UHGV virus genome: UHGV-0069723 | Direction: 5' to 3' (one strand) | Length of the DNA: 41,341 nucleotides | Origin: a virus | Part shown: positions 1-41,341 of the stretch, piece by piece | How positions within the stretch are numbered: position 1 is the stretch's first letter | Layout of the letters: each line of letters opens with the position of its first letter | Made by a program: the position numbers and the translations under genes | The notes under the pieces: generated by a model | What the model was told of the DNA's origin: nothing | The model's input: only the letters and a program-made list of their open reading frames with translations | Databases searched by the model: none

Positions 1-24
1 TCATTCCTATTCAGATACTAATTT

Positions 25-51
25 AACCCTCTGTTTTTACAGAGGGTTTTT
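25..51. repeat. Left terminal hairpin repeat, candidate attL core (AACCCTCTG-N6-CAGAGGGTTTTT)
   Basis: Stem CCCTCTG/CAGAGGG plus T-run; same stem and flanks recur at 39515-39542 with a different loop (TTTTTA vs TTACTA). Integrase gene lies immediately inside. Confidence 0.55.
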
Positions 52-103
52 GTTTTTATGTATTCATTTCTATTCACTCTACACCATATTTTTCGTCGGT
101 ACA

Positions 104-114
104 GGTGACGGTAT
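104..114. promoter_or_regulatory. Candidate integrase arm-type site GGTGACGGTAT (left arm)
   Basis: Same 11-mer in same orientation at 39391-39401 near the right end; the 10-mer GTGACGGTAT also occurs at 340-349 and 430-439 inside int. Confidence 0.3.
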
Positions 115-129
115 TACCTTAAAGGTATA
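115..129. promoter_or_regulatory. Degenerate operator-like site TTACC-TTAAA-GGTAT upstream of int
   Basis: One mismatch from the TTACC-N5-GGTAA palindrome found repeatedly in this prophage; 42 bp upstream of the int start. Confidence 0.3.
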
Positions 130-170
130 CTCTCATGCCGTCATGAAAATGGTTTCTATACGGGTGAATT

Positions 171-1421
171 GTGCTTACCGATACAAAATTAAAAAACCTC
201 AAGCCGCAGGACAAACTGTACAAGGTTTCCGATCGTGACGGGCTGTATGTAGCTGTGCTTACGTCAGGCACGGTCTCGTTTCGCTATGACTACCGTATCA
301 ACGGTCGCCGCGAAACACTGGTAATCGGGCAGTATGGGCGTGACGGTATCAGCCTGGCAGAAGCGCGAGAAGAACTGATTGCTGCAAAGAAGCTGCTTAA
401 AGCAGGCCAGTCACCGGCTGCGGCTAAACGTGACGGTATCAAAAAGATTCGTGGTGCCGAGACGTTTGCGGTACATACCGACAGTTATATGAAACACGTC
501 ATCCTGGCTGACAGTACCCGCGCAATGAAACAGGCGGTGATCGACCGTGACATACTTCCGGTTCTTGGCAATAAAATGATGGCTGAAATTACCACATCGA
601 TGGTTCGTGATTTGTGTGACCGGATTGTCGAACGCGGTGGCCGGGCAACAGCAGTGCAGGCCAGGGAGATCATCAGTAGCGTATACCGTCACGCCAATGA
701 CCGTGGTCATGGTTTGTTTAATCCTGCGGCTGACATTAAACCTTCGTCTATCGCCATATTTAAACCACGAGAGCGAACACTGACACCAGAAGAAATTGGC
801 CTGTTCTTCCGCACGCTGGATGCCATTGGTGCTATGGGCACTATGAAAATGGCTTTAAAACTGGTGCTTATCACTATGGTTCGTAAGGGCGAATTCACCA
901 ATGCAACGTGGGATGAAATAGATTTTAAAAAATGGACATGGACAATTCCTCCAGACCGCATGAAGGGAAGCCGGGCGCACGTTATTTACCTGCCTAAACA
1001 GGCACAGGATATATTGGTCGGGTTGCAGATGTGCGCTGGTGGAAGTGAATATCTGGTTCCTGGTCGTTACAATATCCGGAAGCCATTATCTAATGCCGCG
1101 CTGAACTCTCTGATCGACAGAACGGTGAAAATAATAAATGAAGATGGTGAGCATATTCAGGACTTCACTGTACATGATATGCGCCGTACAGCCAGTACGT
1201 TGTTGCATGAGGCTGGTTATCCTTCAGACTGGATTGAAAAGGCTCTGGCACATGAGCAGAAAGGTGTGCGCGCCGTATATAACAAAGCGGAATACGCCAG
1301 ACAGCGCGCCTACATGTTGCAGCAGTGGGCCGATATGATTGATTCATGGATTGACGGGGAGCATACGGATCTGATTCCGTTCTCCCCGTCGAAGTTTGAG
1401 AAGTGGATGGCGGGGGAATAA
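171..1421 (+). CDS. int: Tyrosine-type site-specific integrase (P4-like, arm-binding N-terminal domain)
   Basis: 416 aa ORF with GTG start; N-terminus MLTDTKLKNLKPQDKLYKVSDRDGLYVAV...FRYDYRINGRRETLVIGQYG typical of P4-family integrases; C-terminal HDMRRT box and conserved Tyr region; sits next to the attL-type repeat. Confidence 0.9.
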   Translation: MLTDTKLKNLKPQDKLYKVSDRDGLYVAVLTSGTVSFRYDYRINGRRETLVIGQYGRDGISLAEAREELIAAKKLLKAGQSPAAAKRDGIKKIRGAETFAVHTDSYMKHVILADSTRAMKQAVIDRDILPVLGNKMMAEITTSMVRDLCDRIVERGGRATAVQAREIISSVYRHANDRGHGLFNPAADIKPSSIAIFKPRERTLTPEEIGLFFRTLDAIGAMGTMKMALKLVLITMVRKGEFTNATWDEIDFKKWTWTIPPDRMKGSRAHVIYLPKQAQDILVGLQMCAGGSEYLVPGRYNIRKPLSNAALNSLIDRTVKIINEDGEHIQDFTVHDMRRTASTLLHEAGYPSDWIEKALAHEQKGVRAVYNKAEYARQRAYMLQQWADMIDSWIDGEHTDLIPFSPSKFEKWMAGE

Positions 1422-1615
1422 CGTTTAATAGTTCTGCTGATTTTCTTCCATCTCTGCTTCTGCTGCCAGTGATTCAATTTTGTTTTCGAATATTGCTGAC
1501 AGTGTTGCAAATTCAGCATCAGTGACAGCGGGAATTGGAACAAACCTGATCCCGCTGTGTGCAAGCATGTTTGCAGTTTCAAGGCATTTTCTTAAATCTG
1601 CTGGTGATGCCCTGT

Positions 1616-2266
1616 TCATGCAGCACGCTCCCGCCCCTGGATGTCTGTTGGTGACAGCGGAGCATTGCTGAATGCATTTGTTAATCCGCCAATATCCAAC
1701 GCGTATCCAGGGTGTAGTTGCACTGCCGGGTCTTCGCACTGATTACCCCAAACATCGAAGCCATGAGACGTCTGGCGGGCGAACAGTTCAATGCGAGAAA
1801 CATCGCCTAATAATTGCACAAGTTTTTCACGAACGATATCTGGCTTTCTTGAATGCTCAAGCCGCGGTGCGGTAAATGACTGAACGATCCCTGCATTAAT
1901 GCGCGTAGGTAGTTTTCCCTTTACCGCAAACAGGCAATCTTCACTATTGGCGCGAGTCATGTGTCCCATACCCATAACCAGTTTATCTGGTTGTCGACTA
2001 CCACATTTTATCCACGTGAAGCCCTTCATCGTCATCAGACGGAATCCCCAGGCTTCAACAACTTTTAGTGCTTCGAGTGGTTGTGTTGGCACCCACCACA
2101 TGGCCAACAGACAGTTTTCATCGGCCAAATCCCACACAGGAAGGCGGCAGATATCCAGCACACTCATAACCGGATATTTAAAACCGGCACCGCGATTACC
2201 ATCTGCGGCTTTGTCCCGGTATACCCAGGGTGGATCTGCATAGATTAGTGTGTATTTCTTAGTCAT
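1616..2266 (-). CDS. MT-A70 family N6-adenine DNA methyltransferase
   Basis: Motif YADPPW near the N-terminus (MTKKYTLIYADPPWVY); ATG at 2266 preceded by GGGGTGG RBS; the track ORF extends to a GTG at 2278. C-terminal 30 aa look low-complexity. Confidence 0.8.
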   Translation of the reverse strand: MTKKYTLIYADPPWVYRDKAADGNRGAGFKYPVMSVLDICRLPVWDLADENCLLAMWWVPTQPLEALKVVEAWGFRLMTMKGFTWIKCGSRQPDKLVMGMGHMTRANSEDCLFAVKGKLPTRINAGIVQSFTAPRLEHSRKPDIVREKLVQLLGDVSRIELFARQTSHGFDVWGNQCEDPAVQLHPGYALDIGGLTNAFSNAPLSPTDIQGRERAA

Positions 2267-2558
2267 AAACCACCCCACAACATCCTATGCCGCTATAGTC
2301 GCCACGGCGAAGGCCGTTACCTTTTGTGATACATTGGTCCCTGCGAACCGCGATCCTTGCACGTTCAACATCACCAGAAGCAACATCCATACACTGAAGC
2401 CAAAGGTGAGCGGCAATGCGGAATTGCCCTTTTTTCTCTCTTTCAATCGCGCGTTTTTCGATCTCTATCGCCGCAGGAGTAACGGCGACAATCTTTGACG
2501 GACTGCGCATTGAAACCTTATTCATGTGATATTTTTCAAGTCGGCTTAACTTTCTCAC
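2259..2558 (-). CDS. Hypothetical protein (early-left operon)
   Basis: 99 aa ORF same strand as flanking genes; stop overlaps the methyltransferase start by 8 nt; start codon uncertain (Met at 2558, 2525 or 2510). Confidence 0.5.
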   Translation of the reverse strand: MRKLSRLEKYHMNKVSMRSPSKIVAVTPAAIEIEKRAIEREKKGQFRIAAHLWLQCMDVASGDVERARIAVRRDQCITKGNGLRRGDYSGIGCCGVVYD

Positions 2559-2667
2559 TTAATCCAACCCTCTCTGAAAATTAATGCCAGCAGATAAAGC
2601 CATGCTGAAACAGAGGCCAGGAATAAGTACCATCCTGACCATTTGCTCCAGTGCCTTAGCAGCGCAC

Positions 2668-2916
2668 TCATGCAGCGTTGCTCACGGGACGATATACACG
2701 TTGCTGAACAGGAGGCTTTTTACCCTGGAACTCTGCCGGGCTTGCTGCCTGACGTTCATCAAGCCAACGCTCAACTTCATCACGGTTCCATGCGCAGCGT
2801 TTATCGGTGATATACCAGCGTTTAGGAAATTCCCCTGCGCGCTCCATACGGTCGATAGTGCTCCATGACAGTGGCACCACCGCCAGGAGTTCTTTCTTAC
2901 CTAATGCACCTTTCAT
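2668..2916 (-). CDS. AlpA-family HTH regulator / excisionase-like protein
   Basis: 82 aa; LSWSTIDRMERAGEFPKRWYITDKRCAWNRDEVERWL matches the AlpA/Xis-type HTH pattern; located between int and the recombination genes. Confidence 0.8.
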   Translation of the reverse strand: MKGALGKKELLAVVPLSWSTIDRMERAGEFPKRWYITDKRCAWNRDEVERWLDERQAASPAEFQGKKPPVQQRVYRPVSNAA

Positions 2917-2965
2917 GAATACCTCTCTTGGTTGCAGTGCGGCGCACGTGGCGCCGCGGTGGTGG

Positions 2966-3988
2966 TTACTCGAATTCTGGACGCATATCGTTAAGCGTCA
3001 TCATGAATTTTTGGTGATATTCATCACCGAGCTTTTCAGCCATGGTGTTAATTTCATTTTCAGCGCGCTTGAACATCGTTTTTGCATCTTCAGCAGATGG
3101 ATCCAGGCTATTAAGTATCGCGATGATATATTCTCGAGCTTCTTCTCGTTCTGAATCTGAAATTGGCGACAGGTGTTGACGCTCATCGTCAACTACGGAA
3201 TATTCACCAGTGATAACAGCTGCGTTATCTTGGCTAAGTCCAGCTTCAGCGCGCTCATCCATAACAACAGCCTTCTGCATTTCAATAGAAACAGGAAGAT
3301 ATTTGAACAGTCGGCGAATTACTGTTTTTTTAGCCATCTCATCGAAGTGATCAACCCATGGGCCACTGCTACCGGCTTTGCTCAGTGCACGAACTTTCTC
3401 AACGTCTGCCCGGCTCATAACTTCAAATTGGACTCCGCCATCTTTCAGTCGTGCAACGGCGTAAACGTGCGTTAATTCTCCGCGGTCACCTGTTTCGCAA
3501 GGTAAATGCTCGAGCGTTTCTTCCAGGCCGTATGAGTAGCTGAATTTGTCGTTTGTATGTACGGTACGAGCCGAGATACTCAGGATCTGCCCAGAGCGGC
3601 GGGCAAGGTCAATCATTCCGCGATAGCCGATAATCAGCTGTGCTTCTGTAGATACGGTTTCCCATCTTCCATTTACTTTCTGGCGTTTGTCGAACGGTAT
3701 CAGGTAAGCGTGTCCAAGAGCTCCGCCTGGTTCAAGACCCAATTGGGCACATTGCATAATTGCCCCCAGGAAGCTGGCTTGGTCGCATGATGCAAGTTTT
3801 GGAACCTTTCTGATCTCTGTGGTTGCTATGCGCGCCAGACGGTCTGCTGTCATGTGCTTTGGAAGTGCCAAAGCCATCTGAGCTTTAATTTTTGGGTCTG
3901 CCAGAAGTCCGGCCAGAGTTGTTGGTTTCTCATTATGATGTGCAACTTGGTTACCGGTAGCCGCTGCCTTAAGTGCATTGATAGACAT
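2966..3988 (-). CDS. recT: RecT-family single-strand annealing recombinase
   Basis: 340 aa; RecT-like core (SFLGAIMQCAQLGLEPGG...AYLIPF...); immediately downstream of the YqaJ-type exonuclease gene. Confidence 0.9.
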   Translation of the reverse strand: MSINALKAAATGNQVAHHNEKPTTLAGLLADPKIKAQMALALPKHMTADRLARIATTEIRKVPKLASCDQASFLGAIMQCAQLGLEPGGALGHAYLIPFDKRQKVNGRWETVSTEAQLIIGYRGMIDLARRSGQILSISARTVHTNDKFSYSYGLEETLEHLPCETGDRGELTHVYAVARLKDGGVQFEVMSRADVEKVRALSKAGSSGPWVDHFDEMAKKTVIRRLFKYLPVSIEMQKAVVMDERAEAGLSQDNAAVITGEYSVVDDERQHLSPISDSEREEAREYIIAILNSLDPSAEDAKTMFKRAENEINTMAEKLGDEYHQKFMMTLNDMRPEFE

Positions 3989-3997
3989 TTTTTCTCC

Positions 3998-4897
3998 TTA
4001 CTTCATTCTGAAGACGCGTTGTGTCGTTGTTGTTTTGAATTTTTCGAATAACTCAGGGTGTACTGACTGGAATAGCTTCTGGTCGAATCTGTTGCTGATC
4101 TGAGATTTCCATGTGCAGAGCGGCTTTCCGTCCAGGGTCAGGACTGAGTGCTCTTGCATGTACATCTTCAGCTTCTCTTCTGATATAGCTATTTCTTCTT
4201 CCAGTGATTTTCTGCGTGATTTCATGTCTCGTAGATCGTTGAATAGTGCGAGTGCCTTTCCGTCAGCCTCGATACTTGTCCCGGCATCTTTCTCAAACAT
4301 CAGCGATACATCGCTTACGCTGGTAGCTTCCGGCGGGTTAAGATTTTTCACTCGGTCCCAGAAAGCGATTTCTTTTTCTAAGATCGCCTGGATAGTTTCT
4401 TCATCACGCTCAACCCGATAGATTCGGAAGTCGTCGCCACCGATAAGCACACCGAAAACGCATACCTGTTTGTTTGTAACCATCAACCCGTGCATGGCCT
4501 GGGCCGTGTAATGCACAGGAATTGCATCTGTCTGGATTTCTCCCCATTCTTTGGCCTTGAACGGACTAACTGTTTTGATCTCAATGTTCTCGCCTGACGC
4601 TGCTTCTGCATCGATCTCAGCTGCAATAAAATCGTAATCACGGTGGATATAGCGGTTTCCGCGATGAACGATTTCCATCCCTGTTTCCTCAGAAAGCAGG
4701 TCTATTACGTATGGCTCCATACGCTGGCCACGCGTGAAAACTTTCTGCTTGCTTTGGTCTACTGGTTTGACACGTGGCTGGACCTTATCCAGATAAACCT
4801 CAAGCGGGGTGCGCCATGGGCTAATTCCAAGAATCCCTGCAACATCGCTTCCTCCGATGTATTTTGTTCTATCCATGATTCCAGCGTTCCGCATCAT
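3998..4897 (-). CDS. YqaJ-type (lambda Exo/RecE-like) recombination exonuclease
   Basis: 299 aa; N-terminal RTKYIGGSDVAGILGISPWRTPLEVY typical of the YqaJ viral recombinase nuclease domain; paired with recT. Start could be 4897 or the Met at 4876. Confidence 0.85.
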   Translation of the reverse strand: MMRNAGIMDRTKYIGGSDVAGILGISPWRTPLEVYLDKVQPRVKPVDQSKQKVFTRGQRMEPYVIDLLSEETGMEIVHRGNRYIHRDYDFIAAEIDAEAASGENIEIKTVSPFKAKEWGEIQTDAIPVHYTAQAMHGLMVTNKQVCVFGVLIGGDDFRIYRVERDEETIQAILEKEIAFWDRVKNLNPPEATSVSDVSLMFEKDAGTSIEADGKALALFNDLRDMKSRRKSLEEEIAISEEKLKMYMQEHSVLTLDGKPLCTWKSQISNRFDQKLFQSVHPELFEKFKTTTTQRVFRMK

Positions 4898-5193
4898 GCC
4901 GCGTCCCTCTGCCCATCAAGCTGATCCGCCAGATCCCAGCGCGCTATAATTGCCATTGCCTCGCGCCGGTAGGCATCCATCAGTTCTTCGAACTCAGGGC
5001 TGTCTTTAGCAGCCTCCAGCACTTCCTGACGAACGCCTTTGCCTGTTACAACGTCGAAAGTTGAGGACAGTTGATGAAGTCGGATGCTCTCAATCAGTTC
5101 AACTTGTCGGTCATATAGCTGTTCTGACAGGCGGTAGTCCTTGTCGAATGCCAGCATGATTTTTTGAAGATTTTTCTGCTGATTAACGTTCAT
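4894..5193 (-). CDS. Hypothetical early protein
   Basis: 99 aa from ATG 5193 (MNVNQQ...) with GGGAGGG RBS; stop overlaps the exonuclease start (ATGATG). Confidence 0.55.
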   Translation of the reverse strand: MNVNQQKNLQKIMLAFDKDYRLSEQLYDRQVELIESIRLHQLSSTFDVVTGKGVRQEVLEAAKDSPEFEELMDAYRREAMAIIARWDLADQLDGQRDAA

Positions 5194-5195
5194 TA

Positions 5196-5348
5196 TCAGC
5201 CCTCCCATATCTCATTATCGTTGGCTACATCGCGAGCTTCTTTGCTGACGAAAGCCCACTTAATGCCTTCCTGTAAGGTGCGGAACTTCCAGCTCATGAA
5301 TCCGCATGCAGTAACGCAGTACCAACCGTTGATGATTTTCCACTGCAT
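5196..5348 (-). CDS. Small hypothetical protein, first gene of leftward early operon
   Basis: Hand-translated 50 aa ORF (MQWKIINGWYCVTACGF...) not in the ORF track; GAGGT RBS 8 nt upstream; stop 2 nt before the next gene start. Confidence 0.4.
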   Translation of the reverse strand: MQWKIINGWYCVTACGFMSWKFRTLQEGIKWAFVSKEARDVANDNEIWEG

Positions 5349-5367
5349 AACTTGTTACCTCGGTCTG

Positions 5368-5444
5368 TTACCGTTGAGGTAATAATTATGCTTATTTGGT
5401 TTGGTGTCAATAGATATGAGTTAAAAAAATTACCCGTAAGGTAA
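5368..5444. promoter_or_regulatory. Left operator region: two perfect TTACC-N5-GGTAA sites (5368-5382, 5430-5444) flanking the leftward promoter
   Basis: TTACCGTTGAGGTAA and TTACCCGTAAGGTAA; on the minus strand a perfect TTGACA -35 (5405-5410) lies between them. Confidence 0.55.
5382..5410 (-). promoter_or_regulatory. Candidate sigma70 early-left promoter (PL-like)
   Basis: Minus-strand TTGACA, 16-17 bp spacer, TAATTA/ATAATT -10; about 35 bp upstream of the first leftward ORF. Confidence 0.4.
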
Positions 5445-5452
5445 TCTATCTG

Positions 5453-5480
5453 GCAATAAAAAAGCCGCCATGAGGCGGCT
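5453..5480 (-). terminator. Rho-independent terminator downstream of the repressor gene
   Basis: Minus-strand hairpin AGCCGCC-TCAT-GGCGGCT followed by TTTTTTATT. Confidence 0.6.
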
Positions 5481-5501
5481 TACTTACTGAAAAATATAGT
5501 T

Positions 5502-6086
5502 TTATTGTTTGCTTTTTTCGTTCTGGTTGATGACAAATTCAATGTAACTTTCGATCTTTGCTTTCTCGGTTTCGGGTAACAATGCGTAGCGCGAGCGGTC
5601 ATAGTTGATAGTCGCAGGGTCGTGCGGGTGAATCAGTAGTTCATATCCGTGACGCCCGAATGCGGATGCAACATTCTCCAGGGTGGAAATGGAAACGCTG
5701 ACCTCATTGTTTAACAGGCGACTGATTGTCACCTGGGCGACGCCGGATGCGCGGTGAAGTTTTCCCTGCGTTGAAAGGTCGCGGCTTTCGCTCATCCAGC
5801 GTTCCAGGTTGTGAGCCGCCAGCTGACCAATGTCGCTTGGGCCGACAGGCTGAAAACCTTCCTGAGAAAGCGAGCGATCGATATCAAGCCAGTTACGGGG
5901 TTTATTGGCGGCAGCTTCAATTTTTCGCGCAACCTGGTCGCCGATAACCTTCTTGCCAAGAGCCCAGCGGTTTACCAGATTTGCCTGAGTTCCAAGTTTT
6001 TCTGCCATCCGCGTCTGAACACCATTGAATTCACGGTCGATCAAGTCGTTGAGATTTTGCCTGCGGACGTCCTGGATACTTTTCAT
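5502..6086 (-). CDS. Prophage repressor candidate with two HTH domains and no S24 peptidase domain
   Basis: 194 aa; two XRE/Cro-C1-like HTH segments (QTRMAEKLGTQANLVNRWALG and ASGVAQVTISRLLNNE); divergent from the cro-like gene across an operator-bearing intergenic region. Confidence 0.7.
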   Translation of the reverse strand: MKSIQDVRRQNLNDLIDREFNGVQTRMAEKLGTQANLVNRWALGKKVIGDQVARKIEAAANKPRNWLDIDRSLSQEGFQPVGPSDIGQLAAHNLERWMSESRDLSTQGKLHRASGVAQVTISRLLNNEVSVSISTLENVASAFGRHGYELLIHPHDPATINYDRSRYALLPETEKAKIESYIEFVINQNEKSKQ

Positions 6087-6141
6087 TTTCTGGAAAATCG
6101 CCTCATATATGAATCAGTAGATGATTCAATTTAAAGCAATA

Positions 6142-6204
6142 TTACCCAACAGGTAAATGCACCTCATAGGTAACTATCCTTGATTTTTGTTACCTTATGG
6201 GTGA
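6142..6204. promoter_or_regulatory. Right operator cluster: three tandem TTACC-N5-GGTAA-type sites
   Basis: TTACCCAACAGGTAA (6142-6156, perfect), GCACCTCATAGGTAA (6159-6173, half-site), TTACCTTATGGGTGA (6190-6204, one mismatch); candidate -35 TTGATT at 6180-6185. Confidence 0.6.
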
Positions 6205-6240
6205 ATATTTATTATCTGAAATAAATATCAGGCAATAGCT

Positions 6241-6471
6241 ATGAGCGATAACGGACATTTCGATTTCAAAAAGCACTGGCTTGCACTTACTCCGGATGAG
6301 CGTGAAGCCTTCGCACAGGAAGCCGGAACGACGAGTCACTATATCCAGACTCACTTAACAGGTAAGCGCAAAATGCCAGGTAAGGTATTGATGAATGGGC
6401 TTTTTAAAGCCTGTAAAACAAGACAATGGCTGCGCTCAAAAGCAGAACTGGCATACTTCTTCTACTCATGA
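6241..6471 (+). CDS. Cro/CII-like HTH regulator (first rightward early gene)
   Basis: 76 aa; HTH-like segment FAQEAGTTSHYIQTHLTG; divergent from the repressor; followed by a terminator. Confidence 0.65.
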   Translation: MSDNGHFDFKKHWLALTPDEREAFAQEAGTTSHYIQTHLTGKRKMPGKVLMNGLFKACKTRQWLRSKAELAYFFYS

Positions 6472-6493
6472 TATCCATCCACAACCCTCTGTA

Positions 6494-6516
6494 GACCGCC
6501 ATCCGGCGGTCTTTTC
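6494..6516 (+). terminator. Rho-independent terminator after the cro-like gene (tR1-like)
   Basis: Hairpin GACCGCC-ATCC-GGCGGTC followed by TTTT. Confidence 0.6.
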
Positions 6517-6526
6517 ATATCTATTC

Positions 6527-6541
6527 GTACCTCAAAGGTAA
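6527..6541. promoter_or_regulatory. Operator-like site GTACC-TCAAA-GGTAA
   Basis: One mismatch from TTACC-N5-GGTAA; directly downstream of the cro terminator and upstream of the next gene. Confidence 0.4.
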
Positions 6542-6621
6542 TAAAAAACCAAATCTGGTTGATCTTTTTTTTGTGTCAGCACAAAATGACCGTAATCCCA
6601 ATACTAATAACAGGGCTTACC

Positions 6622-6822
6622 ATGGAAATTATTACACGTATTGATGCCGCAAAGCGCGGACTTAAACGCTACTACACCGGAAAACCATGTAAGCACGGAC
6701 ATGACAGTGAACGCTGGGTTTACAACGGACACTGTGTTGAGTGCACTATGGAATCAAACCGTCGCATCAGGGCAGAGATTAAGCAGATCATGATTAATTC
6801 CTCCCCACAACATTCAAGCTGA
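6622..6822 (+). CDS. Small Cys/His-rich putative zinc-binding protein
   Basis: 66 aa from ATG 6622 (MEIITRIDAAKRGLKRYYTGKPCKHGHDSERWVYNGHCVECT...); the track ORF extends upstream to 6559 through an implausible hydrophobic N-terminus; weak RBS. Confidence 0.45.
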   Translation: MEIITRIDAAKRGLKRYYTGKPCKHGHDSERWVYNGHCVECTMESNRRIRAEIKQIMINSSPQHSS

Positions 6823-6837
6823 TAGCGGAGATTAATC

Positions 6838-7653
6838 ATGAGCAGACATGCAACAGATTGGGCCTGGGAGACAGATCCAGGTAGCTCGTCATTAAAGCTC
6901 ATACTGCTCTCGATGGCTGACAGAGCCGATGAATATAACCTCTGCTACCCCAGCATAGAACGCCTCGTTAAAGACACTTGCCTGAATAAAAAAACCGTGC
7001 AGGCCGGGCTTATATCGCTCATGAAAATGGGGCTTATTTCAGATACCGGAGAGAGAAAGGGTGCGACGAAAAGAGTGCGGGTTTTCTCTCTTAATATAAC
7101 CAAAAACGGGAACATTAAAGGCAACCGGGAAGGGGGTAATGAACCCGAAAACGGTAATGTTACCGAAAACGGGAATATACCCAAAAACGGGATGTTGAAT
7201 GATCCCAAAAACGGGATGTTGAATGATCCCAAAAACGGGATCCAGAACCAGTCATATAACCAGTCATTTAACCAAGAGAGGGAGAGCAGGACAAAAAGCG
7301 GGGATTCTGTGCCTCATGACCCCGGCGCAAACAACGCCGTGATGAATAACTTTGTTCCTCCTGGTGGGCCAGGGCAATTAGGCAAATTTGTCATGCATGA
7401 ACAATGGCAGCCATCAGATGACTTTCTTCGGAAAAGCTCATTGCAGGGGATCTACCTGGACAGTCTGCCAACGGCACAGGAGCTTGCAGAGTTCAGAATT
7501 TACTGGATGGCTGAGGGTAAGGCATACCATCAGGCACAGTGGGAGCAGAAGCTGGCAAGGCGGCTGCAGATTAGCAGACAGAAGCAATCAACATTACCTG
7601 ATAACAACGTTCCGCACTGGAACAGCCCTGAAGCGTGGGAGGATTTCTTGTGA
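6838..7653 (+). CDS. Replication initiator, lambda O-like (N-terminal winged-HTH) with internal origin iterons
   Basis: 271 aa; N-terminal LSMADRADEYNLCYPSIERLVKDTCLNKKTVQAGLISLMKMGLI...; central repetitive peptide (KNGN/PKNGM) coincides with DNA iterons; followed by a P-like gene. Confidence 0.75.
   Translation: MSRHATDWAWETDPGSSSLKLILLSMADRADEYNLCYPSIERLVKDTCLNKKTVQAGLISLMKMGLISDTGERKGATKRVRVFSLNITKNGNIKGNREGGNEPENGNVTENGNIPKNGMLNDPKNGMLNDPKNGIQNQSYNQSFNQERESRTKSGDSVPHDPGANNAVMNNFVPPGGPGQLGKFVMHEQWQPSDDFLRKSSLQGIYLDSLPTAQELAEFRIYWMAEGKAYHQAQWEQKLARRLQISRQKQSTLPDNNVPHWNSPEAWEDFL
7100..7239. repeat. Origin-type iterons (six copies of CC[CG]AAAAACGG[GT]) inside the O-like gene
   Basis: Copies at 7100, 7144, 7163, 7180, 7204, 7228; includes an exact tandem 24-bp duplication (7191-7214 and 7215-7238). 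Confidence 0.65.
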
Positions 7654-8435
7654 ACAACGTTTTTACCGCGATACAAAACCGTGACGGAGAAGCCCTTTCT
7701 CGCATGTCAGGTTATGAGCATCAGTACGTCAACAATGACAATGTGGTGAACATGTCAGCAGAGAGGCTTGTTGATGCCCTTTTCAAACAGCTGAAACAAC
7801 TGTTTCCGGCGGCAGTAGTAACCAACCTGAAGACTCCAGAGCAGGAAGTTGCTGCAAAACAGCAGTGGATTGCTGCGTTTGCCGAAGGGGGGATCCGAAC
7901 CCGTGAACAGGTTTCTGCTGGTATGCGCCACGCCCGCGCCAGTGAATCTCCGTTCTGGCCGTCGCCAGGGCAATTCATCAAGTGGTGTAAAGACAGCAAG
8001 ATGGTTCTTGGCGTCACCATTGACGATGTGATGGCGGAGTTTCACCGGTACAGCAAGGAAAAAAGTTTATATCCTGGTGGTCCCGAAAGATTCCCGTGGC
8101 GACATCCGGTTATGTACTGGGTCGTATGTGATACCCGCCGTGCAATGTATCAGCGCCAGCTTAGCGAGATTGAGGTTGAGAAACACGCGCGCAGGCTGCT
8201 CGATGATTGGGCGAAAAAGGTAGCTTCCGGACAGCAGATACCCGATCCGGTGATCAGCATACAGGCAAAGCCAGAACCCATGAGTACGCCTCCGGACACA
8301 GGGAGAGACGTTTACCATCCACCAGGGCGAAGTTTCGGGTGTATGCCTAACGCCGCCACATTGGGGGGAATAACACCGGCACAGTGGCTGATGGAGGAAT
8401 ACAGGCGGGGAAAGGCGGCAGGATTTATCAAGTAA
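7635..8435 (+). CDS. Lambda P-like replication protein (helicase loader)
   Basis: 266 aa; QVSAGMRHARASESPFWPSPGQFIKWCKD resembles what I recall of the lambda P core; no Walker A; start may be GTG 7635 or GTG 7650, overlapping the O-like stop. Confidence 0.7.
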   Translation: MGGFLVNNVFTAIQNRDGEALSRMSGYEHQYVNNDNVVNMSAERLVDALFKQLKQLFPAAVVTNLKTPEQEVAAKQQWIAAFAEGGIRTREQVSAGMRHARASESPFWPSPGQFIKWCKDSKMVLGVTIDDVMAEFHRYSKEKSLYPGGPERFPWRHPVMYWVVCDTRRAMYQRQLSEIEVEKHARRLLDDWAKKVASGQQIPDPVISIQAKPEPMSTPPDTGRDVYHPPGRSFGCMPNAATLGGITPAQWLMEEYRRGKAAGFIK

Positions 8436-8472
8436 TACCAGCGCGATAGCGCATTTTTTTACGCCTTGATAG

Positions 8473-8549
8473 TTACCTTCTGGGTAACAAAGTATTCTAA
8501 ACTCTATTGATTTCGTGTCTTATGTGGTTTTTAATTACCTCAGGGGTAA
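8473..8549. promoter_or_regulatory. Two perfect TTACC-N5-GGTAA sites (8473-8487, 8535-8549) with candidate promoters
   Basis: TTACCTTCTGGGTAA and TTACCTCAGGGGTAA; TTGATA (8465-8470) and TTGATT/TTTAAT promoter-like hexamers interleaved; second site ends 3 nt before the ATG at 8553. Confidence 0.55.
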
Positions 8550-8552
8550 ATT

Positions 8553-8897
8553 ATGAGAAAACAGATACAGGCTCTTGGTCGACTCAAAACAGGCCAGATG
8601 AACAAAACAGAATCTGCGTATTGCCAGCACCTTGAGTTGCGTAAACGTGCAGGAGAAATCGTCTGGTATCGATTTGAGGGTATCAAGCTGCGGTTAGCTG
8701 ACAACACGTTCTATACGCCAGATTTTGCTGTGATGCTCGCCACCGGCGAGATGGAACTGCACGAAGTGAAAGGTTTCTGGACCGACGACGCCAGGGTGAA
8801 AACCAAAGTCGCCGCAGATCAGTATCCGTTCCGAATCATCGGGGTAACGGTTAAACCAAAGAAAGCAGGTGGTGGCTGGAACATCGAAGAGTTCTGA
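8553..8897 (+). CDS. Hypothetical protein (possibly DUF1064-like)
   Basis: 114 aa ORF with AGGGG RBS; function not recognisable with confidence. Confidence 0.6.
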   Translation: MRKQIQALGRLKTGQMNKTESAYCQHLELRKRAGEIVWYRFEGIKLRLADNTFYTPDFAVMLATGEMELHEVKGFWTDDARVKTKVAADQYPFRIIGVTVKPKKAGGGWNIEEF

Positions 8898-8958
8898 ATC
8901 GACGATCTTTTTAGTTATCAATGTAATCAATAAGTTATGTGGATAAGCGAGGGTAAAG

Positions 8959-9492
8959 ATGGAAAGTAATATCAAAGGGTTAGTTGCCGCCGGGCATGAG
9001 ATGGCTTCGGAACTGAAAGCAGAATGTGGTGCCGTTGATATGCGCAGTGTGGCAAAGCTGATCAGCGATTTGGCAACGCAACTGGAAGTGCAACTGGTGC
9101 GTGCTAATGCGATGGCCGAAGACCAGCAGAAAGCGATTGAGTCAATTAAGCAGGCTGATTCGGCTGTTAAGTTGGCACACGAGAAGTTTTCGGCGCTGGC
9201 GGCGGAGAATGCGGCAATGCATGAAGCTATTGAAGCCGTTCGGAGTGTTGCGGATAACTCCAGTGGAATTGCCGGATGGCATTTGAATGGCGATATCGCT
9301 ACATGGGAAGAGATTCTTCCTGAAATTAACGATATCGAAACCCCAGCCACCGATGCTTTCCTGGCTGAAGTACGGGCGCAGGGGGTAGAGATGTTCTCAG
9401 AAAAATTCGGAGGTGGCACTCCGCTATCCAATATGGTCAAAGAGGTTGCGGCTGATTTTGCGGCGAAGCTTCGCAAAGGAGGCAACCAGTGA
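8959..9492 (+). CDS. Hypothetical protein
   Basis: 177 aa ORF, same strand, ends 4 nt into the next ORF. Confidence 0.6.
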   Translation: MESNIKGLVAAGHEMASELKAECGAVDMRSVAKLISDLATQLEVQLVRANAMAEDQQKAIESIKQADSAVKLAHEKFSALAAENAAMHEAIEAVRSVADNSSGIAGWHLNGDIATWEEILPEINDIETPATDAFLAEVRAQGVEMFSEKFGGGTPLSNMVKEVAADFAAKLRKGGNQ

Positions 9493-10112
9493 GCAAGATT
9501 GACTATCAGGCACTGCGTGAAGCGGCAGAACGCGCAATTCCGGCAATGGAACGCCTGTTAACGTTGCCAGCCGATGATGACTTGTTAAGCGAAAAGGAGC
9601 TTAAAGATAGCGATGTTGATATTGATGCGATTAACAACTTCAAACTGCTGACCGGCCCGGAAACGGTGCTGGCACTGCTGGATGAACGGGAAAGAAACCA
9701 GCAATACATAAAACGCCGTGACCAGGAGAACGAGGATATTGCGCTTACGGTTGGGAAGCTGCGAGTTGAGCTGGAAGCCGCAGAGAAGCGCAACGCTGAA
9801 TTACAAAGCGAGAATGCATACATCCGCAACCGGTTCAAAGAACTGGACCTGTTAATCGGGAAAAACATTCTGGTCATGCAGGCTGCGATTATCGAATGGC
9901 AGGCAACTGGCGACGCTAAGAGCGGACTGGCATGGATTTATAACACACTGTTTGGCCCTGGCGAATTGCCGGACGAATCTGAGAAAGATGCTCAGGCCTA
10001 CTTTAATCGCAAATATGCACCGATTGACGAAAAGCTTATGGAGCTTCACAAGTGGTTTTGGGAACAAAGTGAATCCGAGCGCGCCGCTGGCATTCGCATC
10101 AAAGGAGAGTGA
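9489..10112 (+). CDS. Hypothetical coiled-coil protein (possibly Ea22-like)
   Basis: 207 aa; start overlaps previous stop; central heptad-like segment (VGKLRVELEAAEKRNAELQSENAYIRNRFKELD). Confidence 0.6.
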   Translation: MSKIDYQALREAAERAIPAMERLLTLPADDDLLSEKELKDSDVDIDAINNFKLLTGPETVLALLDERERNQQYIKRRDQENEDIALTVGKLRVELEAAEKRNAELQSENAYIRNRFKELDLLIGKNILVMQAAIIEWQATGDAKSGLAWIYNTLFGPGELPDESEKDAQAYFNRKYAPIDEKLMELHKWFWEQSESERAAGIRIKGE

Positions 10113-10114
10113 TA

Positions 10115-10401
10115 TGGCAACTTTGCAGGAATTAATCGACCTGACGCCAGAACAGGAAAAAGCGTGGAATCGCCTTGTGAAGGCTGTAAAGGATTTCAGG
10201 GCAGCCGGAGGAAAGTTTTATAGCGTCCTGGACACGCTGAGCGCATACAACGGCGAGCACGTTGCCAGCATTGATAACGATAAGGGCTACCACACTGCAA
10301 GCGTCTATATGCCTAGCATTGATGCGCCAGGGCTAACCAGTTGGGCTGATGATTGGCACGGCATCACGCTGAAAGATGGCGTTGAAGTGGATGAGGACTA
10401 A
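10115..10401 (+). CDS. Hypothetical protein
   Basis: 95 aa from ATG 10115 (MATLQELIDL...) with AAAGGAG RBS; the track ORF starts upstream, overlapping the previous gene. Confidence 0.5.
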
Positions 10402-10404
10402 CAC

Positions 10405-10764
10405 ATGACCACTATTACCAATAAGAAACAGTATCCCAGCGAGCAATATCTTAATGAGCTGATCACCAACATAGAGTTTGCTGCAAGGGCACCAGTTGAA
10501 GTCGTGAGAGCGATGGCAGCAGAGCTACAGAAGCGGCGCGAAGCTGATAGTGCAGAACCTGTAAGCCAGGCTTACAAGTTGAACGCGCTGGATGGCAACT
10601 CTCCGGTAACTCCGGATGGTTGGGTTATGGTTCCTAAACAGGTAACGCCGGAAATCAGCAACGCGATAAACGTTGTGGGTCAACGCTGTACATGCGGAAA
10701 TTGCTCTCAGCGGTTGTGGGATTTATTACTCGACGCCACACAGCAAGGAGTTAACCGTGGCTAA
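10405..10764 (+). CDS. Hypothetical protein
   Basis: 119 aa ORF 3 nt after the previous stop. Confidence 0.55.
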   Translation: MTTITNKKQYPSEQYLNELITNIEFAARAPVEVVRAMAAELQKRREADSAEPVSQAYKLNALDGNSPVTPDGWVMVPKQVTPEISNAINVVGQRCTCGNCSQRLWDLLLDATQQGVNRG

Positions 10765-11038
10765 CCTGCAACTTGCCGTTAAAGGTGAATACTTCGATGC
10801 CATGATTCGCGGAGAGAAAACGGAAGAGTATCGCCTGTGTAATGACTACTGGAATAAGCGAATTATGTTCCGGGAGTATGACCGCCTGATTATCACAAAG
10901 GGATATCCGAAGCGCGACGACTCCAGCCGCAGAATTAACGTCCAGTATGACGGATATGAAATCAAGACAATCACACATCCCCACTTCGGTGATAAACCGG
11001 TAAAGGTGTTCGCGATAAAGGTAAATATTGATGGCTAA
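10757..11038 (+). CDS. Hypothetical protein, possibly ASCH/PUA-like fold
   Basis: 93 aa from GTG 10757 with AAGGAG RBS 7 nt upstream; AVKGEYFDAMIRGEKTEEYR resembles the ASCH N-terminal pattern (tentative). Confidence 0.45.
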   Translation: MANLQLAVKGEYFDAMIRGEKTEEYRLCNDYWNKRIMFREYDRLIITKGYPKRDDSSRRINVQYDGYEIKTITHPHFGDKPVKVFAIKVNIDG

Positions 11039-11369
11039 ATCAGCAGCAGAGCGCAAAGCCGCTCAGAGAGCCAGACAAGCTGCATCTGGTGTGTGTAAGC
11101 TGGAAATTGTGCTTGATGCTCAGGAAATTGAAATGCTGGCGCGGAACTGCGCCGCCCGGCGCCCTAGTCGCGATCCCTATGAAATGGCCGAGTACATCGC
11201 GCTGCTGATCCGCCAGGATGATGCACGTGTGCGCGGGCGTATAAAATCGATCAGCAGAAAACTTTGCGGTAAGTGCGGCGAGAGAGTTCCCGTTAATTCA
11301 TGCCCGTGTAATGGTGACTCGCAATGCTGGGTGACTAAAGGCTGGCATGAAACGAAATTAATAGTGTGA
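11028..11369 (+). CDS. Hypothetical protein with C-terminal Cys cluster
   Basis: 113 aa; C-terminal CGKCGERVPVNSCPCNGDSQC suggests metal binding; stop codon lies inside the GTGACATGTCAC palindrome. Confidence 0.55.
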   Translation: MMAKSAAERKAAQRARQAASGVCKLEIVLDAQEIEMLARNCAARRPSRDPYEMAEYIALLIRQDDARVRGRIKSISRKLCGKCGERVPVNSCPCNGDSQCWVTKGWHETKLIV

Positions 11370-11377
11370 CATGTCAC
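11366..11377. repeat. 12-bp perfect palindrome GTGACATGTCAC (copy 1 of 3)
   Basis: Exact copies at 13631-13642 and 31288-31299; overlaps the stop codon of the upstream gene. Confidence 0.6.
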
Positions 11378-11417
11378 GAGTAGATTATGCATGATGAATT
11401 TGATGGGTTTTGAATAC

Positions 11418-11444
11418 TGCCGCCAACTATGGCGGCTTTATTTT
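11418..11444 (+). terminator. Rho-independent terminator between nin-like genes and terS
   Basis: Hairpin TGCCGCC-AACTAT-GGCGGC followed by TTTATTTT. Confidence 0.6.
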
Positions 11445-11455
11445 GCATGGTACTA

Positions 11456-11488
11456 TTACCACAACGGTAACTATTACCACGGTGGTTA
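11456..11488. promoter_or_regulatory. Two TTACC-N5-GGTAA-type sites just upstream of terS
   Basis: TTACCACAACGGTAA (11456-11470, perfect) and TTACCACGGTGGTTA (11474-11488, one mismatch) ending at the terS start codon. Confidence 0.5.
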
Positions 11489-12084
11489 TGATGCCTGCTG
11501 AACCTAAAACCTATAAACGCAAATCAACGCAATTTAAGCCACTAACAGCAATGCAGGAGGCTTATTGCCAGTCATACATCAAAACGCCTGAAAACCAGAC
11601 TCAGGCAGCGATTAACGCAGGATTCTCCCCAAATACAGCGGCAGTTAAAGCCAGTGTCATGATGCGCGATGAACGCATTCAAAAACGGATTGCCGAGCTG
11701 ATGGAGGAGCGCAACAAACGAATGCGCGTCAGTGCTGATTACGTTCTCATGCGCCTGGTGGAGATCGACCAGATGGACGTGATCGACATCCTCAACGACG
11801 ATGGGAGCCTTAAGCCAATCCGCGAGTGGCCGAAAATCTGGCGCACTACGCTTAGCGGCTTTGATCTGTCATCGACCATCATGAACATGAACGAGGATTC
11901 GATAGAGACAATCCTCAAAAAAATTAAATGGCCTGACAAGGTGAAGAACCTCGAGCTTATCGGTAAGCACGTCGACGTCAACGCGTTCAAAGAGCGCCTG
12001 GATGTTAATGTGAATGTGACAATTGCTGATCGCATAGCGGCAGCCAGGAAGCGACTCAAAGAACGTCAGGATGGTAATCAGTGA
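11488..12084 (+). CDS. Terminase small subunit
   Basis: 198 aa from ATG 11488; LTAMQEAYCQSYIKTPENQTQAAINAGFSPNTAAVKASVMMRDERIQKRI matches the terS (Terminase_2-type) N-terminal pattern; precedes terL with a 4-nt overlap. Confidence 0.85.
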   Translation: MMPAEPKTYKRKSTQFKPLTAMQEAYCQSYIKTPENQTQAAINAGFSPNTAAVKASVMMRDERIQKRIAELMEERNKRMRVSADYVLMRLVEIDQMDVIDILNDDGSLKPIREWPKIWRTTLSGFDLSSTIMNMNEDSIETILKKIKWPDKVKNLELIGKHVDVNAFKERLDVNVNVTIADRIAAARKRLKERQDGNQ

Positions 12085-13556
12085 CAGATGCAGTGTTATC
12101 TCCTGAAGAGCAGTTAATCGAAGATATTGCAGGGTTCACTCACGATCCGCTTGGCTATGCCCTCTATGCGTTCCCGTGGGGGGAAGAGGGGACTGAACTG
12201 GCACATGCCACCGGCCCACGTCAGTGGCAGGCTGATGCGTTCCGAGAGATACGTGATCACCTGCAGAATCCAGAGACGCGCTATCAGCCGCTTATGCTGG
12301 CACGCGCTTCTGGTCACGGTATTGGTAAATCCGCATTCATCTCAATGCTGATCAACTGGGGCATGTCCACTTGCGAGGATTGTAAGGTCGTGGTGACCGC
12401 CAACACCGACAACCAGCTACGAACGAAGACTTGGCCGGAAATTATCAAGTGGTCGAACCTTGCTATCACGAAAGACTGGTTTACCTGTACCGCTACCGCG
12501 ATGTACAGCAATGACCCTGGGCACGACAAGCGGTGGCGAGCTGACGCAATCCCCTGGTCTGAGCACAACACTGAGGCATTCGCCGGATTACACAATGAGC
12601 GCAAACGCATCATCGTGGTATTCGATGAAGCGTCGAACATTGCGGATCTGGTGTGGGAAGTTGCCGAGGGTGCGCTAACGGACGAAGACACTGAGATTAT
12701 CTGGGTGGCGTTCGGAAACCCGACGCGTAATACCGGACGTTTCCGTGAATGTTTCCGCAAGTATAAACACCGCTGGAAAACTGCGCAGATTGACAGTCGG
12801 ACGGTGGAAGGTACCAACAAACAGCAGTTGCAGAAATGGGTTGATGACTACGGGGAAGACAGCGACTTCGTTAAAATCCGTGTGCGTGGCATATTCCCTG
12901 ATGCATCTGAATTGCAGTTTATCCCTACCGGTCTTACTGACGAGGCAATAAAACGGGTGGTAACCGCTGCGCAGGTTGCACATGCTCCGGTGATAATCGG
13001 CGTTGACCCGGCATACTCCGGCGTTGATGACGCTGTGATATACCTGCGGCAGGGGCTACACAGTAAGGTGCTGTGGACTGGAAACAAGACTACCGACGAT
13101 CTGATTATGGCGAAGCGTATCGCTGACTTTGAAGACCAGTATCAGGCTGACGCGGTGTTCATCGACTTTGGTTACGGAACCGGTTTGAAGTCAATCGGTG
13201 ACGGCTGGGGTCGTACATGGCAACTTGTTCCGTTCGGTGGCGCGTCTACTGACCCGCAGATGCTCAACAAGCGTGGGGAGATGTTCAACTCATGCAAGAC
13301 ATGGCTGAGGCTTGGCGGCATGCTGGATGACCATGAAACAGCGGACGACCTGTCGGCGGCAGAGTACAAAGTTCGAGTGGACGGTAAAATCGTTATCGAA
13401 CCGAAGGAAGATATCAAAGAGCGGCTTGGGCGTTCTCCTGGTAAAGGCGATGCGCTACTGCTGACGTTTGCGTTCCCTGTGTCGAAGCGTCTGCGAATTC
13501 CCGGTCAGCAGAACCAGCAAGGCAAGGCCATCACAGATTACGATCCCTATGCTTAA
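12081..13556 (+). CDS. Terminase large subunit
   Basis: 491 aa directly after terS; ATPase-like N-terminal region and nuclease-like C-terminal region with conserved acidic residues. Confidence 0.9.
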   Translation: MTDAVLSPEEQLIEDIAGFTHDPLGYALYAFPWGEEGTELAHATGPRQWQADAFREIRDHLQNPETRYQPLMLARASGHGIGKSAFISMLINWGMSTCEDCKVVVTANTDNQLRTKTWPEIIKWSNLAITKDWFTCTATAMYSNDPGHDKRWRADAIPWSEHNTEAFAGLHNERKRIIVVFDEASNIADLVWEVAEGALTDEDTEIIWVAFGNPTRNTGRFRECFRKYKHRWKTAQIDSRTVEGTNKQQLQKWVDDYGEDSDFVKIRVRGIFPDASELQFIPTGLTDEAIKRVVTAAQVAHAPVIIGVDPAYSGVDDAVIYLRQGLHSKVLWTGNKTTDDLIMAKRIADFEDQYQADAVFIDFGYGTGLKSIGDGWGRTWQLVPFGGASTDPQMLNKRGEMFNSCKTWLRLGGMLDDHETADDLSAAEYKVRVDGKIVIEPKEDIKERLGRSPGKGDALLLTFAFPVSKRLRIPGQQNQQGKAITDYDPYA

Positions 13557-13606
13557 TCCGCTGGTGGGGATAATGTCGTTGATATCCTCTGGTGAGGATA
13601 AAACAA

Positions 13607-13630
13607 AGCCAGCTCATCGGCTGGCTGTTT
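13607..13630. terminator. Hairpin after terL, possibly a bidirectional terminator
   Basis: AGCCAGC-TCATCG-GCTGGCT with T-rich sequence on both strands; sits between convergent genes. Confidence 0.5.
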
Positions 13631-13642
13631 GTGACATGTCAC
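13631..13642. repeat. 12-bp perfect palindrome GTGACATGTCAC (copy 2 of 3)
   Basis: Identical to copies at 11366 and 31288; immediately 3' of the terL terminator hairpin. Confidence 0.6.
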
Positions 13643-13646
13643 GGTG

Positions 13647-14003
13647 TTATTGCTCGCTTAACTTCTGCTTCAGCAAGTAACCTTCGAGCATCCAGATTTT
13701 GTTTACAGCATTCTGCCGGGCAATCTTCCGACCAATTTCTGCATCAAAATTTTCCGGACTTGCACAGGCACTCTCTCCGGTGACGGTGAAGCCATTCTTC
13801 AGTACCAATACGCAGAAAGTCAGGAGGTCTGTAGATTTATGCGCTGTCCATGAATCGCCAACGCCCATATTGGCAGCACGAATGCCGTCATAAGCAGTAA
13901 AGAAATGCTCTTCAAGAATGATGCTTTCGATATATTGAGGCGTAACTCGCGGAGCGGTTTTGCCTTTCTCAACGATTTCTTTTTCGATTTGCTGGTCGTT
14001 CAT
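13647..14003 (-). CDS. Hypothetical protein (possibly Gp49-like), antisense to the late operon
   Basis: 118 aa; AAGGTGAG RBS; lies with the tRNA on the minus strand between terL and the portal gene. Confidence 0.5.
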   Translation of the reverse strand: MNDQQIEKEIVEKGKTAPRVTPQYIESIILEEHFFTAYDGIRAANMGVGDSWTAHKSTDLLTFCVLVLKNGFTVTGESACASPENFDAEIGRKIARQNAVNKIWMLEGYLLKQKLSEQ

Positions 14004-14013
14004 AATCTCACCT

Positions 14014-14038
14014 TAAAAAAATGCCCGGCGAACCGGGC
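14014..14038 (-). terminator. Rho-independent terminator (minus strand)
   Basis: Minus-strand hairpin GCCCGG-TTCG-CCGGGC followed by a T-run; just upstream of the 13647-14003 gene RBS. Confidence 0.5.
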
Positions 14039-14115
14039 GAACTGGAAGCAATGAGTTATGCCTTCCGTGGCTGTACGGGTTTACAGCATGAAGTCATCGC
14101 AATGGCGTCCTGCTG

Positions 14116-14158
14116 TAAAAAGGGCGGTGATAGTCCTTCAAGGGAAACCATCACCGCC
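14116..14158 (-). terminator. Rho-independent terminator of the tRNA gene
   Basis: 9-bp stem GGCGGTGAT/ATCACCGCC followed by TTTTT on the minus strand, about 45 nt 3' of the tRNA. Confidence 0.6.
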
Positions 14159-14201
14159 AAGCCCCTGGAACTTCTGGCATCACGGTCCTTAGGCGTGATT
14201 C

Positions 14202-14278
14202 TGGTGTGGCATGCAGGATTCGAACCTGCGACCAACCGCTTAGAAGGCGGTTGCTCTGTCCAACTGAGCTAATGCCAC
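14202..14278 (-). tRNA. tRNA-Arg (anticodon UCU, reads AGA), phage-encoded, CCA encoded
   Basis: Hand-folded cloverleaf: acceptor GTGGCAT/ATGCCAC, D-arm GCTC-AGTTGGACA-GAGC, anticodon stem ACCGC/GCGGT with loop CTTCTAA, T-arm GCAGG-TTCGAAT-CCTGC, discriminator A plus CCA; 77 nt. Confidence 0.9.
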
Positions 14279-14600
14279 AACGCTGAGAGCACTTAGCCTG
14301 TTAAGGCGCCACACTTTGTCGCGGCTCCATAAATGCTCTCATCGTTGTACCCTCGTCTCTTCCGAGGCGTCACACCGAATCGCCGGGATGGTGAATCCCC
14401 GTGCGCGGAATAAAACCGCTCGACTTGCACATTCCGGCTACCTGGTTCGTTTGCCCGAGCAAGGTAGGGTGCCCCTTAAACGTATCCAGACCGCTATCGT
14501 CGCATGTGCCATACGCCGTACTGCTCAAAATAAAAGCTCACTCCACCTGTTCAATTTAACGACAAGCCAGTCAGGTTAGTAACCGGAATGAACTTTTTTG

Positions 14601-14615
14601 TTACCCGAAGGGTAA
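14601..14615. promoter_or_regulatory. Perfect TTACC-N5-GGTAA site upstream of the head gene block
   Basis: TTACCCGAAGGGTAA, about 90 bp upstream of the first late-strand ORF. Confidence 0.5.
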
Positions 14616-14705
14616 TAATTCGCGCGTTAAATGTCAACTGCCTACGATAAATAAATCATATGTGGTTAAATTGGTAATAATTTAATTGCGTACGGAGTCA
14701 TTGAT

Positions 14706-14912
14706 ATGTGCATGGGTAGCTCACCATCAGTGCCTGCAACACCAGAAGTTCAGGCAGCACCACAGGAGCAGGATTCCGCCGTTGTTGATGCCCGAGACGA
14801 AGAAACTCGTCGCCGTCGCGCTGCTGCTGGTCGTAGTTCTACGCTGCTTACCGGTTCTCAGGGCGACACATCAACCGCTAATACCAGCGGTAAAACGCTG
14901 CTTGGTCAGTAA
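14706..14912 (+). CDS. Small hypothetical protein upstream of portal
   Basis: 68 aa ORF ending 15 nt before the portal start; GGAG 9 nt upstream; overlapping alternative frame (14686-14925) cannot be excluded. Confidence 0.35.
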   Translation: MCMGSSPSVPATPEVQAAPQEQDSAVVDARDEETRRRRAAAGRSSTLLTGSQGDTSTANTSGKTLLGQ

Positions 14913-14926
14913 CCGGAGTCATTGAA

Positions 14927-16606
14927 ATGGCGGAAACAACTAAAGAGCGATTGAACAAACAGTTCGCACAACTTGAAAGCGAGCGTCAGTCGTTCGAGCC
15001 GCACTGGCGCGAGTTGAGTGATTACATCAACCCGCGTGGTTCCCGCTTTCTGACTTCTGAGGTCAACCGTAACGATCGACGCAATACACGCATTATTGAT
15101 TCGACCGGGACTATGGCGGCGCGCACTCTCGCCAGCGGCATGATGTCAGGCATCACAAGCCCCGCGCGTCCGTGGTTTCGCCTGGCTACGCCAGATCCTG
15201 AAATGATGGATTATGGCCCTGTTAAGTTGTGGCTTGAGGCGGTGCAGAACCGCATGAACGATATGTTCAATAAGTCGAATCTCTACCAGTCTCTTCCGCA
15301 GTTATACGGAAGCCTCGGCACATACAGCACTGGTGCAATGGCGGTGCTGGAGGATGACGAGGACATCATTCGCACAATGCCATTCCCGATAGGCAGTTAC
15401 TACCTGGCTAACTCACCTCGTGGCAGTGTGGACACCTGTTTTCGCAAGTTCTCTATGACTGTTCGTCAGCTTGTTCAGGAGTTCGGGCTAAATAACGTCA
15501 GCGAATCCGTAAAAAGCATGTGGGAAAGCGGCACCTACGAGAAGTGGATTGACGTGATGCATTCGGTTTACCCGAACATTGACCGCGATACATCGAAGCT
15601 GGATAGCAAGAACAAGCCATTCAAATCGGTTTATTACGAGGTTGGTGGCGATAACGACAAGTTGTTGCGTGAGTCCGGATTTGATGAGTTTCCAATTATG
15701 GCTCCGCGCTGGGAAGTTAATGGCGAAGATGTTTATGGATCATCATGCCCGGGTATGCTGGCGCTTGGACCTGTTAAGGCATTGCAGCTTCTCCAGAAGC
15801 GCAAGTCGCAGTTGATTGATAAAGCCACCAATCCGCCGATGGTTGCTCCGACTTCCCTCAAGAATCAGCGCGCCTCCCTTCTTCCTGGCGACATCACGTA
15901 TATCGATCAGATTACTGGTCAGGATGGTTTCAGGCCTGCTTATCTGGTTAACCCCAGTACAGCAGATCTGGTAGCAGACATTCAGGACACTCGTCAAATC
16001 ATTAACAGCGCCTACTTTGTCGATCTGTTCATGATGTTGCAGAACATCAATACCCGCTCGATGCCTGTTGAAGCGGTGATCGAAATGAAAGAAGAAAAAC
16101 TTCTGATGTTGGGGCCGGTTCTGGAGCGTCTGAACGACGAATGTCTTAACCCTCTCATTGACCGCGCTTTCTCGATGATGGTGCGTAAAAACATGCTGCC
16201 GCCACCGCCTGACGCGATGGAAGGTATGCCCCTGAAGGTCGAATACATTTCCGTCATGGCTCAGGCGCAGAAGTCTATCGGCCTGTCCAGTCTGGCGTCC
16301 ACGGTTAACTTCATTGGTCAACTTGCGCAAGCGAAACCAGAAGCTCTCGACAAACTCAACGTTGATCAGGCGATCGATGCATTCGCTGATATGTCCGGAG
16401 TGTCTCCAACCGTCATTGTTCCGCAGGAACAGGTTGAGCAGGCTCGCCAGCAACGGGCACAGCAGCAACAGCAGCAACAAATGATGGCGATGGGGATGGC
16501 GGCGGCACAGGGTGCCAAGACGCTAAGCGAAGCTAAAACTTCGGATCCGAGTGTTTTGTCAGCTATGGCGAATGCAGTTAGTGGTCAGGGTGGGCAATCA
16601 CAATGA
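14927..16606 (+). CDS. Portal (head-to-tail connector) protein
   Basis: 559 aa, first large gene of the structural block, followed by scaffold and major capsid genes; Gln-rich C-terminal tail. Confidence 0.85.
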   Translation: MAETTKERLNKQFAQLESERQSFEPHWRELSDYINPRGSRFLTSEVNRNDRRNTRIIDSTGTMAARTLASGMMSGITSPARPWFRLATPDPEMMDYGPVKLWLEAVQNRMNDMFNKSNLYQSLPQLYGSLGTYSTGAMAVLEDDEDIIRTMPFPIGSYYLANSPRGSVDTCFRKFSMTVRQLVQEFGLNNVSESVKSMWESGTYEKWIDVMHSVYPNIDRDTSKLDSKNKPFKSVYYEVGGDNDKLLRESGFDEFPIMAPRWEVNGEDVYGSSCPGMLALGPVKALQLLQKRKSQLIDKATNPPMVAPTSLKNQRASLLPGDITYIDQITGQDGFRPAYLVNPSTADLVADIQDTRQIINSAYFVDLFMMLQNINTRSMPVEAVIEMKEEKLLMLGPVLERLNDECLNPLIDRAFSMMVRKNMLPPPPDAMEGMPLKVEYISVMAQAQKSIGLSSLASTVNFIGQLAQAKPEALDKLNVDQAIDAFADMSGVSPTVIVPQEQVEQARQQRAQQQQQQQMMAMGMAAAQGAKTLSEAKTSDPSVLSAMANAVSGQGGQSQ

Positions 16607-16899
16607 CAGATTACGAAGACGATCAACTGAAAGAAGAAAACGCCCGTAAGCAACGTGACATGGCGCAGCGTGAAATTGATGACATTCGCTTTGTCATGAG
16701 CAGTGAACAGGGGCGTCGCGTTGTCTGGTCGGTGCTGGAGAAAGGCCGTGTGTTTTCCGCTATCTCACCGATGGACGCTATGGCAATGGCATTTAATGAG
16801 GGGCAACGCAATCTGGCGCTGGAACTGTTTCAGCGCGTTATGGCGCATTGCCCTGAACAGTATTTGAAGATGGCCAAAGAGGCCAGTGAACAGGAGTGA
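16603..16899 (+). CDS. Hypothetical head-assembly protein
   Basis: 98 aa; start overlaps the portal stop (ATGA). Confidence 0.55.
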   Translation: MTDYEDDQLKEENARKQRDMAQREIDDIRFVMSSEQGRRVVWSVLEKGRVFSAISPMDAMAMAFNEGQRNLALELFQRVMAHCPEQYLKMAKEASEQE

Positions 16900-16901
16900 T
16901 C

Positions 16902-17597
16902 ATGAATTTATTTGAGCGTTTGCTGTATCGCCGTCTTTGCAATGAGCAACCAGTCGATGGTGGAGCAGCTCCGGCTGCGTCAGAACCATCAGCGCCTGCA
17001 GGTGATAACCATGCTCCAGTTGGTGATCCATCACAACAGGAAGGTGATAAGCCACAACCTGTTGCTGATGGCGATAAACCTGCTGATGACAAAAAGCCTG
17101 AAAACGATAAGCAGGATGAAAAAAAGGACGGCAATAAACCAGAGGGTGCGCCTGAGAAGTACGAGTTTCAGGCTGCCGAAGGCGTAGAGCTGGATACAGA
17201 AGCGTTGAAGGAATTCGAGCCTGTGGCGCGAGGACTTAACCTGACCAACGAGCAAGCGCAAAAGCTGGTTGATGCTTATCCGAAGATTCTGGCAGGTGTT
17301 CAGCAGCGCCAGGCAGAAGCCTGGCAGAAAACAACCGAGCAGTGGGCTGCGGATGTAAAAGCTGACAAAGAAATCGGTGGCGACAAGTTGATTTCTAACC
17401 TTAGCGCCGCACAGCGTGCGCTTGACCAGTTCGGGACACCTGAGCTCAAAGAATATCTGAACACCACCGGGCTGGGTAATCACCCTGATCTGGTCAAAAC
17501 GTTCGTGAAAATCGGAAAGGCGATGTCTGAAGATGGCATGGTCACCGGTGGTAATGAAGGCCAGCGTAGTGCGGCCGAAGTGCTCTATGGCAAATAA
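16902..17597 (+). CDS. Scaffolding protein candidate
   Basis: 231 aa from ATG 16902 with AGGAG RBS; acidic, Pro/Asp/Lys-rich N-terminal half, helical C-terminal half; directly upstream of the major capsid gene. Confidence 0.6.
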   Translation: MNLFERLLYRRLCNEQPVDGGAAPAASEPSAPAGDNHAPVGDPSQQEGDKPQPVADGDKPADDKKPENDKQDEKKDGNKPEGAPEKYEFQAAEGVELDTEALKEFEPVARGLNLTNEQAQKLVDAYPKILAGVQQRQAEAWQKTTEQWAADVKADKEIGGDKLISNLSAAQRALDQFGTPELKEYLNTTGLGNHPDLVKTFVKIGKAMSEDGMVTGGNEGQRSAAEVLYGK

Positions 17598-17605
17598 GAG
17601 AGGAA

Positions 17606-18598
17606 ATGACAATGGCTGTTAAAGGCTTAACTGCGCTAACGCTGGCTGACTGGGGTAAGCGCGTCGATCCAAACGGGAAAGTCGATAAGATTATCGAGCT
17701 TCTCGGTCAAACTAACCCGATCCTTCAGGATATGCCTTTTGTCGAAGGGAACCTTCCTACCGGACACCGAACCACCATTCGTTCTGGTTTACCTTCGGCC
17801 ACCTGGCGTTTGCTGAACTATGGCGTACAGCCAAGCAAATCAACCACAGTGCAGGTCACCGATTCCGTTGGAATGCTGGAAACCTATGCTGAAGTCGATA
17901 AGTCACTGGCTGATCTGAACGGTAATACCGCCGAATTCCGCCTGTCTGAAGACCGCGCATTTATTGAAGCGATGAATCAGCAGATGGCGCAGACGTTGTT
18001 TTATGGTGATTCCAGCGTTAACCCTCAGCAGTTTATGGGACTGTCCTCCCGCTATTCCAGCCTGTCTGCGGGTAATGCTCAGAACATCATTGATGCTGGT
18101 GGCACGGGTACAGATAACACCTCAATCTGGTTAGTGGTGTGGGGCGAAAACACCGTGCATGGCATCTTCCCGAAAGGGCAGAAGGCTGGCATCCAGATGG
18201 AAGATAAAGGCCAGGTGACACTGGAAGATGCGAATGGCGGCAAGTACGAAGGCTACCGTACCCATTACAAATGGGACAACGGACTTGCTCTGCGTGACTG
18301 GCGTTATGTTGTTCGCATTGCAAACATCGATGTCAGCAATCTTTCAGAACCTTCCTCTGCCGCAAATATTGCGAAGTTGATGGTTAAAGCACTGCATCGC
18401 ATTCCAAATCGTGGCATGGGTCGCCCGGTGTTCTACATGAACCGCACTGTAGGCCAGGCTCTTGATCTGCAATCTCTGGAGAAAACATCTCTGGCGATCA
18501 GCGTAAAAGAGACAGAAGGCGAGTGGTGGACTTCATTCCGTGGTGTACCAATCCGTGAAACTGATGCGCTTCTGGAAACAGAAGCCCGCGTGGTGTAA
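17606..18598 (+). CDS. Major capsid protein
   Basis: 330 aa directly after the scaffold gene, followed by a partial terminator further downstream; position and size fit an HK97-fold capsid protein. Confidence 0.8.
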   Translation: MTMAVKGLTALTLADWGKRVDPNGKVDKIIELLGQTNPILQDMPFVEGNLPTGHRTTIRSGLPSATWRLLNYGVQPSKSTTVQVTDSVGMLETYAEVDKSLADLNGNTAEFRLSEDRAFIEAMNQQMAQTLFYGDSSVNPQQFMGLSSRYSSLSAGNAQNIIDAGGTGTDNTSIWLVVWGENTVHGIFPKGQKAGIQMEDKGQVTLEDANGGKYEGYRTHYKWDNGLALRDWRYVVRIANIDVSNLSEPSSAANIAKLMVKALHRIPNRGMGRPVFYMNRTVGQALDLQSLEKTSLAISVKETEGEWWTSFRGVPIRETDALLETEARVV

Positions 18599-18649
18599 CG
18601 CCTGTTATTAACCTGTGGATCGTAACAGACCCACTAATGGAGAAAGAAG

Positions 18650-19087
18650 ATGATCACCGACAAACTGTTGATGTTCTCCGAAGCTCAGGCGGTTACGAAT
18701 ACCGCGGCTTCTACTGACGTAATCGATCTCGGTCCAATTGACGGAAAACGTCGTGATATCGGCGTGGGTTACCCGCTTGAGTTTTGGGCGCTGGTTAACA
18801 CAGCCGCCGCGGCAAGCGGTGATGCAACTGTAAACATCCAGTTGCAGACGAGTGAGAATAACAGCTCATGGACCACTATTTATGATAGTGGCGCACTGGC
18901 AAAGACCGCCATGACAGCAGGTAAACGAGTTGTTTCTGCAAAGGTGCCTGCCGGTGTTCAGCGATATCTGCGTGTTAACTACTCCGTCGCAACTGGCCCA
19001 CTAACGGCTGGCGAATTCACTGCTGGTATCAGTCTTGATGTTGATGCCAATACGCCGTATCCGATCCGCTCAAAAGTAACTGGTTAA
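18650..19087 (+). CDS. Hypothetical virion protein (possible capsid decoration or accessory)
   Basis: 145 aa ORF in the structural block. Confidence 0.55.
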   Translation: MITDKLLMFSEAQAVTNTAASTDVIDLGPIDGKRRDIGVGYPLEFWALVNTAAAASGDATVNIQLQTSENNSSWTTIYDSGALAKTAMTAGKRVVSAKVPAGVQRYLRVNYSVATGPLTAGEFTAGISLDVDANTPYPIRSKVTG

Positions 19088-19097
19088 GGTGATATCG

Positions 19098-19433
19098 ATG
19101 TCAGGTGAGAAACCAAGATACCGCGTTCTGCGCCTCTCTCATATCCATAACACACTGTGGCCGGAGGGGGCAGAAATCGAATACGAAGGTGAGCCTGGTA
19201 GCGCACTGGAACCTGTTAACGATGCAGCCAGACAGGCAAAAGCAAAGGTAGCAGGAAAGGTGTCTATGGCAGCAACCAGCACCAAAATCATCAACGATGT
19301 GTCAGATGATGGTGAACTGGATAAGCTCCGTGAAGAGTACGAATTGCTCTTTAACGAGAAGCCACACCATAACGCCAAAGCCGAAACGCTCCGCGAGAAG
19401 ATCGCAGATAAGCGTAAAGAACTGGGCGTGTAA
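19098..19433 (+). CDS. Hypothetical structural protein
   Basis: 111 aa from ATG 19098 with AAGGTGA RBS; the track ORF starts at GTG 19089. Confidence 0.5.
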   Translation: MSGEKPRYRVLRLSHIHNTLWPEGAEIEYEGEPGSALEPVNDAARQAKAKVAGKVSMAATSTKIINDVSDDGELDKLREEYELLFNEKPHHNAKAETLREKIADKRKELGV

Positions 19434-19448
19434 GCCTCGCGAATCCGA

Positions 19449-19471
19449 CAAGGGGCTTCGGCCCCTTTATT
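19449..19471 (+). terminator. Candidate partial terminator within the late operon
   Basis: Hairpin AGGGGC-TTCG-GCCCCT followed by TTATT (weak T-run). Confidence 0.45.
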
Positions 19472-19483
19472 GCAGGAGTGTAT

Positions 19484-19807
19484 ATGGAACTCGTAAACCT
19501 CAAAACCGGCACTGACAGCTACCAGGATGAGAGCGGAGAAACCAGAACTCGCGATGAATACCCGTGGGGGCTGTGCATCACTCTTAATAACGACACATTG
19601 AATAAGCTGAAGGCGCAACCTCAGGGCGTCGGAACAGAAGTGATGATAACTGCAAAGGCTGTTATTCGAGGCCTGTCTGCCAGAGAAACTGACGATGGTG
19701 TTAATCGCAGCGCCGATCTGCAGATCACTGATATGGCGATCGCTCCTGTTTCCGGGGATGTAGAAAAATCAGCGGCTGAAACTCTGTACGGCAATGGGGG
19801 TGAGTAA
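19484..19807 (+). CDS. Hypothetical structural protein
   Basis: 107 aa from ATG 19484 with GGAG RBS. Confidence 0.5.
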   Translation: MELVNLKTGTDSYQDESGETRTRDEYPWGLCITLNNDTLNKLKAQPQGVGTEVMITAKAVIRGLSARETDDGVNRSADLQITDMAIAPVSGDVEKSAAETLYGNGGE

Positions 19808-20412
19808 TGGCCTCTGTAGTAGAGATCTGTAATCGTGCGCTGTCCAATATTGGCAACAGCCGCAGCATTAACAGCCTGACGGAAGCCAGCAAGGAAGCGG
19901 GGGAATGTTCGCTGCACTTTGAGGCCTGCCGTGATGCTGTGCTTTCTGATTTTGACTGGAACTTTGCTACCAAACGCGTGGCGCTTGCAGATACGAGCAA
20001 TCCACCGCCTGACTGGGAATATGCGTATCAGTACCCGTCCGATTGTCTGCGCATTACTGAAATTATGCTTCCTGGTGTACGCAATCCAACAGCAGCAATG
20101 CGTGTTCAGTACGAAGTTGGTGCAGACACCAACGGAACAGGAAAATTGATCTACACAGACCAGCCGCAGGCATGGCTCAAGTATGTCTCTCGCGTTACAG
20201 ATGTGAACATGTTTGATGCCATTTTTATGGAGGCGTTGGCTTGGCGTCTTGCGGCAGCTATTAACATGGCGCTGACTGGGAATGCAGACCTCGGTACGTT
20301 TGCCCTCAATATGTACAATCGCGTGATTCTTAGTGCTGGCTCGCATAGCCAGAATGAATCACAGGAACCACAGCCACCGGTTGACGAGTTTACCATTGCG
20401 AGGTTGTCCTGA
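19807..20412 (+). CDS. Head-tail adaptor / tail tubular protein A-like
   Basis: 201 aa immediately upstream of the large tail tube gene; assignment by position and size in a podovirus-type module. Confidence 0.5.
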   Translation: MASVVEICNRALSNIGNSRSINSLTEASKEAGECSLHFEACRDAVLSDFDWNFATKRVALADTSNPPPDWEYAYQYPSDCLRITEIMLPGVRNPTAAMRVQYEVGADTNGTGKLIYTDQPQAWLKYVSRVTDVNMFDAIFMEALAWRLAAAINMALTGNADLGTFALNMYNRVILSAGSHSQNESQEPQPPVDEFTIARLS

Positions 20413-22883
20413 TGGCTATCAGTTGGATCCAGCCCAGCTTTGCCGGTGGTGAGATTGGACCGTCGTTGTACGGTCGTATCGACATGGCGAAGTACCAGGT
20501 GGCATTGCGCAAGTGCGATAACTTTATCGTGCGGCAGTATGGCGGCGTTGAGAATCGACCTGGTACGCGTTTTGTTGGTGCCGCCAAATACCCAAATCGG
20601 AAATGCCGCCTGATCCCGTTCCAGTTCTCGACGGTTCAGACCTATGCTCTGGAGTTCGGGCACCAGTACATGCGCGTTATCAAAGATGGTGCGTTGGTGC
20701 TGAACAGCAGCAATGTTATTTATGAAATTGCCACGCCATATACTGAAGCCGATCTGTTCCGAATTAAATTCACGCAAAGCGCCGACGTGCTTACGCTGGT
20801 TCACCCGGCATACCCGCCGAAAGAGTTGCGCCGCTACGCGCATGACAACTGGCAACTGGTTGATGTGGTAACGAAGAACGGGCCATTTGAAGATATCAAT
20901 ATTGACGAGTCAGTGACGGTTTATGCCAGCGCCAGCACCGGGACAATTACGTTAACGGCAAGCGCCTCTATTTTTGGCGCGGAGCAGGTAGGCAAATTGT
21001 TCTATCTGGAACAGCCTGCAGTGGATTCAGTGCCGGTATGGGAAACCAGTAAGAGTACGTCGATTGGCGATATTCGCCGTGCAGACAGTAACTACTATCG
21101 CGCCGTTACAGCAGGCAAAACAGGCACTTTGCGCCCTTCGCATACAGAAGGCACATCATGGGATGGCTGGGGCGGATCCGGTGATGATGATACTGGCATT
21201 GAGTGGGAATATCTGCACAGTGGTTTTGGCATTGCCCGTATCACTGCTGCAAATGGAACTACTGCAACTGCCGAGGTGATTTCCTATATCCCTTCGCAGG
21301 TCGTTGGCGAGGATAATGCCAGCTATAAATGGGCTAAATATGCCTGGAACAGTGTTAATGGTTATCCTGGCACTGTTGTTTATTATCAACAACGTCTTTA
21401 CTTCGCCGCATCGACTGCGTTCCCTCAGACTATCTGGGCCAGCCGTACCGGGGATTATAAGGATTTTGGCAAAAGCAATCCTACGCAGGATGACGACAGA
21501 ATTATCTACACCTATGCCGGGCGTCAGGTTAATGAGATCCGTCACCTGATTGATGTTGGCTCTCTGGTGGCGCTGACTTCCGGAGGTGAGTACGTCATCA
21601 CCGGCGACCAGAACAAAGTGTTAACCCCATCATCATTTGCATTCAGCTCTCAGGGATCAAATGGCTCAAGCAACGTCCCACCAATTGCTGTGGCGAATAT
21701 TGCTCTGTTCGTCCAGGAGAAAGGCAGTGTTGTCCGTGATCTGGCCTACTCATTCGATGTTGACGGCTATCAGGGGAACGACCTGACCATCCTTGCTAAT
21801 CATCTTTTTCAGAAGCACAGCATCGTTGACTGGTGCTTCTCTATTGTCCCTTACTCCAGCGCCTTCTGCATTCGTGATGACGGTAAATTACTGGTGATGA
21901 CCTATTTGCGTGATCAACAGGTTTTTGCATGGGCACCACAGTCCAGTACCGGAAAATATGAAAGCACATGCAGTATCAGCGAAGGAAATGAAGATGCGGT
22001 GTATTTCGTCGTTAACCGAACCGTTAACGGGCAAACAGTGAGATACATCGAGCGGCTGTCCAGCCGTTTATTTATCAGCGATGAAGATGCTTTCTTTGTT
22101 GATTCTGGCCTTAGCTATGATGGAAGAAATACGTCTGACAGAACGATGACCATCACTGGTGGTTCTGGTGAATGGGATTACCGTGCGGAATATACAATCA
22201 GTGTTTCTGGTGGTGCGTACTTCACCAGTAGTGATGTCGGCGCGCAACTACAGTTCCCTTATACCGGAACTGATCCTGATACTGGCGATGAAGTGTCAAA
22301 AGAATTACGTTGCGACATTATTTCTGTAACCAGCAATACCGCTGTAGTGGTTCGTGCTAACAGGAACGTCCCGCCATCCCTCAGGAGTGTGGCCACCACG
22401 AACTGGCAGATGGCGCGCCGGACATTTGGAGGCCTGTCTCATCTTGAAGGCCAGGCCGTAAACATTCTCTCTGATGCGAACGTGGAACCACAGAAAGTGG
22501 TTTCCGGAGGTGCCGTCACGCTGGAATCTCCGGGGGCTGTAGTGCACATCGGCCTGCCAATAACTGCTGAATTCGAAACACTGGATATCAACATTAACGG
22601 ACAGGAAACGCTGCTGGACAAAAAACTGGTGATCCCGTCCGTTACTCTGGTTGTGAATGCCAGTCGCGGCATCTGGGCGACTACGCCCGGCGGTAAATGG
22701 TACGAATATCCACAGCGTGAATTCGAGTTCTACGATGATCCTGTTGATGACGCTACCGGAAAAGTAGAAGTGAAACTGGACAGTAACTGGGGCAAAAACG
22801 GACGTGTAAGAATCCGTCAGCTTGACCCGTTGCCGCTGTCTGTTCTTGCCGTTATTCCTCGCCTTACTGTTGGGGGATTCTGA
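20412..22883 (+). CDS. Tail tubular protein B-like (nozzle)
   Basis: 823 aa; size and position match podovirus tail tube B proteins. Confidence 0.65.
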   Translation: MAISWIQPSFAGGEIGPSLYGRIDMAKYQVALRKCDNFIVRQYGGVENRPGTRFVGAAKYPNRKCRLIPFQFSTVQTYALEFGHQYMRVIKDGALVLNSSNVIYEIATPYTEADLFRIKFTQSADVLTLVHPAYPPKELRRYAHDNWQLVDVVTKNGPFEDINIDESVTVYASASTGTITLTASASIFGAEQVGKLFYLEQPAVDSVPVWETSKSTSIGDIRRADSNYYRAVTAGKTGTLRPSHTEGTSWDGWGGSGDDDTGIEWEYLHSGFGIARITAANGTTATAEVISYIPSQVVGEDNASYKWAKYAWNSVNGYPGTVVYYQQRLYFAASTAFPQTIWASRTGDYKDFGKSNPTQDDDRIIYTYAGRQVNEIRHLIDVGSLVALTSGGEYVITGDQNKVLTPSSFAFSSQGSNGSSNVPPIAVANIALFVQEKGSVVRDLAYSFDVDGYQGNDLTILANHLFQKHSIVDWCFSIVPYSSAFCIRDDGKLLVMTYLRDQQVFAWAPQSSTGKYESTCSISEGNEDAVYFVVNRTVNGQTVRYIERLSSRLFISDEDAFFVDSGLSYDGRNTSDRTMTITGGSGEWDYRAEYTISVSGGAYFTSSDVGAQLQFPYTGTDPDTGDEVSKELRCDIISVTSNTAVVVRANRNVPPSLRSVATTNWQMARRTFGGLSHLEGQAVNILSDANVEPQKVVSGGAVTLESPGAVVHIGLPITAEFETLDININGQETLLDKKLVIPSVTLVVNASRGIWATTPGGKWYEYPQREFEFYDDPVDDATGKVEVKLDSNWGKNGRVRIRQLDPLPLSVLAVIPRLTVGGF

Positions 22884-23347
22884 TGATCGAGGTTCGAATT
22901 ATTCCCGCCACCGAAGAGCATCTTCAGATGATTTTGCCGGATGTTCGTCAGGCTGATATTGACGAACTGTATGCGGTATCGCTGATGACTACCGAAGATG
23001 CGCTGCGTGTTGGTCTTCGCACTGCGACTATGGCCTGGTCAGGATTTGCAAACGGAGAACTGGTAACCATGTTTGGTGTATCTCCGGCGTCAATGATCGG
23101 TGGCAATGGTACGCCCTGGCTGGTCGGAACCAGCCGTATTGAAAAATATCAGAAGACATTTCTTCGCCACTGCCGACCTGTATTGCAGCAGATGTTGGCA
23201 GTTTATCCGCGCCTGGAAAACTACGTCGACGAGCGAAACCATGTTGCCAAAGCATGGTTGCACTGGCTTGGATTCAGGCTTGAAGAAGCCGCGCCTTATG
23301 GTGCTCTTGGTCTTAATTTCCACAGATTTCACATGGAGAGAAAATAA
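22883..23347 (+). CDS. Small internal virion protein candidate
   Basis: 154 aa; start overlaps previous stop. Confidence 0.5.
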   Translation: MIEVRIIPATEEHLQMILPDVRQADIDELYAVSLMTTEDALRVGLRTATMAWSGFANGELVTMFGVSPASMIGGNGTPWLVGTSRIEKYQKTFLRHCRPVLQQMLAVYPRLENYVDERNHVAKAWLHWLGFRLEEAAPYGALGLNFHRFHMERK

Positions 23348-23886
23348 TGTGTAACCCAGCCATCGCTTTGGTTGCCGTCACAGTGGCATCCACAGCCGCG
23401 TCAATGTACAGCCAGAGCAAGCAGGCAAAATACCAGTCAGCCATAGCTGATCGGAATGCTGAAATTGCTGAAGCTCAGGCACAGGATTCAATCAATCGTG
23501 GGAATATTGAAGCGGATCAGCGTCGTCGTGAAATGCGTCAACGCTCAGGCACTGCGGCGGCCACTATGGGGGCTACCGGTGCGGAATTAAGTAGCGGAAC
23601 AGCTCTTGACGTTTTTGCGGATAATGCTCAGTTCGGCACTCTTGATGCGTTAACGACAGTGAATAATGCTCAGCGTGAGGCATATGGGTATCAGGTTCAG
23701 GGAATGAATGCTCAGGCACAGGGGGCTGCTGCTCAGTCGGCTGCTAAATCATCGATGACCAGCACTTTGTTAACGGCACCACTAAAAGCATACGGTGCAT
23801 ACCAGATGGGCGGCGGAACGTGGAGCCCGTTCTCTCAGAAAGCTGCGCCGATTTCTGCTGCTGTTGGCACTCCAACCGGTCGATAA
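23347..23886 (+). CDS. Small internal virion protein candidate
   Basis: 179 aa; Ala/Gln-rich with hydrophobic N-terminus. Confidence 0.5.
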   Translation: MCNPAIALVAVTVASTAASMYSQSKQAKYQSAIADRNAEIAEAQAQDSINRGNIEADQRRREMRQRSGTAAATMGATGAELSSGTALDVFADNAQFGTLDALTTVNNAQREAYGYQVQGMNAQAQGAAAQSAAKSSMTSTLLTAPLKAYGAYQMGGGTWSPFSQKAAPISAAVGTPTGR

Positions 23887-23898
23887 GGGGATAATAAG

Positions 23899-26412
23899 AT
23901 GCCAGTTGTACCAACAACATCGGGCCGTCAGGTTCAAAGCAGAGGGATTTCGACGCAGGGATTCTCATCGTTTCAGACACCAAATGTCGGTGATGTACTT
24001 GGCGATGTTGCAGAGCAATATGCAGGTATTATTGCGCAGGCAAAACAGCGTGCGAATGTTGCTATGGCTCAGGATGCTTCTCTTAGCTTAAGCCAGATAA
24101 GCAGCGATCTGCTGAATAACCCTGAAACAGGTTTGCTTAACCTGAAAGGGAAAAATGCTATTGGAAAAGGTCAGGAGTATACGCAGCAGTTTGATGCTCA
24201 GGTCGAACAACTGGCTATGTCGCTGCTGGATGAACAGGCTCGTAATGCTTTCATGCAGCAGGCGCAGCAGCAGCGCATTCAGTTCACTACGCAGGCCGGG
24301 CGGCACGAGATAGGGCAAATAAATGCCTACGAAGAAGGCCAGTTTCAGGCTACGCTGCTGAACAATGGTAAAAATGCCGCAGCATTGTATGGCGACAACG
24401 CCGCATACGTATTGGCTAATAAGCAAACTTTCCAGCAAATTGAGGATTACGGCATTGCACATGGCTGGAGTGACGAGCAAATCCAGGCCAAGAAAATCGA
24501 GTTTAAAGAAGCAACAGCAAAAGCAACTGCTCAAAATGCTATTGGAGCAAACTATCTTCAGGTAAGACAGCAAAACGGCGAGTTAAGCGATACTGCTGCT
24601 GGTTCTCGCCGTGCTGTAGCAGATAGTGGCTCTTCCGATCGTACCCGCGGTATACGCAACAATAACCCCGGCAATCTTGAATACAGCAAAACTAATCCGT
24701 GGGTTGGGCAGACTGGTGATGATGGTCGCTTTGCCAAATTCGAAACCCCTGAACACGGTATTCGTGCATTAGGGCGGAACCTGATGTCGTATCAGCAGCA
24801 GGGTATTGATACCGTCAGCGAGATAATTAATCGCTGGGCACCGCCTACTGATAAAAATGACACTATGTCGTATATCAAAGCAGTGTGCGAACAACTTGGC
24901 GTTTCTGCTGATGAGCCTCTCGATGCATCAAATCCTGATACCCTGAAGGCGCTTTGTGCAGCCATTATCCATCATGAAAACGGTAGCCAGCCATACAGTG
25001 ATCAGCAGTTAACTGCAGGTGTTAGTGCTGCGCTGGGGCTTTCTCAGCTACCGACAAAAAATAAACGTTATACCGGTGTAGCCTGGTTCGATGCTTTAAG
25101 TGAATCAGATCAGGCCAGCGTGTTGCGACAGACTGATGCACTAGCCAGACAACAGCAGGCTGAATATAAAACGATGCTCGACAGCCGGGTTCGCGATGCG
25201 ACGGCTGCGTATATGCGTGGCATTGAATTTCCTAACCCACCTGGTGAGGATGATTTTATTGCAGCTTATGGAGTCAGAGAAGGAAACCTGCGATATACCG
25301 AGTTTAAGAATACGCAGATCGCCGGACAGTATATAGGCTCTTTCCGCAACATGCCGACAAGCAGCATTACAGCATATGTTGAGCAATTACGCCCGGATAC
25401 TGGTGATACAGGGGAGGGGTATGCGGCACGCGCAACTCTTTATGACAACGTTGTTTCGGCTGCAAATCAGGTGATAAAGCAGCGGCAGTCGGATCCTGTG
25501 CAGTTCTCTCTTGCCTCCGGACAGGCAAAGCCTATCGACATGAGCAATAAGGATAACTTTGGACAGAGCGTTGCCTTGCGTGCCGCTCAGGTCAGTGACC
25601 TTGCTAAGTCATATGGCACTCCACTGACGTTCTTTTCCAAAGACGAGGCCAATCAGATCGGTGTTTTCTTTCGTGATGCTCCAGTTTCCCAACAGGCAGC
25701 ATATCTCGATACCATCAGGCAGAGCACTGGTGGTGGGCAGGTGTATATGTCAGCACTACAGCAGATCAGTGCCAACGCTCCATCTGCTGCCGTTGCCGGG
25801 ATACTGATGGATAAGCCTGGTGGTATTTTGGCAGAAAAAAACTGGTTTAATCCGGATGTTTCCGTGTCTCCTGAAACCGCTGCGCAGACAATTCTTGCTG
25901 GCGCGGCGGCTCGTAAAGGTACTGATGATGCGAAAGGTATTCCGATGCCTAAAGATGCTGATCTTCGCCTTGAGTTTTCTGACATGGTGAAGGATGCATT
26001 TGCTGGTGACGCTCAGGGCGCATCAATGGCATACGAGATCGCAAAGGATTATTACGCTGGTGTGATGGCGAAAAAAGGCGTGGTATCAGGCGAAATTGAC
26101 AATGATGTCTGGAAACAGGCTGTTAACGTAGCTACAGGTGGCGTGCATGACTATAACGGAATGGGGAATGTCCTTTTGCCGTGGGGAATGTCTGCAGAGC
26201 AATTCGATAAGCAGGTTAATCAGGCTTGGAATGAACAAGTTGTCGGCTCAGGGATAAAAACACCGCCTGGTCAGTATGGTTTGCAAAGTTACGGCGATAG
26301 TCAGTACCTGGTGAAACTTGGTACTGGTTATCTGTTGAAAGATGATGGTTCTCCCGTTGTTCTTAATCTGACACAGAAGCGTCAGAGATTCTCCGGAGAT
26401 ATTCCGCAATGA
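23899..26412 (+). CDS. Large internal virion / ejection protein (possible cell-wall-degrading domain)
   Basis: 837 aa; segment GIRNNNPGNLEYSKTNPWVGQTGDDGRFAKFETPEHGIRALGRNL resembles motifs I associate with virion-associated muralytic domains (tentative). Confidence 0.6.
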   Translation: MPVVPTTSGRQVQSRGISTQGFSSFQTPNVGDVLGDVAEQYAGIIAQAKQRANVAMAQDASLSLSQISSDLLNNPETGLLNLKGKNAIGKGQEYTQQFDAQVEQLAMSLLDEQARNAFMQQAQQQRIQFTTQAGRHEIGQINAYEEGQFQATLLNNGKNAAALYGDNAAYVLANKQTFQQIEDYGIAHGWSDEQIQAKKIEFKEATAKATAQNAIGANYLQVRQQNGELSDTAAGSRRAVADSGSSDRTRGIRNNNPGNLEYSKTNPWVGQTGDDGRFAKFETPEHGIRALGRNLMSYQQQGIDTVSEIINRWAPPTDKNDTMSYIKAVCEQLGVSADEPLDASNPDTLKALCAAIIHHENGSQPYSDQQLTAGVSAALGLSQLPTKNKRYTGVAWFDALSESDQASVLRQTDALARQQQAEYKTMLDSRVRDATAAYMRGIEFPNPPGEDDFIAAYGVREGNLRYTEFKNTQIAGQYIGSFRNMPTSSITAYVEQLRPDTGDTGEGYAARATLYDNVVSAANQVIKQRQSDPVQFSLASGQAKPIDMSNKDNFGQSVALRAAQVSDLAKSYGTPLTFFSKDEANQIGVFFRDAPVSQQAAYLDTIRQSTGGGQVYMSALQQISANAPSAAVAGILMDKPGGILAEKNWFNPDVSVSPETAAQTILAGAAARKGTDDAKGIPMPKDADLRLEFSDMVKDAFAGDAQGASMAYEIAKDYYAGVMAKKGVVSGEIDNDVWKQAVNVATGGVHDYNGMGNVLLPWGMSAEQFDKQVNQAWNEQVVGSGIKTPPGQYGLQSYGDSQYLVKLGTGYLLKDDGSPVVLNLTQKRQRFSGDIPQ

Positions 26413-28211
26413 GTTACTTTGGCCTTAATCCAGTAAACCAGAATCAGCAGCTTGACGAAGCAGCATCAAATCCAGCTGGCTTTAACAGCGATGTTGGTTT
26501 TTTCGACAATGCTGTAGGAGCGGCATTGTCTGGTTTGTACTCCGGGCTGGTGGCAAAGCCAGATCAGTTGCTATGGGCAGGGATGGATAAAATCGTATCC
26601 CCGATTGCTCAGTTTGTTAACGAAAACACCTCGATCAATGACACTTCAGTTTCATACATTGCTGAGCAGAGAAAACTAGCAGAGCAGCAGGTTAAGCGGC
26701 TGACGCCTGATGCCGCGACAACCGGAACCGCCGGGCAGGTCCTTTATGGGTTGTTCGATATGGGCGGGCAGGCTGTTGTCGGTACAACGCTCGGTGGTCC
26801 GGTCGGAGGTGCTGCGGCGGTAACTTCTCTACAGGGTTTTTCTGAGTTTGAACGGCTTACAGCACAGGGTGTTGATTTCAGGACGGCGCAGGAAGCGGGA
26901 TTAGTGCAGGGTATTACTGCTGGTGCCGGAACACTGATCCCTATGAGCCTCGGGTTACGTGCTGGTGGTGCGCTGGCGGAAGGTGTGGCGGCTCAGCTTG
27001 CGCGGACGGGTGAAAGTTCAGTGCGACGCGCCGCAGCAACAGCAGTACGTGCAACGCCAGATATTGCCTATGCCGCAGGTACAAATATTGCGTTCGGTAT
27101 GGCACAGCGTGGGCTTACTGCAAAAACGCTTCGTGATGGTGGCTATAGCGAAATGGCTAACCAGTATGATGTGTTGGATCGACAGGCAATTGCTATTGAT
27201 GCTGTTCTTGGGGTGGCGTTTGGTGGTGTCGGCAGATTTATTAACTTTCGCGGCGAGTCTACAAGCGCACCAAATTTTTCACTAGTTGATATCGATGCTG
27301 CACTGGCGGCGAATGCCGCTCATCATGCTGAAATTGATATTGCTCCCGGCGTGCCGATCAACGTGCTTTCGCGTAATTCGCACATTCAGGCTCTGCGAAA
27401 AGCCATGTCTGATGTTAGCCAGGGGAGACCTGTAGACGTTGCCAGCATTGTTGAGTCTGCATCTTTCAGTGAAATTCCTGGACGCAAGAGTCTGCTGTCT
27501 CAGGCAGTTAATGAGGCTCTGTCATCTGTAGATGATGGAGTAACGGCGCGCGCTATAGAAAATCGGTTGCTTGAAGAACAGGCCGCGCAGCTTTTGCCGC
27601 GTGGCGATAGACAGGTTTACCAGTCTGAAATCGCTAATAGCCAACGAATTATTGAAAATCTCACTGAACAGCGCGCACAAATTCTTGCAGAAGATCCAGC
27701 CGGTAGCGGTAAGGCTTTATCTCGTGCTCGATCAGATAAACAGGCCAGACTTCGCGATATTGACCAACGAATCCGGCAGGCACAAGAACGCCTGGAATTT
27801 TCTCGTAACGCGTTGGCACCGCATGAGCCTGGCGGTCAGTTTTTTGAAGCTCGAGCAGAACTGGCTCGGAGACAGCAGGCAGAAAGTGAACTTAATGCTC
27901 AGGCTGTTTCATTCTATAAAACAGCAGAGGTCAGGACGCCAGACGAAGTAGCTCCTTTTGAGCCTGATAAAATATTGCAACAGGCAGAACAAAAAATGAT
28001 GTCAGATCAGGCAGGAGATATTGATTTGCGCATAGCTGAAGACTCGCTGCTTGAATCACCTGACATGATAATCACCGTGCTGGATGATGATGGTAATCCA
28101 CAATCGCGCAGTGCGCGTGAAGCACTGGATGAAGCGAACAGGGAAAGTGAGCAGGCAATACAGGATTCCAGCCTGTTTGATGTCGCTGTGGCGTGTTTCT
28201 TGAGAGGTTAA
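26409..28211 (+). CDS. Large internal virion / ejection protein
   Basis: 600 aa; Gly/Ala-rich N-terminal region, coiled-coil C-terminal region. Confidence 0.6.
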   Translation: MSYFGLNPVNQNQQLDEAASNPAGFNSDVGFFDNAVGAALSGLYSGLVAKPDQLLWAGMDKIVSPIAQFVNENTSINDTSVSYIAEQRKLAEQQVKRLTPDAATTGTAGQVLYGLFDMGGQAVVGTTLGGPVGGAAAVTSLQGFSEFERLTAQGVDFRTAQEAGLVQGITAGAGTLIPMSLGLRAGGALAEGVAAQLARTGESSVRRAAATAVRATPDIAYAAGTNIAFGMAQRGLTAKTLRDGGYSEMANQYDVLDRQAIAIDAVLGVAFGGVGRFINFRGESTSAPNFSLVDIDAALAANAAHHAEIDIAPGVPINVLSRNSHIQALRKAMSDVSQGRPVDVASIVESASFSEIPGRKSLLSQAVNEALSSVDDGVTARAIENRLLEEQAAQLLPRGDRQVYQSEIANSQRIIENLTEQRAQILAEDPAGSGKALSRARSDKQARLRDIDQRIRQAQERLEFSRNALAPHEPGGQFFEARAELARRQQAESELNAQAVSFYKTAEVRTPDEVAPFEPDKILQQAEQKMMSDQAGDIDLRIAEDSLLESPDMIITVLDDDGNPQSRSAREALDEANRESEQAIQDSSLFDVAVACFLRG

Positions 28212-28216
28212 ATTAA

Positions 28217-30691
28217 ATGAGACAGGAATGTATACAAGCGGTTCAGCAGGCGGCGCAGCGCATGTTAACGGCGCGAGAAATACAGAACATTGAAGACCGC
28301 ATTTATCGAAATATGCGCTCCATTGCTCGTGATGACCCTATATCGTGGCGACAACTTTCCGAATCAGAGCGGCTATATCGAGCAGCACAATTGGCATCTG
28401 AAGAATTACAGCGAGAAGCGGCATTAAAGAAACGTCGTGTGGCTCTCACTATAGCCGCGCGTCAGAGATTGGATAAATTTATCAATAGCTATCAAGGGGC
28501 TGATGGGAAACTTGGCGCTCTTAACCGTACTATAGCTTTTAATGCAGACGGTAAATCTAATTTCCTCTCTGTTGAATCCAGAACAAAAGCCACCCGTGAT
28601 TATGCATTGAGTCAATTGCAGGAGGCATTCGAAGCAGTTGATCCTCGCTTTTTTGGTCTGTTTGAAGATGAAGCGGGCGTACGTGACCTGGTATATGAAA
28701 TGCGGGGGCAAAATACTGGCAATGCTAAAGCAAGAAACGGTGCTAAGGCGTGGAGAGAAGTTACAGAGCTGCTGCGCCGCCGGTTTAATGATGCTGGTGG
28801 GGACATTGGCTATCTCGAAAACTGGGGGATCCCTCAACATCATTCTATGGAAAAGGTTGGGGCAGTATCAAAGGATAAGTGGGTTAGCGATGTTATAGGT
28901 AAGCTGGATCGCAAATATTATATCCGAGCCGATGGACAACTGATGAACGATGCCGAGTTGTCTTCATTTCTTGGAGAGGCTTATAACACGATCGCTACTG
29001 GTGGGCTGAATAAGCTTACTGATACCGGAATGCGAATTTCCGGCGCACGTGCTAACCGTGGTAATGCATCACGACAGATACATTTCAAAGATGCAGATTC
29101 CTATCTGCAATATCAGCAACTTTATGGCGATCGCTCTCTATGGGAAATCATGGTCGGTCACCTGGAAGGTATCAGTAAAGATATTGCACTGGTGGAAACA
29201 TATGGCCCAAACCCCGATCATGTTTTCCGCTCTCTTCTTGATCAGGTGAAGGCAGAAACGGCAACAGCTAACCCGAGTAAAACCGGTAAAGTCGAGCGGC
29301 TGGCGAACAACACAGAGAATCTGTACAACTTTATTTCCGGAAAGACACAGCCTGTAGCGAATCCGCACATCGCGCGATGGTCTGACAATATCCGCAACTG
29401 GCTGGTTGCCAGCAGACTCGGATCCGCGTTGCTGTCATCGTTCTCTGATCTTGGAACCATGTATCTGTCTGCGAAGGTTACCAACCTTCCAATGAACCAG
29501 TTATTCCGCAACCAGCTTGAAGCTATGGACCCAACGAACCGTACAGAACTTGCGCGGGCGCGCCGCGCTGGTCTGGCGATGGAATCTCTACTTGGCAGCG
29601 TTAACCGCTGGGCGATGGATAATATGGGGCCGTCAGTGTCTCGTTGGGCGGCAACGGCGGTAATGCGTGCCAGTGGGCTTACAGCATGGTCAGATGCGCA
29701 CAAGCGCGCCTATGGCGTAACCATGATGGGAAGCCTGGGAGAAGTAGTGTCACGGACACCAGACCTTCGTAGCCTCGATGACTCTGATTTTCGTATCCTG
29801 AAAAGCAAAGGGATTACTGACACAGACTGGAGCGTATGGAAGCTGGCGAAACAGGAGGACTGGGGGAACGGTAATAATATGATGCTGACACCGGAAAGCA
29901 TTATGCGTATCCCTGATTCAGCAGTTAAACATCTTGGTGAGCCTGAACGCGTGAAATTTGAGGCAATGCGTAAACTGCTCGGTGCCGTAACTGAAGAAGT
30001 TGATATGGCTGTTATTACACCGGGAGCACGTGAGCAACTGATAACCGGTTCTGGTATTCAGCGTGGAACATGGAAAGGTGAATTAACGAGAAGTGTTTTC
30101 CTGTTTAAATCGTTCCCTATCTCGGTTGTTATGCGTCACTGGTCACGCGCTATGGGTATGCCGTCTGCTGGTGGGCGTGCGGCATATATTGCGACGTTTA
30201 TTGCCAGTACGACCATTCTTGGCGCTTTGTCGCAGCAACTTAACGACCTTGCGTCTGGTCGTAATCCTCGAGAGATGACAGGAGAAGATGCCGCAAAATT
30301 CTGGCTTGGTGCTCTACTGAAAGGTGGTGGTCTTGGCCTTTACGGTGACTTTTTATTGTCAGATCACACTAGGTACGGAAGCGGCGCGCTGGCGTCGATG
30401 CTTGGCCCGGTAGCTGGTCTGGTTGATGACGTAGTGAAGATTGCTCAGGGCATACCGTTAAATGCTGTGGAAGGGAAGAGTGAGCAGACTGGTGGTGATC
30501 TGGTGAAGCTGGGGAAAGGTTTGATGCCTGGTGCGAATCTCTGGTACTTGAAGGCGGCTCTCGATCACATGATCTTTAACCAGATGCAGGAGTATTTTTC
30601 ACCAGGCTATTTGCGTAAAATGGAGCAACGTTCGAAGAAAGAGTTTAACCAGACATACTGGTGGCGACCACAGGATGTCACTCCGCAATAA
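28217..30691 (+). CDS. Large internal virion / ejection protein
   Basis: 824 aa; last gene of the long late operon before the accessory region. Confidence 0.6.
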   Translation: MRQECIQAVQQAAQRMLTAREIQNIEDRIYRNMRSIARDDPISWRQLSESERLYRAAQLASEELQREAALKKRRVALTIAARQRLDKFINSYQGADGKLGALNRTIAFNADGKSNFLSVESRTKATRDYALSQLQEAFEAVDPRFFGLFEDEAGVRDLVYEMRGQNTGNAKARNGAKAWREVTELLRRRFNDAGGDIGYLENWGIPQHHSMEKVGAVSKDKWVSDVIGKLDRKYYIRADGQLMNDAELSSFLGEAYNTIATGGLNKLTDTGMRISGARANRGNASRQIHFKDADSYLQYQQLYGDRSLWEIMVGHLEGISKDIALVETYGPNPDHVFRSLLDQVKAETATANPSKTGKVERLANNTENLYNFISGKTQPVANPHIARWSDNIRNWLVASRLGSALLSSFSDLGTMYLSAKVTNLPMNQLFRNQLEAMDPTNRTELARARRAGLAMESLLGSVNRWAMDNMGPSVSRWAATAVMRASGLTAWSDAHKRAYGVTMMGSLGEVVSRTPDLRSLDDSDFRILKSKGITDTDWSVWKLAKQEDWGNGNNMMLTPESIMRIPDSAVKHLGEPERVKFEAMRKLLGAVTEEVDMAVITPGAREQLITGSGIQRGTWKGELTRSVFLFKSFPISVVMRHWSRAMGMPSAGGRAAYIATFIASTTILGALSQQLNDLASGRNPREMTGEDAAKFWLGALLKGGGLGLYGDFLLSDHTRYGSGALASMLGPVAGLVDDVVKIAQGIPLNAVEGKSEQTGGDLVKLGKGLMPGANLWYLKAALDHMIFNQMQEYFSPGYLRKMEQRSKKEFNQTYWWRPQDVTPQ

Positions 30692-30699
30692 AAGGAGAT

Positions 30700-30825
30700 A
30701 TGATGGTTCAAATAACTTTTATTGTACTAATATGTGCAGCGTTTTTATGCTATTCATACATTTTGATAAAAATGGGTTTCAATTGGAATCTCTGTTGCGT
30801 GCAGCGGCATGGTTCGGCTTTGTAG
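30700..30825 (+). CDS. Small hydrophobic peptide (moron candidate)
   Basis: Hand-called 41 aa ORF (MMVQITFIVLICAAFLCYSYILIKMGFNWNLCC...) with AAAGGAG RBS; the alternative track frame 30675-30863 is also hydrophobic, so the frame is uncertain. Confidence 0.3.
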   Translation: MMVQITFIVLICAAFLCYSYILIKMGFNWNLCCVQRHGSAL

Positions 30826-30910
30826 TATTCGGAATTGTATTGTTCGGAAGAATAATAAAATAACTAGTTAATTTGTGGATTGGTGCTGTTTTTCCATGAT
30901 AGGGGTAATT

Positions 30911-31291
30911 ATGAGAAAAGTATTTTTGATTTTTGGATTTATGCTTCTCGTTGGATGCCAGTCAGCTGCACAGTTTGAAAGAAATATGCTTACGTGGCGC
31001 GGGCAGAGTATAGACGCAATGGTTCAGCAGTGGGGGTATCCTCAGGGAGAGCTTACATCTCCAGATGGAAACAGAGTGTATGTTTACTCAAGCTCTGGTA
31101 GTTATAACGTACCACAAACCACAACGTATAATACTACGTCTAATCTAATTGGTAATACTATATATTCAAACACATACGCAACAACTGATGGCGGTTATAC
31201 ACTCCATTTCAGTTGCTCTGTTTACGTTGAGTTTGGTGCTGATAAGATTATTAAAAATGTTACATGGCGCGGTAATAATTGCGTTGCGTGA
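30911..31291 (+). CDS. Lipoprotein (moron), possible BamE/SmpA-OmlA-like N-terminal region
   Basis: 126 aa from ATG 30911; signal peptide with lipobox LLVGC; Thr/Asn/Tyr-rich C-terminal half; visibly AT-rich gene; stop overlaps the GTGACATGTCAC palindrome. Confidence 0.6.
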   Translation: MRKVFLIFGFMLLVGCQSAAQFERNMLTWRGQSIDAMVQQWGYPQGELTSPDGNRVYVYSSSGSYNVPQTTTYNTTSNLIGNTIYSNTYATTDGGYTLHFSCSVYVEFGADKIIKNVTWRGNNCVA

Positions 31292-31299
31292 CATGTCAC
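31288..31299. repeat. 12-bp perfect palindrome GTGACATGTCAC (copy 3 of 3)
   Basis: Identical to copies at 11366 and 13631; overlaps the lipoprotein stop codon and abuts a terminator hairpin. Confidence 0.6.
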
Positions 31300-31325
31300 A
31301 GGCCGCTTTCGCGGCCTTGTTTTTA
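31300..31325 (+). terminator. Rho-independent terminator after the lipoprotein gene
   Basis: Hairpin AGGCCGC-TTTC-GCGGCCT followed by TGTTTTT. Confidence 0.6.
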
Positions 31326-31401
31326 ACGAATGCCACCGCCGCCCGGGCGGGAATCCGCAGAACGCCCACCGCAGCGGGAGCCGTCAGCAGCAGTATCGCT
31401 G

Positions 31402-31905
31402 TTATACTATTGAGTTTAATGATATCTTGTCCTTAATATCATTAAGTTTGCCATATATCTTTTTTGCATAAAAATCAGCCTCCTCAATAAACCTCGACTT
31501 CTCATTATCAGGCATATTTTTGAAGGTATGTGCACATGTATATTGAGAGTAGTATTTGTGAAATTCTTGATACGCATTATTGAGTTCTTGTAAGTCTTTT
31601 TTATACTCAGGAAGGTATATGTTTATTAGCATTTCCATCGTTTGCAACGGATTCGCTCTTGATACGTCAAATTTACTATCAGAGTGGTATCTGGCATTTT
31701 TTACGAAATTGAGAATGGTAATTGTGCTTGAATCTATGACTTTTTTAGTAAGTATACAATTTATAAATAATTGCTCGCGTTTATCCCTTAATATTTTTTG
31801 TCGCTCTAATCTTATGCTGTTTTTGTATCCTTGTCCTGCATTTATATAAGTGGAAACTATAGCAATAACTGCACCTATCAATGCGCCTAAGATAGTATTA
31901 TCCAT
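31402..31905 (-). CDS. Membrane-anchored hypothetical protein (cassette gene C)
   Basis: 167 aa from ATG 31905 with AGGTGG RBS; one N-terminal hydrophobic helix (NTILGALIGAVIAIVSTYI) then a Lys/Tyr-rich soluble domain; visibly AT-rich; no motif I recognise. Confidence 0.6.
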   Translation of the reverse strand: MDNTILGALIGAVIAIVSTYINAGQGYKNSIRLERQKILRDKREQLFINCILTKKVIDSSTITILNFVKNARYHSDSKFDVSRANPLQTMEMLINIYLPEYKKDLQELNNAYQEFHKYYSQYTCAHTFKNMPDNEKSRFIEEADFYAKKIYGKLNDIKDKISLNSIV

Positions 31906-31930
31906 ATAAGCCACCTAAACTGCGTAAAAT

Positions 31931-32794
31931 TTATTTTCTGCCACTTCTGTAGTATATGTTGCGACCATTTTTGGTCACATTAACAACATGACCCTTTGTT
32001 TCTACTTTGTTATTTGTTGCCTTATATACTTCAAAGTCAAACCATGATATATGACTTATTTCGTCTATAGATACCATAATTTCTAGACCTTGAACTTTCT
32101 TTTTGCTTATCCCTTTTATCGCAGCACTGCGCTTAATTTGGATTTCACCTGGGTAAGCGTTTGTAAATGTAACAGATAAATTTTCTTTGTTTCTGTACCC
32201 TGACATTAAAGGAACAAAAGATATGTGTTGGTGTGGCCCTTGATTTTCCGTTGGCTCACCAGAACCATTTATTATTCCAACGTATACTTTATTTGATGAT
32301 AAAGTAATTAACATTGGTTTCTTAGGATCTGATTCGATTGCATCAAGCAATAGCAAATCTAAAGAACCCTGGGAGTACGTTTTTCGCAATACCCTAGCTT
32401 TCATTGCCTCTGATATTTTGTCATAAATATCACGTTTATAAAAACAACCTAAAAGAAGATCTTTTAGCCAAACAAAAGATACATAACACAAAGAGAAGCA
32501 AATTGATGTGACTGACAGAAGAAGTAGCCACATGTAAATTCTATCTGTTTCTGGTTTTGACGTTACATTAAAAGTTTCCACCATATCGTGAACTAGGTGA
32601 AAATCAGGATATTTATATTTTATAAATGCGGCAATTATTACCGAAGCAACAAGGCAATATGTACCTAATGCAGCTACTTTCATATAAAGAAGCTGGCCTT
32701 CATGTCGGTATAAACGGAAATAATGATACTGGTTAGCGGTTATCATAATATAACCACTAACCAGAATGGGGATAATTAGAAGAGCTAACAACAC
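31931..32794 (-). CDS. Polytopic membrane protein with C-terminal soluble domain (cassette gene B)
   Basis: 287 aa; three to four hydrophobic segments in the first ~125 aa; probable GTG start overlapping gene A's stop by 1 nt; visibly AT-rich; no motif I recognise. Confidence 0.65.
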   Translation of the reverse strand: MLLALLIIPILVSGYIMITANQYHYFRLYRHEGQLLYMKVAALGTYCLVASVIIAAFIKYKYPDFHLVHDMVETFNVTSKPETDRIYMWLLLLSVTSICFSLCYVSFVWLKDLLLGCFYKRDIYDKISEAMKARVLRKTYSQGSLDLLLLDAIESDPKKPMLITLSSNKVYVGIINGSGEPTENQGPHQHISFVPLMSGYRNKENLSVTFTNAYPGEIQIKRSAAIKGISKKKVQGLEIMVSIDEISHISWFDFEVYKATNNKVETKGHVVNVTKNGRNIYYRSGRK

Positions 32795-33003
32795 TATTTC
32801 CTTACAGTGGCAAGATCCTGTTTAACGATTGCAGCAGCGAGACGACGCATCTCCTTAACCTCAGGAAGCTCAGAAATTTGCTGTGATGAGATATACACAC
32901 CACCACGCTTGTTAACCTGCGCTGACGCCGGAACTTCTGCATTTTTTGCCTGAGGGCTGGGTGCATTATCCCTCGTTTTTGTACGAGCGAACCAAAATCC
33001 CAT
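32794..33003 (-). CDS. Small hypothetical protein (cassette gene A)
   Basis: 69 aa; strong GGAGGAGA RBS; ordinary GC unlike B and C; promoter-like TTGCAG-17-TACTAT and an operator site directly upstream. Confidence 0.5.
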   Translation of the reverse strand: MGFWFARTKTRDNAPSPQAKNAEVPASAQVNKRGGVYISSQQISELPEVKEMRRLAAAIVKQDLATVRK

Positions 33004-33029
33004 ATCTCCTCCTCATGTAAACACATGGT

Positions 33030-33044
33030 TTACCTTTAAGGTAA
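33030..33044. promoter_or_regulatory. Perfect TTACC-N5-GGTAA site overlapping the cassette promoter -10/+1
   Basis: TTACCTTTAAGGTAA on the plus strand; on the minus strand it abuts the TACTAT -10 candidate (33044-33049). Confidence 0.5.
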
Positions 33045-33114
33045 TAGTACGCTATTCACCCCCAGTCTGCAATCGTACAGAATTATTTAAAGGCACATCC
33101 CTGTGCCGCCGCTG

Positions 33115-33810
33115 TCAGAAGAACCCTGCTTTGTCGTTGATGTATTCCGCGTGGGTCTGGATATCACGCAGGCATTTACTCACACCGACGATGTAGCAGA
33201 ACATGGTGGTCAGCTCCGCCGCCGCGCCCGATACGTCGTGCCCGTCGTCCTGTAACTGGTTCAGCAGATTCATCAGCAGTGAGTTCTCCGTCAGGCCGAG
33301 AACACCAGACGGCGAGTGAATCAGGCTGCGGTAGCCGGGCTTCAGCGGGGCGCTGTAGGTTTTGTTCTCTATCTTCATCGCCTGCATTACTGCTGACGCC
33401 GTGGCGTTGGCTACCTGGTCGGCAACCATCTTTATGCGTTCTTCCTGCGGGAGCGAGTTTTTAATGTAACTTCCGGTGCGGCGGATCTGAGGAAGTACTT
33501 CGCCTGTAACCCATTTGCGAAAGCGGTAGGGGATAGTGCCTGGTGTCACCGCATCGCGGCAGCGGAGGATCAGTGTGTAGAGGCCTGACTCGGAGATGAT
33601 GATCGATTCTTGCTCACCGCCAGGGGTGTCGGTTGAAGCGACGCCCTTCTCATCATCATCAAGTTTTCGAACAGCATCTCGATGGTTTGCTATGCCTATA
33701 GCCCGACAAACATCTGAAGCGATAAACCATGGCTCACCATTAATGACGATTACCCGTATATCGGCTTGGGATTCGAAAGAAAAAATGGACGTGCTTTTTG
33801 TAGCTGTCAT
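33115..33810 (-). CDS. Bro-N domain antirepressor-like protein
   Basis: 231 aa; N-terminal FSFESQADIRVIVINGEPWFIASDVCRAIGIANHRDAVRKLDDDEK...GLYTLILRC...WVTGEVLPQIRRTGSY fits the Bro-N pattern; C-terminal domain is paralogous to the small ORF at 34126-34383. Confidence 0.85.
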   Translation of the reverse strand: MTATKSTSIFSFESQADIRVIVINGEPWFIASDVCRAIGIANHRDAVRKLDDDEKGVASTDTPGGEQESIIISESGLYTLILRCRDAVTPGTIPYRFRKWVTGEVLPQIRRTGSYIKNSLPQEERIKMVADQVANATASAVMQAMKIENKTYSAPLKPGYRSLIHSPSGVLGLTENSLLMNLLNQLQDDGHDVSGAAAELTTMFCYIVGVSKCLRDIQTHAEYINDKAGFF

Positions 33811-34079
33811 AGTGGTTACCTTTTAGTCTGGTTAATCACCACTACCGACGCCAATCGGTTGGTGGTGAACTGTGCAGGGTTGGCGTAACCGGCTAAAAGG
33901 ACCCGGCGCACCTTTCGGTGCCCCCACACAGCCCACCATAATACGAATGTGGCCGTGCTATACGCATAAAAAAACCGCTTGCGCGGTGAATGCGCCTTTT
34001 AGTAATCCGGGACGCCAATCCCGGCACTGGATTTTGCCAGTGCCCGATTACTATGGCACAAGAGGAGTGCGATGTAAAT

Positions 34080-34094
34080 TTACCGCAAAGGTAA
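34080..34094. promoter_or_regulatory. Perfect TTACC-N5-GGTAA site upstream of the Bro-N gene
   Basis: TTACCGCAAAGGTAA, within the ~315-bp untranslated region between the two antirepressor-type genes. Confidence 0.45.
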
Positions 34095-34125
34095 ATATAA
34101 GCACTCCACTTGGTAATTGCAAACC

Positions 34126-34383
34126 TTATCTGGTTTGTTTTCGTAATTGTTCGGCACAATAGTCGAGATGTGTTTGTAGATCCTGCATAGACATCTGTGA
34201 GCTGGTGACGTAGTTAATCAGTGCAGTCAGTTCGGCAAGTGGGCCATCGACATTAAATCCATCCTTATCGAGATCCCGGAGTAATTTCATCAAGTGCGAT
34301 CCCTCCACCAGTGACCTGACGCCTCCCGGCGTGTGAATCCTTTCGGTAAATCCGTCTTCCAGTGGATAGTGATACTGCTGCAT
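34126..34383 (-). CDS. Small antirepressor-like protein (paralog of the Bro-N protein C-terminal domain)
   Basis: 85 aa from ATG 34383 (MQQYHYPLEDGF...); HTPGGVRSLVEGSHLMKLLRDLDKDGFNVDGPLAELT...DLQTHLDYC aligns with HSPSGVLGLTENSLLMNLLNQLQDDGHDVSGAAAELT...DIQTHAEYI of the Bro-N protein; LexA box in its promoter. Confidence 0.6.
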   Translation of the reverse strand: MQQYHYPLEDGFTERIHTPGGVRSLVEGSHLMKLLRDLDKDGFNVDGPLAELTALINYVTSSQMSMQDLQTHLDYCAEQLRKQTR

Positions 34384-34404
34384 CTTATCTTCTCCATGTA
34401 ATAA

Positions 34405-34420
34405 CTGTATATTTATACAG
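34405..34420. promoter_or_regulatory. LexA (SOS) box CTGTATATTTATACAG
   Basis: Matches CTGT-N8-ACAG with an AT-rich spacer and perfect dyad symmetry; 22 bp upstream of the small antirepressor-like ORF, overlapping its likely -10. Confidence 0.7.
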
Positions 34421-34459
34421 TAGCAAATAATTTGTTTGCTATCCAGCACGTTTTGCAAA

Positions 34460-34474
34460 TTACCCGAAAGGTAA
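34460..34474. promoter_or_regulatory. Perfect TTACC-N5-GGTAA site upstream of the LexA-boxed promoter
   Basis: TTACCCGAAAGGTAA, about 40 bp distal to the LexA box. Confidence 0.45.
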
Positions 34475-34578
34475 TATCTATTCGTATTTACAGTCTTTCT
34501 ATCCATATGTGGTTTTTCAGGTAATAGAATAACCAGATATGCGGCGCAACGGGTGCTGCGACTATCTGGAGATTTAAC

Positions 34579-37335
34579 ATGACGGTCTCAACCGAAGTTG
34601 ACCACAACGAATACACAGGTAACGGAGCTACGACATCATTTCCGTATACCTTCCGTATTTTCAAAAAATCCGACCTGGTTGTTCAGGTGTCTGACCTGAA
34701 CGGGAACGTAACAGAATTGGTTCTGGATACCGGTTATACGGTAACAGGGGCGGGCACTTATAGTGGCGGTTCTGTTGTTCTTCCGTCGCCGCTTGCTGCT
34801 GGATGGCGAATTACGATAGATCGTGTGCTTGATGTGGTGCAGGAGACTGATCTTCGTAATCAGGGAAAATTTTTCCCCGAGGTGCATGAAGATGCCTTTG
34901 ACTATCTGACGATGCTGATCCAGCAATGTTTTGGATGGTTCAGACGTGCATTGATGAAACCATCTTTGCTTGCAAAATATTACGATGCAAAGCAAAACAA
35001 AATTTCTAACCTTGCAGATCCATCACTTGAGCAGGATGCTGTAAATAATCGATCAATGCGCAATTATGTTGATGCTGCAATCGCCGGAGTTGTTGGTGGT
35101 TTTGGTTGGTTTATTCAGTATGGTTCTGGAGCAGTATACCGAACGTTCCAGGATAAGATGCGGGATAACGTTAACGCTCTTGATTTTGTTCCGTTTGAGC
35201 AAAGATATGCTGCATTAAATTTTGAAGTTGATGCGTCTGAATGGTTAATTAATGCGATAAATTCTGGTGCAAGTGTCGTTAGAATACCTGCAGGTAAATG
35301 GATGATTTCTAAGAACATAGATGTGCCTCCTGGAGTGTCTTTAATTGGTGATGGCATTGATTATTGGGATACATATAGACCAGCGCCTGAAAGATTATTA
35401 AAAAGTTGGAGTAAAGGAACCCATCTTGTATTTACTGGTGATGGAGAAAAAAACAAATATTTTTTTAACATCTCTAATGAAAGACCAGTTAAAATTGTTG
35501 AAGGGATATCTTGTAAGTTCACTGAGTTTACAAATGAAGATTCTGTAGGTGTTACTCCTGCTACACCAAAAGCCATGAGCGTAGCTGTTAGTATCAACAG
35601 GGCATCACAGTTACGCAACCTGAGAATAATGGTAAGTAAAAATGGTATTGAAGGATACAATAACCCTGATTCTTATTCATTGGGTGATGACTGGGATATA
35701 GGGTTGCATGTATACGATAGCTGTGATTCAGTTATTGATAACGTACAGATTGTCGGCTATTGGAGGGTAAAAGGACTACTACTGACAGAAAATGACGGGA
35801 GCCTTTCAATGAAGGGAAATCCTGAAAAAACGCACTTTAATAACGTTTATGTCCAGTCAGGGATCGCGATAAGGAATAGCCCTCAGATTGATCTTGTAAG
35901 TAATACTGAAAGCTCAGTGACATTTAAACATAAAAAGTCGATGAGAATAACTTCAGTTAAACAGTTTAAAATTGCTGGCAGTGAATCAGTATATACGTAT
36001 TCAGATGCATCATTTGATGGAGCTAACATCACACTATCTGGTATTTCTCCTGAAATACAAGGTACAATAAGTGTAATCAGGTTTCCGTCAATTGGTAATA
36101 ATTTTAGCGGGACTGTTTTTGAGAATACAGTAGCCACTACTCTTGATCATACATCAGGTAAGCCATCAGAATACTTTGGCCTTCCTGCATCCTTTGCATT
36201 AGAGGTTGATGGTTTCCCTGTTCGTAATTTAAGGTTTGATAAATTCAAAGCTCAAACAACATTTGATAAAGGAAATTGCATTTTTGGTGATTGCCGTGAT
36301 GTTAAAATAACATCATCTGAGTTTGAAAATGGAATTATGATTGCGTATAACCAGACCGAGACTCAGGGTTATACAGGAAATCTTAGATTTTTTGCTTCTG
36401 ATCTTCAGAGCAGCGTTAACACAAGTGAGTTTAAACCAAGAGACGCATTTGTAGACAATAGACAAATAAAAACGGAGTTTACTGATGGTTCGTTCATTAT
36501 AAAGAACTGGAGGCCTACAGATACAAAAATACAATGGTCGTCTGGAGCAGATGCTATTGTTCTTAGAGAGTCACCTGACGAACAATCAGACGGAAATATT
36601 TACGGGTATCACATTGATGGTAAAAGATGGATTAATGTTAGTGGATATAACAAAGATATAAATATTTCATCAAGAAACTTAAGCGTAAAAAACCATGGTG
36701 ATGACTCTGCAGTTATTAATATATTCGGCGACTCTGGAAATATTGCCATTAAAGGTAATTTTTCACCAATTATTGATAACAGCAAATCTCTTGGTGCACC
36801 ATCATTTAGATGGGCACAGGTTTATTCTGCGAACGGTTCGATAAACACATCAGATGGTAGAGAAAAAAGTGAACCGATTAGTACAAGTGAGCTCAGCTTG
36901 TATATGTCTCGTGGTTATGAAGGTGATGCAATTCTGGATGCATGGGGAGATATCAGGATTGTAGCTTTTCGCTGGCTTGATGCCGTCAGGGAAAAGGGAG
37001 ATGGTGCCCGCTGGCATTTTGGTGTTATAGCACAACAAGTGAGAGACACTTTCCTCGCGCATGGGATTGATGGAACCAGATTTGGCCTTCTCTGTTACGA
37101 TGAATGGGATGATAAATACGCGCCAGTGATGGCGGTAAGGATGATCACTAAAGTTGTGGATGGCGTCGAAATTGAGATGGAAGAAGAATACGAAACAGAA
37201 GAGCGAACTCTGGTTTGCAAGGCTGGAAATAGGTGGGGTATCCGTACTGACCAGTGTTTATGGCTTGAGTCAGCTTATTTGCGTAGAAGAATCGAAAAAA
37301 TAGAATCACGTCTTGCAATGCTTGAAAGTAGCTAA
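34579..37335 (+). CDS. Tailspike / tail fibre with C-terminal intramolecular chaperone (peptidase S74-type) domain
   Basis: 918 aa; conserved-looking N-terminal head-binding region; visibly AT-rich central region (~35200-36850); C-terminal ...SDGREKSEPISTSELSLYMSRGYEGDAILDAWGDIRIVAFRW... resembles the self-cleaving chaperone-of-endosialidase domain. Confidence 0.85.
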   Translation: MTVSTEVDHNEYTGNGATTSFPYTFRIFKKSDLVVQVSDLNGNVTELVLDTGYTVTGAGTYSGGSVVLPSPLAAGWRITIDRVLDVVQETDLRNQGKFFPEVHEDAFDYLTMLIQQCFGWFRRALMKPSLLAKYYDAKQNKISNLADPSLEQDAVNNRSMRNYVDAAIAGVVGGFGWFIQYGSGAVYRTFQDKMRDNVNALDFVPFEQRYAALNFEVDASEWLINAINSGASVVRIPAGKWMISKNIDVPPGVSLIGDGIDYWDTYRPAPERLLKSWSKGTHLVFTGDGEKNKYFFNISNERPVKIVEGISCKFTEFTNEDSVGVTPATPKAMSVAVSINRASQLRNLRIMVSKNGIEGYNNPDSYSLGDDWDIGLHVYDSCDSVIDNVQIVGYWRVKGLLLTENDGSLSMKGNPEKTHFNNVYVQSGIAIRNSPQIDLVSNTESSVTFKHKKSMRITSVKQFKIAGSESVYTYSDASFDGANITLSGISPEIQGTISVIRFPSIGNNFSGTVFENTVATTLDHTSGKPSEYFGLPASFALEVDGFPVRNLRFDKFKAQTTFDKGNCIFGDCRDVKITSSEFENGIMIAYNQTETQGYTGNLRFFASDLQSSVNTSEFKPRDAFVDNRQIKTEFTDGSFIIKNWRPTDTKIQWSSGADAIVLRESPDEQSDGNIYGYHIDGKRWINVSGYNKDINISSRNLSVKNHGDDSAVINIFGDSGNIAIKGNFSPIIDNSKSLGAPSFRWAQVYSANGSINTSDGREKSEPISTSELSLYMSRGYEGDAILDAWGDIRIVAFRWLDAVREKGDGARWHFGVIAQQVRDTFLAHGIDGTRFGLLCYDEWDDKYAPVMAVRMITKVVDGVEIEMEEEYETEERTLVCKAGNRWGIRTDQCLWLESAYLRRRIEKIESRLAMLESS

Positions 37336-37564
37336 ATATTGAGGATTAATCTTAGTAGCCGGCTTGCTTATTACGAAGTAAGTTCGGCTTCTTTCTTCTT
37401 TAATTGTGACTGAGAGGTACACTAGACCATTTTCTGAACGAAATTTTCATTGCCGTAGAAGGTAGAAATACAGCGTTTTGAGGTAACTATTATCCTTAAA
37501 TGGTTTATTATGTGTGAATCTTCAATAGTAAGGAGATTGTTATGCGTAATAAACGGTGTTCATT

Positions 37565-37969
37565 ATGTCAGCCCATCTAACTACTGATTCTTTAAATCAA
37601 TGGCTTAGTGTGAGCTCTCTTGCTGCAGTTATCGTAGGCGTTCCGCCAGAGGTGGCGCTCGGTGCTCTTGCTGGTGCGGTAATTTTTGTTACCTCTGCGG
37701 TAGAGTACCCAATTCATCGTCGCGTACTCTTATCGATGCTTAGCTTTCTCTGTGGACTTCTTTTCTACAAACCAGCAGCATCAATTCTTATCGGCATAGC
37801 CAGCCTGATCCCTACCATCACGCAGGACTCTTTTGAAAAAGGGATTGTTTTCTCTGCTGGCGCATTCGTGTCAGCAATTGTCGCTGTGCGTATTGGTATA
37901 TGGCTCTACCACCGTTCAGACAATCCACGCGATTTAATTCCGGGGAGAAAAGACGATGGTAACGCATGA
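37565..37969 (+). CDS. Holin-like polytopic membrane protein
   Basis: 134 aa from ATG 37565 (track ORF starts at GTG 37556); several hydrophobic segments; first gene of the lysis cassette. Confidence 0.5.
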   Translation: MSAHLTTDSLNQWLSVSSLAAVIVGVPPEVALGALAGAVIFVTSAVEYPIHRRVLLSMLSFLCGLLFYKPAASILIGIASLIPTITQDSFEKGIVFSAGAFVSAIVAVRIGIWLYHRSDNPRDLIPGRKDDGNA

Positions 37970-38264
37970 GTTTTTTTTGCTTATCACCAATGCAGTTATT
38001 TGTACTGGCATAGCAATTCGCGTTGTCACATTCCGGCGTAACGGCTCTCAACATCGAAGATGGGGAGGGTGGCTTGCTTATTTCCTTATTGTTGCTGCGG
38101 CCAGTATTCCTGTTCGTGTCGTCTATGCAATCTGGTTACGCACGCCAATGGCTGTGGATTTATCTGAGGTCATTATCAACGCTGTCATGCTTGCCGCGGT
38201 TATTAAAACACGCGGTAACGTTGTTCAGATTTTCAAAATATCGAGGTCTAAACATGGAGATTAA
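37956..38264 (+). CDS. Holin-like / antiholin-like membrane protein
   Basis: 102 aa, about three hydrophobic segments; GGGAGAA RBS; overlaps neighbours at both ends. Confidence 0.5.
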
Positions 38265-38883
38265 ACAATTCCAGCGAGCTGCTGGTATTAGCGAGGCGCT
38301 GGCCGCACGCTGGTTCTCGCATATAACTTCTGCGATGAAAGAGTTTGGTATCAGCAAAGCAGAAGATCAGGCAATGTTTATTGCTCAAGTCGGGCATGAG
38401 TCTGGGGGCTTCACCAGGTTGCAGGAGAATTTCAACTACAGTGTCAGCGGACTGGCTAACTTCGTTCGGGCTGGGCGTCTCACTCAGGGGCAGGCTAATG
38501 CACTGGGTCGCCATGCTGGTGAACCACCATTGCCACTCGAGCGCCAGCGAGCGATTGCCAATCTGGTGTACAGCAAACGCATGGGGAACAATGCCCCCGG
38601 CGATGGCTGGAATTACCGTGGCCGCGGACTTATCCAGATTACCGGTTTGAATAACTATCGTGATTGCGGAAACGGCCTGAAAGTGGACCTGCTGGAGAAT
38701 CCTGAACTGTTGGCGCAGGACGAATACGCGGCTCGTAGCGCGGCGTGGTTCTTCTCCAGCAAAGGTTGCATGAAGTATACCGGCGATATTGCACGTGTAA
38801 CTCTGATTATCAATGGTGGCAGGAATGGCATCGACGACCGGCGCGCGCGGTACGTCACTGCCAGTAAGGTGCTGGCGGTATGA
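38254..38883 (+). CDS. Endolysin, glycoside hydrolase family 19 (chitinase-like)
   Basis: 209 aa from ATG 38254 with GAGG RBS; [13 protein letters not shown] and [15 protein letters not shown] match GH19 motifs; the track ORF (38023-38883) is extended upstream through the second holin-like gene. Confidence 0.85.
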
Positions 38884-39362
38884 TCTGGGCATTCGTAAAA
38901 GCATACTGGAAACAGTTGATTATCGTGGCAGTGCTTGCTGTTCTGGTCATATCAGGAGTTGTTGCCTGGAATGTACACGGTAGCCGTCAGTACGACGCCG
39001 GGTATGCGCAGGCGAAAGAAGACTGCAAAGCCGAAGAAGAAAAAGTTCGTCAGTACTACGAACAGGAGAAAGTGACCAATGAACGTGAAGCTCAGCAGAG
39101 GATCGACCAGGCGCGCAATGATGCTCTTGATGCTGCCGCTCGCGCTGGCCGGTTGCAGCAACAGCTCGTTGCCATCCGTGAGCAGCTCAGGCACTATAAC
39201 GCCATTGTCGGCGCTGGGTCGTCAGCCGCAGACACCGGAGTTTTGCTTGCCGACGTGTTCAGCAAATCTCTCGAGAGAAATAGACAACTGGCAGAGTATG
39301 CTGACCGGGCAGCCGAAGCCGGAAGAGTCTGCGAAAAACAGTACGACACCCTGACCAGATAG
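38880..39362 (+). CDS. Rz-like inner-membrane spanin (i-spanin)
   Basis: 160 aa; N-terminal membrane helix then charged coiled-coil; start overlaps the endolysin stop. Confidence 0.7.
39079..39354 (+). CDS. Rz1-like outer-membrane lipoprotein spanin embedded in Rz (+1 frame)
   Basis: ORF wholly inside Rz in another frame; lipobox LALAGC after a basic n-region; Pro/Ser-rich mature part; exact start uncertain. Confidence 0.5.
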   Translation: MNVKLSRGSTRRAMMLLMLPLALAGCSNSSLPSVSSSGTITPLSALGRQPQTPEFCLPTCSANLSREIDNWQSMLTGQPKPEESAKNSTTP

Positions 39363-39390
39363 CATGGCATTTTTCATGGTACTGATTTCC

Positions 39391-39401
39391 GGTGACGGTA
39401 T
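39391..39401. promoter_or_regulatory. Candidate integrase arm-type site GGTGACGGTAT (right arm)
   Basis: Same 11-mer and orientation as 104-114; followed by a 9-bp inverted repeat CACTCAATT/AATTGAGTG (39444-39480). Confidence 0.3.
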
Positions 39402-39514
39402 ATAAAACGGTACGAGAAAAATTCATCTTTGGAAAAATGTTATCACTCAATTGGTTATGGTATCCGTAAATAATTGAGTGGGAATGATTTGAACCCTGCA
39501 CTATGAATGAACAA

Positions 39515-39542
39515 AACCCTCTGTTACTACAGAGGGTTTTTT
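39515..39542. repeat. Right terminal hairpin repeat, candidate attR core; also the terminator of the lysis operon
   Basis: AACCCTCTGTT-ACTA-CAGAGGGTTTTTT; same stem and flanks as 25-51. Confidence 0.55.
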
Positions 39543-39580
39543 ATACTCACGAATCATAGGCTTGAAGTTACTGACATCGC

Positions 39581-40120
39581 TTAGTTAAACCAGCTGTCCG
39601 ATTTGTTCTCTTCTGCTTTACCCACGCTTTTCATCAGATCGCGACCGCCTTCAGTCATATTTCTGTTTGCGTCAGCTTCAGATTGCACCACATCGGTTTG
39701 CGCAGCTTTGTGCTTCAGTTCCTGATCGATAAATTCGTTTTCGCGCTTGACGCGGGCTTCTTCTTTCGCCAGCGCCAGTTTTTGTTTCTGAATCTCTAAG
39801 CTGCGTAGCTCATCTTCATAACTTTGATCGCGTTTTTTGTCCGCAGTGGCTTCGGCGTCCAGTTTATCCTGACGAGCTTTCTTATTCGCCGCTGCCGTTG
39901 CCGCTCTTTTATTAGCCGCGGCCTGGGCGTTTGCGCGACGTTGCTTCTCTTGCTGGATTTCCCTGTTGCGCTCCGCGACCCATTCGTCATGCTGCCTTTG
40001 CTCTTCATTTTTACCTTGCTGTTCCGCTTCTGCGACAGCCGAGAGTTGATCCTGCAATGATGAGGCGATAGCCGGATAGCTTAAGGAGGCTAAGATGGCG
40101 CAAAGAAAAACTTTCTTCAT
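39581..40120 (-). CDS. Secreted/periplasmic coiled-coil protein (host flank, DUF1090-like guess)
   Basis: 179 aa; signal peptide MKKVFLCAILASLSYPAIA; highly charged Ala/Lys/Glu/Gln-rich; outside the att repeats. Confidence 0.6.
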   Translation of the reverse strand: MKKVFLCAILASLSYPAIASSLQDQLSAVAEAEQQGKNEEQRQHDEWVAERNREIQQEKQRRANAQAAANKRAATAAANKKARQDKLDAEATADKKRDQSYEDELRSLEIQKQKLALAKEEARVKRENEFIDQELKHKAAQTDVVQSEADANRNMTEGGRDLMKSVGKAEENKSDSWFN

Positions 40121-40135
40121 GACTCCTCCTGATTA

Positions 40136-40654
40136 TTAGCTCTTTTCAGGACATTTGGTATTTGGCTGAATACGCGTTTCGTTATACGTCGTGGTAATAA
40201 CAACGGCTAAACCTGTCGTAAACTGGCACTCTTTACCCACCTGGGTGGAGGTATACACTTTGGTGCCTTCCTTATATGTTAAAGAAACACCTTCCACTAA
40301 GGTTTTATCATTCACCATCGAACCCGCTGCCGCGCCTACAGCTCCGCCGCCAACTGCACCTGCCGTCGTTCCGGAATTGCTGCCAGACCCGACGTTGTGG
40401 CCGATAACACCGCCAGCGACAGCGCCAATAAGCGCGCCGAAGGCTTGTGCGTTCCGTTTATTTTGGGCGTTGTCTACGGCAACTTTTGCGGGAAGAATGG
40501 AAATAATATTAACGGTTTTAGTTTCTTGTTTGGTATTCAGTTGATCGGTTTGATAAACATCGGCAGCATGATCATCAGCATTTGACTGGCATCCTGCCAG
40601 AGTGAATGACGCTAACATTGCCACAGGCAGAAGACATTTTTTAAATTTCATCAC
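40136..40654 (-). CDS. Glycine-zipper lipoprotein (YcfJ/SlyB-like, host flank)
   Basis: 172 aa; lipobox LAGC; Gly-zipper GALIGAVAGGVIGHNVGSG...GAVGGGAVGAAAG. Confidence 0.7.
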   Translation of the reverse strand: MMKFKKCLLPVAMLASFTLAGCQSNADDHAADVYQTDQLNTKQETKTVNIISILPAKVAVDNAQNKRNAQAFGALIGAVAGGVIGHNVGSGSNSGTTAGAVGGGAVGAAAGSMVNDKTLVEGVSLTYKEGTKVYTSTQVGKECQFTTGLAVVITTTYNETRIQPNTKCPEKS

Positions 40655-40964
40655 TATTCCTTGTTATACACATTACGAAAAATGAGACATTTAAGATCAT
40701 CAAAAGAGGAAAGTAAATGTATTGCGTATAAAGGAATAGATTAAATTTATTAAAATTCATGCGGGAAATAATTTATAAAAATACATCATCACAACATATG
40801 TATTAATGATGTATTTATTTCGCAGCCGAACAGGATGAACTTCAGTCAGAACAAAGACGTAAAATTTAAGATGAAAGAATATCTGCCGCTTTGATAATCT
40901 CAAAGAGCAAAAGCATCCGACAGCGAGGTGCCGTTATGTTCTGTGAGAGTGGAGAAGGTAACCG

Positions 40965-41156
40965 CTAACGTTGTACCGGTGATTCGACGGAGAGTGTGGA
41001 TTGCTGAGCTTCTTTTTTGCTCTGATGGTGCTGCCAGGCACCGACGGACGAGTAGATAAAACGGCCAAAGAAGAAGATAAAGCTGATGAGCAGTACGATA
41101 CGGGTCATGCGACTGTTAAATCGGTGTCGTTTTCGCATACTGGTTGCCTGACTCAC
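40965..41156 (-). CDS. Small hypothetical membrane protein (host flank)
   Basis: 63 aa ORF with one hydrophobic segment (IVLLISFIFFFGRFIY); start uncertain. Confidence 0.35.
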   Translation of the reverse strand: MSQATSMRKRHRFNSRMTRIVLLISFIFFFGRFIYSSVGAWQHHQSKKEAQQSTLSVESPVQR

Positions 41157-41341
41157 AAAAGGTTCCTTGAAGTATGTCCCACGCCGTGGACGGTACTTAC
41201 ATTAAGGCACAACAGGACAAAATGGTCAATTCTTCGTTATGTAAAAAAGCGTCAGTGGATACATATTTTAATGTTATGGAAGTTAATTTAATTATTTACA
41301 ATGATGATGTAATAATGATGAGTTAACATGATAAACGTAAT

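Follow-up and report, generated by a model that had tools for sequence, protein, structure and literature searches.

The region studied here is a swappable accessory-gene slot that closes the virion-protein operon of an epsilon15/phiV10-like prophage, a genomic feature of an ordinary kind. The window, by which we mean the whole stretch of 41,341 nucleotides analysed (UHGV virus genome UHGV-0069723), is an E. coli prophage of the genus Uetakevirus (epsilon15/phiV10-like podophages). The slot appears to hold small envelope-protein genes that differ among prophages, in this case a broken gene for a putative two-helix inner-membrane protein and an intact gene for a predicted lipoprotein. The anatomy of the slot and of its contents is described with high confidence. 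As the best explanation of the region as a whole we favour a variable accessory slot with a broken micro-gene and a lipoprotein that may serve in superinfection exclusion, and to this combined reading we give slightly less than an even chance.

The segment between 30600 and 31400 was 99.8% identical to the temperate phage isolate vB_EcoP_ZX5 and to 'Phi05_1387 B', and matched phiV10, phiv142-3 and others at its two ends only. Three genes for large internal proteins (837, 600 and 824 aa) were found, the 824-aa gene being the last. This gene (28217..30691, plus strand) was assigned to a virion protein of the core or ejection type from its ORF, from synteny and from the match to phrog_684 'virion structural protein' (E=0), and it is the syntenic counterpart of epsilon15 gp17 and phiV10 p20. 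Homology of the relatives to the window breaks off at its stop codon, the left boundary of the slot. Phages with other cassettes become homologous again from about 31287, immediately before a palindrome at 31288..31299 that marks the right boundary. The flanks are common to the window, phiV10, phiv142-3, epsilon15 and E. coli 1437, and the cargo between them is unrelated. Cassettes were counted over 5426 complete E. coli genomes. The phiV10-type cassette (a 46-aa two-helix protein) was present in 54 genomes, the phiv142-3 type (a 57-aa two-helix protein and a 98-aa polytopic membrane protein) in about 205, the E. coli 1437 type (an unrelated 137-aa lipoprotein) in 22, and the window type (the broken micro-gene and a 126-aa lipoprotein) in 34; outside this E. 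coli count, the Salmonella phage epsilon15 carries the gene for the 64-aa two-helix protein gp18. At least four different cassettes, unrelated to one another, occupy the slot in E. coli. Each cargo protein was a membrane protein or a lipoprotein, and the cargo belonged to PHROGs of unknown function or to no PHROG.

The intact gene of the window-type cassette (30911..31291, plus strand) encodes a protein of 126 aa with the N-terminus MRKVFLIFGFMLLVGC followed by QSA, in which residues 1-15 form the predicted signal peptide. The lipobox LVGC is followed by Gln at position +2, and the predicted lipidated residue is Cys16 (codon 30956-30958). Rule PS51257 of PROSITE calls for Lys or Arg within the first 7 residues, an uncharged hydrophobic stretch and the lipobox [LIVMFWSTAG](2)-[LIVMFYSTAGCQ]-[AGS]-C, with Cys at position 15-35. 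Of the 37 homologues scanned, 32 conformed to this rule, as did the window protein, and four of the five that failed were mis-started or truncated sequences. Cys16 was invariant. The description of the product as a lipoprotein in the first-pass annotation was thus borne out by the formal lipobox rule, and both rule and conservation predict a Sec-type signal peptide and a lipobox on the precursor. Under the established '+2 rule' of Lol sorting, Gln at +2 predicts sorting to the outer membrane, where the lipoprotein would be anchored facing the periplasm. In the alignment of relatives, Cys102 and Cys124 were invariant together with Cys16, as were the motifs WGYP, GN.VYVY and the C-terminal GNNC. 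The dN/dS ratio against relatives was 0.08-0.14, and this value of about 0.1 points to purifying selection on the lipoprotein.

To the mature domain, AlphaFold2 modelling (mean pLDDT 85) assigned two helices packed on a five-stranded meander sheet, with the alpha-alpha-beta-beta-beta arrangement of the SmpA_OmlA/BamE family visible in the model. Foldseek comparison agreed with BamE, and the BFVD matches were phage SmpA/OmlA lipoproteins. As judged from the model, the mature domain is of the BamE/BLIP-like fold. Neither the window protein nor any of 30 family members matched Pfam SmpA_OmlA (PF04355) at E<=0.05. Identity to BamE/OsmE (SmpA_OmlA), BLIP-like, DUF4309 (YjgB) and CAP_assoc_N proteins was 10-20%, and the lipoprotein differs from all these in its longer sheet of five long strands, its conserved Cys pair and its GNNC C-terminus.

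The only PHROG of the lipoprotein was phrog_3716, an unnamed family of unknown function (E=5e-64; residues 11-126 against positions 1-116 of the 116-position profile). Searches against Pfam, NCBIfam and PADLOC gave no meaningful match, and a profile search of PDB sequences gave marginal matches only, the best being 4h0a with E=0.017. Weak matches to the YedD, Cor and LPAM profiles were rejected as attributable to signal peptides. No clear match to a virion structural protein came out of the profile searches, in keeping with the first-pass annotation. By tblastn, the lipoprotein was detected in 4 of 50,697 phage records; its absence from epsilon15, phiV10 and phiv142-3 indicates that it is accessory and not structural. 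The paper describing ZX5 makes no mention of the gene.

Close relatives of the lipoprotein formed 37 enterobacterial clusters of 35-79% identity. When the profile was run against 1.84 billion representatives, 3,714 clusters were recovered at E<=1e-3 and 1,088 at E<=1e-10. Genome matches of this wider family included Glaciecola, Planctomycetota, Nitrospirota, Campylobacterota, Desulfobacterales and gut Alphaproteobacteria, and at 20 of its bacterial loci no partner gene was shared beyond local synteny among the gut Alphaproteobacteria. These sequence relationships show that the phage gene is one member of a large bacterial lipoprotein family without a Pfam or NCBIfam entry. The family is common in bacterial genomes outside phages, which makes a cellular native role, without relation to phages, probable.

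The position of the gene was then compared between lineages. For the Salmonella, Shigella and metagenomic relatives, the usual arrangement is a spacing of up to about 10 nt between the preceding stop codon and the lipoprotein start, or an overlap of the gene with a small coupled ORF; a Klebsiella phage with a gap of about 140 nt is an exception. Such a close start past the preceding gene in most relatives indicates that the late operon ends with the lipoprotein gene. In two distant lineages, one of them that of Raoultella, a homologous two-helix protein of about 100 aa is translationally coupled ahead of the lipoprotein. The spacers before the lipoprotein gene in the Klebsiella, Salmonella and Raoultella relatives had no homology to the micro-gene of the window, and the junctions therefore differ between lineages. 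Homologues at 48-53% identity occupy the same slot and abut diverged genes of 921-1131 aa, and the tailspikes beside the lipoprotein-bearing modules differ (endosialidase-type, GDSL lipase, P22-tail and NAGPA). Occupation of the same slot at this divergence, beside different tailspikes, indicates that the lipoprotein moves together with the ejection-protein module, independently of receptor specificity. Its residence at the operon end is of long standing, and from its close linkage to a late gene one would expect it to be expressed chiefly at a late stage of lytic growth.

As to function, we propose that the lipoprotein may interfere with DNA delivery of related podophages, and thus act in superinfection exclusion; this assignment is made by analogy and is put forward tentatively, as somewhat more likely wrong than right. 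According to this proposal, the lipoprotein would be a late product of the operon, perhaps also made in small amounts in lysogens. Its BamE/BLIP-like domain, presumably stabilised by a disulfide bond, would face the periplasm and bind a protein partner. Superinfecting related podophages would then be excluded at the DNA-delivery step, the target being either the trans-periplasmic conduit formed by ejection proteins or an outer-membrane protein needed by that conduit. Like the slot genes, sieA of P22, also a temperate podophage, encodes an accessory envelope protein and stands behind the last of the ejection-protein genes, in this case directly after gene 16. SieA acts on the ejection proteins gp16 and gp20 and blocks DNA delivery, and escape mutations fall in the ejection proteins (PMC10883804). 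SieA differs from the window protein in being a multi-pass inner-membrane protein and not a lipoprotein, and the two are without homology.

A second analogy is offered by T5 Llp and phi80/N15 Cor, the exclusion lipoproteins that inactivate FhuA. Like the lipoprotein of the window, they are small, Cys-containing phage lipoproteins encoded near virion genes and predicted to lie in the inner leaflet of the outer membrane. They have no sequence relation to it: the Cor model (NF047972) matched only 1 of 30 family members, with E=0.045 attributable to the signal peptide, and the structures of Llp and Cor were absent among its fold matches. We know of no use of FhuA by Uetakeviruses. Receptor-blocking exclusion, as suggested earlier for this lipoprotein, is a plausible and reasonable analogy, but the primary receptors of these phages are probably surface polysaccharides, as judged by the diversity of tailspikes, and such receptors would not be maskable by a lipoprotein facing the periplasm.

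If the lipoprotein does exclude related phages, it would be an outer-membrane, periplasm-facing addition to the few factors that act on podophage DNA delivery. Exclusion would also provide a first functional handle on the large family to which the lipoprotein belongs. With the cassette carried by K1-type extraintestinal E. coli and by phage vB_EcoP_ZX5, it may in addition affect host range in phage therapy.

The distribution of the cassette also bears on a role in the lysogen. The window-type cassette is present in extraintestinal pathogenic strains, for example APEC O1, IAI39 and CE10, and the tailspike of the prophage has an endosialidase-chaperone domain (also in the L004 annotation). The lipoprotein could then be a factor for lysogenic conversion or host fitness like lambda Bor/Iss, changing envelope properties such as serum resistance or stress tolerance and having no anti-phage role, and this would agree with a fold common to the stress and envelope lipoproteins OsmE and BamE and with a family common in bacterial chromosomes. 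We consider it unlikely, because no promoter for expression from the prophage was detected, most relatives have the gene coupled to one for a late virion protein, the protein is without similarity to Bor/Iss, and the same gene occurs in prophages of Salmonella, Shigella, Klebsiella, Enterobacter and Raoultella regardless of pathotype.

The late, translationally close position at the operon end in most relatives would suit a helper of the lytic cycle as well, one acting in the periplasm of the producing cell to modulate peptidoglycan or outer-membrane integrity before lysis or to neutralise a muralytic activity. Domains of the BLIP-like and BamE-like kinds typically bind or inhibit proteins in the periplasm, and the record of epsilon15 mentions an HHpred match between gp15 and a lytic transglycosylase. 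Yet the lipoprotein is dispensable for this type of virus, since epsilon15, phiV10 and phiv142-3 do without it, and the lysis genes of the window form a complete cassette, Rz/Rz1 pair included (ORFs 38880..39362 and 39079..39354; compare epsilon15). A helper function of this kind appears rather improbable.

The first-pass annotation had described an autonomous moron, here read as a self-contained, recently inserted unit with two intact genes, its own terminator and a receptor-masking lipoprotein. Its claim of an AT-rich insert after the last large gene for a virion or ejection protein was confirmed: GC content is 37.8% in the slot (30692-31287), 48.1% in the window as a whole and 50.5% in the late operon, the slot ranks within the lowest 6% of 596-nt windows, and its presence is variable among relatives. 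Patchy presence among syntenic genomes together with deviant composition is characteristic of morons, and four cassette types were found between identical flanks. As in the lambdoid morons (HK97 gp15 and lambda bor/lom), the genes are non-essential, deviate in composition, lie between conserved late-region genes and often code for envelope proteins. The strong RBS at one end and the terminator at the other fit this description. The lipoprotein gene, however, has about 40% GC in every lineage, against 52-56% for the upstream gene; being low in all lineages, this GC content is a stable property and no proof of recent import, and it may reflect an Asn/Thr/Tyr-rich composition instead.

Classical morons carry their own promoter and terminator and are expressed from the prophage. 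By a scan with a sigma-70-like consensus, 5 sites were found against 3.2 +/- 2.2 expected, and none was located directly upstream of the lipoprotein gene. With no promoter above chance, the view of the cassette as an autonomous unit is unsupported. The intrinsic terminator (31300..31325, plus strand) consists of a hairpin at 31300-31317, with a 7-bp GC-rich stem and a 4-nt loop, and a T tract; the hairpin is annotated as a terminator in phiV10 and has a counterpart in epsilon15. Because palindrome and terminator follow other cargo in phiV10, epsilon15 and phiv142-3, they belong to the backbone and do not form an end of the cassette itself. Both elements are present at 31288-31325 as originally described, but the terminator is that of the late/virion operon, and the lipoprotein cassette has none of its own, unlike the lambdoid morons. 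The late-operon-end layout in most relatives likewise speaks against autonomy. Since, furthermore, the micro-ORF is frameshifted, the lipoprotein has stayed in the slot long enough to diverge below 50% identity, and the primary receptors appear to be polysaccharides, the self-contained moron is judged improbable.

The palindrome itself, GTGACATGTCAC, is a perfect 12-bp palindrome (31288..31299) and supplies the TGA stop codon of the lipoprotein gene; in several unrelated cassettes the TGA within it is the stop of the last gene. Three copies were found in the window (11366, 13631 and 31288) against 0.1 expected, and no other perfect 12-nt palindrome is repeated there. Exactly three copies each were also detected in ZX5 and epsilon15, at sites equivalent to those of the window: one at the stop of a gp49-like regulator gene (11028..11369 in the window) that precedes terS, one immediately behind terL and one closing the virion operon. 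The phage has a PerC-like activator as a further regulator. The sequence flanking the palindrome has diverged between epsilon15 and the window. Every copy lies at most about 50 nt from a GC-rich hairpin of the terminator type, and the palindrome is missing in more remote lineages in which the lipoprotein is still present. It could possibly be a protein-binding site at transcription-unit boundaries or a preferred crossover point. A role as operator of the prophage repressor was rejected, because the epsilon15 record annotates a different operator, ATTACC-N5-GGTAAT. A literature search with the palindrome sequence gave no match.

Finally, the micro-gene ahead of the lipoprotein was analysed. A Shine-Dalgarno sequence AAGGAG, as read from the sequence (30692..30697, plus strand), is placed 2 nt ahead of ATG 30700 and 5 nt ahead of ATG 30703. 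The hydrophobic ORF of 41 aa in frame 1 (40 aa from ATG 30703; 30700..30825, plus strand) consists of helix 1 and then an out-of-frame tail, ILIKMGFNWNLCCVQRHGSAL. It has a single hydrophobic segment at residues 1-25, and its N-terminal 20 residues align with two intact homologues, P0038 (54 aa) and P0039 (52 aa). These homologues cover frame 1 of the window and then frame 3. The continuation in frame 3 (30765..30863, plus strand), DKNGFQLESLLRAAAWFGFVVFGIVLFGRIIK followed by a stop codon, aligns with their C-terminal half and corresponds to the loop and helix 2 of an ancestral protein of about 54 aa; the second hydrophobic segment occurs in frame 3 only. The site of the shift is 30760..30765 on the plus strand, where one base is absent at the T run 30761-30764 relative to the intact homologues. 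In the DNA alignment, the window and L024 share a one-column gap against L023 and L025. When the reconstructed 54-aa fusion was used as query, P0038 and P0039 were matched with 65-67% identity over 96% (E about 1e-13). The fusion has two hydrophobic segments and each frame of the window alone has one. The genes for P0038 and P0039 lie directly after the homologue of the 824-aa gene in two metagenomic contigs. Comparison with these homologues shows that the 41-aa ORF is no intact gene but the 5' portion of one that a 1-nt deletion has inactivated. The first-pass annotation was thus correct as to AAGGAG and the hydrophobic ORF of about 41 aa, both of which are present, and not as to an intact gene, as the intact homologues of 52-54 aa span two frames. 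RefSeq annotation of identical copies contains the 126-aa gene only, with nothing called in the 219 nt before it. Gene callers report the frame-3 ORF as a 62-aa protein at 30675..30863 (P0040).

No indel separates the copies in 34 E. coli genomes and in phage ZX5, which are all equally long and at least 99.5% identical. This uniform length indicates that the frameshift is older than the spread of the allele, and the frameshift is compatible with a plaque-forming phage. In one metagenomic relative, an additional deletion of 26 nt (26+1=27) restores the frame and gives a protein of 44 aa (P0041). Programmed frameshifting was considered and rejected: the site (TAC ATT TTG ATA) contains no slippery heptamer of the form X_XXY_YYZ, and the shift is for this reason read as a mutation. 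That the micro-gene is still alive, yielding a two-helix product by ribosomal frameshifting or two fragments that work separately, might be argued from an allele fixed in 34/34 genomes and in a viable phage, from the retained strong Shine-Dalgarno sequence and from the restored frame of the relative, which could hint at selection for translating helix 2, but besides the missing heptamer, T4 and A5 runs too short for transcriptional slippage, a uniformity (99.5-100% identity) that reflects recent common descent and not selection, and the absence of a PGAP call make it very improbable.

Epsilon15 gp18 (64 aa), phiV10 p21 (46 aa) and the 57-aa ORF of phiv142-3 share with the micro-gene the slot, the orientation and the hairpin topology of two hydrophobic segments, and the same palindrome and terminator lie downstream. 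They have no detectable sequence similarity to the micro-protein and belong to different PHROGs or to none, and the copy of the window is frameshifted. It is conceivable, as a long shot, that the two-helix proteins and the lipoprotein, which alternate or pair in the slot, represent an unrecognised family of exclusion factors directed against the ejection conduit of epsilon15-like podophages. The lipoprotein would then have been recruited from an outer-membrane family of about 3,700 clusters (50% identity) spread over many Gram-negative phyla, and the palindrome at three syntenic sites of the genus would be a cis element for cassette exchange or for regulation of the late transcript.

No meaningful match to the micro-ORF or to the neighbouring AT-rich ORFs came from Pfam, NCBIfam and PADLOC scans, and an Rfam scan of 30500-31500 detected no RNA family. 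Just beyond the terminator, on the minus strand (31323..31403), lies a 3' remnant comprising the last 26 codons of a conserved gene for a 53-aa secreted or 'transmembrane anchored' protein, where homology stops at about 31402. A second AT-rich insertion, outside the cassette, has taken the place of the 5' half of this gene.

The slot occupied in the window by the 126-aa lipoprotein gene was found to hold a different lipoprotein in E. coli strain 1437 (L012, 662-1075), a 137-aa protein (MKELLLLSVFLISAC...) of phrog_8691, which was also detected in the slot in UMNK88 and 20 other genomes. Since this 137-aa protein is unrelated to the lipoprotein of the window, the same slot has recruited two unrelated lipoprotein families. 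The family of the window lipoprotein (proteins P0042-P0187; loci L027-L047) is represented by approximately 3,700 clusters at 50% identity in many Gram-negative phyla, and its members share the motifs C-x-T..W.G...WGYP...GN.VYVY...C...GN.C. Fusions to SHOCT, MORN-repeat or SH3 domains occur in part of the family, for which neither Pfam nor NCBIfam has a model.

In two distant lineages (L020, 3675-4004; L056, 4705-5004), one of them Raoultella, the start of the lipoprotein gene is overlapped by an ORF for a two-helix protein of approximately 100 aa, and the two-helix proteins of the two lineages are homologous to each other (33% identity, E=6e-10). This overlapping arrangement suggests that the two-helix protein and the lipoprotein form an inner-membrane plus outer-membrane pair. 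In a metagenome contig with the same cassette as the window (L024, 4001-4135), a 26-nt deletion in the micro-gene offsets the 1-nt frameshift by bringing the total loss to 27 nt, and the product is a 44-aa protein in frame, which retains helix 2 but lacks most of helix 1. A weak lipoprotein homologue (28% identity, E=7e-4) was also detected in Burkholderia phage vB_E332 (L008, 5001-5333), where it is located between the tail-fibre region and the last large virion-protein gene, in divergent orientation from the virion genes.

Three copies of the perfect palindrome GTGACATGTCAC were counted in the window, against 0.1 expected. The first lies at the stop codon of the gp49-like gene that precedes terS (11366-11377), the second directly past terL (13631-13642), and the third where the virion operon ends (31288-31299). 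Both epsilon15 and the isolated phage ZX5 carry exactly three copies, syntenic with those of the window even though the flanks have diverged. A role as repressor operator was rejected, as the palindrome differs from the annotated operator. The sequence was not found in any paper of the literature library searched.

A second AT-rich insertion (33% GC) was observed at 31402-32794 on the minus strand, with two ORFs on that strand that belong to phrog_36918 (170 aa) and phrog_3630 (287 aa), neither of which was matched by PADLOC. It has replaced the 5' half of a conserved gene for a 53-aa secreted protein, of which the last 26 codons remain (31323-31403). No near match was detected in the phage collection; among complete E. 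coli genomes, the full stretch was found in 8 and part of it in 30.

In the 918-aa tailspike (34579-37335, plus strand), a 'chaperone of endosialidase' domain (Peptidase_S74) is accompanied by a weak endosialidase-catalytic match, and the tailspike of a prophage with the identical cassette (L004) is annotated as endosialidase beta-propeller. The window cassette is present in the K1-type ExPEC strains APEC O1, IAI39 and CE10.

Follow-up and report, generated by a model that had tools for sequence, protein, structure and literature searches.

The stretch of DNA analysed here, referred to as the window, comprises 41,341 nucleotides of a viral genome (UHGV-0069723) that belongs to a phiV10/epsilon15-like Uetakevirus, and not to a P22-like phage. 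The locus of interest consists of three co-oriented minus-strand open reading frames of 69, 287 and 167 amino acids, an arrangement that an earlier note made from the letters alone had already described and that the coordinates confirm, preceded by the gene for an antirepressor:

33115-33810, minus strand: Bro-N antirepressor gene (ant), the upstream neighbour of A (Pfam Bro-N, E = 2e-21; phrog_130, anti-repressor)
32794-33003, minus strand: gene A, encoding a 69-aa soluble partner protein (phrog_5739)
31931-32794, minus strand: gene B, encoding a 287-aa membrane protein from a GTG start (phrog_3630)
31402-31905, minus strand: gene C, an orphan encoding 167 aa from an ATG start (phrog_36918)

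An alternative GTG start at 31914 would extend the product of gene C to 170 aa, and base 32794 is common to the stop codon of A and the GTG of B, in accordance with the overlap of 1 nt previously pointed out. No terminator-like site was found between ant and A, and the ant region is 98.6% identical to phage ZX5, ORF4 of which has been assayed as an antirepressor by way of overexpression (PMC9782041). The three reading frames do lie between the genes for an 824-aa virion protein and the tail fibre, which are the ejection-protein and tailspike genes of the earlier description, but they are not alone there, since the interval is shared with the antirepressor gene, a gene resembling epsilon15 gp19, a lipoprotein gene on the plus strand and the remnant of a gene. 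In composition B and C are foreign, their GC contents being 0.343 and 0.313 as compared to 0.481 for the whole window, and their GC3 values 0.27 and 0.30 as compared to 0.41-0.62 for eight backbone genes, and the AT-richness that had been judged by eye is thus real. Gene A on the other hand, with a GC content of 0.481 and a GC3 of 0.40, is not AT-rich.

Gene A encodes no hydrophobic helix and its product is accordingly a soluble rather than a membrane protein. A hidden Markov model of the proteins encoded directly upstream of B homologues in non-enterobacterial loci selects A among the 304 open reading frames of the window with an E-value of 3.9e-5 (the next best scoring 1.7), and the family has the motif VVGRGTVxIDPxEV...EF...A..IV in common. 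Of 123 loci, 92 have a small A-like reading frame immediately upstream of B, divergent equivalents being visible by eye in the others, and in nearly all of the 92 the distance from its end to the start of B falls between -32 and +24 nt. These loci span Enterobacterales, Pseudomonas, Alphaproteobacteria, Betaproteobacteria, Acidobacteria and Bacteroidota, and judged by this distribution A and B are a deeply conserved, widespread and uncharacterised two-gene operon. Clustering of the neighbouring genes brought out no conserved third partner, and a database search with the A family returned solely proteins named 'hypothetical protein' and zero Pfam domains.

Gene B is under selection, with a dN/dS of 0.08-0.17 that supports the notion that the predicted genes are real, and clustering at 50% identity divides its family into no fewer than 2,782 clusters. 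The protein has three hydrophobic helices (1-22, 35-60 and 85-116) followed by a soluble domain, and the product of C has a single N-terminal hydrophobic helix, a membrane anchor, followed by a helical domain; hydrophobic helix prediction hence agrees with the polytopic and the singly anchored N-termini that had been read from the translations. In the predicted structure the soluble domain of B is made up of an N-terminal helix and a strongly bent five-stranded β-barrel, that is, a Sm/LSm-like (Sm/Hfq-like) fold. A fold search in BFVD with B gave weak Sm-like matches only, the B-family profile found no match among PDB sequences, and B has no Pfam LSM, Hfq or WYL match, nor do 10 diverse homologues have any Pfam match. 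The invariant residues of the family are located in the first transmembrane (TM) helix, in the first loop and in the barrel motifs KVYVG and PxxSGYR. B is predicted to reside in the inner membrane by its three N-terminal TM helices, with the barrel probably on the cytoplasmic side (N-out, C-in). Known Sm/LSm/Hfq and WYL proteins bind RNA, DNA or ligands and are soluble, unlike the membrane-anchored B, and no description of a membrane-tethered Sm/LSm/Hfq/WYL barrel with three TM helices was found in the literature.

The layout is however reminiscent of MscS, which has three TM helices and a Sm-like β domain in a chain of about 286 aa and belongs to a family of heptameric rings. Since B has the same three N-terminal TM helices with the same predicted N-out/C-in orientation, a Sm-like β domain beneath the membrane and a similar length, it might be proposed that B represents a diverged channel of the MscS or another housekeeping type, active in osmotic or ion homeostasis, that hitch-hikes on mobile elements. 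We find this highly improbable, as there is no Pfam MS_channel (PF00924) match and hhalign gives a probability of just 0.1% for the B family against E. coli MscS, on which grounds MscS homology was rejected. Furthermore B is without the C-terminal α/β domain of MscS, MscS is a chromosomal housekeeping protein encoded without a partner, and such a function fits poorly with a small partner that is obligatory, with a patchy distribution and with residence in mobile-element hotspots.

An additional feature is found early in the coding sequence of B:

32729-32764, minus strand: RNA hairpin of 15 bp with a U-rich tract after it, within codons 11-22 of B, flagged as terminator-like

The hairpin has a minimum free energy of -22.5 kcal/mol (z = -5.8) and has been preserved by compensatory changes among the enterobacterial members, the covariation of 0.289 comparing to 0.206 in shuffled alignments, being reached in 0 of 500 shuffles and falling to at most 0.10 when the pairing partners are slid. 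It may possibly serve as an attenuator, and together the 1-nt overlap and the conserved hairpin are consistent with tight control of the A:B ratio.

Gene C presents a different picture. Its homologues amount to 13 clusters, of which all those with a named source are from E. coli, its dN/dS of about 0.7 indicates relaxed constraint, and an AlphaFold2 model of its product reached a pLDDT of 49.5, which is too poor for a fold search. Two further features flank it:

31951-31978, minus strand: promoter-like GTGACC-16-TATACT lying upstream of C within the 3' end of B, a candidate matching the consensus at 9 of 12 positions
31323-31397, minus strand: 3' remnant, a pseudogene in RefSeq, of the slot's usual last gene, a small one encoding a signal peptide ('transmembrane anchored')

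C is thus possibly transcribed from a promoter of its own. The translation of the remnant, SDTAADGSRCGGRSADSRPGGGGIR, is the C-terminus of TL-2011b gp43, and the small gene is intact (53 aa) in relatives without C; by this comparison the arrival of C displaced the start of the small downstream gene and truncated it. Among the E. coli matches listed, 8 cover the full A-B-C query (at least 80%) and the others cover A-B only (68%), and the two A-B-only matches that were inspected both end in the 53-aa gene instead of C. A, B and C do not make up the single three-gene membrane cassette of the earlier view: A is soluble, and A-B is an ancient two-gene unit that recurs in different phyla. It could still be argued that the three genes form one membrane system of three components acting as a unit, seeing that they are co-oriented and closely spaced, that B and C have low GC in common, and that C follows A-B in the five Uetakevirus prophage contigs with visible context (L056-L060). 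Such a system is nonetheless very unlikely, given that C is confined to its 13 clusters, the named ones from E. coli, while A-B has thousands of relatives without it, that the A-B-only matches do not include it, and that it has a promoter-like site of its own, relaxed constraint and a downstream neighbour truncated by its arrival. By sequence comparison the locus is consequently composite, with an A-B core and an E. coli-only orphan, C, that is unrelated to it.

Zero matches were obtained for A, B or C in Pfam, NCBIfam and PADLOC, the last of these (PADLOC-DB v2.0.0, 5,027 models) being searched also with 18 homologues, among them 10 diverse relatives of B and the A and B proteins of three phage isolates, likewise with zero matches. 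Each of the three proteins does fall into a PHROG family, in all cases one of unknown function, and a literature search by protein accession and by concept returned nothing relevant to any of them. The statement that the genes belong to no recognisable family therefore holds for the curated databases, PHROG matches being uncharacterised, although for B it needs qualification in view of the Sm/LSm-like fold of its soluble domain.

The region between ant and A contains the following elements:

33067-33072, minus strand: -35-like hexamer TTGCAG of the cargo-slot promoter, matching TTGACA at 3 of 6 positions
33044-33049, minus strand: -10-like hexamer TACTAT, at a 17-nt spacer from the -35
33030-33044, strand not assigned: predicted prophage repressor operator TTACC-N5-GGTAA, reading TTACCTTTAAGGTAA on the plus strand

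The hexamers, the spacer and the perfect palindrome overlapping them are all present as originally described, but as a promoter the site is weak, agreeing with the sigma-70 consensus at 7 of 12 positions and falling below the listing threshold of the promoter scan. TTGCAG is nevertheless conserved in TL-2011b, where it lies upstream of different cargo. The first T of the operator is the last T of the -10, so that a perfect core abuts the -10 as would be expected of a member of the Uetakevirus repressor regulon, and this geometry is seen again at further operator sites of the window; the ant promoter has an operator of its own at 34080-34094, and the repressor gene is located at 5502-6086. In total the motif occurs at 10 sites in the window as against 0.01 expected, a number reached in 0 of 100 shuffles, and in epsilon15 (NC_004775.2) the sequence ATTACC-N5-GGTAAT is annotated as 'protein_bind repressor, lysogeny' at seven sites in equivalent genome positions. 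Of 16 Uetakevirus loci from E. coli, 15 have the operator at -42 of the ATG of A, and it lies just upstream in the sixteenth as well, while it is absent from the non-Uetakevirus phage types having A-B. By its match to the annotated sites the palindrome is the Uetakevirus repressor operator, which lends support to the proposal of phage-controlled expression and predicts that A-B is expressed at infection or induction and not in the stable lysogen. The placement at -10/+1 likewise predicts repression in the lysogen and is in poor agreement with a classical lysogen-expressed defence.

The position of the genes had been suspected to be an insertion hotspot, and it is indeed a true cargo slot. A conserved 83-bp promoter region precedes different cargo in TL-2011b and phiv142-3, the cargo of TL-2011b being a small reading frame and a YafO-family toxin gene behind the identical promoter and operator, and phiV10 and epsilon15 carry no cargo in the slot. 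Variable genes of deviant composition (GC 0.31-0.34 versus 0.48) between conserved flanks are what characterizes a moron.

Elsewhere the pair is found in a variety of settings. Two P2-like phages, SEN5 and Klebsiella ST15-OXA48phi14.1, have the A-B homologues between gpA and the portal gene, which is exactly where Rousset et al. 2022 (PMC9122126) defined the gpA-portal (old/tin) hotspot of P2 for anti-phage genes, and in the latter phage they are adjoined by a bSEFIR defence gene. It should be mentioned that at least about one third of the cargo of this hotspot has no proven defence role, and residence in it amounts to guilt by association. In phiES15 the homologues occupy the int-attP interval, and others are found beside a pair of an AAA ATPase and an S8 protease, inserted in the tail or head gene clusters of other phages, or on IncC conjugative plasmids. 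The 104 chromosomal neighbours, which is a raw tally, include CBASS cyclases, DpdE, a ZorD-like protein, mad3 and PDC-S08, and many chromosomal copies lie among ordinary housekeeping genes. A function of B as a CBASS effector was considered and rejected, cyclases being present in 2 of about 28 loci and the suspected Pseudomonas neighbours turning out to be MFS transporters and housekeeping genes. Among the functions suggested at the outset, a role in conflict or defence, by superinfection exclusion or abortive infection, fits these contexts, but modification of the cell surface does not gain support, since prediction puts the soluble domain of B in the cytoplasm and revealed no enzyme-like fold in it.

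The contexts also bear on whether the pair could serve the lytic cycle of its own carrier, in lysis timing or holin regulation, in host takeover, or in tethering RNA or DNA to the membrane by way of the Sm-like domain. Repressor control would place the pair in a regulon of early, replication and late promoters, several phages embed it co-oriented in late operons (before the tape measure, the tail tip J or a Mu-like protease gene), and Sm/Hfq folds are classical RNA binders. Such a role is however unlikely, as the pair is dispensable, being missing from phiV10, epsilon15, ZX5 and most Uetakeviruses and carried by just 30 of 5,426 complete E. coli genomes, and as it is found on plasmids and in isolated chromosomal copies outside any phage context. 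Furthermore its position differs among phages, as is typical of a moron and not of an integrated life-cycle gene.

A more specific alternative is non-lethal superinfection exclusion at the stage of DNA entry in the manner of SieA or T4 Imm, whereby B would block the ejection conduit or the DNA of competing phages during the early or lytic phase of the carrier, with A assisting or regulating. T4 imm and sp are early-expressed exclusion genes, and the predicted expression of A-B at infection or induction matches this type. B is moreover predicted to present a nucleic-acid-binding type of fold at the inner membrane, where injected DNA emerges. The position of the genes also mirrors that of P22 sieA, which is likewise found on the opposite strand between the last ejection-protein (injected virion) gene and the tailspike gene, near the antirepressor region, and SieA resides in the inner membrane and prevents the injection of DNA (PMC10883804). 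The SieA family (types A-C) is however confined to P22-like prophages and has the cytoplasmic motif FxRYPxEAxxFNK (PMC10883804), whereas the carrier examined here is a Uetakevirus, in which the genes do not lie in a P22-like prophage between homologues of genes 16 and 9 and the position is only analogous. Homology was indeed rejected, since BLASTP against P22 SieA gave E-values of 1.4 for B and 3.2 for C and the motif is absent from both, leaving neither protein with sequence similarity to SieA. SieA is in addition the product of a single prophage-expressed gene, while A-B is a pair on many kinds of mobile element, and the strict need for a partner would be unusual in an exclusion protein. The occurrence of the pair on plasmids, in chromosomal housekeeping contexts and in siphoviruses, myoviruses and Mu-like phages is finally difficult to reconcile with a function directed at the ejection proteins of one phage group, and we regard this alternative as rather doubtful.

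Lambda RexA/RexB and gp30/gp31 of mycobacteriophage Butters are, like A-B, prophage-borne pairs of a soluble and a polytopic membrane protein, of which rexAB is expressed in the lysogen, and the logic that we propose for A-B, with a cytoplasmic partner governing a membrane effector, would be common to all of them. A-B differs from Rex in having no sequence or family match (PADLOC), in the tiny size of the soluble partner (about 65 aa), in the Sm-like cytoplasmic domain that B itself carries and in its location behind a repressor operator. There is also a likeness to type II toxin-antitoxin systems, autonomously mobile modules in which translation couples a small gene to the larger one downstream of it; the gene order and 1-nt overlap seen here, and the presence of the pair on phages, plasmids and chromosomes, conform to this, and the YafO-family pair of TL-2011b occupies the identical promoter-operator slot. 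Unlike the toxins of such systems B is a membrane protein with three TM helices and not a soluble enzyme, and no recognisable antitoxin DNA-binding fold was found in A by Pfam or NCBIfam or by hhalign against AbrB and MazE, an AbrB/MazE-like fold being rejected at probabilities of 0.3% (AbrB) and 4% (MazE).

The reading that we prefer, and to which we would assign a probability of roughly 45%, is that A-B is a toxin-antitoxin-like, abortive-infection-like or exclusion module in which B would be the effector in the membrane and A would regulate it, most likely acting in conflict between phages or between mobile elements. A-B is a self-contained operon that moves as cargo among temperate phages, conjugative plasmids and chromosomes, with A and B made from one transcript and translationally coupled. 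In the present phage it occupies, together with C, the slot downstream of ant, where a weak promoter overlapped by the operator of the main repressor should keep the genes silent in the stable lysogen and allow them to be switched on along with ant at infection or induction. The Sm-like domains of B may come together beneath the membrane as a ring of six or seven subunits, and the 18-21 TM helices of such a ring could form or control a leak or a block. A would be a cytoplasmic regulator of B, either antitoxin or sensor, and its excess over B might be maintained through the gene order and the early hairpin in the B coding sequence. Among the points that speak against a conflict effector of this kind are the zero matches to the PADLOC models, the many chromosomal copies in housekeeping surroundings, the poor agreement of the promoter with the consensus, the fact that Sm-like domains more commonly bind RNA than gate membranes, and the fact that the repression predicted in the lysogen is the opposite of what applies to most prophage defence genes (old, tin, rexAB, sieA).

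A bolder version of the conflict module, which is rather unlikely to hold in all its parts, is that a membrane-tethered Sm/LSm ring senses a nucleic acid or nucleotide signal at the inner face and gates a pore of three-TM subunits, with A as trigger or brake. In Uetakeviruses this would be a repressor-controlled weapon used at infection or induction and not a lysogen-expressed shield, and it would represent an undescribed class of effector.

Three TM helices combined with a Sm-like barrel make up an effector architecture for which no described counterpart was found. The wiring is unusual as well, the cargo being placed behind the own operator of the prophage repressor in a slot that is common with a YafO-type toxin pair, and this suggests a class of cargo that acts in infection or induction and not in stable lysogeny. 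As a small two-gene unit A-B can readily be cloned, and the proposed function makes predictions on toxicity, membrane potential, phage exclusion and repressor control. If the pair is indeed a conflict module, a large and unannotated family of thousands of clusters in multiple phyla would join the catalogue of phage-defence and toxin-antitoxin systems.

The window is an E. coli prophage of the phiV10/epsilon15-like kind (Uetakevirus). The stretch 31402-33072, flagged in an earlier note as a three-gene membrane-protein cassette, is matched at 100% identity by the E. coli FDAARGOS_1257 chromosome, and its flanks are matched by the phages phiV10, TL-2011b, ZX5 and phiv142-3. The left-hand 824-aa gene encodes the phiV10p20 virion protein and the right-hand gene a tail fibre; the earlier note had correctly placed A, B and C between them, but its list was incomplete, as four further genes or remnants are found there:

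Features between the 824-aa gene and the tail-fibre gene
Plus strand, lipoprotein gene
Gene remnant
31402-31905, minus strand, C (167 aa)
31931-32794, minus strand, B (287 aa, GTG start)
32794-33003, minus strand, A (69 aa)
33115-33810, minus strand, Bro-N antirepressor gene (ant)
34126-34383, minus strand, epsilon15 gp19-like gene

The ant stretch shares 98.6% DNA identity with the region carrying ZX5 ORF4, which has been tested as an antirepressor (PMC9782041). The gp19-like protein, a homologue of the ant C-terminal domain (both match phrog_450 and phrog_15539), may be a stand-alone antirepressor domain; each of the two genes has a separate predicted repressor operator. It should also be mentioned that the late operon ends with two low-GC accessory genes (30911-31291 and 30675-30863, both plus strand), followed by a GC-rich hairpin at 31300-31317. 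One is the lipoprotein gene listed above, whose product (lipobox LVGC, phrog_3716, GC 0.40) could be a candidate Cor/Llp-type exclusion factor, and the other a 62-aa membrane ORF. The tail-fibre gene (34579-37335, plus strand) is an incomplete pseudogene in RefSeq and an intact ORF of 918 aa in the window, and its GC content falls to 0.36-0.39 from about 35000 on, which suggests an exchanged receptor-binding part.

What the earlier note had read from the sequence proved accurate, including the coordinates of A, B and C, the 1-nt overlap of A and B (at base 32794) and the AT-richness of B (GC content 0.343, GC3 0.27) and C (0.313 and 0.30), to be compared with a GC content of 0.481 in the window as a whole and a GC3 of 0.41-0.62 in backbone genes. 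A has a GC content of 0.481, hence is not AT-rich, and lacks any hydrophobic segment, B has three hydrophobic helices (1-22, 35-60 and 85-116) and C has one. Between the window and its relatives A is 99-100% identical in protein with a dS of 0-0.09, whereas B has a dS of 0.18-0.60 against the same relatives, and this sharply discordant divergence, together with the step in GC from 48% in A to 34% in B, points to a recombination junction at 32794.

A word-based search gave only 32 relatives of B; a profile search run against 1.84 billion representative proteins recovered 2,782 clusters (E <= 1e-3), 1,623 of them with E <= 1e-10, and almost all members measure 240-300 aa. Loci were gathered from viruses (76) and genomes (47; Enterobacterales, Pseudomonas, Asticcacaulis, Novosphingobium, Lautropia, Alcanivorax, Acidobacteria and Bacteroidota), and in these B is immediately preceded, on its own strand, by an ORF of 48-110 aa with the motif VVGRGTVxIDPxEV...EF...A..IV. 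An HMM built from the non-enterobacterial partners only picks out A among the 304 ORFs of the window at E = 3.9e-5 (runner-up 1.7), and with an HMM of the complete A family the adjacent upstream partner is recovered in 92 of the 123 loci, with gaps of -32 to +24 nt in almost all; most of the others are truncated loci or divergent members in which a small ORF bearing the equivalent motif, NGNxSLNxxxxxV, could be made out by eye. Since the partner is kept and no other conserved neighbour was found among the neighbour genes of homologous loci, we can conclude that A-B is a self-contained two-gene operon, and indeed an old and widespread pair. It matched no curated protein family and no PADLOC model, and no description of it was found in the literature.

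The pair is found in the P2-like phages Salmonella SEN5 and Klebsiella ST15-OXA48phi14.1 between replication gene A and the portal gene, an interval (old and tin in P2) that is a hotspot of anti-phage systems (Rousset et al., PMC9122126). The next large gene in the Klebsiella phage encodes a bSEFIR defence protein, and in Cronobacter phage phiES15 the pair sits between int and attP. In other viral contigs it adjoins an integrase, a C5 methylase, or an AAA ATPase and S8 protease pair, presumably the domain composition of IetAS, or is wedged before a gene for the tape measure, tail tip J, a tail fibre or a Mu-like protease. Salmonella carries it on IncC conjugative plasmids as well; pSTY1-2010K-1587 has a homologous pair of 68 and 262 aa with a 3-nt gap at 4791-5789, where its neighbours are a mercury-resistance region and an AAA ATPase of 547 aa, and 26 of 30 plasmid records with B homologues are from Salmonella. 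The 104 chromosomal neighbours include two CBASS cyclases, DpdE, a ZorD-like helicase, mad3 and PDC-S08. Many chromosomal copies lie amid housekeeping genes, for example in the Pseudomonas oryzihabitans group. Of 5,426 complete E. coli genomes only 30 have A-B. The distribution is patchy, mobile and hotspot-bound, a pattern typical of toxin-antitoxin and defence cargo, for which A-B would be a candidate; that the pair is a hitch-hiking housekeeping channel is hardly credible.

C appears to have a different history. It has 13 homologue clusters, every source-named one from E. coli, and wherever context is visible it lies downstream of A-B in Uetakevirus prophages. Most E. coli relatives have A and B only, followed by a 53-aa gene of which the window retains just a 3' remnant directly after C. 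Furthermore, C has a promoter-like site of its own within the end of B (9/12 consensus), and its constraint is relaxed (dN/dS about 0.7 against 0.08-0.17 for B); its predicted structure (pLDDT 49.5) is too low in confidence for use. We treat C as a separate, later insertion, and despite its constant position in these prophages a genuine three-gene system seems very improbable. The interpretation in the earlier note is thus partly supported: the locus is a good candidate for an undescribed conflict system, with the three-gene unit replaced by a two-gene system and an orphan C, while cell-surface modification found no support.

The AlphaFold2 model of B (pLDDT 70.7) combines three long helices at the N-terminus with two short ones and a beta-barrel. 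Invariant residues are G14 in the first transmembrane helix, G33 and Y37 in the first loop, and K169, Y171 and G173 (motif KVYVG) and P195, S198, G199 and R201 (motif PxxSGYR) in the barrel, and the charge distribution favours a predicted N-out, C-in topology with a cytoplasmic barrel. This layout recalls MscS, which has three transmembrane helices and an Sm-like beta domain; homology was rejected, there being no Pfam match and an hhalign probability of 0.1%. A has no family match, and an AbrB/MazE-like nature was ruled out by hhalign. Thirty nucleotides into the B coding sequence (32729-32764, minus strand) lies a 15-bp hairpin with a U-rich tail (MFE -22.5 kcal/mol, z = -5.8), which is kept with compensatory changes across the enterobacterial homologues, one pair being UA in 10 sequences, CG in 6 and AU in 2; its covariation score is 0.289 against 0.206 for shuffled sequences and at most 0.10 with partners slid. 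It may be an attenuator or processing site limiting B relative to A.

In front of A the promoter-like element TTGCAG-17-TACTAT is present, although it matches only 7/12 consensus positions and is absent from the promoter-scan output, and the palindrome TTACC-N5-GGTAA is found at 33030-33044, its first base being the last of the -10. The window has ten copies of this palindrome, where chance alone would give 0.01:

TTACC-N5-GGTAA sites: 5368, 5430, 6142, 8473, 8535, 11456, 14601, 33030, 34080, 34460

The sites flank the two-HTH repressor gene (5502-6086, a phiV10p40 homologue) and also stand in front of the replication-distal and portal blocks, the genes for the small terminase and the gp19-like protein, ant and the cassette. 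At most of them a -10-like hexamer directly adjoins the palindrome, in a shared register. Two pairs (5368/5430 and 8473/8535) have an exact spacing of 62 bp. The spread of the ten sites over early, replication, packaging, head and accessory regions suggests that a single repressor acts directly to shut off many operons, among them those of late genes. Since the epsilon15 GenBank record annotates seven ATTACC-N5-GGTAAT sites at equivalent genome positions as 'protein_bind: repressor, lysogeny', the site before A is, by annotation and position, a predicted operator of the main repressor of the prophage.

It lies at -42 of the ATG of A in 15 of 16 E. coli Uetakevirus contigs (in the sixteenth just upstream of the true start of A), two Uetakevirus-type loci of greater distance likewise have it ahead of A, and it is absent from all other phage types with A-B among the homologous loci compared, and hence is a property of the host phage and not of the cargo. 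Furthermore, TL-2011b and phiv142-3, whose cargo differs, share the 83-bp promoter-operator stretch at 95% identity; in TL-2011b the cargo consists of an ORF of 59 aa, a toxin of the YafO family and a signal-peptide protein of 53 aa. The site is therefore a real cargo slot under predicted repressor control, whose contents would be off in a stable lysogen and on with ant at infection or induction; A-B is probably not expressed in the lysogen. As the terminator scan showed no terminator-like site between ant and A, read-through from the ant promoter, which likewise has a predicted operator, is also possible. A helper role in the phage's own lytic cycle is a quite doubtful reading for a pair that plasmids and chromosomes also carry.

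Our best reading, to which we give a probability of about 45% and whose functional steps we infer throughout, is that A-B is a conflict module in which B would be the effector in the membrane and A a small regulator of it in the cytoplasm. The usual assembly of Sm-like domains is a hexameric or heptameric ring, and a ring of B would gather 18-21 transmembrane helices about one axis, a plausible leak or gate, which A might hold shut (antitoxin-like) or trigger (sensor-like). Gene order and the 1-nt overlap favour A being in excess, and the early hairpin could attenuate B further. The pair might instead block DNA entry without killing, like SieA or Imm, which we consider unlikely. A conflict module of the proposed kind would be alike in broad kind to known two-gene membrane modules and toxin-antitoxin cargo; new are the three-helix and Sm-like architecture of B, its universal mini-partner A and a cargo slot predicted to be under the repressor. 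To judge from the operator, this prophage would deploy the pair together with the antirepressor, on infection or induction, and this timing would suit the exclusion of competing phages in the vulnerable early or lytic phase and not the shielding of a resting lysogen.

Follow-up and report, generated by a model that had tools for sequence, protein, structure and literature searches.

The window, that is, the whole stretch of 41,341 nt analysed here (virus genome UHGV-0069723), is an E. coli prophage, and 89 of 5,426 complete E. coli genomes carry at least 80% of the locus described below. Two genes for antirepressor-type proteins lie on the minus strand of this locus, viz., a small stand-alone gene, ant, and a gene encoding a Bro-N protein, and the 315 bp between them harbor two RNA genes, isrK (a1b1) and C4, that an earlier interpretation made from the DNA letters (hereafter the sequence-only reading) had missed. 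These genes, the repressor gene rep, and the LexA box, promoters and operators associated with them are listed in Table 1.

Table 1. Coordinates (window numbering) of the genes, RNAs and regulatory sites of the antirepressor locus and of the repressor Rep; promoters and operators are predicted
Feature	Position	Strand	Details
Rep, 194 aa, two-domain HTH repressor, predicted target of Ant	5502..6086	-	PDB identifier 5D50_A match; no peptidase domain
Rep operators near rep	5368, 5430, 6142, 6190 (6190 with 1 mismatch)		clustered beside the repressor gene; rep-cro and early-left regions
Rep operator with promoter TTGCAG, 17 nt, TACTAT	33030..33072 (operator 33030-33044; promoter 33072..33044)	-	downstream of the Bro-N unit; would drive AT-rich orf69 and orf287
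Bro-N antirepressor, 231 aa	33115..33810	-	Bro-N domain residues 17-107; Ant-like C-terminal domain ~148-229
37-codon ORF overlapping C4	33816..33929	-	stop 5 nt before the Bro-N ATG; coding uncertain
C4 target in the Bro-N leader	33819..33854	-	b2 TTGGCGT 33854..33848; a2 CTAAAAGG 33826..33819
C4 antisense RNA	33858..33943	-	loop a' CCTTTTAG 33900..33893; b' ACGCCAA 33886..33880
isrK / c4-a1b1 RNA	33968..34043	-	b1 TTGGCGT 34018..34012; a1 CTAAAAGG 34002..33995
isrK promoter: TTTACA, 17 nt, CATAGT (TG-extended)	34050..34078	-	start site at isrK first base; kept in Enterobacter, Klebsiella
Rep operator TTACCGCAAAGGTAA upstream of the Bro-N unit	34080..34094	.	spans ~-7 to +8 at the upstream promoter; stops 1 nt short of the isrK -35
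Upstream promoter of the isrK-C4-BroN unit: TTGCAA, 17 nt, TATATT	34094..34122	-	-10 abuts the operator
ant, 85 aa, small stand-alone antirepressor	34126..34383	-	GGAG ribosome-binding site 34392-34395, 8 nt upstream of ATG
LexA box AACTGTATATTTATACAGTA	34403..34422	.	core CTGTATATTTATACAG at 34405-34420; overlaps the putative ant -10 and start site
Putative ant promoter	34417..34445	-	-35 TGGATA (34445..34440), 17-nt spacer, -10 TACTGT (34422..34417)
Rep operator TTACCCGAAAGGTAA upstream of ant	34460..34474	.	centred ~57 bp upstream of the putative ant start site

The small Ant is ~88% identical over 83 aligned residues to the Ant of Salmonella phage SPC32H, and it matches the 'Anti-repressor protein' chain (PDB identifier 5D50_E) with an E-value of 4e-47, in a structure where SPC32H Ant and Rep were solved together. 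Using tblastn, a homologue of the small gene could be identified under the annotation 'ant' in the GenBank records of both SPC32H and SPC32N. Pfam assigns no family to the small Ant, the only match being a sub-threshold one to DUF724, and PADLOC gave no matches for the small Ant, the Bro-N protein or the neighbouring AT-rich genes. The N-terminal domain of the Bro-N protein is recognised by Pfam (PF02498, E-value 2.3e-21), and its C-terminal domain matches the Ant chain of the same structure (PDB identifier 5D50_E, E-value 1.9e-13) and PHROG 450 (E-value 6e-36), a family that is also matched by the small Ant; Pfam searches at E-values up to 0.1 found no ANT/KilA-C or P22_AR domain in the C-terminal part of the Bro-N protein. 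The small Ant and residues 150-223 of the Bro-N protein could be aligned with 31 of 74 residues identical (42%, E-value 2e-15), and, together with the shared PHROG 450 and PDB 5D50 chain E matches, this bears out the paralogy of the 85-aa ORF and the Bro-N C-terminal domain that the sequence-only reading had proposed. The same reading had called the small ORF truncated, a description which has to be given up: the ORF is the stand-alone Ant of the whole genus, with no other Ant-type gene present in epsilon15, SPC32H or BUCT554, and it evolves under strong purifying selection (pN/pS 0.13 in comparison with SPC32H, with synonymous sites 64% diverged). The small Ant is the primary conserved form, and the Bro-N protein is a derived fusion with an Ant-like C-terminal domain. 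An extended ORF of 126 aa starting from 34506 was rejected as the ant start, because the operator and the LexA box would then be coding and the relatives start at the conserved MQ(R)QYH.

The Bro-N protein is 99.6% identical to ORF4 of the E. coli phage vB_EcoP_ZX5 (hereafter ZX5), over-expression of which reduced the lysogen titre ~1000-fold, from 1e9 to 1e6 (PMC9782041). This promotion of lytic growth, the alignment of the small protein with only the last third of the Bro-N protein, and the lack of a predicted intrinsic terminator between small ant and isrK would all suit a scheme in which the small ORF is a truncated relic without function and the Bro-N protein is the SOS inducer, expressed by read-through from the LexA-controlled promoter. 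We nevertheless consider such a scheme very unlikely, given the purifying selection on small ant, its presence as the sole Ant-type gene in the three phages named above and its close identity to a protein crystallised with Rep. Moreover, small ant is separated from the Bro-N gene by the isrK terminator, and in TL-2011b by an insertion of ~0.9 kb as well. As TL-2011b and also a Klebsiella relative carry inserted genes of other kinds between the two units, the ant and Bro-N units are separable and read-through into isrK is not essential; an obligatory coupling of the units by read-through was rejected on these grounds.

Rep matches the repressor chain of the SPC32H complex over residues 1-190 (PDB identifier 5D50_A, E-value 3.5e-42), its N-terminal and C-terminal parts being 53% and 39% identical, respectively, to those of SPC32H Rep. 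Pfam finds HTH_3 at residues 106-147 and a weaker HTH-like match, YdaS_toxin, at residues 21-61, and no Peptidase_S24 domain, the C-terminal half being an HTH_3-like domain, in agreement with the earlier description of a repressor with two HTH domains and no S24 domain. The window contains 10 occurrences of the motif TTACC-N5-GGTAA, with 0.01 expected. We assign these sites to Rep since they are clustered by rep and are annotated as repressor-binding in epsilon15, and the motif is the predicted repressor operator of the genus. Four promoters are of one design, in which the -10 abuts an operator: those upstream of the isrK unit, in the early-left region, before 8553 and before orf69. The pairing of Ant with Rep in the window prophage we infer from homology, since Rep is only ~39-53% identical to SPC32H Rep.

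The LexA box differs from the LexA consensus at two positions and is the sole match with three or fewer mismatches in the 41 kb, and shuffled sequence (n=100) gave no matches at this threshold. Scoring with a LexA matrix had been suggested as a check, and for this a PSSM was built from 18 E. coli LexA sites, which themselves score 12.6-26.0 bits. The box reaches 26.5 bits, above the whole training range, and the runner-up in the window 11.7 bits; the near-consensus box first noticed at its core position is thus present, unique in the window and top-scoring. The pattern CTGT-N8-ACAG is also found at 14071, 18613 and 35585, of which two score ~11-12 bits and the third falls outside the six best PSSM sites. 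None of the three reaches 12 bits and they were rejected as LexA sites; their low scores make them look like chance matches.

In E. coli, Salmonella and Enterobacter relatives, a LexA box is found at the same position with the CTGT and ACAG halves kept and the inner 8 nt variable, and Klebsiella relatives have a one-mismatch box with ATGT replacing CTGT. The window box could be aligned column for column with that of SPC32H, and all relatives compared have the same distance between the box and the ant ribosome-binding site. SPC32N, a lysogeny-defective variant of SPC32H, differs from it at only 2 positions in 3.8 kb, one of which is a C-to-A change that turns ACAG of the LexA box into AAAG; the operator upstream of ant is retained in SPC32N. 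The hexamers of the putative ant promoter and their exact 17-nt spacing are kept in E. coli, Salmonella, Enterobacter and Klebsiella relatives, with variation in the spacer sequence. These hexamers, TGGATA and TACTGT, were not called by a generic promoter consensus scan and are predicted from their conservation, as is, in consequence, the overlap of the LexA box with the -10, which fits the earlier proposal that the box covers the likely -10 of the 85-aa ORF. Two other candidates were rejected, namely a -10 TATAAA within the LexA box, which is not kept in phiV10 or SPC32H, and a -35 TTGCAA adjoining the operator, for which no conserved -10 exists at 16-18 nt.

The LexA box lies within a 195-bp divergent intergenic region and could in principle control the tail-fibre gene (34579, plus strand) instead of ant. 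We judge this extremely unlikely, as the end of the box is ~20 nt from the ant ATG and ~160 nt from the tail-fibre ATG, the position of the box is fixed with respect to the ant ribosome-binding site in all relatives, and the SPC32N box mutation is reportedly linked to constitutive Ant. Scarcely credible, in our view, is the idea that the LexA box is incidental and that the prophage is induced by RecA-stimulated cleavage of its repressor, as in lambda. The mitomycin-inducibility of ZX5 (PMC9782041) would fit cleavage as well as antirepression, but Rep is devoid of a Peptidase_S24 domain, its closest solved homologue is the non-cleaved Rep of SPC32H, and the LexA box is conserved and far stronger than chance.

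The sequence-only reading had also noted a TTACC-N5-GGTAA site upstream of each antirepressor gene and suggested that LexA and the phage repressor may both act here. The sites are indeed present, one before small ant (34460-34474) and one before the Bro-N unit (34080-34094), and the suggestion of dual control holds in part: the motif is a predicted Rep operator, and at the Bro-N unit it has a repressing geometry, but the ant operator is too far upstream (~-57). Since this operator is centred ~57 bp upstream of the putative start site, Rep probably does not silence the ant promoter, and SPC32N, which retains the operator, reportedly makes Ant constitutively. The position of the operator is nevertheless kept in 9 relatives, the homologous site of epsilon15 is annotated 'repressor' in GenBank, and it could serve the divergent tail-fibre gene instead. 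A search for an operator-overlapping promoter at 34460 on both strands revealed only weak, non-conserved hexamers, and such a promoter was rejected.

The RNA genes between ant and the Bro-N gene are well supported by Rfam. The isrK RNA scores 77.9 bits against RF01394 (gathering score 50), and its region scores 45.1 bits against RF03163 (c4-a1b1), just below the gathering score of 46.7; an intrinsic terminator is predicted in isrK, with a stem at 33987..33974 followed by a T run. The C4 RNA is a full-length match to RF01695 with 77.7 bits (gathering score 45). In P1, C4 is processed from the operon transcript by RNase P. The a' and b' segments of the window C4 are perfectly complementary over 8 nt and 7 nt, respectively, to both a1/b1 of isrK and a2/b2 of the Bro-N leader, and a2 contains the Shine-Dalgarno AAGG of the Bro-N gene. 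IsrK can compete for C4, as it carries the same two target sequences. Among relatives, a' and b' co-vary with both target sets, and the compensatory changes define three specificity classes. In each of the four relatives with isrK on the plus strand of the locus (TL-2011b, Tyrion, KpST512 and Kp4865), an operator precedes isrK by exactly 51 nt. An icd gene is absent between C4 and the Bro-N gene, where there is only the 37-codon ORF overlapping C4, which is annotated 'ash family protein' in ZX5 and has no PHROG match.

Several known systems resemble the locus. SPC32H (Kim & Ryu 2013, J Virol; Kim et al. 2016, PNAS; PDB identifiers 5D50 and 5D4Z) belongs to the same genus and has a homologous Ant and a two-domain, peptidase-free Rep. 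Like the window, it has a LexA box just upstream of the ant ribosome-binding site and a TTACC/GGTAA operator 54 bp upstream of the box; unlike the window, it has no isrK, C4 or Bro-N gene, and its ant stands alone between tailspike and structural genes. A review passage citing Kim & Ryu 2013 gives the order of events as LexA cleavage, Ant synthesis and inhibition of the repressor (PMC7380047), and the SPC32H Rep tetramer is described, in a passage of another article, as being broken apart by tetrameric Ant (PMC9638917). In epsilon15 (Kropinski et al. 2007; NC_004775.2; gp19, gp38), gp19 is homologous to the small Ant and annotated hypothetical, and TTACC-N5-GGTAA sites annotated as repressor-binding occur in the same places, including pairs 62 bp apart, although a Bro-N/C4 unit is missing. 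The locus of ZX5 is 98.6% identical to that of the window. In ZX5, ORF4 was named as the anti-repressor and ORF21 as the repressor, ORF21 over-expression blocked lysis, the phage was found to be mitomycin-inducible and the term 'sRNA' is absent from the text (PMC9782041); the SOS passage of that article makes a general statement only (PMC9782041), and the ZX5 record labels the small Ant merely as a hypothetical protein.

The Bro-N unit has the same order as the isrK-orf45-anrP-isrJ segment of Gifsy-1 (Hershko-Shalev et al. 2016, PMC4825925), i.e., a promoter, isrK, a short ORF over a processed RNA and an antirepressor-like gene, though Gifsy-1 is a siphovirus with a different repressor context, unlike the podophage of the window. 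The Gifsy-1 study describes pairing of IsrK with the region of the short ORF, a 140-fold increase in translation of the antirepressor-like gene downstream when IsrK was provided in trans, and a leaky isrK terminator, and it makes no mention of LexA (PMC4825925). The 37-codon ORF of the window is the positional analogue of Gifsy-1 orf45 (PMC4825925); the orf45 stop overlaps the anrP start (AUGA), whereas the stop of the 37-codon ORF is 5 nt upstream of the Bro-N ATG. With the immI operons of P1 and P7 (c4-icd-ant), the unit shares a C4 RNA, an upstream a1b1, a downstream a2b2 at the ribosome-binding site, a specificity set by the loops and a repressor operator at the operon promoter. It differs from them in having no icd, in that a2 overlaps ant's own ribosome-binding site, in that the Ant is a Bro-N fusion and in a repressor unrelated to P1 C1. 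Gifsy GfoA/GftA/GfhA, 186 Tum and N15 AntC follow the same logic as small Ant, in that a small protein under LexA repression binds to a repressor that cannot be cleaved (PMC3121763), though we found no sequence relationship of the window Ant to any of these. The Gifsy genes follow a dinI homologue (PMC3121763), whereas in the window the LexA box comes ~20 nt before the ant ATG with no ORF between.

Based on these similarities, we propose, with a probability of roughly 80%, that the locus is the antirepression switch of a Uetakevirus (epsilon15-like podophage), comprising a LexA-gated small Ant unit and a C4-controlled Bro-N unit. In the first unit, host LexA would occupy the near-perfect SOS box that covers the -10 and start site of small ant, and upon DNA damage its removal would allow the 85-aa Ant to be made. 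Ant would then bind Rep, which has no autocleavage domain, and free the TTACC-N5-GGTAA operators, and this release of Rep would result in derepression of the early and late operons. The idea that induction proceeds by a LexA-controlled antirepressor and not by repressor cleavage is supported at the level of homology, since the SPC32H Ant and Rep are the closest solved homologues, the LexA boxes align and Rep has no S24 domain. The mechanism of this first unit is not new, having been characterised already for SPC32H of the same genus; the tandem of two antirepressor units as a whole was not found described in the literature searched.

The second unit, directly after the first, would be a P1 immI-like cassette made up of a promoter under Rep control, isrK and its leaky terminator, C4, and the gene for the protein with Bro-N and Ant domains. 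The a' and b' segments of C4 would pair with a2 and b2 at the Bro-N ribosome-binding site and block translation, and IsrK would compete for C4. Rep presumably holds the upstream promoter off in the lysogen, and once small Ant inactivates Rep the unit may fire and add a second Ant-domain protein. The balance of C4 and IsrK perhaps limits Ant synthesis while lysogeny is being established, and, as in P1 and P7, C4 may add a second immunity specificity that is based on RNA.

A different role for the Bro-N/C4 unit, which we consider unlikely though deserving of attention, is that of an anti-immunity or heteroimmunity device like P1/P7 immI that stands outside the prophage's own induction. The Ant of an infecting phage would then be directed at the resident repressors of related prophages, and a resident with a matching C4 RNA would be protected. 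In keeping with this role, phages that are otherwise similar fall into three C4 classes whose targets have changed in a compensatory manner, and C4 specificity classes with matching targets are a hallmark of P1/P7 heteroimmunity (PMC12197685). Further, the DGHDVSGAAAEL motif in the C-terminal part of the Bro-N protein is identical to that of the Klebsiella-type small Ant, unlike the window's own small Ant, and the antirepressors of Gifsy prophages are active in trans against other prophages (PMC3121763). However, the unit has the prophage's own Rep operator at a repressing position, which is kept in relatives and which suggests that it is wired into the regulon of its own phage, and ZX5 ORF4 affected the lysogeny of ZX5 itself (PMC9782041). 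A heteroimmunity role would in any case be compatible with the first unit as the SOS trigger.

Returning to the proposed switch, we tentatively suggest, with less than even confidence, that members of the group from E. coli, Enterobacter and Klebsiella have a two-tier arrangement, in which small Ant acts first and the Bro-N fusion follows, with C4-class RNA immunity and perhaps action in trans. Loss of Rep, possibly with read-through raising the level of IsrK as an a1b1 decoy for C4, would unlock the Bro-N fusion, which may also act on the repressors of related prophages. If true, P1/P7-style heteroimmunity would be laid on top of a common operator specificity.

The locus does not introduce a new principle, as it is already established for the genus, down to the crystal structure, that a non-cleavable repressor is counteracted by a LexA-gated antirepressor. 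Its value is partly one of annotation: in E. coli prophages of the Uetakevirus type the small ant is labelled 'hypothetical', no annotation is given for the LexA box, the isrK and C4 RNAs or any of the ten Rep operators, and the only E. coli study, that of ZX5, tested the Bro-N protein alone. The protein-gated and RNA-gated units in tandem, with three C4 classes, make a compact system on the combination of SOS input with antisense immunity, and such tandem units could show whether antirepressors cross-talk between co-resident prophages.

The window is a phiV10/epsilon15-type prophage, a short-tailed member of the genus Uetakevirus. Over the 1.8-kb region around the locus, ZX5, phiV10 and TL-2011b show 95-99% identity and the chromosome of E. 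coli FDAARGOS_1257 shows 100%, and at least 80% of this region is contained in 89 of 5,426 complete E. coli genomes. The locus is read from right to left in window coordinates, with every feature on the minus strand. A tRNA-Arg (anticodon TCT; 14202-14278, minus strand) is carried by the phage among the head genes, and a Rep operator (14601-14615) comes after it.

The small ORF matches chain E ('Anti-repressor protein') of the Rep-Ant complex of Salmonella phage SPC32H (PDB identifier 5D50) with an E-value of 4e-47 and ~88% identity, and the phage repressor, Rep, matches chain A ('Repressor') with an E-value of 3.5e-42. GenBank labels the homologous gene ant in both SPC32H and SPC32N. As the sequence-only reading had it, Rep (194 residues) carries two HTH regions, viz., HTH_3 at residues 106-147 and a weaker HTH-like match at 21-61, and a peptidase S24 autocleavage domain was not found in it. 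The literature on this system describes LexA cleavage leading to Ant synthesis and repressor inhibition (PMC7380047), and a DNA-bound Rep tetramer that is broken apart by tetrameric Ant (PMC9638917). The proposal of induction by a LexA-controlled antirepressor is thus supported by the match to the SPC32H Ant/Rep/LexA switch, and the locus observation, all details of which were confirmed, rediscovers this characterised system in another member.

Features of the antirepressor locus and Rep-controlled sites elsewhere in the window
Feature	Position	Strand	Details
ant promoter (inferred)	-35 34445..34440; -10 34422..34417	-	TGGATA, TACTGT; 17-nt spacer
ant ORF, 85 aa	34383..34126	-	GGAG 8 nt upstream of ATG
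isrK-unit upstream promoter	34122..34094	-	TTGCAA, 17 nt, TATATT; Rep-operator design
isrK promoter	34078..34050	-	TTTACA-17-CATAGT; predicted start at first isrK base
isrK	34043..33968	-	Rfam 77.9 bits (gathering score 50)
C4 antisense RNA	33943..33858	-	Rfam 77.7 bits (gathering score 45)
37-codon ORF overlapping C4	33929..33816	-	orf45 counterpart by position
orf69 promoter	at 33030		TTGCAG, 17 nt, TACTAT; Rep-operator design
Promoter before 8553			Rep-operator design
Early-left promoter	at 5368		TTGACA, 17 nt, AATTAT; Rep-operator design
Rep operators after repressor gene	5368, 5430		perfect motif
Rep operator between repressor and cro-like gene	6142		perfect motif
Rep operator near repressor gene	6190		1 mismatch

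The predicted LexA box (CTGTATATTTATACAG) is found at 34405-34420. Its 20-mer differs from the LexA consensus at two positions and is the sole site in the window with at most three mismatches, no such site occurring in 100 shuffles. Against a matrix made from 18 SOS boxes of E. coli, it scores 26.5 bits, exceeding all training sites, while the next window site scores 11.7. The inferred ant promoter has its hexamers exactly 17 nt apart in all relatives (TGGAAA and TATATG in the Klebsiella relatives) with a variable spacer sequence, and the hexamer positions place the box over both the -10 and the start site, in line with the overlap first proposed. In upstream alignments the SPC32H box falls on that of the window, and SPC32H and SPC32N differ at two positions of the 3.8-kb locus, one of which changes ACAG to AAAG in the LexA box. 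Work by Kim and Ryu from 2013 is said to have found that this mutation in SPC32N gives constitutive Ant and no stable lysogeny. SPC32N retains the operator upstream of ant, so that, if SPC32N does have this phenotype, Rep at the 34460 operator does not silence ant and LexA is the effective gate. The operator (34460-34474) would be centred near -57 of the inferred promoter, where it is not placed for repression and is like the distal operators at other sites in the genome. Of the suggestion that LexA and Rep both act here, the two sites stand, and silencing by Rep from this operator is improbable. An operator half-site, reading TTCTATTACC on the ant strand and CAGGTAATAGAA on the plus strand, lies at 34510-34533, ~50 bp from the 34460 operator and a short way upstream of the tail-fibre gene; E. 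coli and Salmonella relatives all have it unchanged, and it may be involved in control of the tail-fibre promoter.

The operator motif TTACC-N5-GGTAA occurs in 10 copies in the window against 0.01 expected, including, as had been noted, those upstream of the two antirepressor genes (34460, 34080), and also one at 33030. In the epsilon15 GenBank record such sites are labelled repressor-binding and have the same layout. In four window promoters the last base of the -10 hexamer is also the first T of TTACC, a shared design that puts the operator over about -7 to +8. Two of the four have a second operator 62 bp upstream (5368-5382/5430-5444, early-left; 8473-8487/8535-8549, before 8553), with the proximal site over the start site and the distal near -69, and epsilon15 has matching pairs (32555/32617 and 35907/35969); such a distance would accommodate a looped Rep tetramer. 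By this operator-promoter geometry, Rep would keep at least the upstream promoter of the isrK unit closed in a lysogen. The -35 of the isrK promoter itself is 1 nt from the operator, and Rep could either repress or activate this promoter. In the four relatives with isrK on the plus strand of the locus, an operator lies exactly 51 nt before isrK. In phiV10 (L001, ~2435-2475), a perfect 41-bp palindrome (GGAGTGCTTATATTTACC GCAAA GGTAAATATAAGCACTCC) is centred on the pre-isrK operator, and the spacer is 3 nt shorter, with loss of the TTTACA -35. An AT-rich block on the minus strand (31402-33072; 30-35% GC vs ~50% in the flanks) encodes orf69, a 287-residue protein with a hydrophobic N-terminus (PHROG 3630) and a 170-residue ORF. 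It has its own Rep-operated promoter (operator 33030-33044), PADLOC and Pfam gave no matches to it, and it looks like an accessory ('moron') cassette tied into the Rep regulon.

The second unit, isrK-C4-BroN, would add RNA control: its two RNA genes, isrK and C4, overlooked in the sequence-only reading, are located between ant and the Bro-N gene. The c4-a1b1 family also overlaps isrK, slightly under its gathering score (45.1 vs 46.7 bits). The C4 loop a' (CCTTTTAG) and the b' segment (ACGCCAA) are perfect complements of CTAAAAGG and TTGGCGT, pairs shared by the window, phiV10 and TL-2011b, and each target is present twice, as b1 and a1 in isrK and as b2 and a2 in the Bro-N gene leader, where a2 includes the Shine-Dalgarno AAGG, 8 nt upstream of the ATG. 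In Tyrion and KpST512, a' is CCTTTGTAG with CTACAAAGG and b' is AGACCAA with TTGGTCT; Kp4865 has the same a' pair, and GTCTCAA with TTGAGAC. Both target copies carry the compensating change in every case, except for a1 in Tyrion isrK, which is below the 7-nt threshold for perfect pairing, and this is strong evidence that C4-target pairing matters. The same logic operates in P1/P7 immI, with C4 preventing synthesis of the antirepressor and the C4 loops setting heteroimmunity (PMC12197685), and the same arrangement is seen in Gifsy-1 isrK-orf45-anrP, in which isrK has a leaky terminator and the antirepressor-like gene is translated 140-fold more when IsrK is provided in trans (PMC4825925). Many Stx-converting phages have a segment ~81% identical to isrK-C4 alone, which in PA28 (L012, 1800-2700) is part of the nin region and precedes a 'putative antirepressor' gene; the RNA cassette thus moves among phages of unrelated types whose antirepressor genes differ.

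The proposed paralogy holds: the 85-residue ORF aligns with residues 150-223 of the Bro-N protein (231 residues) at 42% identity (E-value 2e-15). The small gene, which had been called truncated, is not a remnant, since it stands alone in relatives and is under purifying selection: compared with its counterparts in SPC32H, epsilon15 and Tyrion, it has diverged by 64-67% at synonymous and by 8-9% at non-synonymous sites (pN/pS 0.13-0.14). Because it is so conserved and is the only Ant-type gene of epsilon15, SPC32H and BUCT554, the Bro-N protein is the derived form, a fusion of a Bro-N domain and an Ant-like domain (5D50_E, E-value 1.9e-13; PHROG 450, E-value 6e-36). Full-length relatives of the fusion occur in 18 phage records only. 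ZX5 ORF4 is 99.6% identical to it, and in PMC9782041 its over-expression lowers lysogen titre from 1e9 to 1e6 and repressor transcription by 75%, and mitomycin C raises the ZX5 lysogen from 1e7 to 1e9 PFU/ml; neither the small Ant nor the LexA box nor the RNAs appear in the passages of that paper examined here. The annotated phiV10 Bro-N CDS is shorter (585 nt), its product being given there as 39% similar to ZX5 ORF4.

We propose that DNA damage would trigger LexA cleavage, as is established, and that small Ant would then be produced and would remove Rep from its operators, both as demonstrated in SPC32H. By their operator geometry, all Rep-operated promoters would fire, including that of the isrK-C4-BroN unit, and, if Gifsy-1 and P1 are a guide, a second protein with an Ant domain would build up to the degree that IsrK and the target RNAs outcompete C4. 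This unit may equally be an anti-immunity device against related prophages: the motif DGHDVSGAAAEL is identical in the Ant-like domain of the Bro-N protein (33115-33300) and in Klebsiella-type small Ants (L009, Klebsiella phage ST512-KPC3phi13.3, 2595-2855), where the small Ant of the window has DGFNVDGPLAEL, which hints at a different target preference, and the fused domain may derive from, or be aimed at, another Ant/Rep lineage.

The LexA-ant and isrK-C4-BroN units are separable, because TL-2011b and a Klebsiella phage have other genes between them. The ant-isrK gap is an insertion hot spot, holding in TL-2011b (L007, 2880-3968) ~0.9 kb that includes an ORF on the opposite strand and an additional operator, and two small same-strand ORFs, HicB/HicA-like by eye, with their own TTACC-N5-GGTAA site ahead in L009 (2918-3404). 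The combination of a LexA-gated Ant with a C4/IsrK-gated Bro-N-Ant fusion under a common operator specificity is the only unreported aspect that we found in this locus.

Follow-up and report, generated by a model that had tools for sequence, protein, structure and literature searches.

Gene and prophage context

The window analyzed here is the whole stretch of 41,341 nt of UHGV virus genome UHGV-0069723. It holds a phiV10-like (Uetakevirus) prophage of about 39 kb, integrated beside yfgI in Escherichia coli, with genes for an integrase, terminase, portal, capsid and tail proteins, holins, GH19 and DUF2514, followed by yfgI/yfgH. Of the window sequence between 12 and 31 kb, 94% aligns with phiV10, with 97.2% identity. 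The sole tailspike gene of the prophage (Table 1) lies after the virion genes and before the holin/GH19 lysis cassette, with an SD-like GGAG (34568-34571) located 8 nt 5' of its ATG. It encodes a precursor of 918 aa (102.4 kDa), and PHROG 1171 'tail spike protein' covers aa 1-917 (E=2.5e-300). A scan for terminators 3' of the gene gave nothing convincing. In the phiV10-like phages phiV10, phiv142-3, vB_EcoP_ZX5 and HEMP4 the tailspike gene likewise sits upstream of the lysis genes and the virion module is 97% identical; past about aa 200, however, the nucleotide sequence of the present gene is unrelated to theirs.

Table 1. Position and basis of assignment of the tailspike gene and its parts (window coordinates)
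Feature	Position	Strand	Basis or remark
Tailspike (receptor-binding protein) gene	34579..37335	+	Intact ATG-to-TAA ORF, PHROG match, prophage context
N-terminal tail-anchor domain, Uetakevirus type, aa 1-203	34579..35187	+	Nucleotide identity, PDB sequence match, Foldseek
Start of receptor-binding domain, aa 204-257, AT-rich, resident Uetakevirus allele	35188..35349	+	Identity to O15_8X
Left crossover patch, encoding GIDYWDTYRP	35344..35376	+	All three sequences nearly identical
Exchanged central module, aa 258-749 (parallel beta-helix body and distal beta-rich subdomain)	35350..36825	+	
Predicted autoproteolytic centre	36808..36867	+	Arg744 36808-36810; Thr757-Ser758 scissile bond, Ser codon 36850-36852; Lys763 36865-36867
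Right junction, encoding ...QVYSANGS, recurrent S74-module boundary	36815..36840	+	Informative sites
Peptidase S74 / intramolecular chaperone domain, aa 758-918	36850..37335	+	PF13884, 3GW6, Foldseek
AT-rich 3' flank of 145 nt travelling with the S74 module	37336..37480	+	Only in the 13 full-length carriers

Domain organization

The conserved N-terminus described in the earlier note is the genus-typical anchor, which in Uetakevirus comprises about the first 205 aa (PMC10408124). The Uetakevirus phages phiv142-3, ZX5, EC.W1-9 and HEMP4 have the first 590-610 nt of the gene at 93-96% identity, attached to other receptor domains, and in more than 10 PHROG families the similarity to the protein is confined to aa 1-166 or 1-203. 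Residues 1-180 resemble the N-terminal part of Dpo31/Dpo36, tailspikes of Klebsiella phages (E=5.5e-32), and Foldseek matched the anchor to 8ck1_B and to the T7 gp17 N-terminus (7boz). Of 5426 complete E. coli genomes, 509 match some part of the gene but only 13 its full length.

The body of the protein (aa 258-749) is a right-handed parallel beta-helix in the predicted structure, as in a phage tailspike. A Pfam search of aa 185-757 yielded no catalytic-domain family and only a sub-threshold match to the stalk, and a PDB sequence search gave no match to aa 205-710; the centre may therefore be a hydrolase, a lyase or a pure binding domain. Identity to the beta-helix depolymerases CBA120 TSP1/TSP2, phi29 gp12, Dettilon gp208 and Klebsiella Depo32 is 10-13%, and no catalytic motif can be assigned as shared with them. 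Seven carboxylates of the central domain (D373, D406, E416, E542, D563, D574 and E583) are invariant among 42 homologues. An endosialidase (PF12219/PF12217 beta-propeller) was considered and rejected: PF12219 scored 18.3 bits against a cut-off of 25, the match covers profile positions 118-160 (the last 43), which represent the stalk, and the central fold is a beta-helix. The beta-helix probably binds, and may well cleave, a surface polysaccharide, both activity and substrate being putative.

The C-terminus carries a Peptidase S74 domain, as the earlier note had read from an SDGREK-type motif. The motif is literally present at aa 758-763 (nt 36850-36867), and the profile search placed PF13884 on aa 758-829 (E=3.1e-10) with 40.6 bits against a cut-off of 22. 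The chaperone structure 3GW6 matches aa 709-917 in sequence (E=4.7e-34) and is also found by Foldseek (E=6e-13), together with 4uw8 and 3gud. The monomer AF2 model shows the S74 fold, in which residues 846-880 form long strands and residues 890-917 a C-terminal helix (pLDDT 75-87); pLDDT is below 50 over aa 731-757, the stalk and cleavage site. Alignment to 3GW6 maps R744, S758 and K763 on endoNF R897, S911(A) and K916, whose roles in the active site have been described (PMC8326128). A Ser-Lys dyad (S-x4-K with Thr before Ser) is thus found at T757-S758...K763 and the stalk arginine, R744, 14 residues before the serine. Compared with the C-terminal chaperone of the coliphage K1F endosialidase endoNF (PDB 3GW6; MEROPS/Pfam Peptidase S74), the same catalytic trio occupies the same place after the stalk motif and the terminal helix is suited to a coiled coil, but the passenger is a beta-helix instead of a sialidase beta-propeller, and 12 residues are inserted after SDGREK. 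The C-terminus of the T5 L-shaped tail fibre pb1 (PDB 4UW8; sequence match E=2e-8), with catalytic residues Arg1250/Thr1263-Ser1264/Lys1269 (PMC4690869), has a spacing identical to R744/T757-S758/K763; T5 is a siphovirus, and its passenger is a fibre tip binding oligomannose, where a beta-helix is found here.

By homology, the S74 domain is predicted to cleave itself off after trimerisation; the released domain would have a mass of 18.6 kDa and leave a spike of 83.8 kDa. It is improbable that the domain remains uncut, with a trimerisation or capping role at the C-terminus of the mature spike. The 12-residue insertion relative to endoNF would fit retention, as would the S74 domain of the P22-like tailspike discussed below, which at 21.4 bits against the Pfam cut-off of 22 indicates that the family tolerates divergence. 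The exact endoNF and T5 pb1 spacing of Arg744, Ser758 and Lys763 argues for cleavage, as does the conservation of T757, S758, D759 and K763 (at least 90% among the 42 homologues); in studied homologues, only mutation of the serine blocks cleavage (PMC4690869).

Base composition

In 300-nt windows the GC content is 0.47-0.48 at 34.5-34.9 kb, 0.34-0.40 at 35.2-36.8 kb and 0.46 at 36.8-37.3 kb; the average of the whole window is 0.481. GC and GC3 are, respectively, 0.450 and 0.399 for aa 1-203, 0.377 and 0.222 for aa 204-257, 0.362 and 0.258 for aa 258-749, and 0.449 and 0.371 for aa 750-918, while the backbone virion genes have 0.49-0.54 and 0.41-0.59. Both the anchor (chi-square p=3e-4) and the S74 module (p=0.007) have a GC3 different from that of the centre, from which aa 204-257 cannot be distinguished (p=0.68). 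A sharp change at about 35.2 kb and a return near 36.85 kb had been claimed for the gene. The composition is indeed not uniform, by windows and by segment GC3 alike, and the right boundary falls at 36780-36850, in agreement with the claimed 36.85 kb, but on the left GC falls gradually over about 34.9-35.2 kb. A change-point fit to raw GC placed the left boundary loosely at 34925; this position fits neither the anchor boundary nor the recombination junction and was set aside, segment GC3 being more informative. The compositional boundary at 35.19 kb is that between anchor and receptor domain, and the junction of the recent recombination, at 35.35 kb, is 160 nt downstream of it.

Coding or functional constraint on a beta-helix protein (amino-acid bias or expression tuning), with no horizontal exchange, might also make a centre AT-rich. 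GC2 is nearly flat along the gene (0.39, 0.40 and 0.45 over three fitted segments), and the two-change-point likelihood fit gave an LLR of 12.0, just above the maximum of 11.1 (mean 4.8) in 100 codon shuffles; both observations suit such constraint. The shift lies mostly at third codon positions, however, with GC3 going from 0.40 to 0.26, and since the GC drop is greatest at synonymous sites it is not an amino-acid effect. The parental sequences described next leave this explanation with hardly any probability.

Exchanged modules and their junctions

The earlier note had also suggested that the central receptor-binding domain was exchanged horizontally, and comparison with tailspikes of related prophages supported this. 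Nucleotides 1-770 of the gene are 97.5% identical to the tailspike of a Uetakevirus prophage in strain O15_8X. Nucleotides 771-2241 show 99.0% identity to a P22-like prophage tailspike gene whose flanks are only 32-41% identical. Over the three segments the identities are 97.5%, 67.4% and 56.8% to the Uetakevirus gene and 31.9%, 99.0% and 40.7% to the P22-like gene; the start of the receptor domain (aa 204-257) is 100% identical to the former and 33-63% to the latter. The 960 informative sites show a clean change of parent at gene nt 792/799 and a second change at about nt 2236-2254. The last Uetakevirus-supporting site on the left is nt 792 and the first P22-like-supporting site nt 799. On the right, the last site of the run supporting the P22-like parent is nt 2236, and from nt 2242 onwards the sites are divided in their support; this junction lies some 10-35 nt 5' of the Ser758 codon. 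Sharp breakpoints and near-perfect identity to a gene of a prophage with an unrelated backbone effectively refute constraint as the source of the AT-rich centre; the phiV10-like backbone around the gene is 97% conserved, and the P22-like match occurs in 16 independent genomes, which argues against an assembly artefact in a single record.

The P22-like (Lederbergvirus-type) partner, WP_213666884.1, is encoded by E. coli NCCP12480, O15_8X and 14 other complete genomes, and aa 258-749 are about 98-99% identical between the two proteins. It also ends in an S74-type domain, though one only about 35% identical to that found here, and its anchor is PF09008 Head_binding, unlike the Uetakevirus anchor of the present protein. 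Its gene belongs to another prophage, at the intS/tRNA-Arg site, where the prophage studied here lies beside yfgI. Strain O15_8X carries the P22-like gene together with a related allele in a Uetakevirus gene, so that the 5' part and the centre, two of the three modules, both have their partner sequences in one strain. Exchange of receptor domains among Uetake-, Lederberg- and other phage genera has been documented, and no conserved recombination motifs were found to flank the receptor domain in Uetakevirus prophages (PMC10408124); compared with those prophages, the crossovers here fall inside the receptor domain.

The S74 module itself appears, from its distribution and junctions, to be a separately exchanged unit. 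Its closest relative (90.4% nt, 80% aa) is in a third tailspike, a different P22-like one (AST215), where nucleotide similarity starts at about 36837 and ends at the stop codon; the module is otherwise present only in the 13 full-length carrier genomes. The AST215 tailspike was considered as a CUS-3-like endosialidase and rejected, as its centre has no PDB endosialidase match. Beyond the 3' flank, homology to the O15_8X prophage backbone resumes at position 37481. In a database of 5.8 billion proteins, centres at least 97% identical to this one are paired either with the S74 domain found here or with one 35% identical to it; one beta-helix, at 99% identity, is thus found joined to two deeply different S74 chaperones.

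A single event is a possible, though rather unlikely, route to the same arrangement: a donor with both centre and S74 domain would have replaced 35.35-37.48 kb, and the P22-like gene would be a later recombinant at 36.83 kb. One long patch would fit the 145-nt flank past the stop codon that moves with the S74 module, and a junction at about 36.83 kb was obtained in independent comparisons, so that the other lineage may have used it. No such donor was found in the 5426 complete genomes or the 5.8-billion-protein database, however, where this gene alone has both parts, and the two parts have different GC3 values (0.26 and 0.37, p=0.007).

We therefore favor, with a probability of roughly 0.85, a chimera of at least three parts: a Uetakevirus anchor with the start of the receptor domain, a beta-helix body of the P22-like type, and an S74 domain of third origin, for which trimerisation, self-cleavage, enzymatic activity and substrate are predicted. 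The gene is a clear but ordinary case of the well-known pattern of modular recombination, and it leaves the current understanding of tailspikes unchanged. It is a well-resolved natural example of temperate coliphages rebuilding a host-recognition protein, with breakpoints mapped to about 10-30 nt. For the engineering of tailspikes and tailocins, it presents anchor, receptor domain and chaperone as parts that can be used separately, with naturally used joints known.

Proposed assembly of the spike

In the chimera of three parts, the first (aa 1-257) probably derives from the resident Uetakevirus lineage, with aa 1-203 docking the trimer on the tail and aa 204-257 forming the first turns of the receptor domain. 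The second (aa 258-749) was probably exchanged by homologous recombination at two short patches conserved within the receptor-domain family; the term exchange implies no direction. The third (aa 750-918 with the 145-nt 3' flank) is probably of another origin. During assembly, the C-terminal S74 domains may bring three 102-kDa precursor chains together and act as a template on which the stalk and beta-helix before them fold. With the stalk in its folded state, Arg744 of a neighbouring chain would help to form the active site, in which Lys763 would activate Ser758. Cutting of the Thr757-Ser758 bond would then release the 18.6-kDa fragment and leave the 83.8-kDa mature spike. The beta-helix of the mature spike would bind, and probably cleave, surface polysaccharide, by which the short-tailed phage would reach the outer membrane.

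More speculatively, the short conserved stretch just 5' of the S74 cleavage site (...FRWAQVYSxxGSINT/SD) might be a general recombination joint. Through it and the GIDYWDTYRP patch, receptor domains and folding chaperones could be reassorted independently of each other in temperate phages of the Uetake and Lederberg types. The module might also target a surface glycan other than the O-antigen. We consider this proposal as a whole doubtful. If it is true, one beta-helix folds with chaperones that are only 35% identical to each other.

Carrier hosts and candidate receptor

The central module is present at ≥97.7% nucleotide identity in 29 carrier genomes. Genotypic typing of the carriers, which covered two serogroups (O6 and O15 wzy), found the O6 wzy in 6, the O15 wzy in 3 and neither in 20. 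Strain O15_8X suggested a link of the module to the single serogroup O15, which was rejected on these counts (3/29 O15, 6/29 O6); the module does not correspond to one O-serogroup, as a serogroup-specific subtype of receptor-binding protein in the sense of PMC10408124 would. Since carriers include O6, O15 and other hosts, the spike is a poor fit to a simple O-antigen-specific one.

Tentatively, the spike may instead recognise, and perhaps cleave, a surface glycan that several serogroups share (capsule, colanic acid, enterobacterial common antigen or LPS core). Apart from the spread over O6, O15 and other hosts, this is suggested by four genomes that contain two copies of the central module, in two prophages each, and by other Uetakevirus and Kayfunavirus receptor proteins that span several serogroups and for which a shared receptor has been suggested (PMC10408124). 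On the other hand, the Uetake- and Lederbergvirus spikes that have been studied are mostly O-antigen specific (PMC10408124), O-antigen loci are exchanged between strains and prophages can outlast a serogroup switch, and the typing used here is genotypic and comprises two serogroups only. The lack of a single host O-serogroup makes this receptor-domain subtype worth a biochemical test. A literature search for the serotypes of carrier strains found little; a paper on O2:H6 (PMC3958309) includes strain 04-00955.

Base composition of the tailspike gene

The tailspike ORF (34579-37335, +) is intact over 918 codons, with a GGAG 8 nt 5' of its ATG. In 300-nt windows the GC content starts at 0.47-0.48 at the 5' end of the gene, falls to 0.34-0.40 from about 35.2 to 36.8 kb and is back up to 0.46 at 36.8-37.3 kb, with a mean of 0.481 for the whole window; elsewhere in the window, GC below 0.40 occurs only at 30.4-33.3 kb. 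Together with GC3 by segment (see table), these values confirm the composition shift and recovery reported in the earlier note. The contrast with the centre is carried by synonymous positions for both the anchor (p=3e-4) and the C-terminal chaperone (S74) module (p=0.007), and GC2 is nearly flat along the gene. A two-change-point fit won narrowly over all of 100 codon shuffles (LLR 12.0 vs. a maximum of 11.1), with a loosely placed left boundary at 34925.

Features of the prophage, and composition and three-way nucleotide identity of tailspike gene segments
Feature	Position	Strand	GC	GC3	Identity to O15_8X Uetakevirus gene (%)	Identity to P22-like gene (%)
Integrase (prophage start)	171-1421					
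Low-GC island ORF	30875-31291	+				
Low-GC island ORF	31402-31914	-				
Low-GC island ORF	31931-32794	-				
Low-GC island ORF	32794-33003	-				
Backbone virion genes			0.49-0.54	0.41-0.59		
Tailspike	aa 1-203		0.450	0.399		
Tailspike	aa 204-257		0.377	0.222		
Tailspike	aa 258-749		0.362	0.258		
Tailspike	aa 750-918		0.449	0.371		
Tailspike gene	nt 1-770				97.5	31.9
Tailspike gene	nt 771-2241				67.4	99.0
Tailspike gene	nt 2242-2757				56.8	40.7

Partner genes and crossovers

The whole protein is covered by PHROG 1171 ('tail spike protein', E=2.5e-300). Many other PHROGs cover only its N-terminal (aa 1-166/203) or C-terminal part (aa 720-916), in itself a sign of modularity. Among 5426 complete E. 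coli genomes searched by megablast, the gene is present at full length in 13 and in some part in 509; its first ~600 nt occur in many more genomes than the 13, as expected of the conserved N-terminus claimed earlier. Gene nt 774-2278 recur at 98-99% identity in another 16 genomes, within genes named 'phage tailspike protein'. The P22-like partner gene (WP_213666884.1; loci L001 and L005) has a PF09008 Head_binding N-terminus and lies in a prophage with ejection protein, Arc and antirepressor genes that adjoins intS and tRNA-Arg. In a three-way alignment of the window gene, the P22-like gene and the tailspike of the Uetakevirus prophage of strain O15_8X (L003), close identity to the P22-like gene is confined to the centre (see table). 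Among the 960 informative sites, 206 consecutive ones up to nt 792 favour the Uetakevirus parent, and runs totalling several hundred sites at nt 799-2236 favour the P22-like parent; support is mixed beyond nt 2236. The left crossover falls within ~30 nt (35344-35376, coding for GIDYWDTYRP) that are near-identical in all three sequences, and the right crossover at 36815-36832 (coding for QVYSA). Horizontal exchange of the central domain, earlier suggested from composition, is supported by this comparison.

In strain O15_8X the Uetakevirus allele (L003, with a 67%-identical centre) occurs together with the P22-like gene (L005, with a 99%-identical centre); these are the two sequences needed for the left-hand crossover. 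The central module is found in two copies in four genomes, presumably one in a Uetakevirus and one in a P22-like prophage, so that exchange partners meet in one cell. At 34880-34965 (gene nt ~300-390) identity to the O15_8X allele falls to 73-85% within an otherwise near-identical anchor, a possible sign of another small recombination patch in the anchor's neck region.

The S74 module and its joint

The 3' module (36857-37480) comprises the S74 domain and 145 nt past the stop codon, and was found in no genomes other than the 13 full-length carriers; from 37481 on, the sequence is again homologous to the O15_8X backbone. Its closest relative is the tailspike C-terminus of the P22-like prophage of AST215 (L004, 3005-5494; 90.4% nt and 80% aa identity), with similarity from 36837 to the stop codon. 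The AST215 tailspike has a Head_binding anchor and a centre unrelated to that of the window, with only weak beta-propeller-type Pfam matches. Proteins in a large database whose centre is at least 97% identical to this one carry either this S74 domain or another that is only 35% identical. The AST215 relative with its unrelated centre, and the two S74 partners of one centre, argue that the S74 domain can be exchanged as a unit of its own. The comparisons repeatedly place its upstream boundary within the same ~25 nt, at 36815-36840, ~10-35 nt before the Ser758 codon. The 100%-identical gene of FDAARGOS_1257 (L002, NZ_CP069480.1, 8001-10475, corresponding to 34579-37053) is labelled a pseudogene ('missing C-terminus', ending at codon 825) by the NCBI pipeline; as the 918-codon ORF is intact, this is probably an annotation artefact of the chimeric C-terminus.

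There is ample documentation of modular tailspikes in which a conserved anchor is joined to a receptor domain acquired by horizontal exchange, also between Uetake- and Lederbergvirus (PMC10408124), and S74 chaperone domains have long been known from endosialidases, K5 lyases, T5 pb1 and GA-1 gp12. The protein itself is public under the name 'tail fiber domain-containing protein', belongs to a cluster of 654 sequences and is uncharacterised. The present case adds breakpoints resolved to tens of nucleotides, a recent crossover within the receptor domain rather than at its border with the anchor, an S74 joint that recurs in independent comparisons, and the pairing of the same helix with two very different chaperones.

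Domains and predicted processing

Residues 1-180 match the N-terminus of the Klebsiella phage tailspikes Dpo31/Dpo36 (E=5.5e-32), and the N-terminal domain matches T7-type fibre N-termini structurally. For the centre, sequence searches found no PDB relative and no Pfam family. Its homologues often carry PF12708, nearly always PF13884 and in one case PF12236, and are preceded by anchors of at least four kinds (PF09008, PF18668, PF03906 and the Uetakevirus type). An AlphaFold2 model built from 42 sequences has a mean pLDDT of 79.9, mostly at least 88 over aa 190-625. The S74 domain with its SDGREK motif, also noted earlier, is borne out by PF13884 (40.6 bits, cut-off 22), by a match of aa 709-917 to the endoNF chaperone (PDB 3GW6, E=4.7e-34; fold match, Foldseek E=6e-13) and by a literal SDGREK at aa 758-763. 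R744, S758 and K763 align to R897, S911 (Ala in the crystal) and K916 of endoNF, in which S911/K916 form the catalytic dyad and R897 is an essential stalk arginine (PMC8326128). The spacing is the same in T5 pb1 (Arg1250/Thr1263-Ser1264/Lys1269), which cuts the Thr-Ser bond (PMC4690869). Across the 42 aligned homologues, conservation is 90% or higher at T757, S758, D759 and K763. By analogy, cleavage at T757-S758 would yield a mature chain of 83.8 kDa and a fragment of 18.6 kDa.

Host serogroups

Carriers were typed genotypically from O-antigen gene names in the PGAP annotation. Strain O15_8X has wzx and wzy of the O15 family, and FDAARGOS_1257 has O6-family genes. Searches with the central module concatenated to wzy, covering O15 and O6, assigned O15 wzy to 3, O6 wzy to 6 and neither to 20 of the 29 E. 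coli genomes carrying 35352-36856; the module is thus not tied to a single O-serogroup. This spread may reflect a shared receptor, as suggested for some other Uetakevirus/Kayfunavirus receptor proteins that also span serogroups (PMC10408124), or it may reflect serogroup switching after lysogeny or a broad tailspike specificity.

Prophage context

A complete prophage lies within the window. The integrase is followed by terminase, portal/adaptor, major capsid, tail and internal virion proteins, then by a low-GC accessory island, a BRO-N gene, the tailspike, two holins, a GH19 endolysin and DUF2514, after which come the host genes yfgI and yfgH. The stretch at 12-31 kb is, over 94% of its length, 97.2% identical to phage phiV10, which is listed among Uetakevirus (PMC10408124). 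A tRNA-Arg (anticodon TCT; 14202-14278, -) stands between the genes for terminase and portal, and a tRNA-Arg is annotated in the matching region of related phiV10-like phages. The 14-nt direct repeat TACAGAGGGTTTTT occurs at 38-51, just outside the integrase gene, and at 39528-39541, just before yfgI; from its position, it is a candidate attachment-site core.

From the last virion gene to the BRO-N gene (30400-33100), GC is 0.32-0.40 and GC3 0.27-0.35. No Pfam or PADLOC family was assigned to the island ORFs, one of which (170 aa) has a weak, sub-threshold match to a nucleoside 2-deoxyribosyltransferase-like protein. The O15_8X prophage has a YafO toxin gene in the matching slot, so the island looks like a variable accessory slot.
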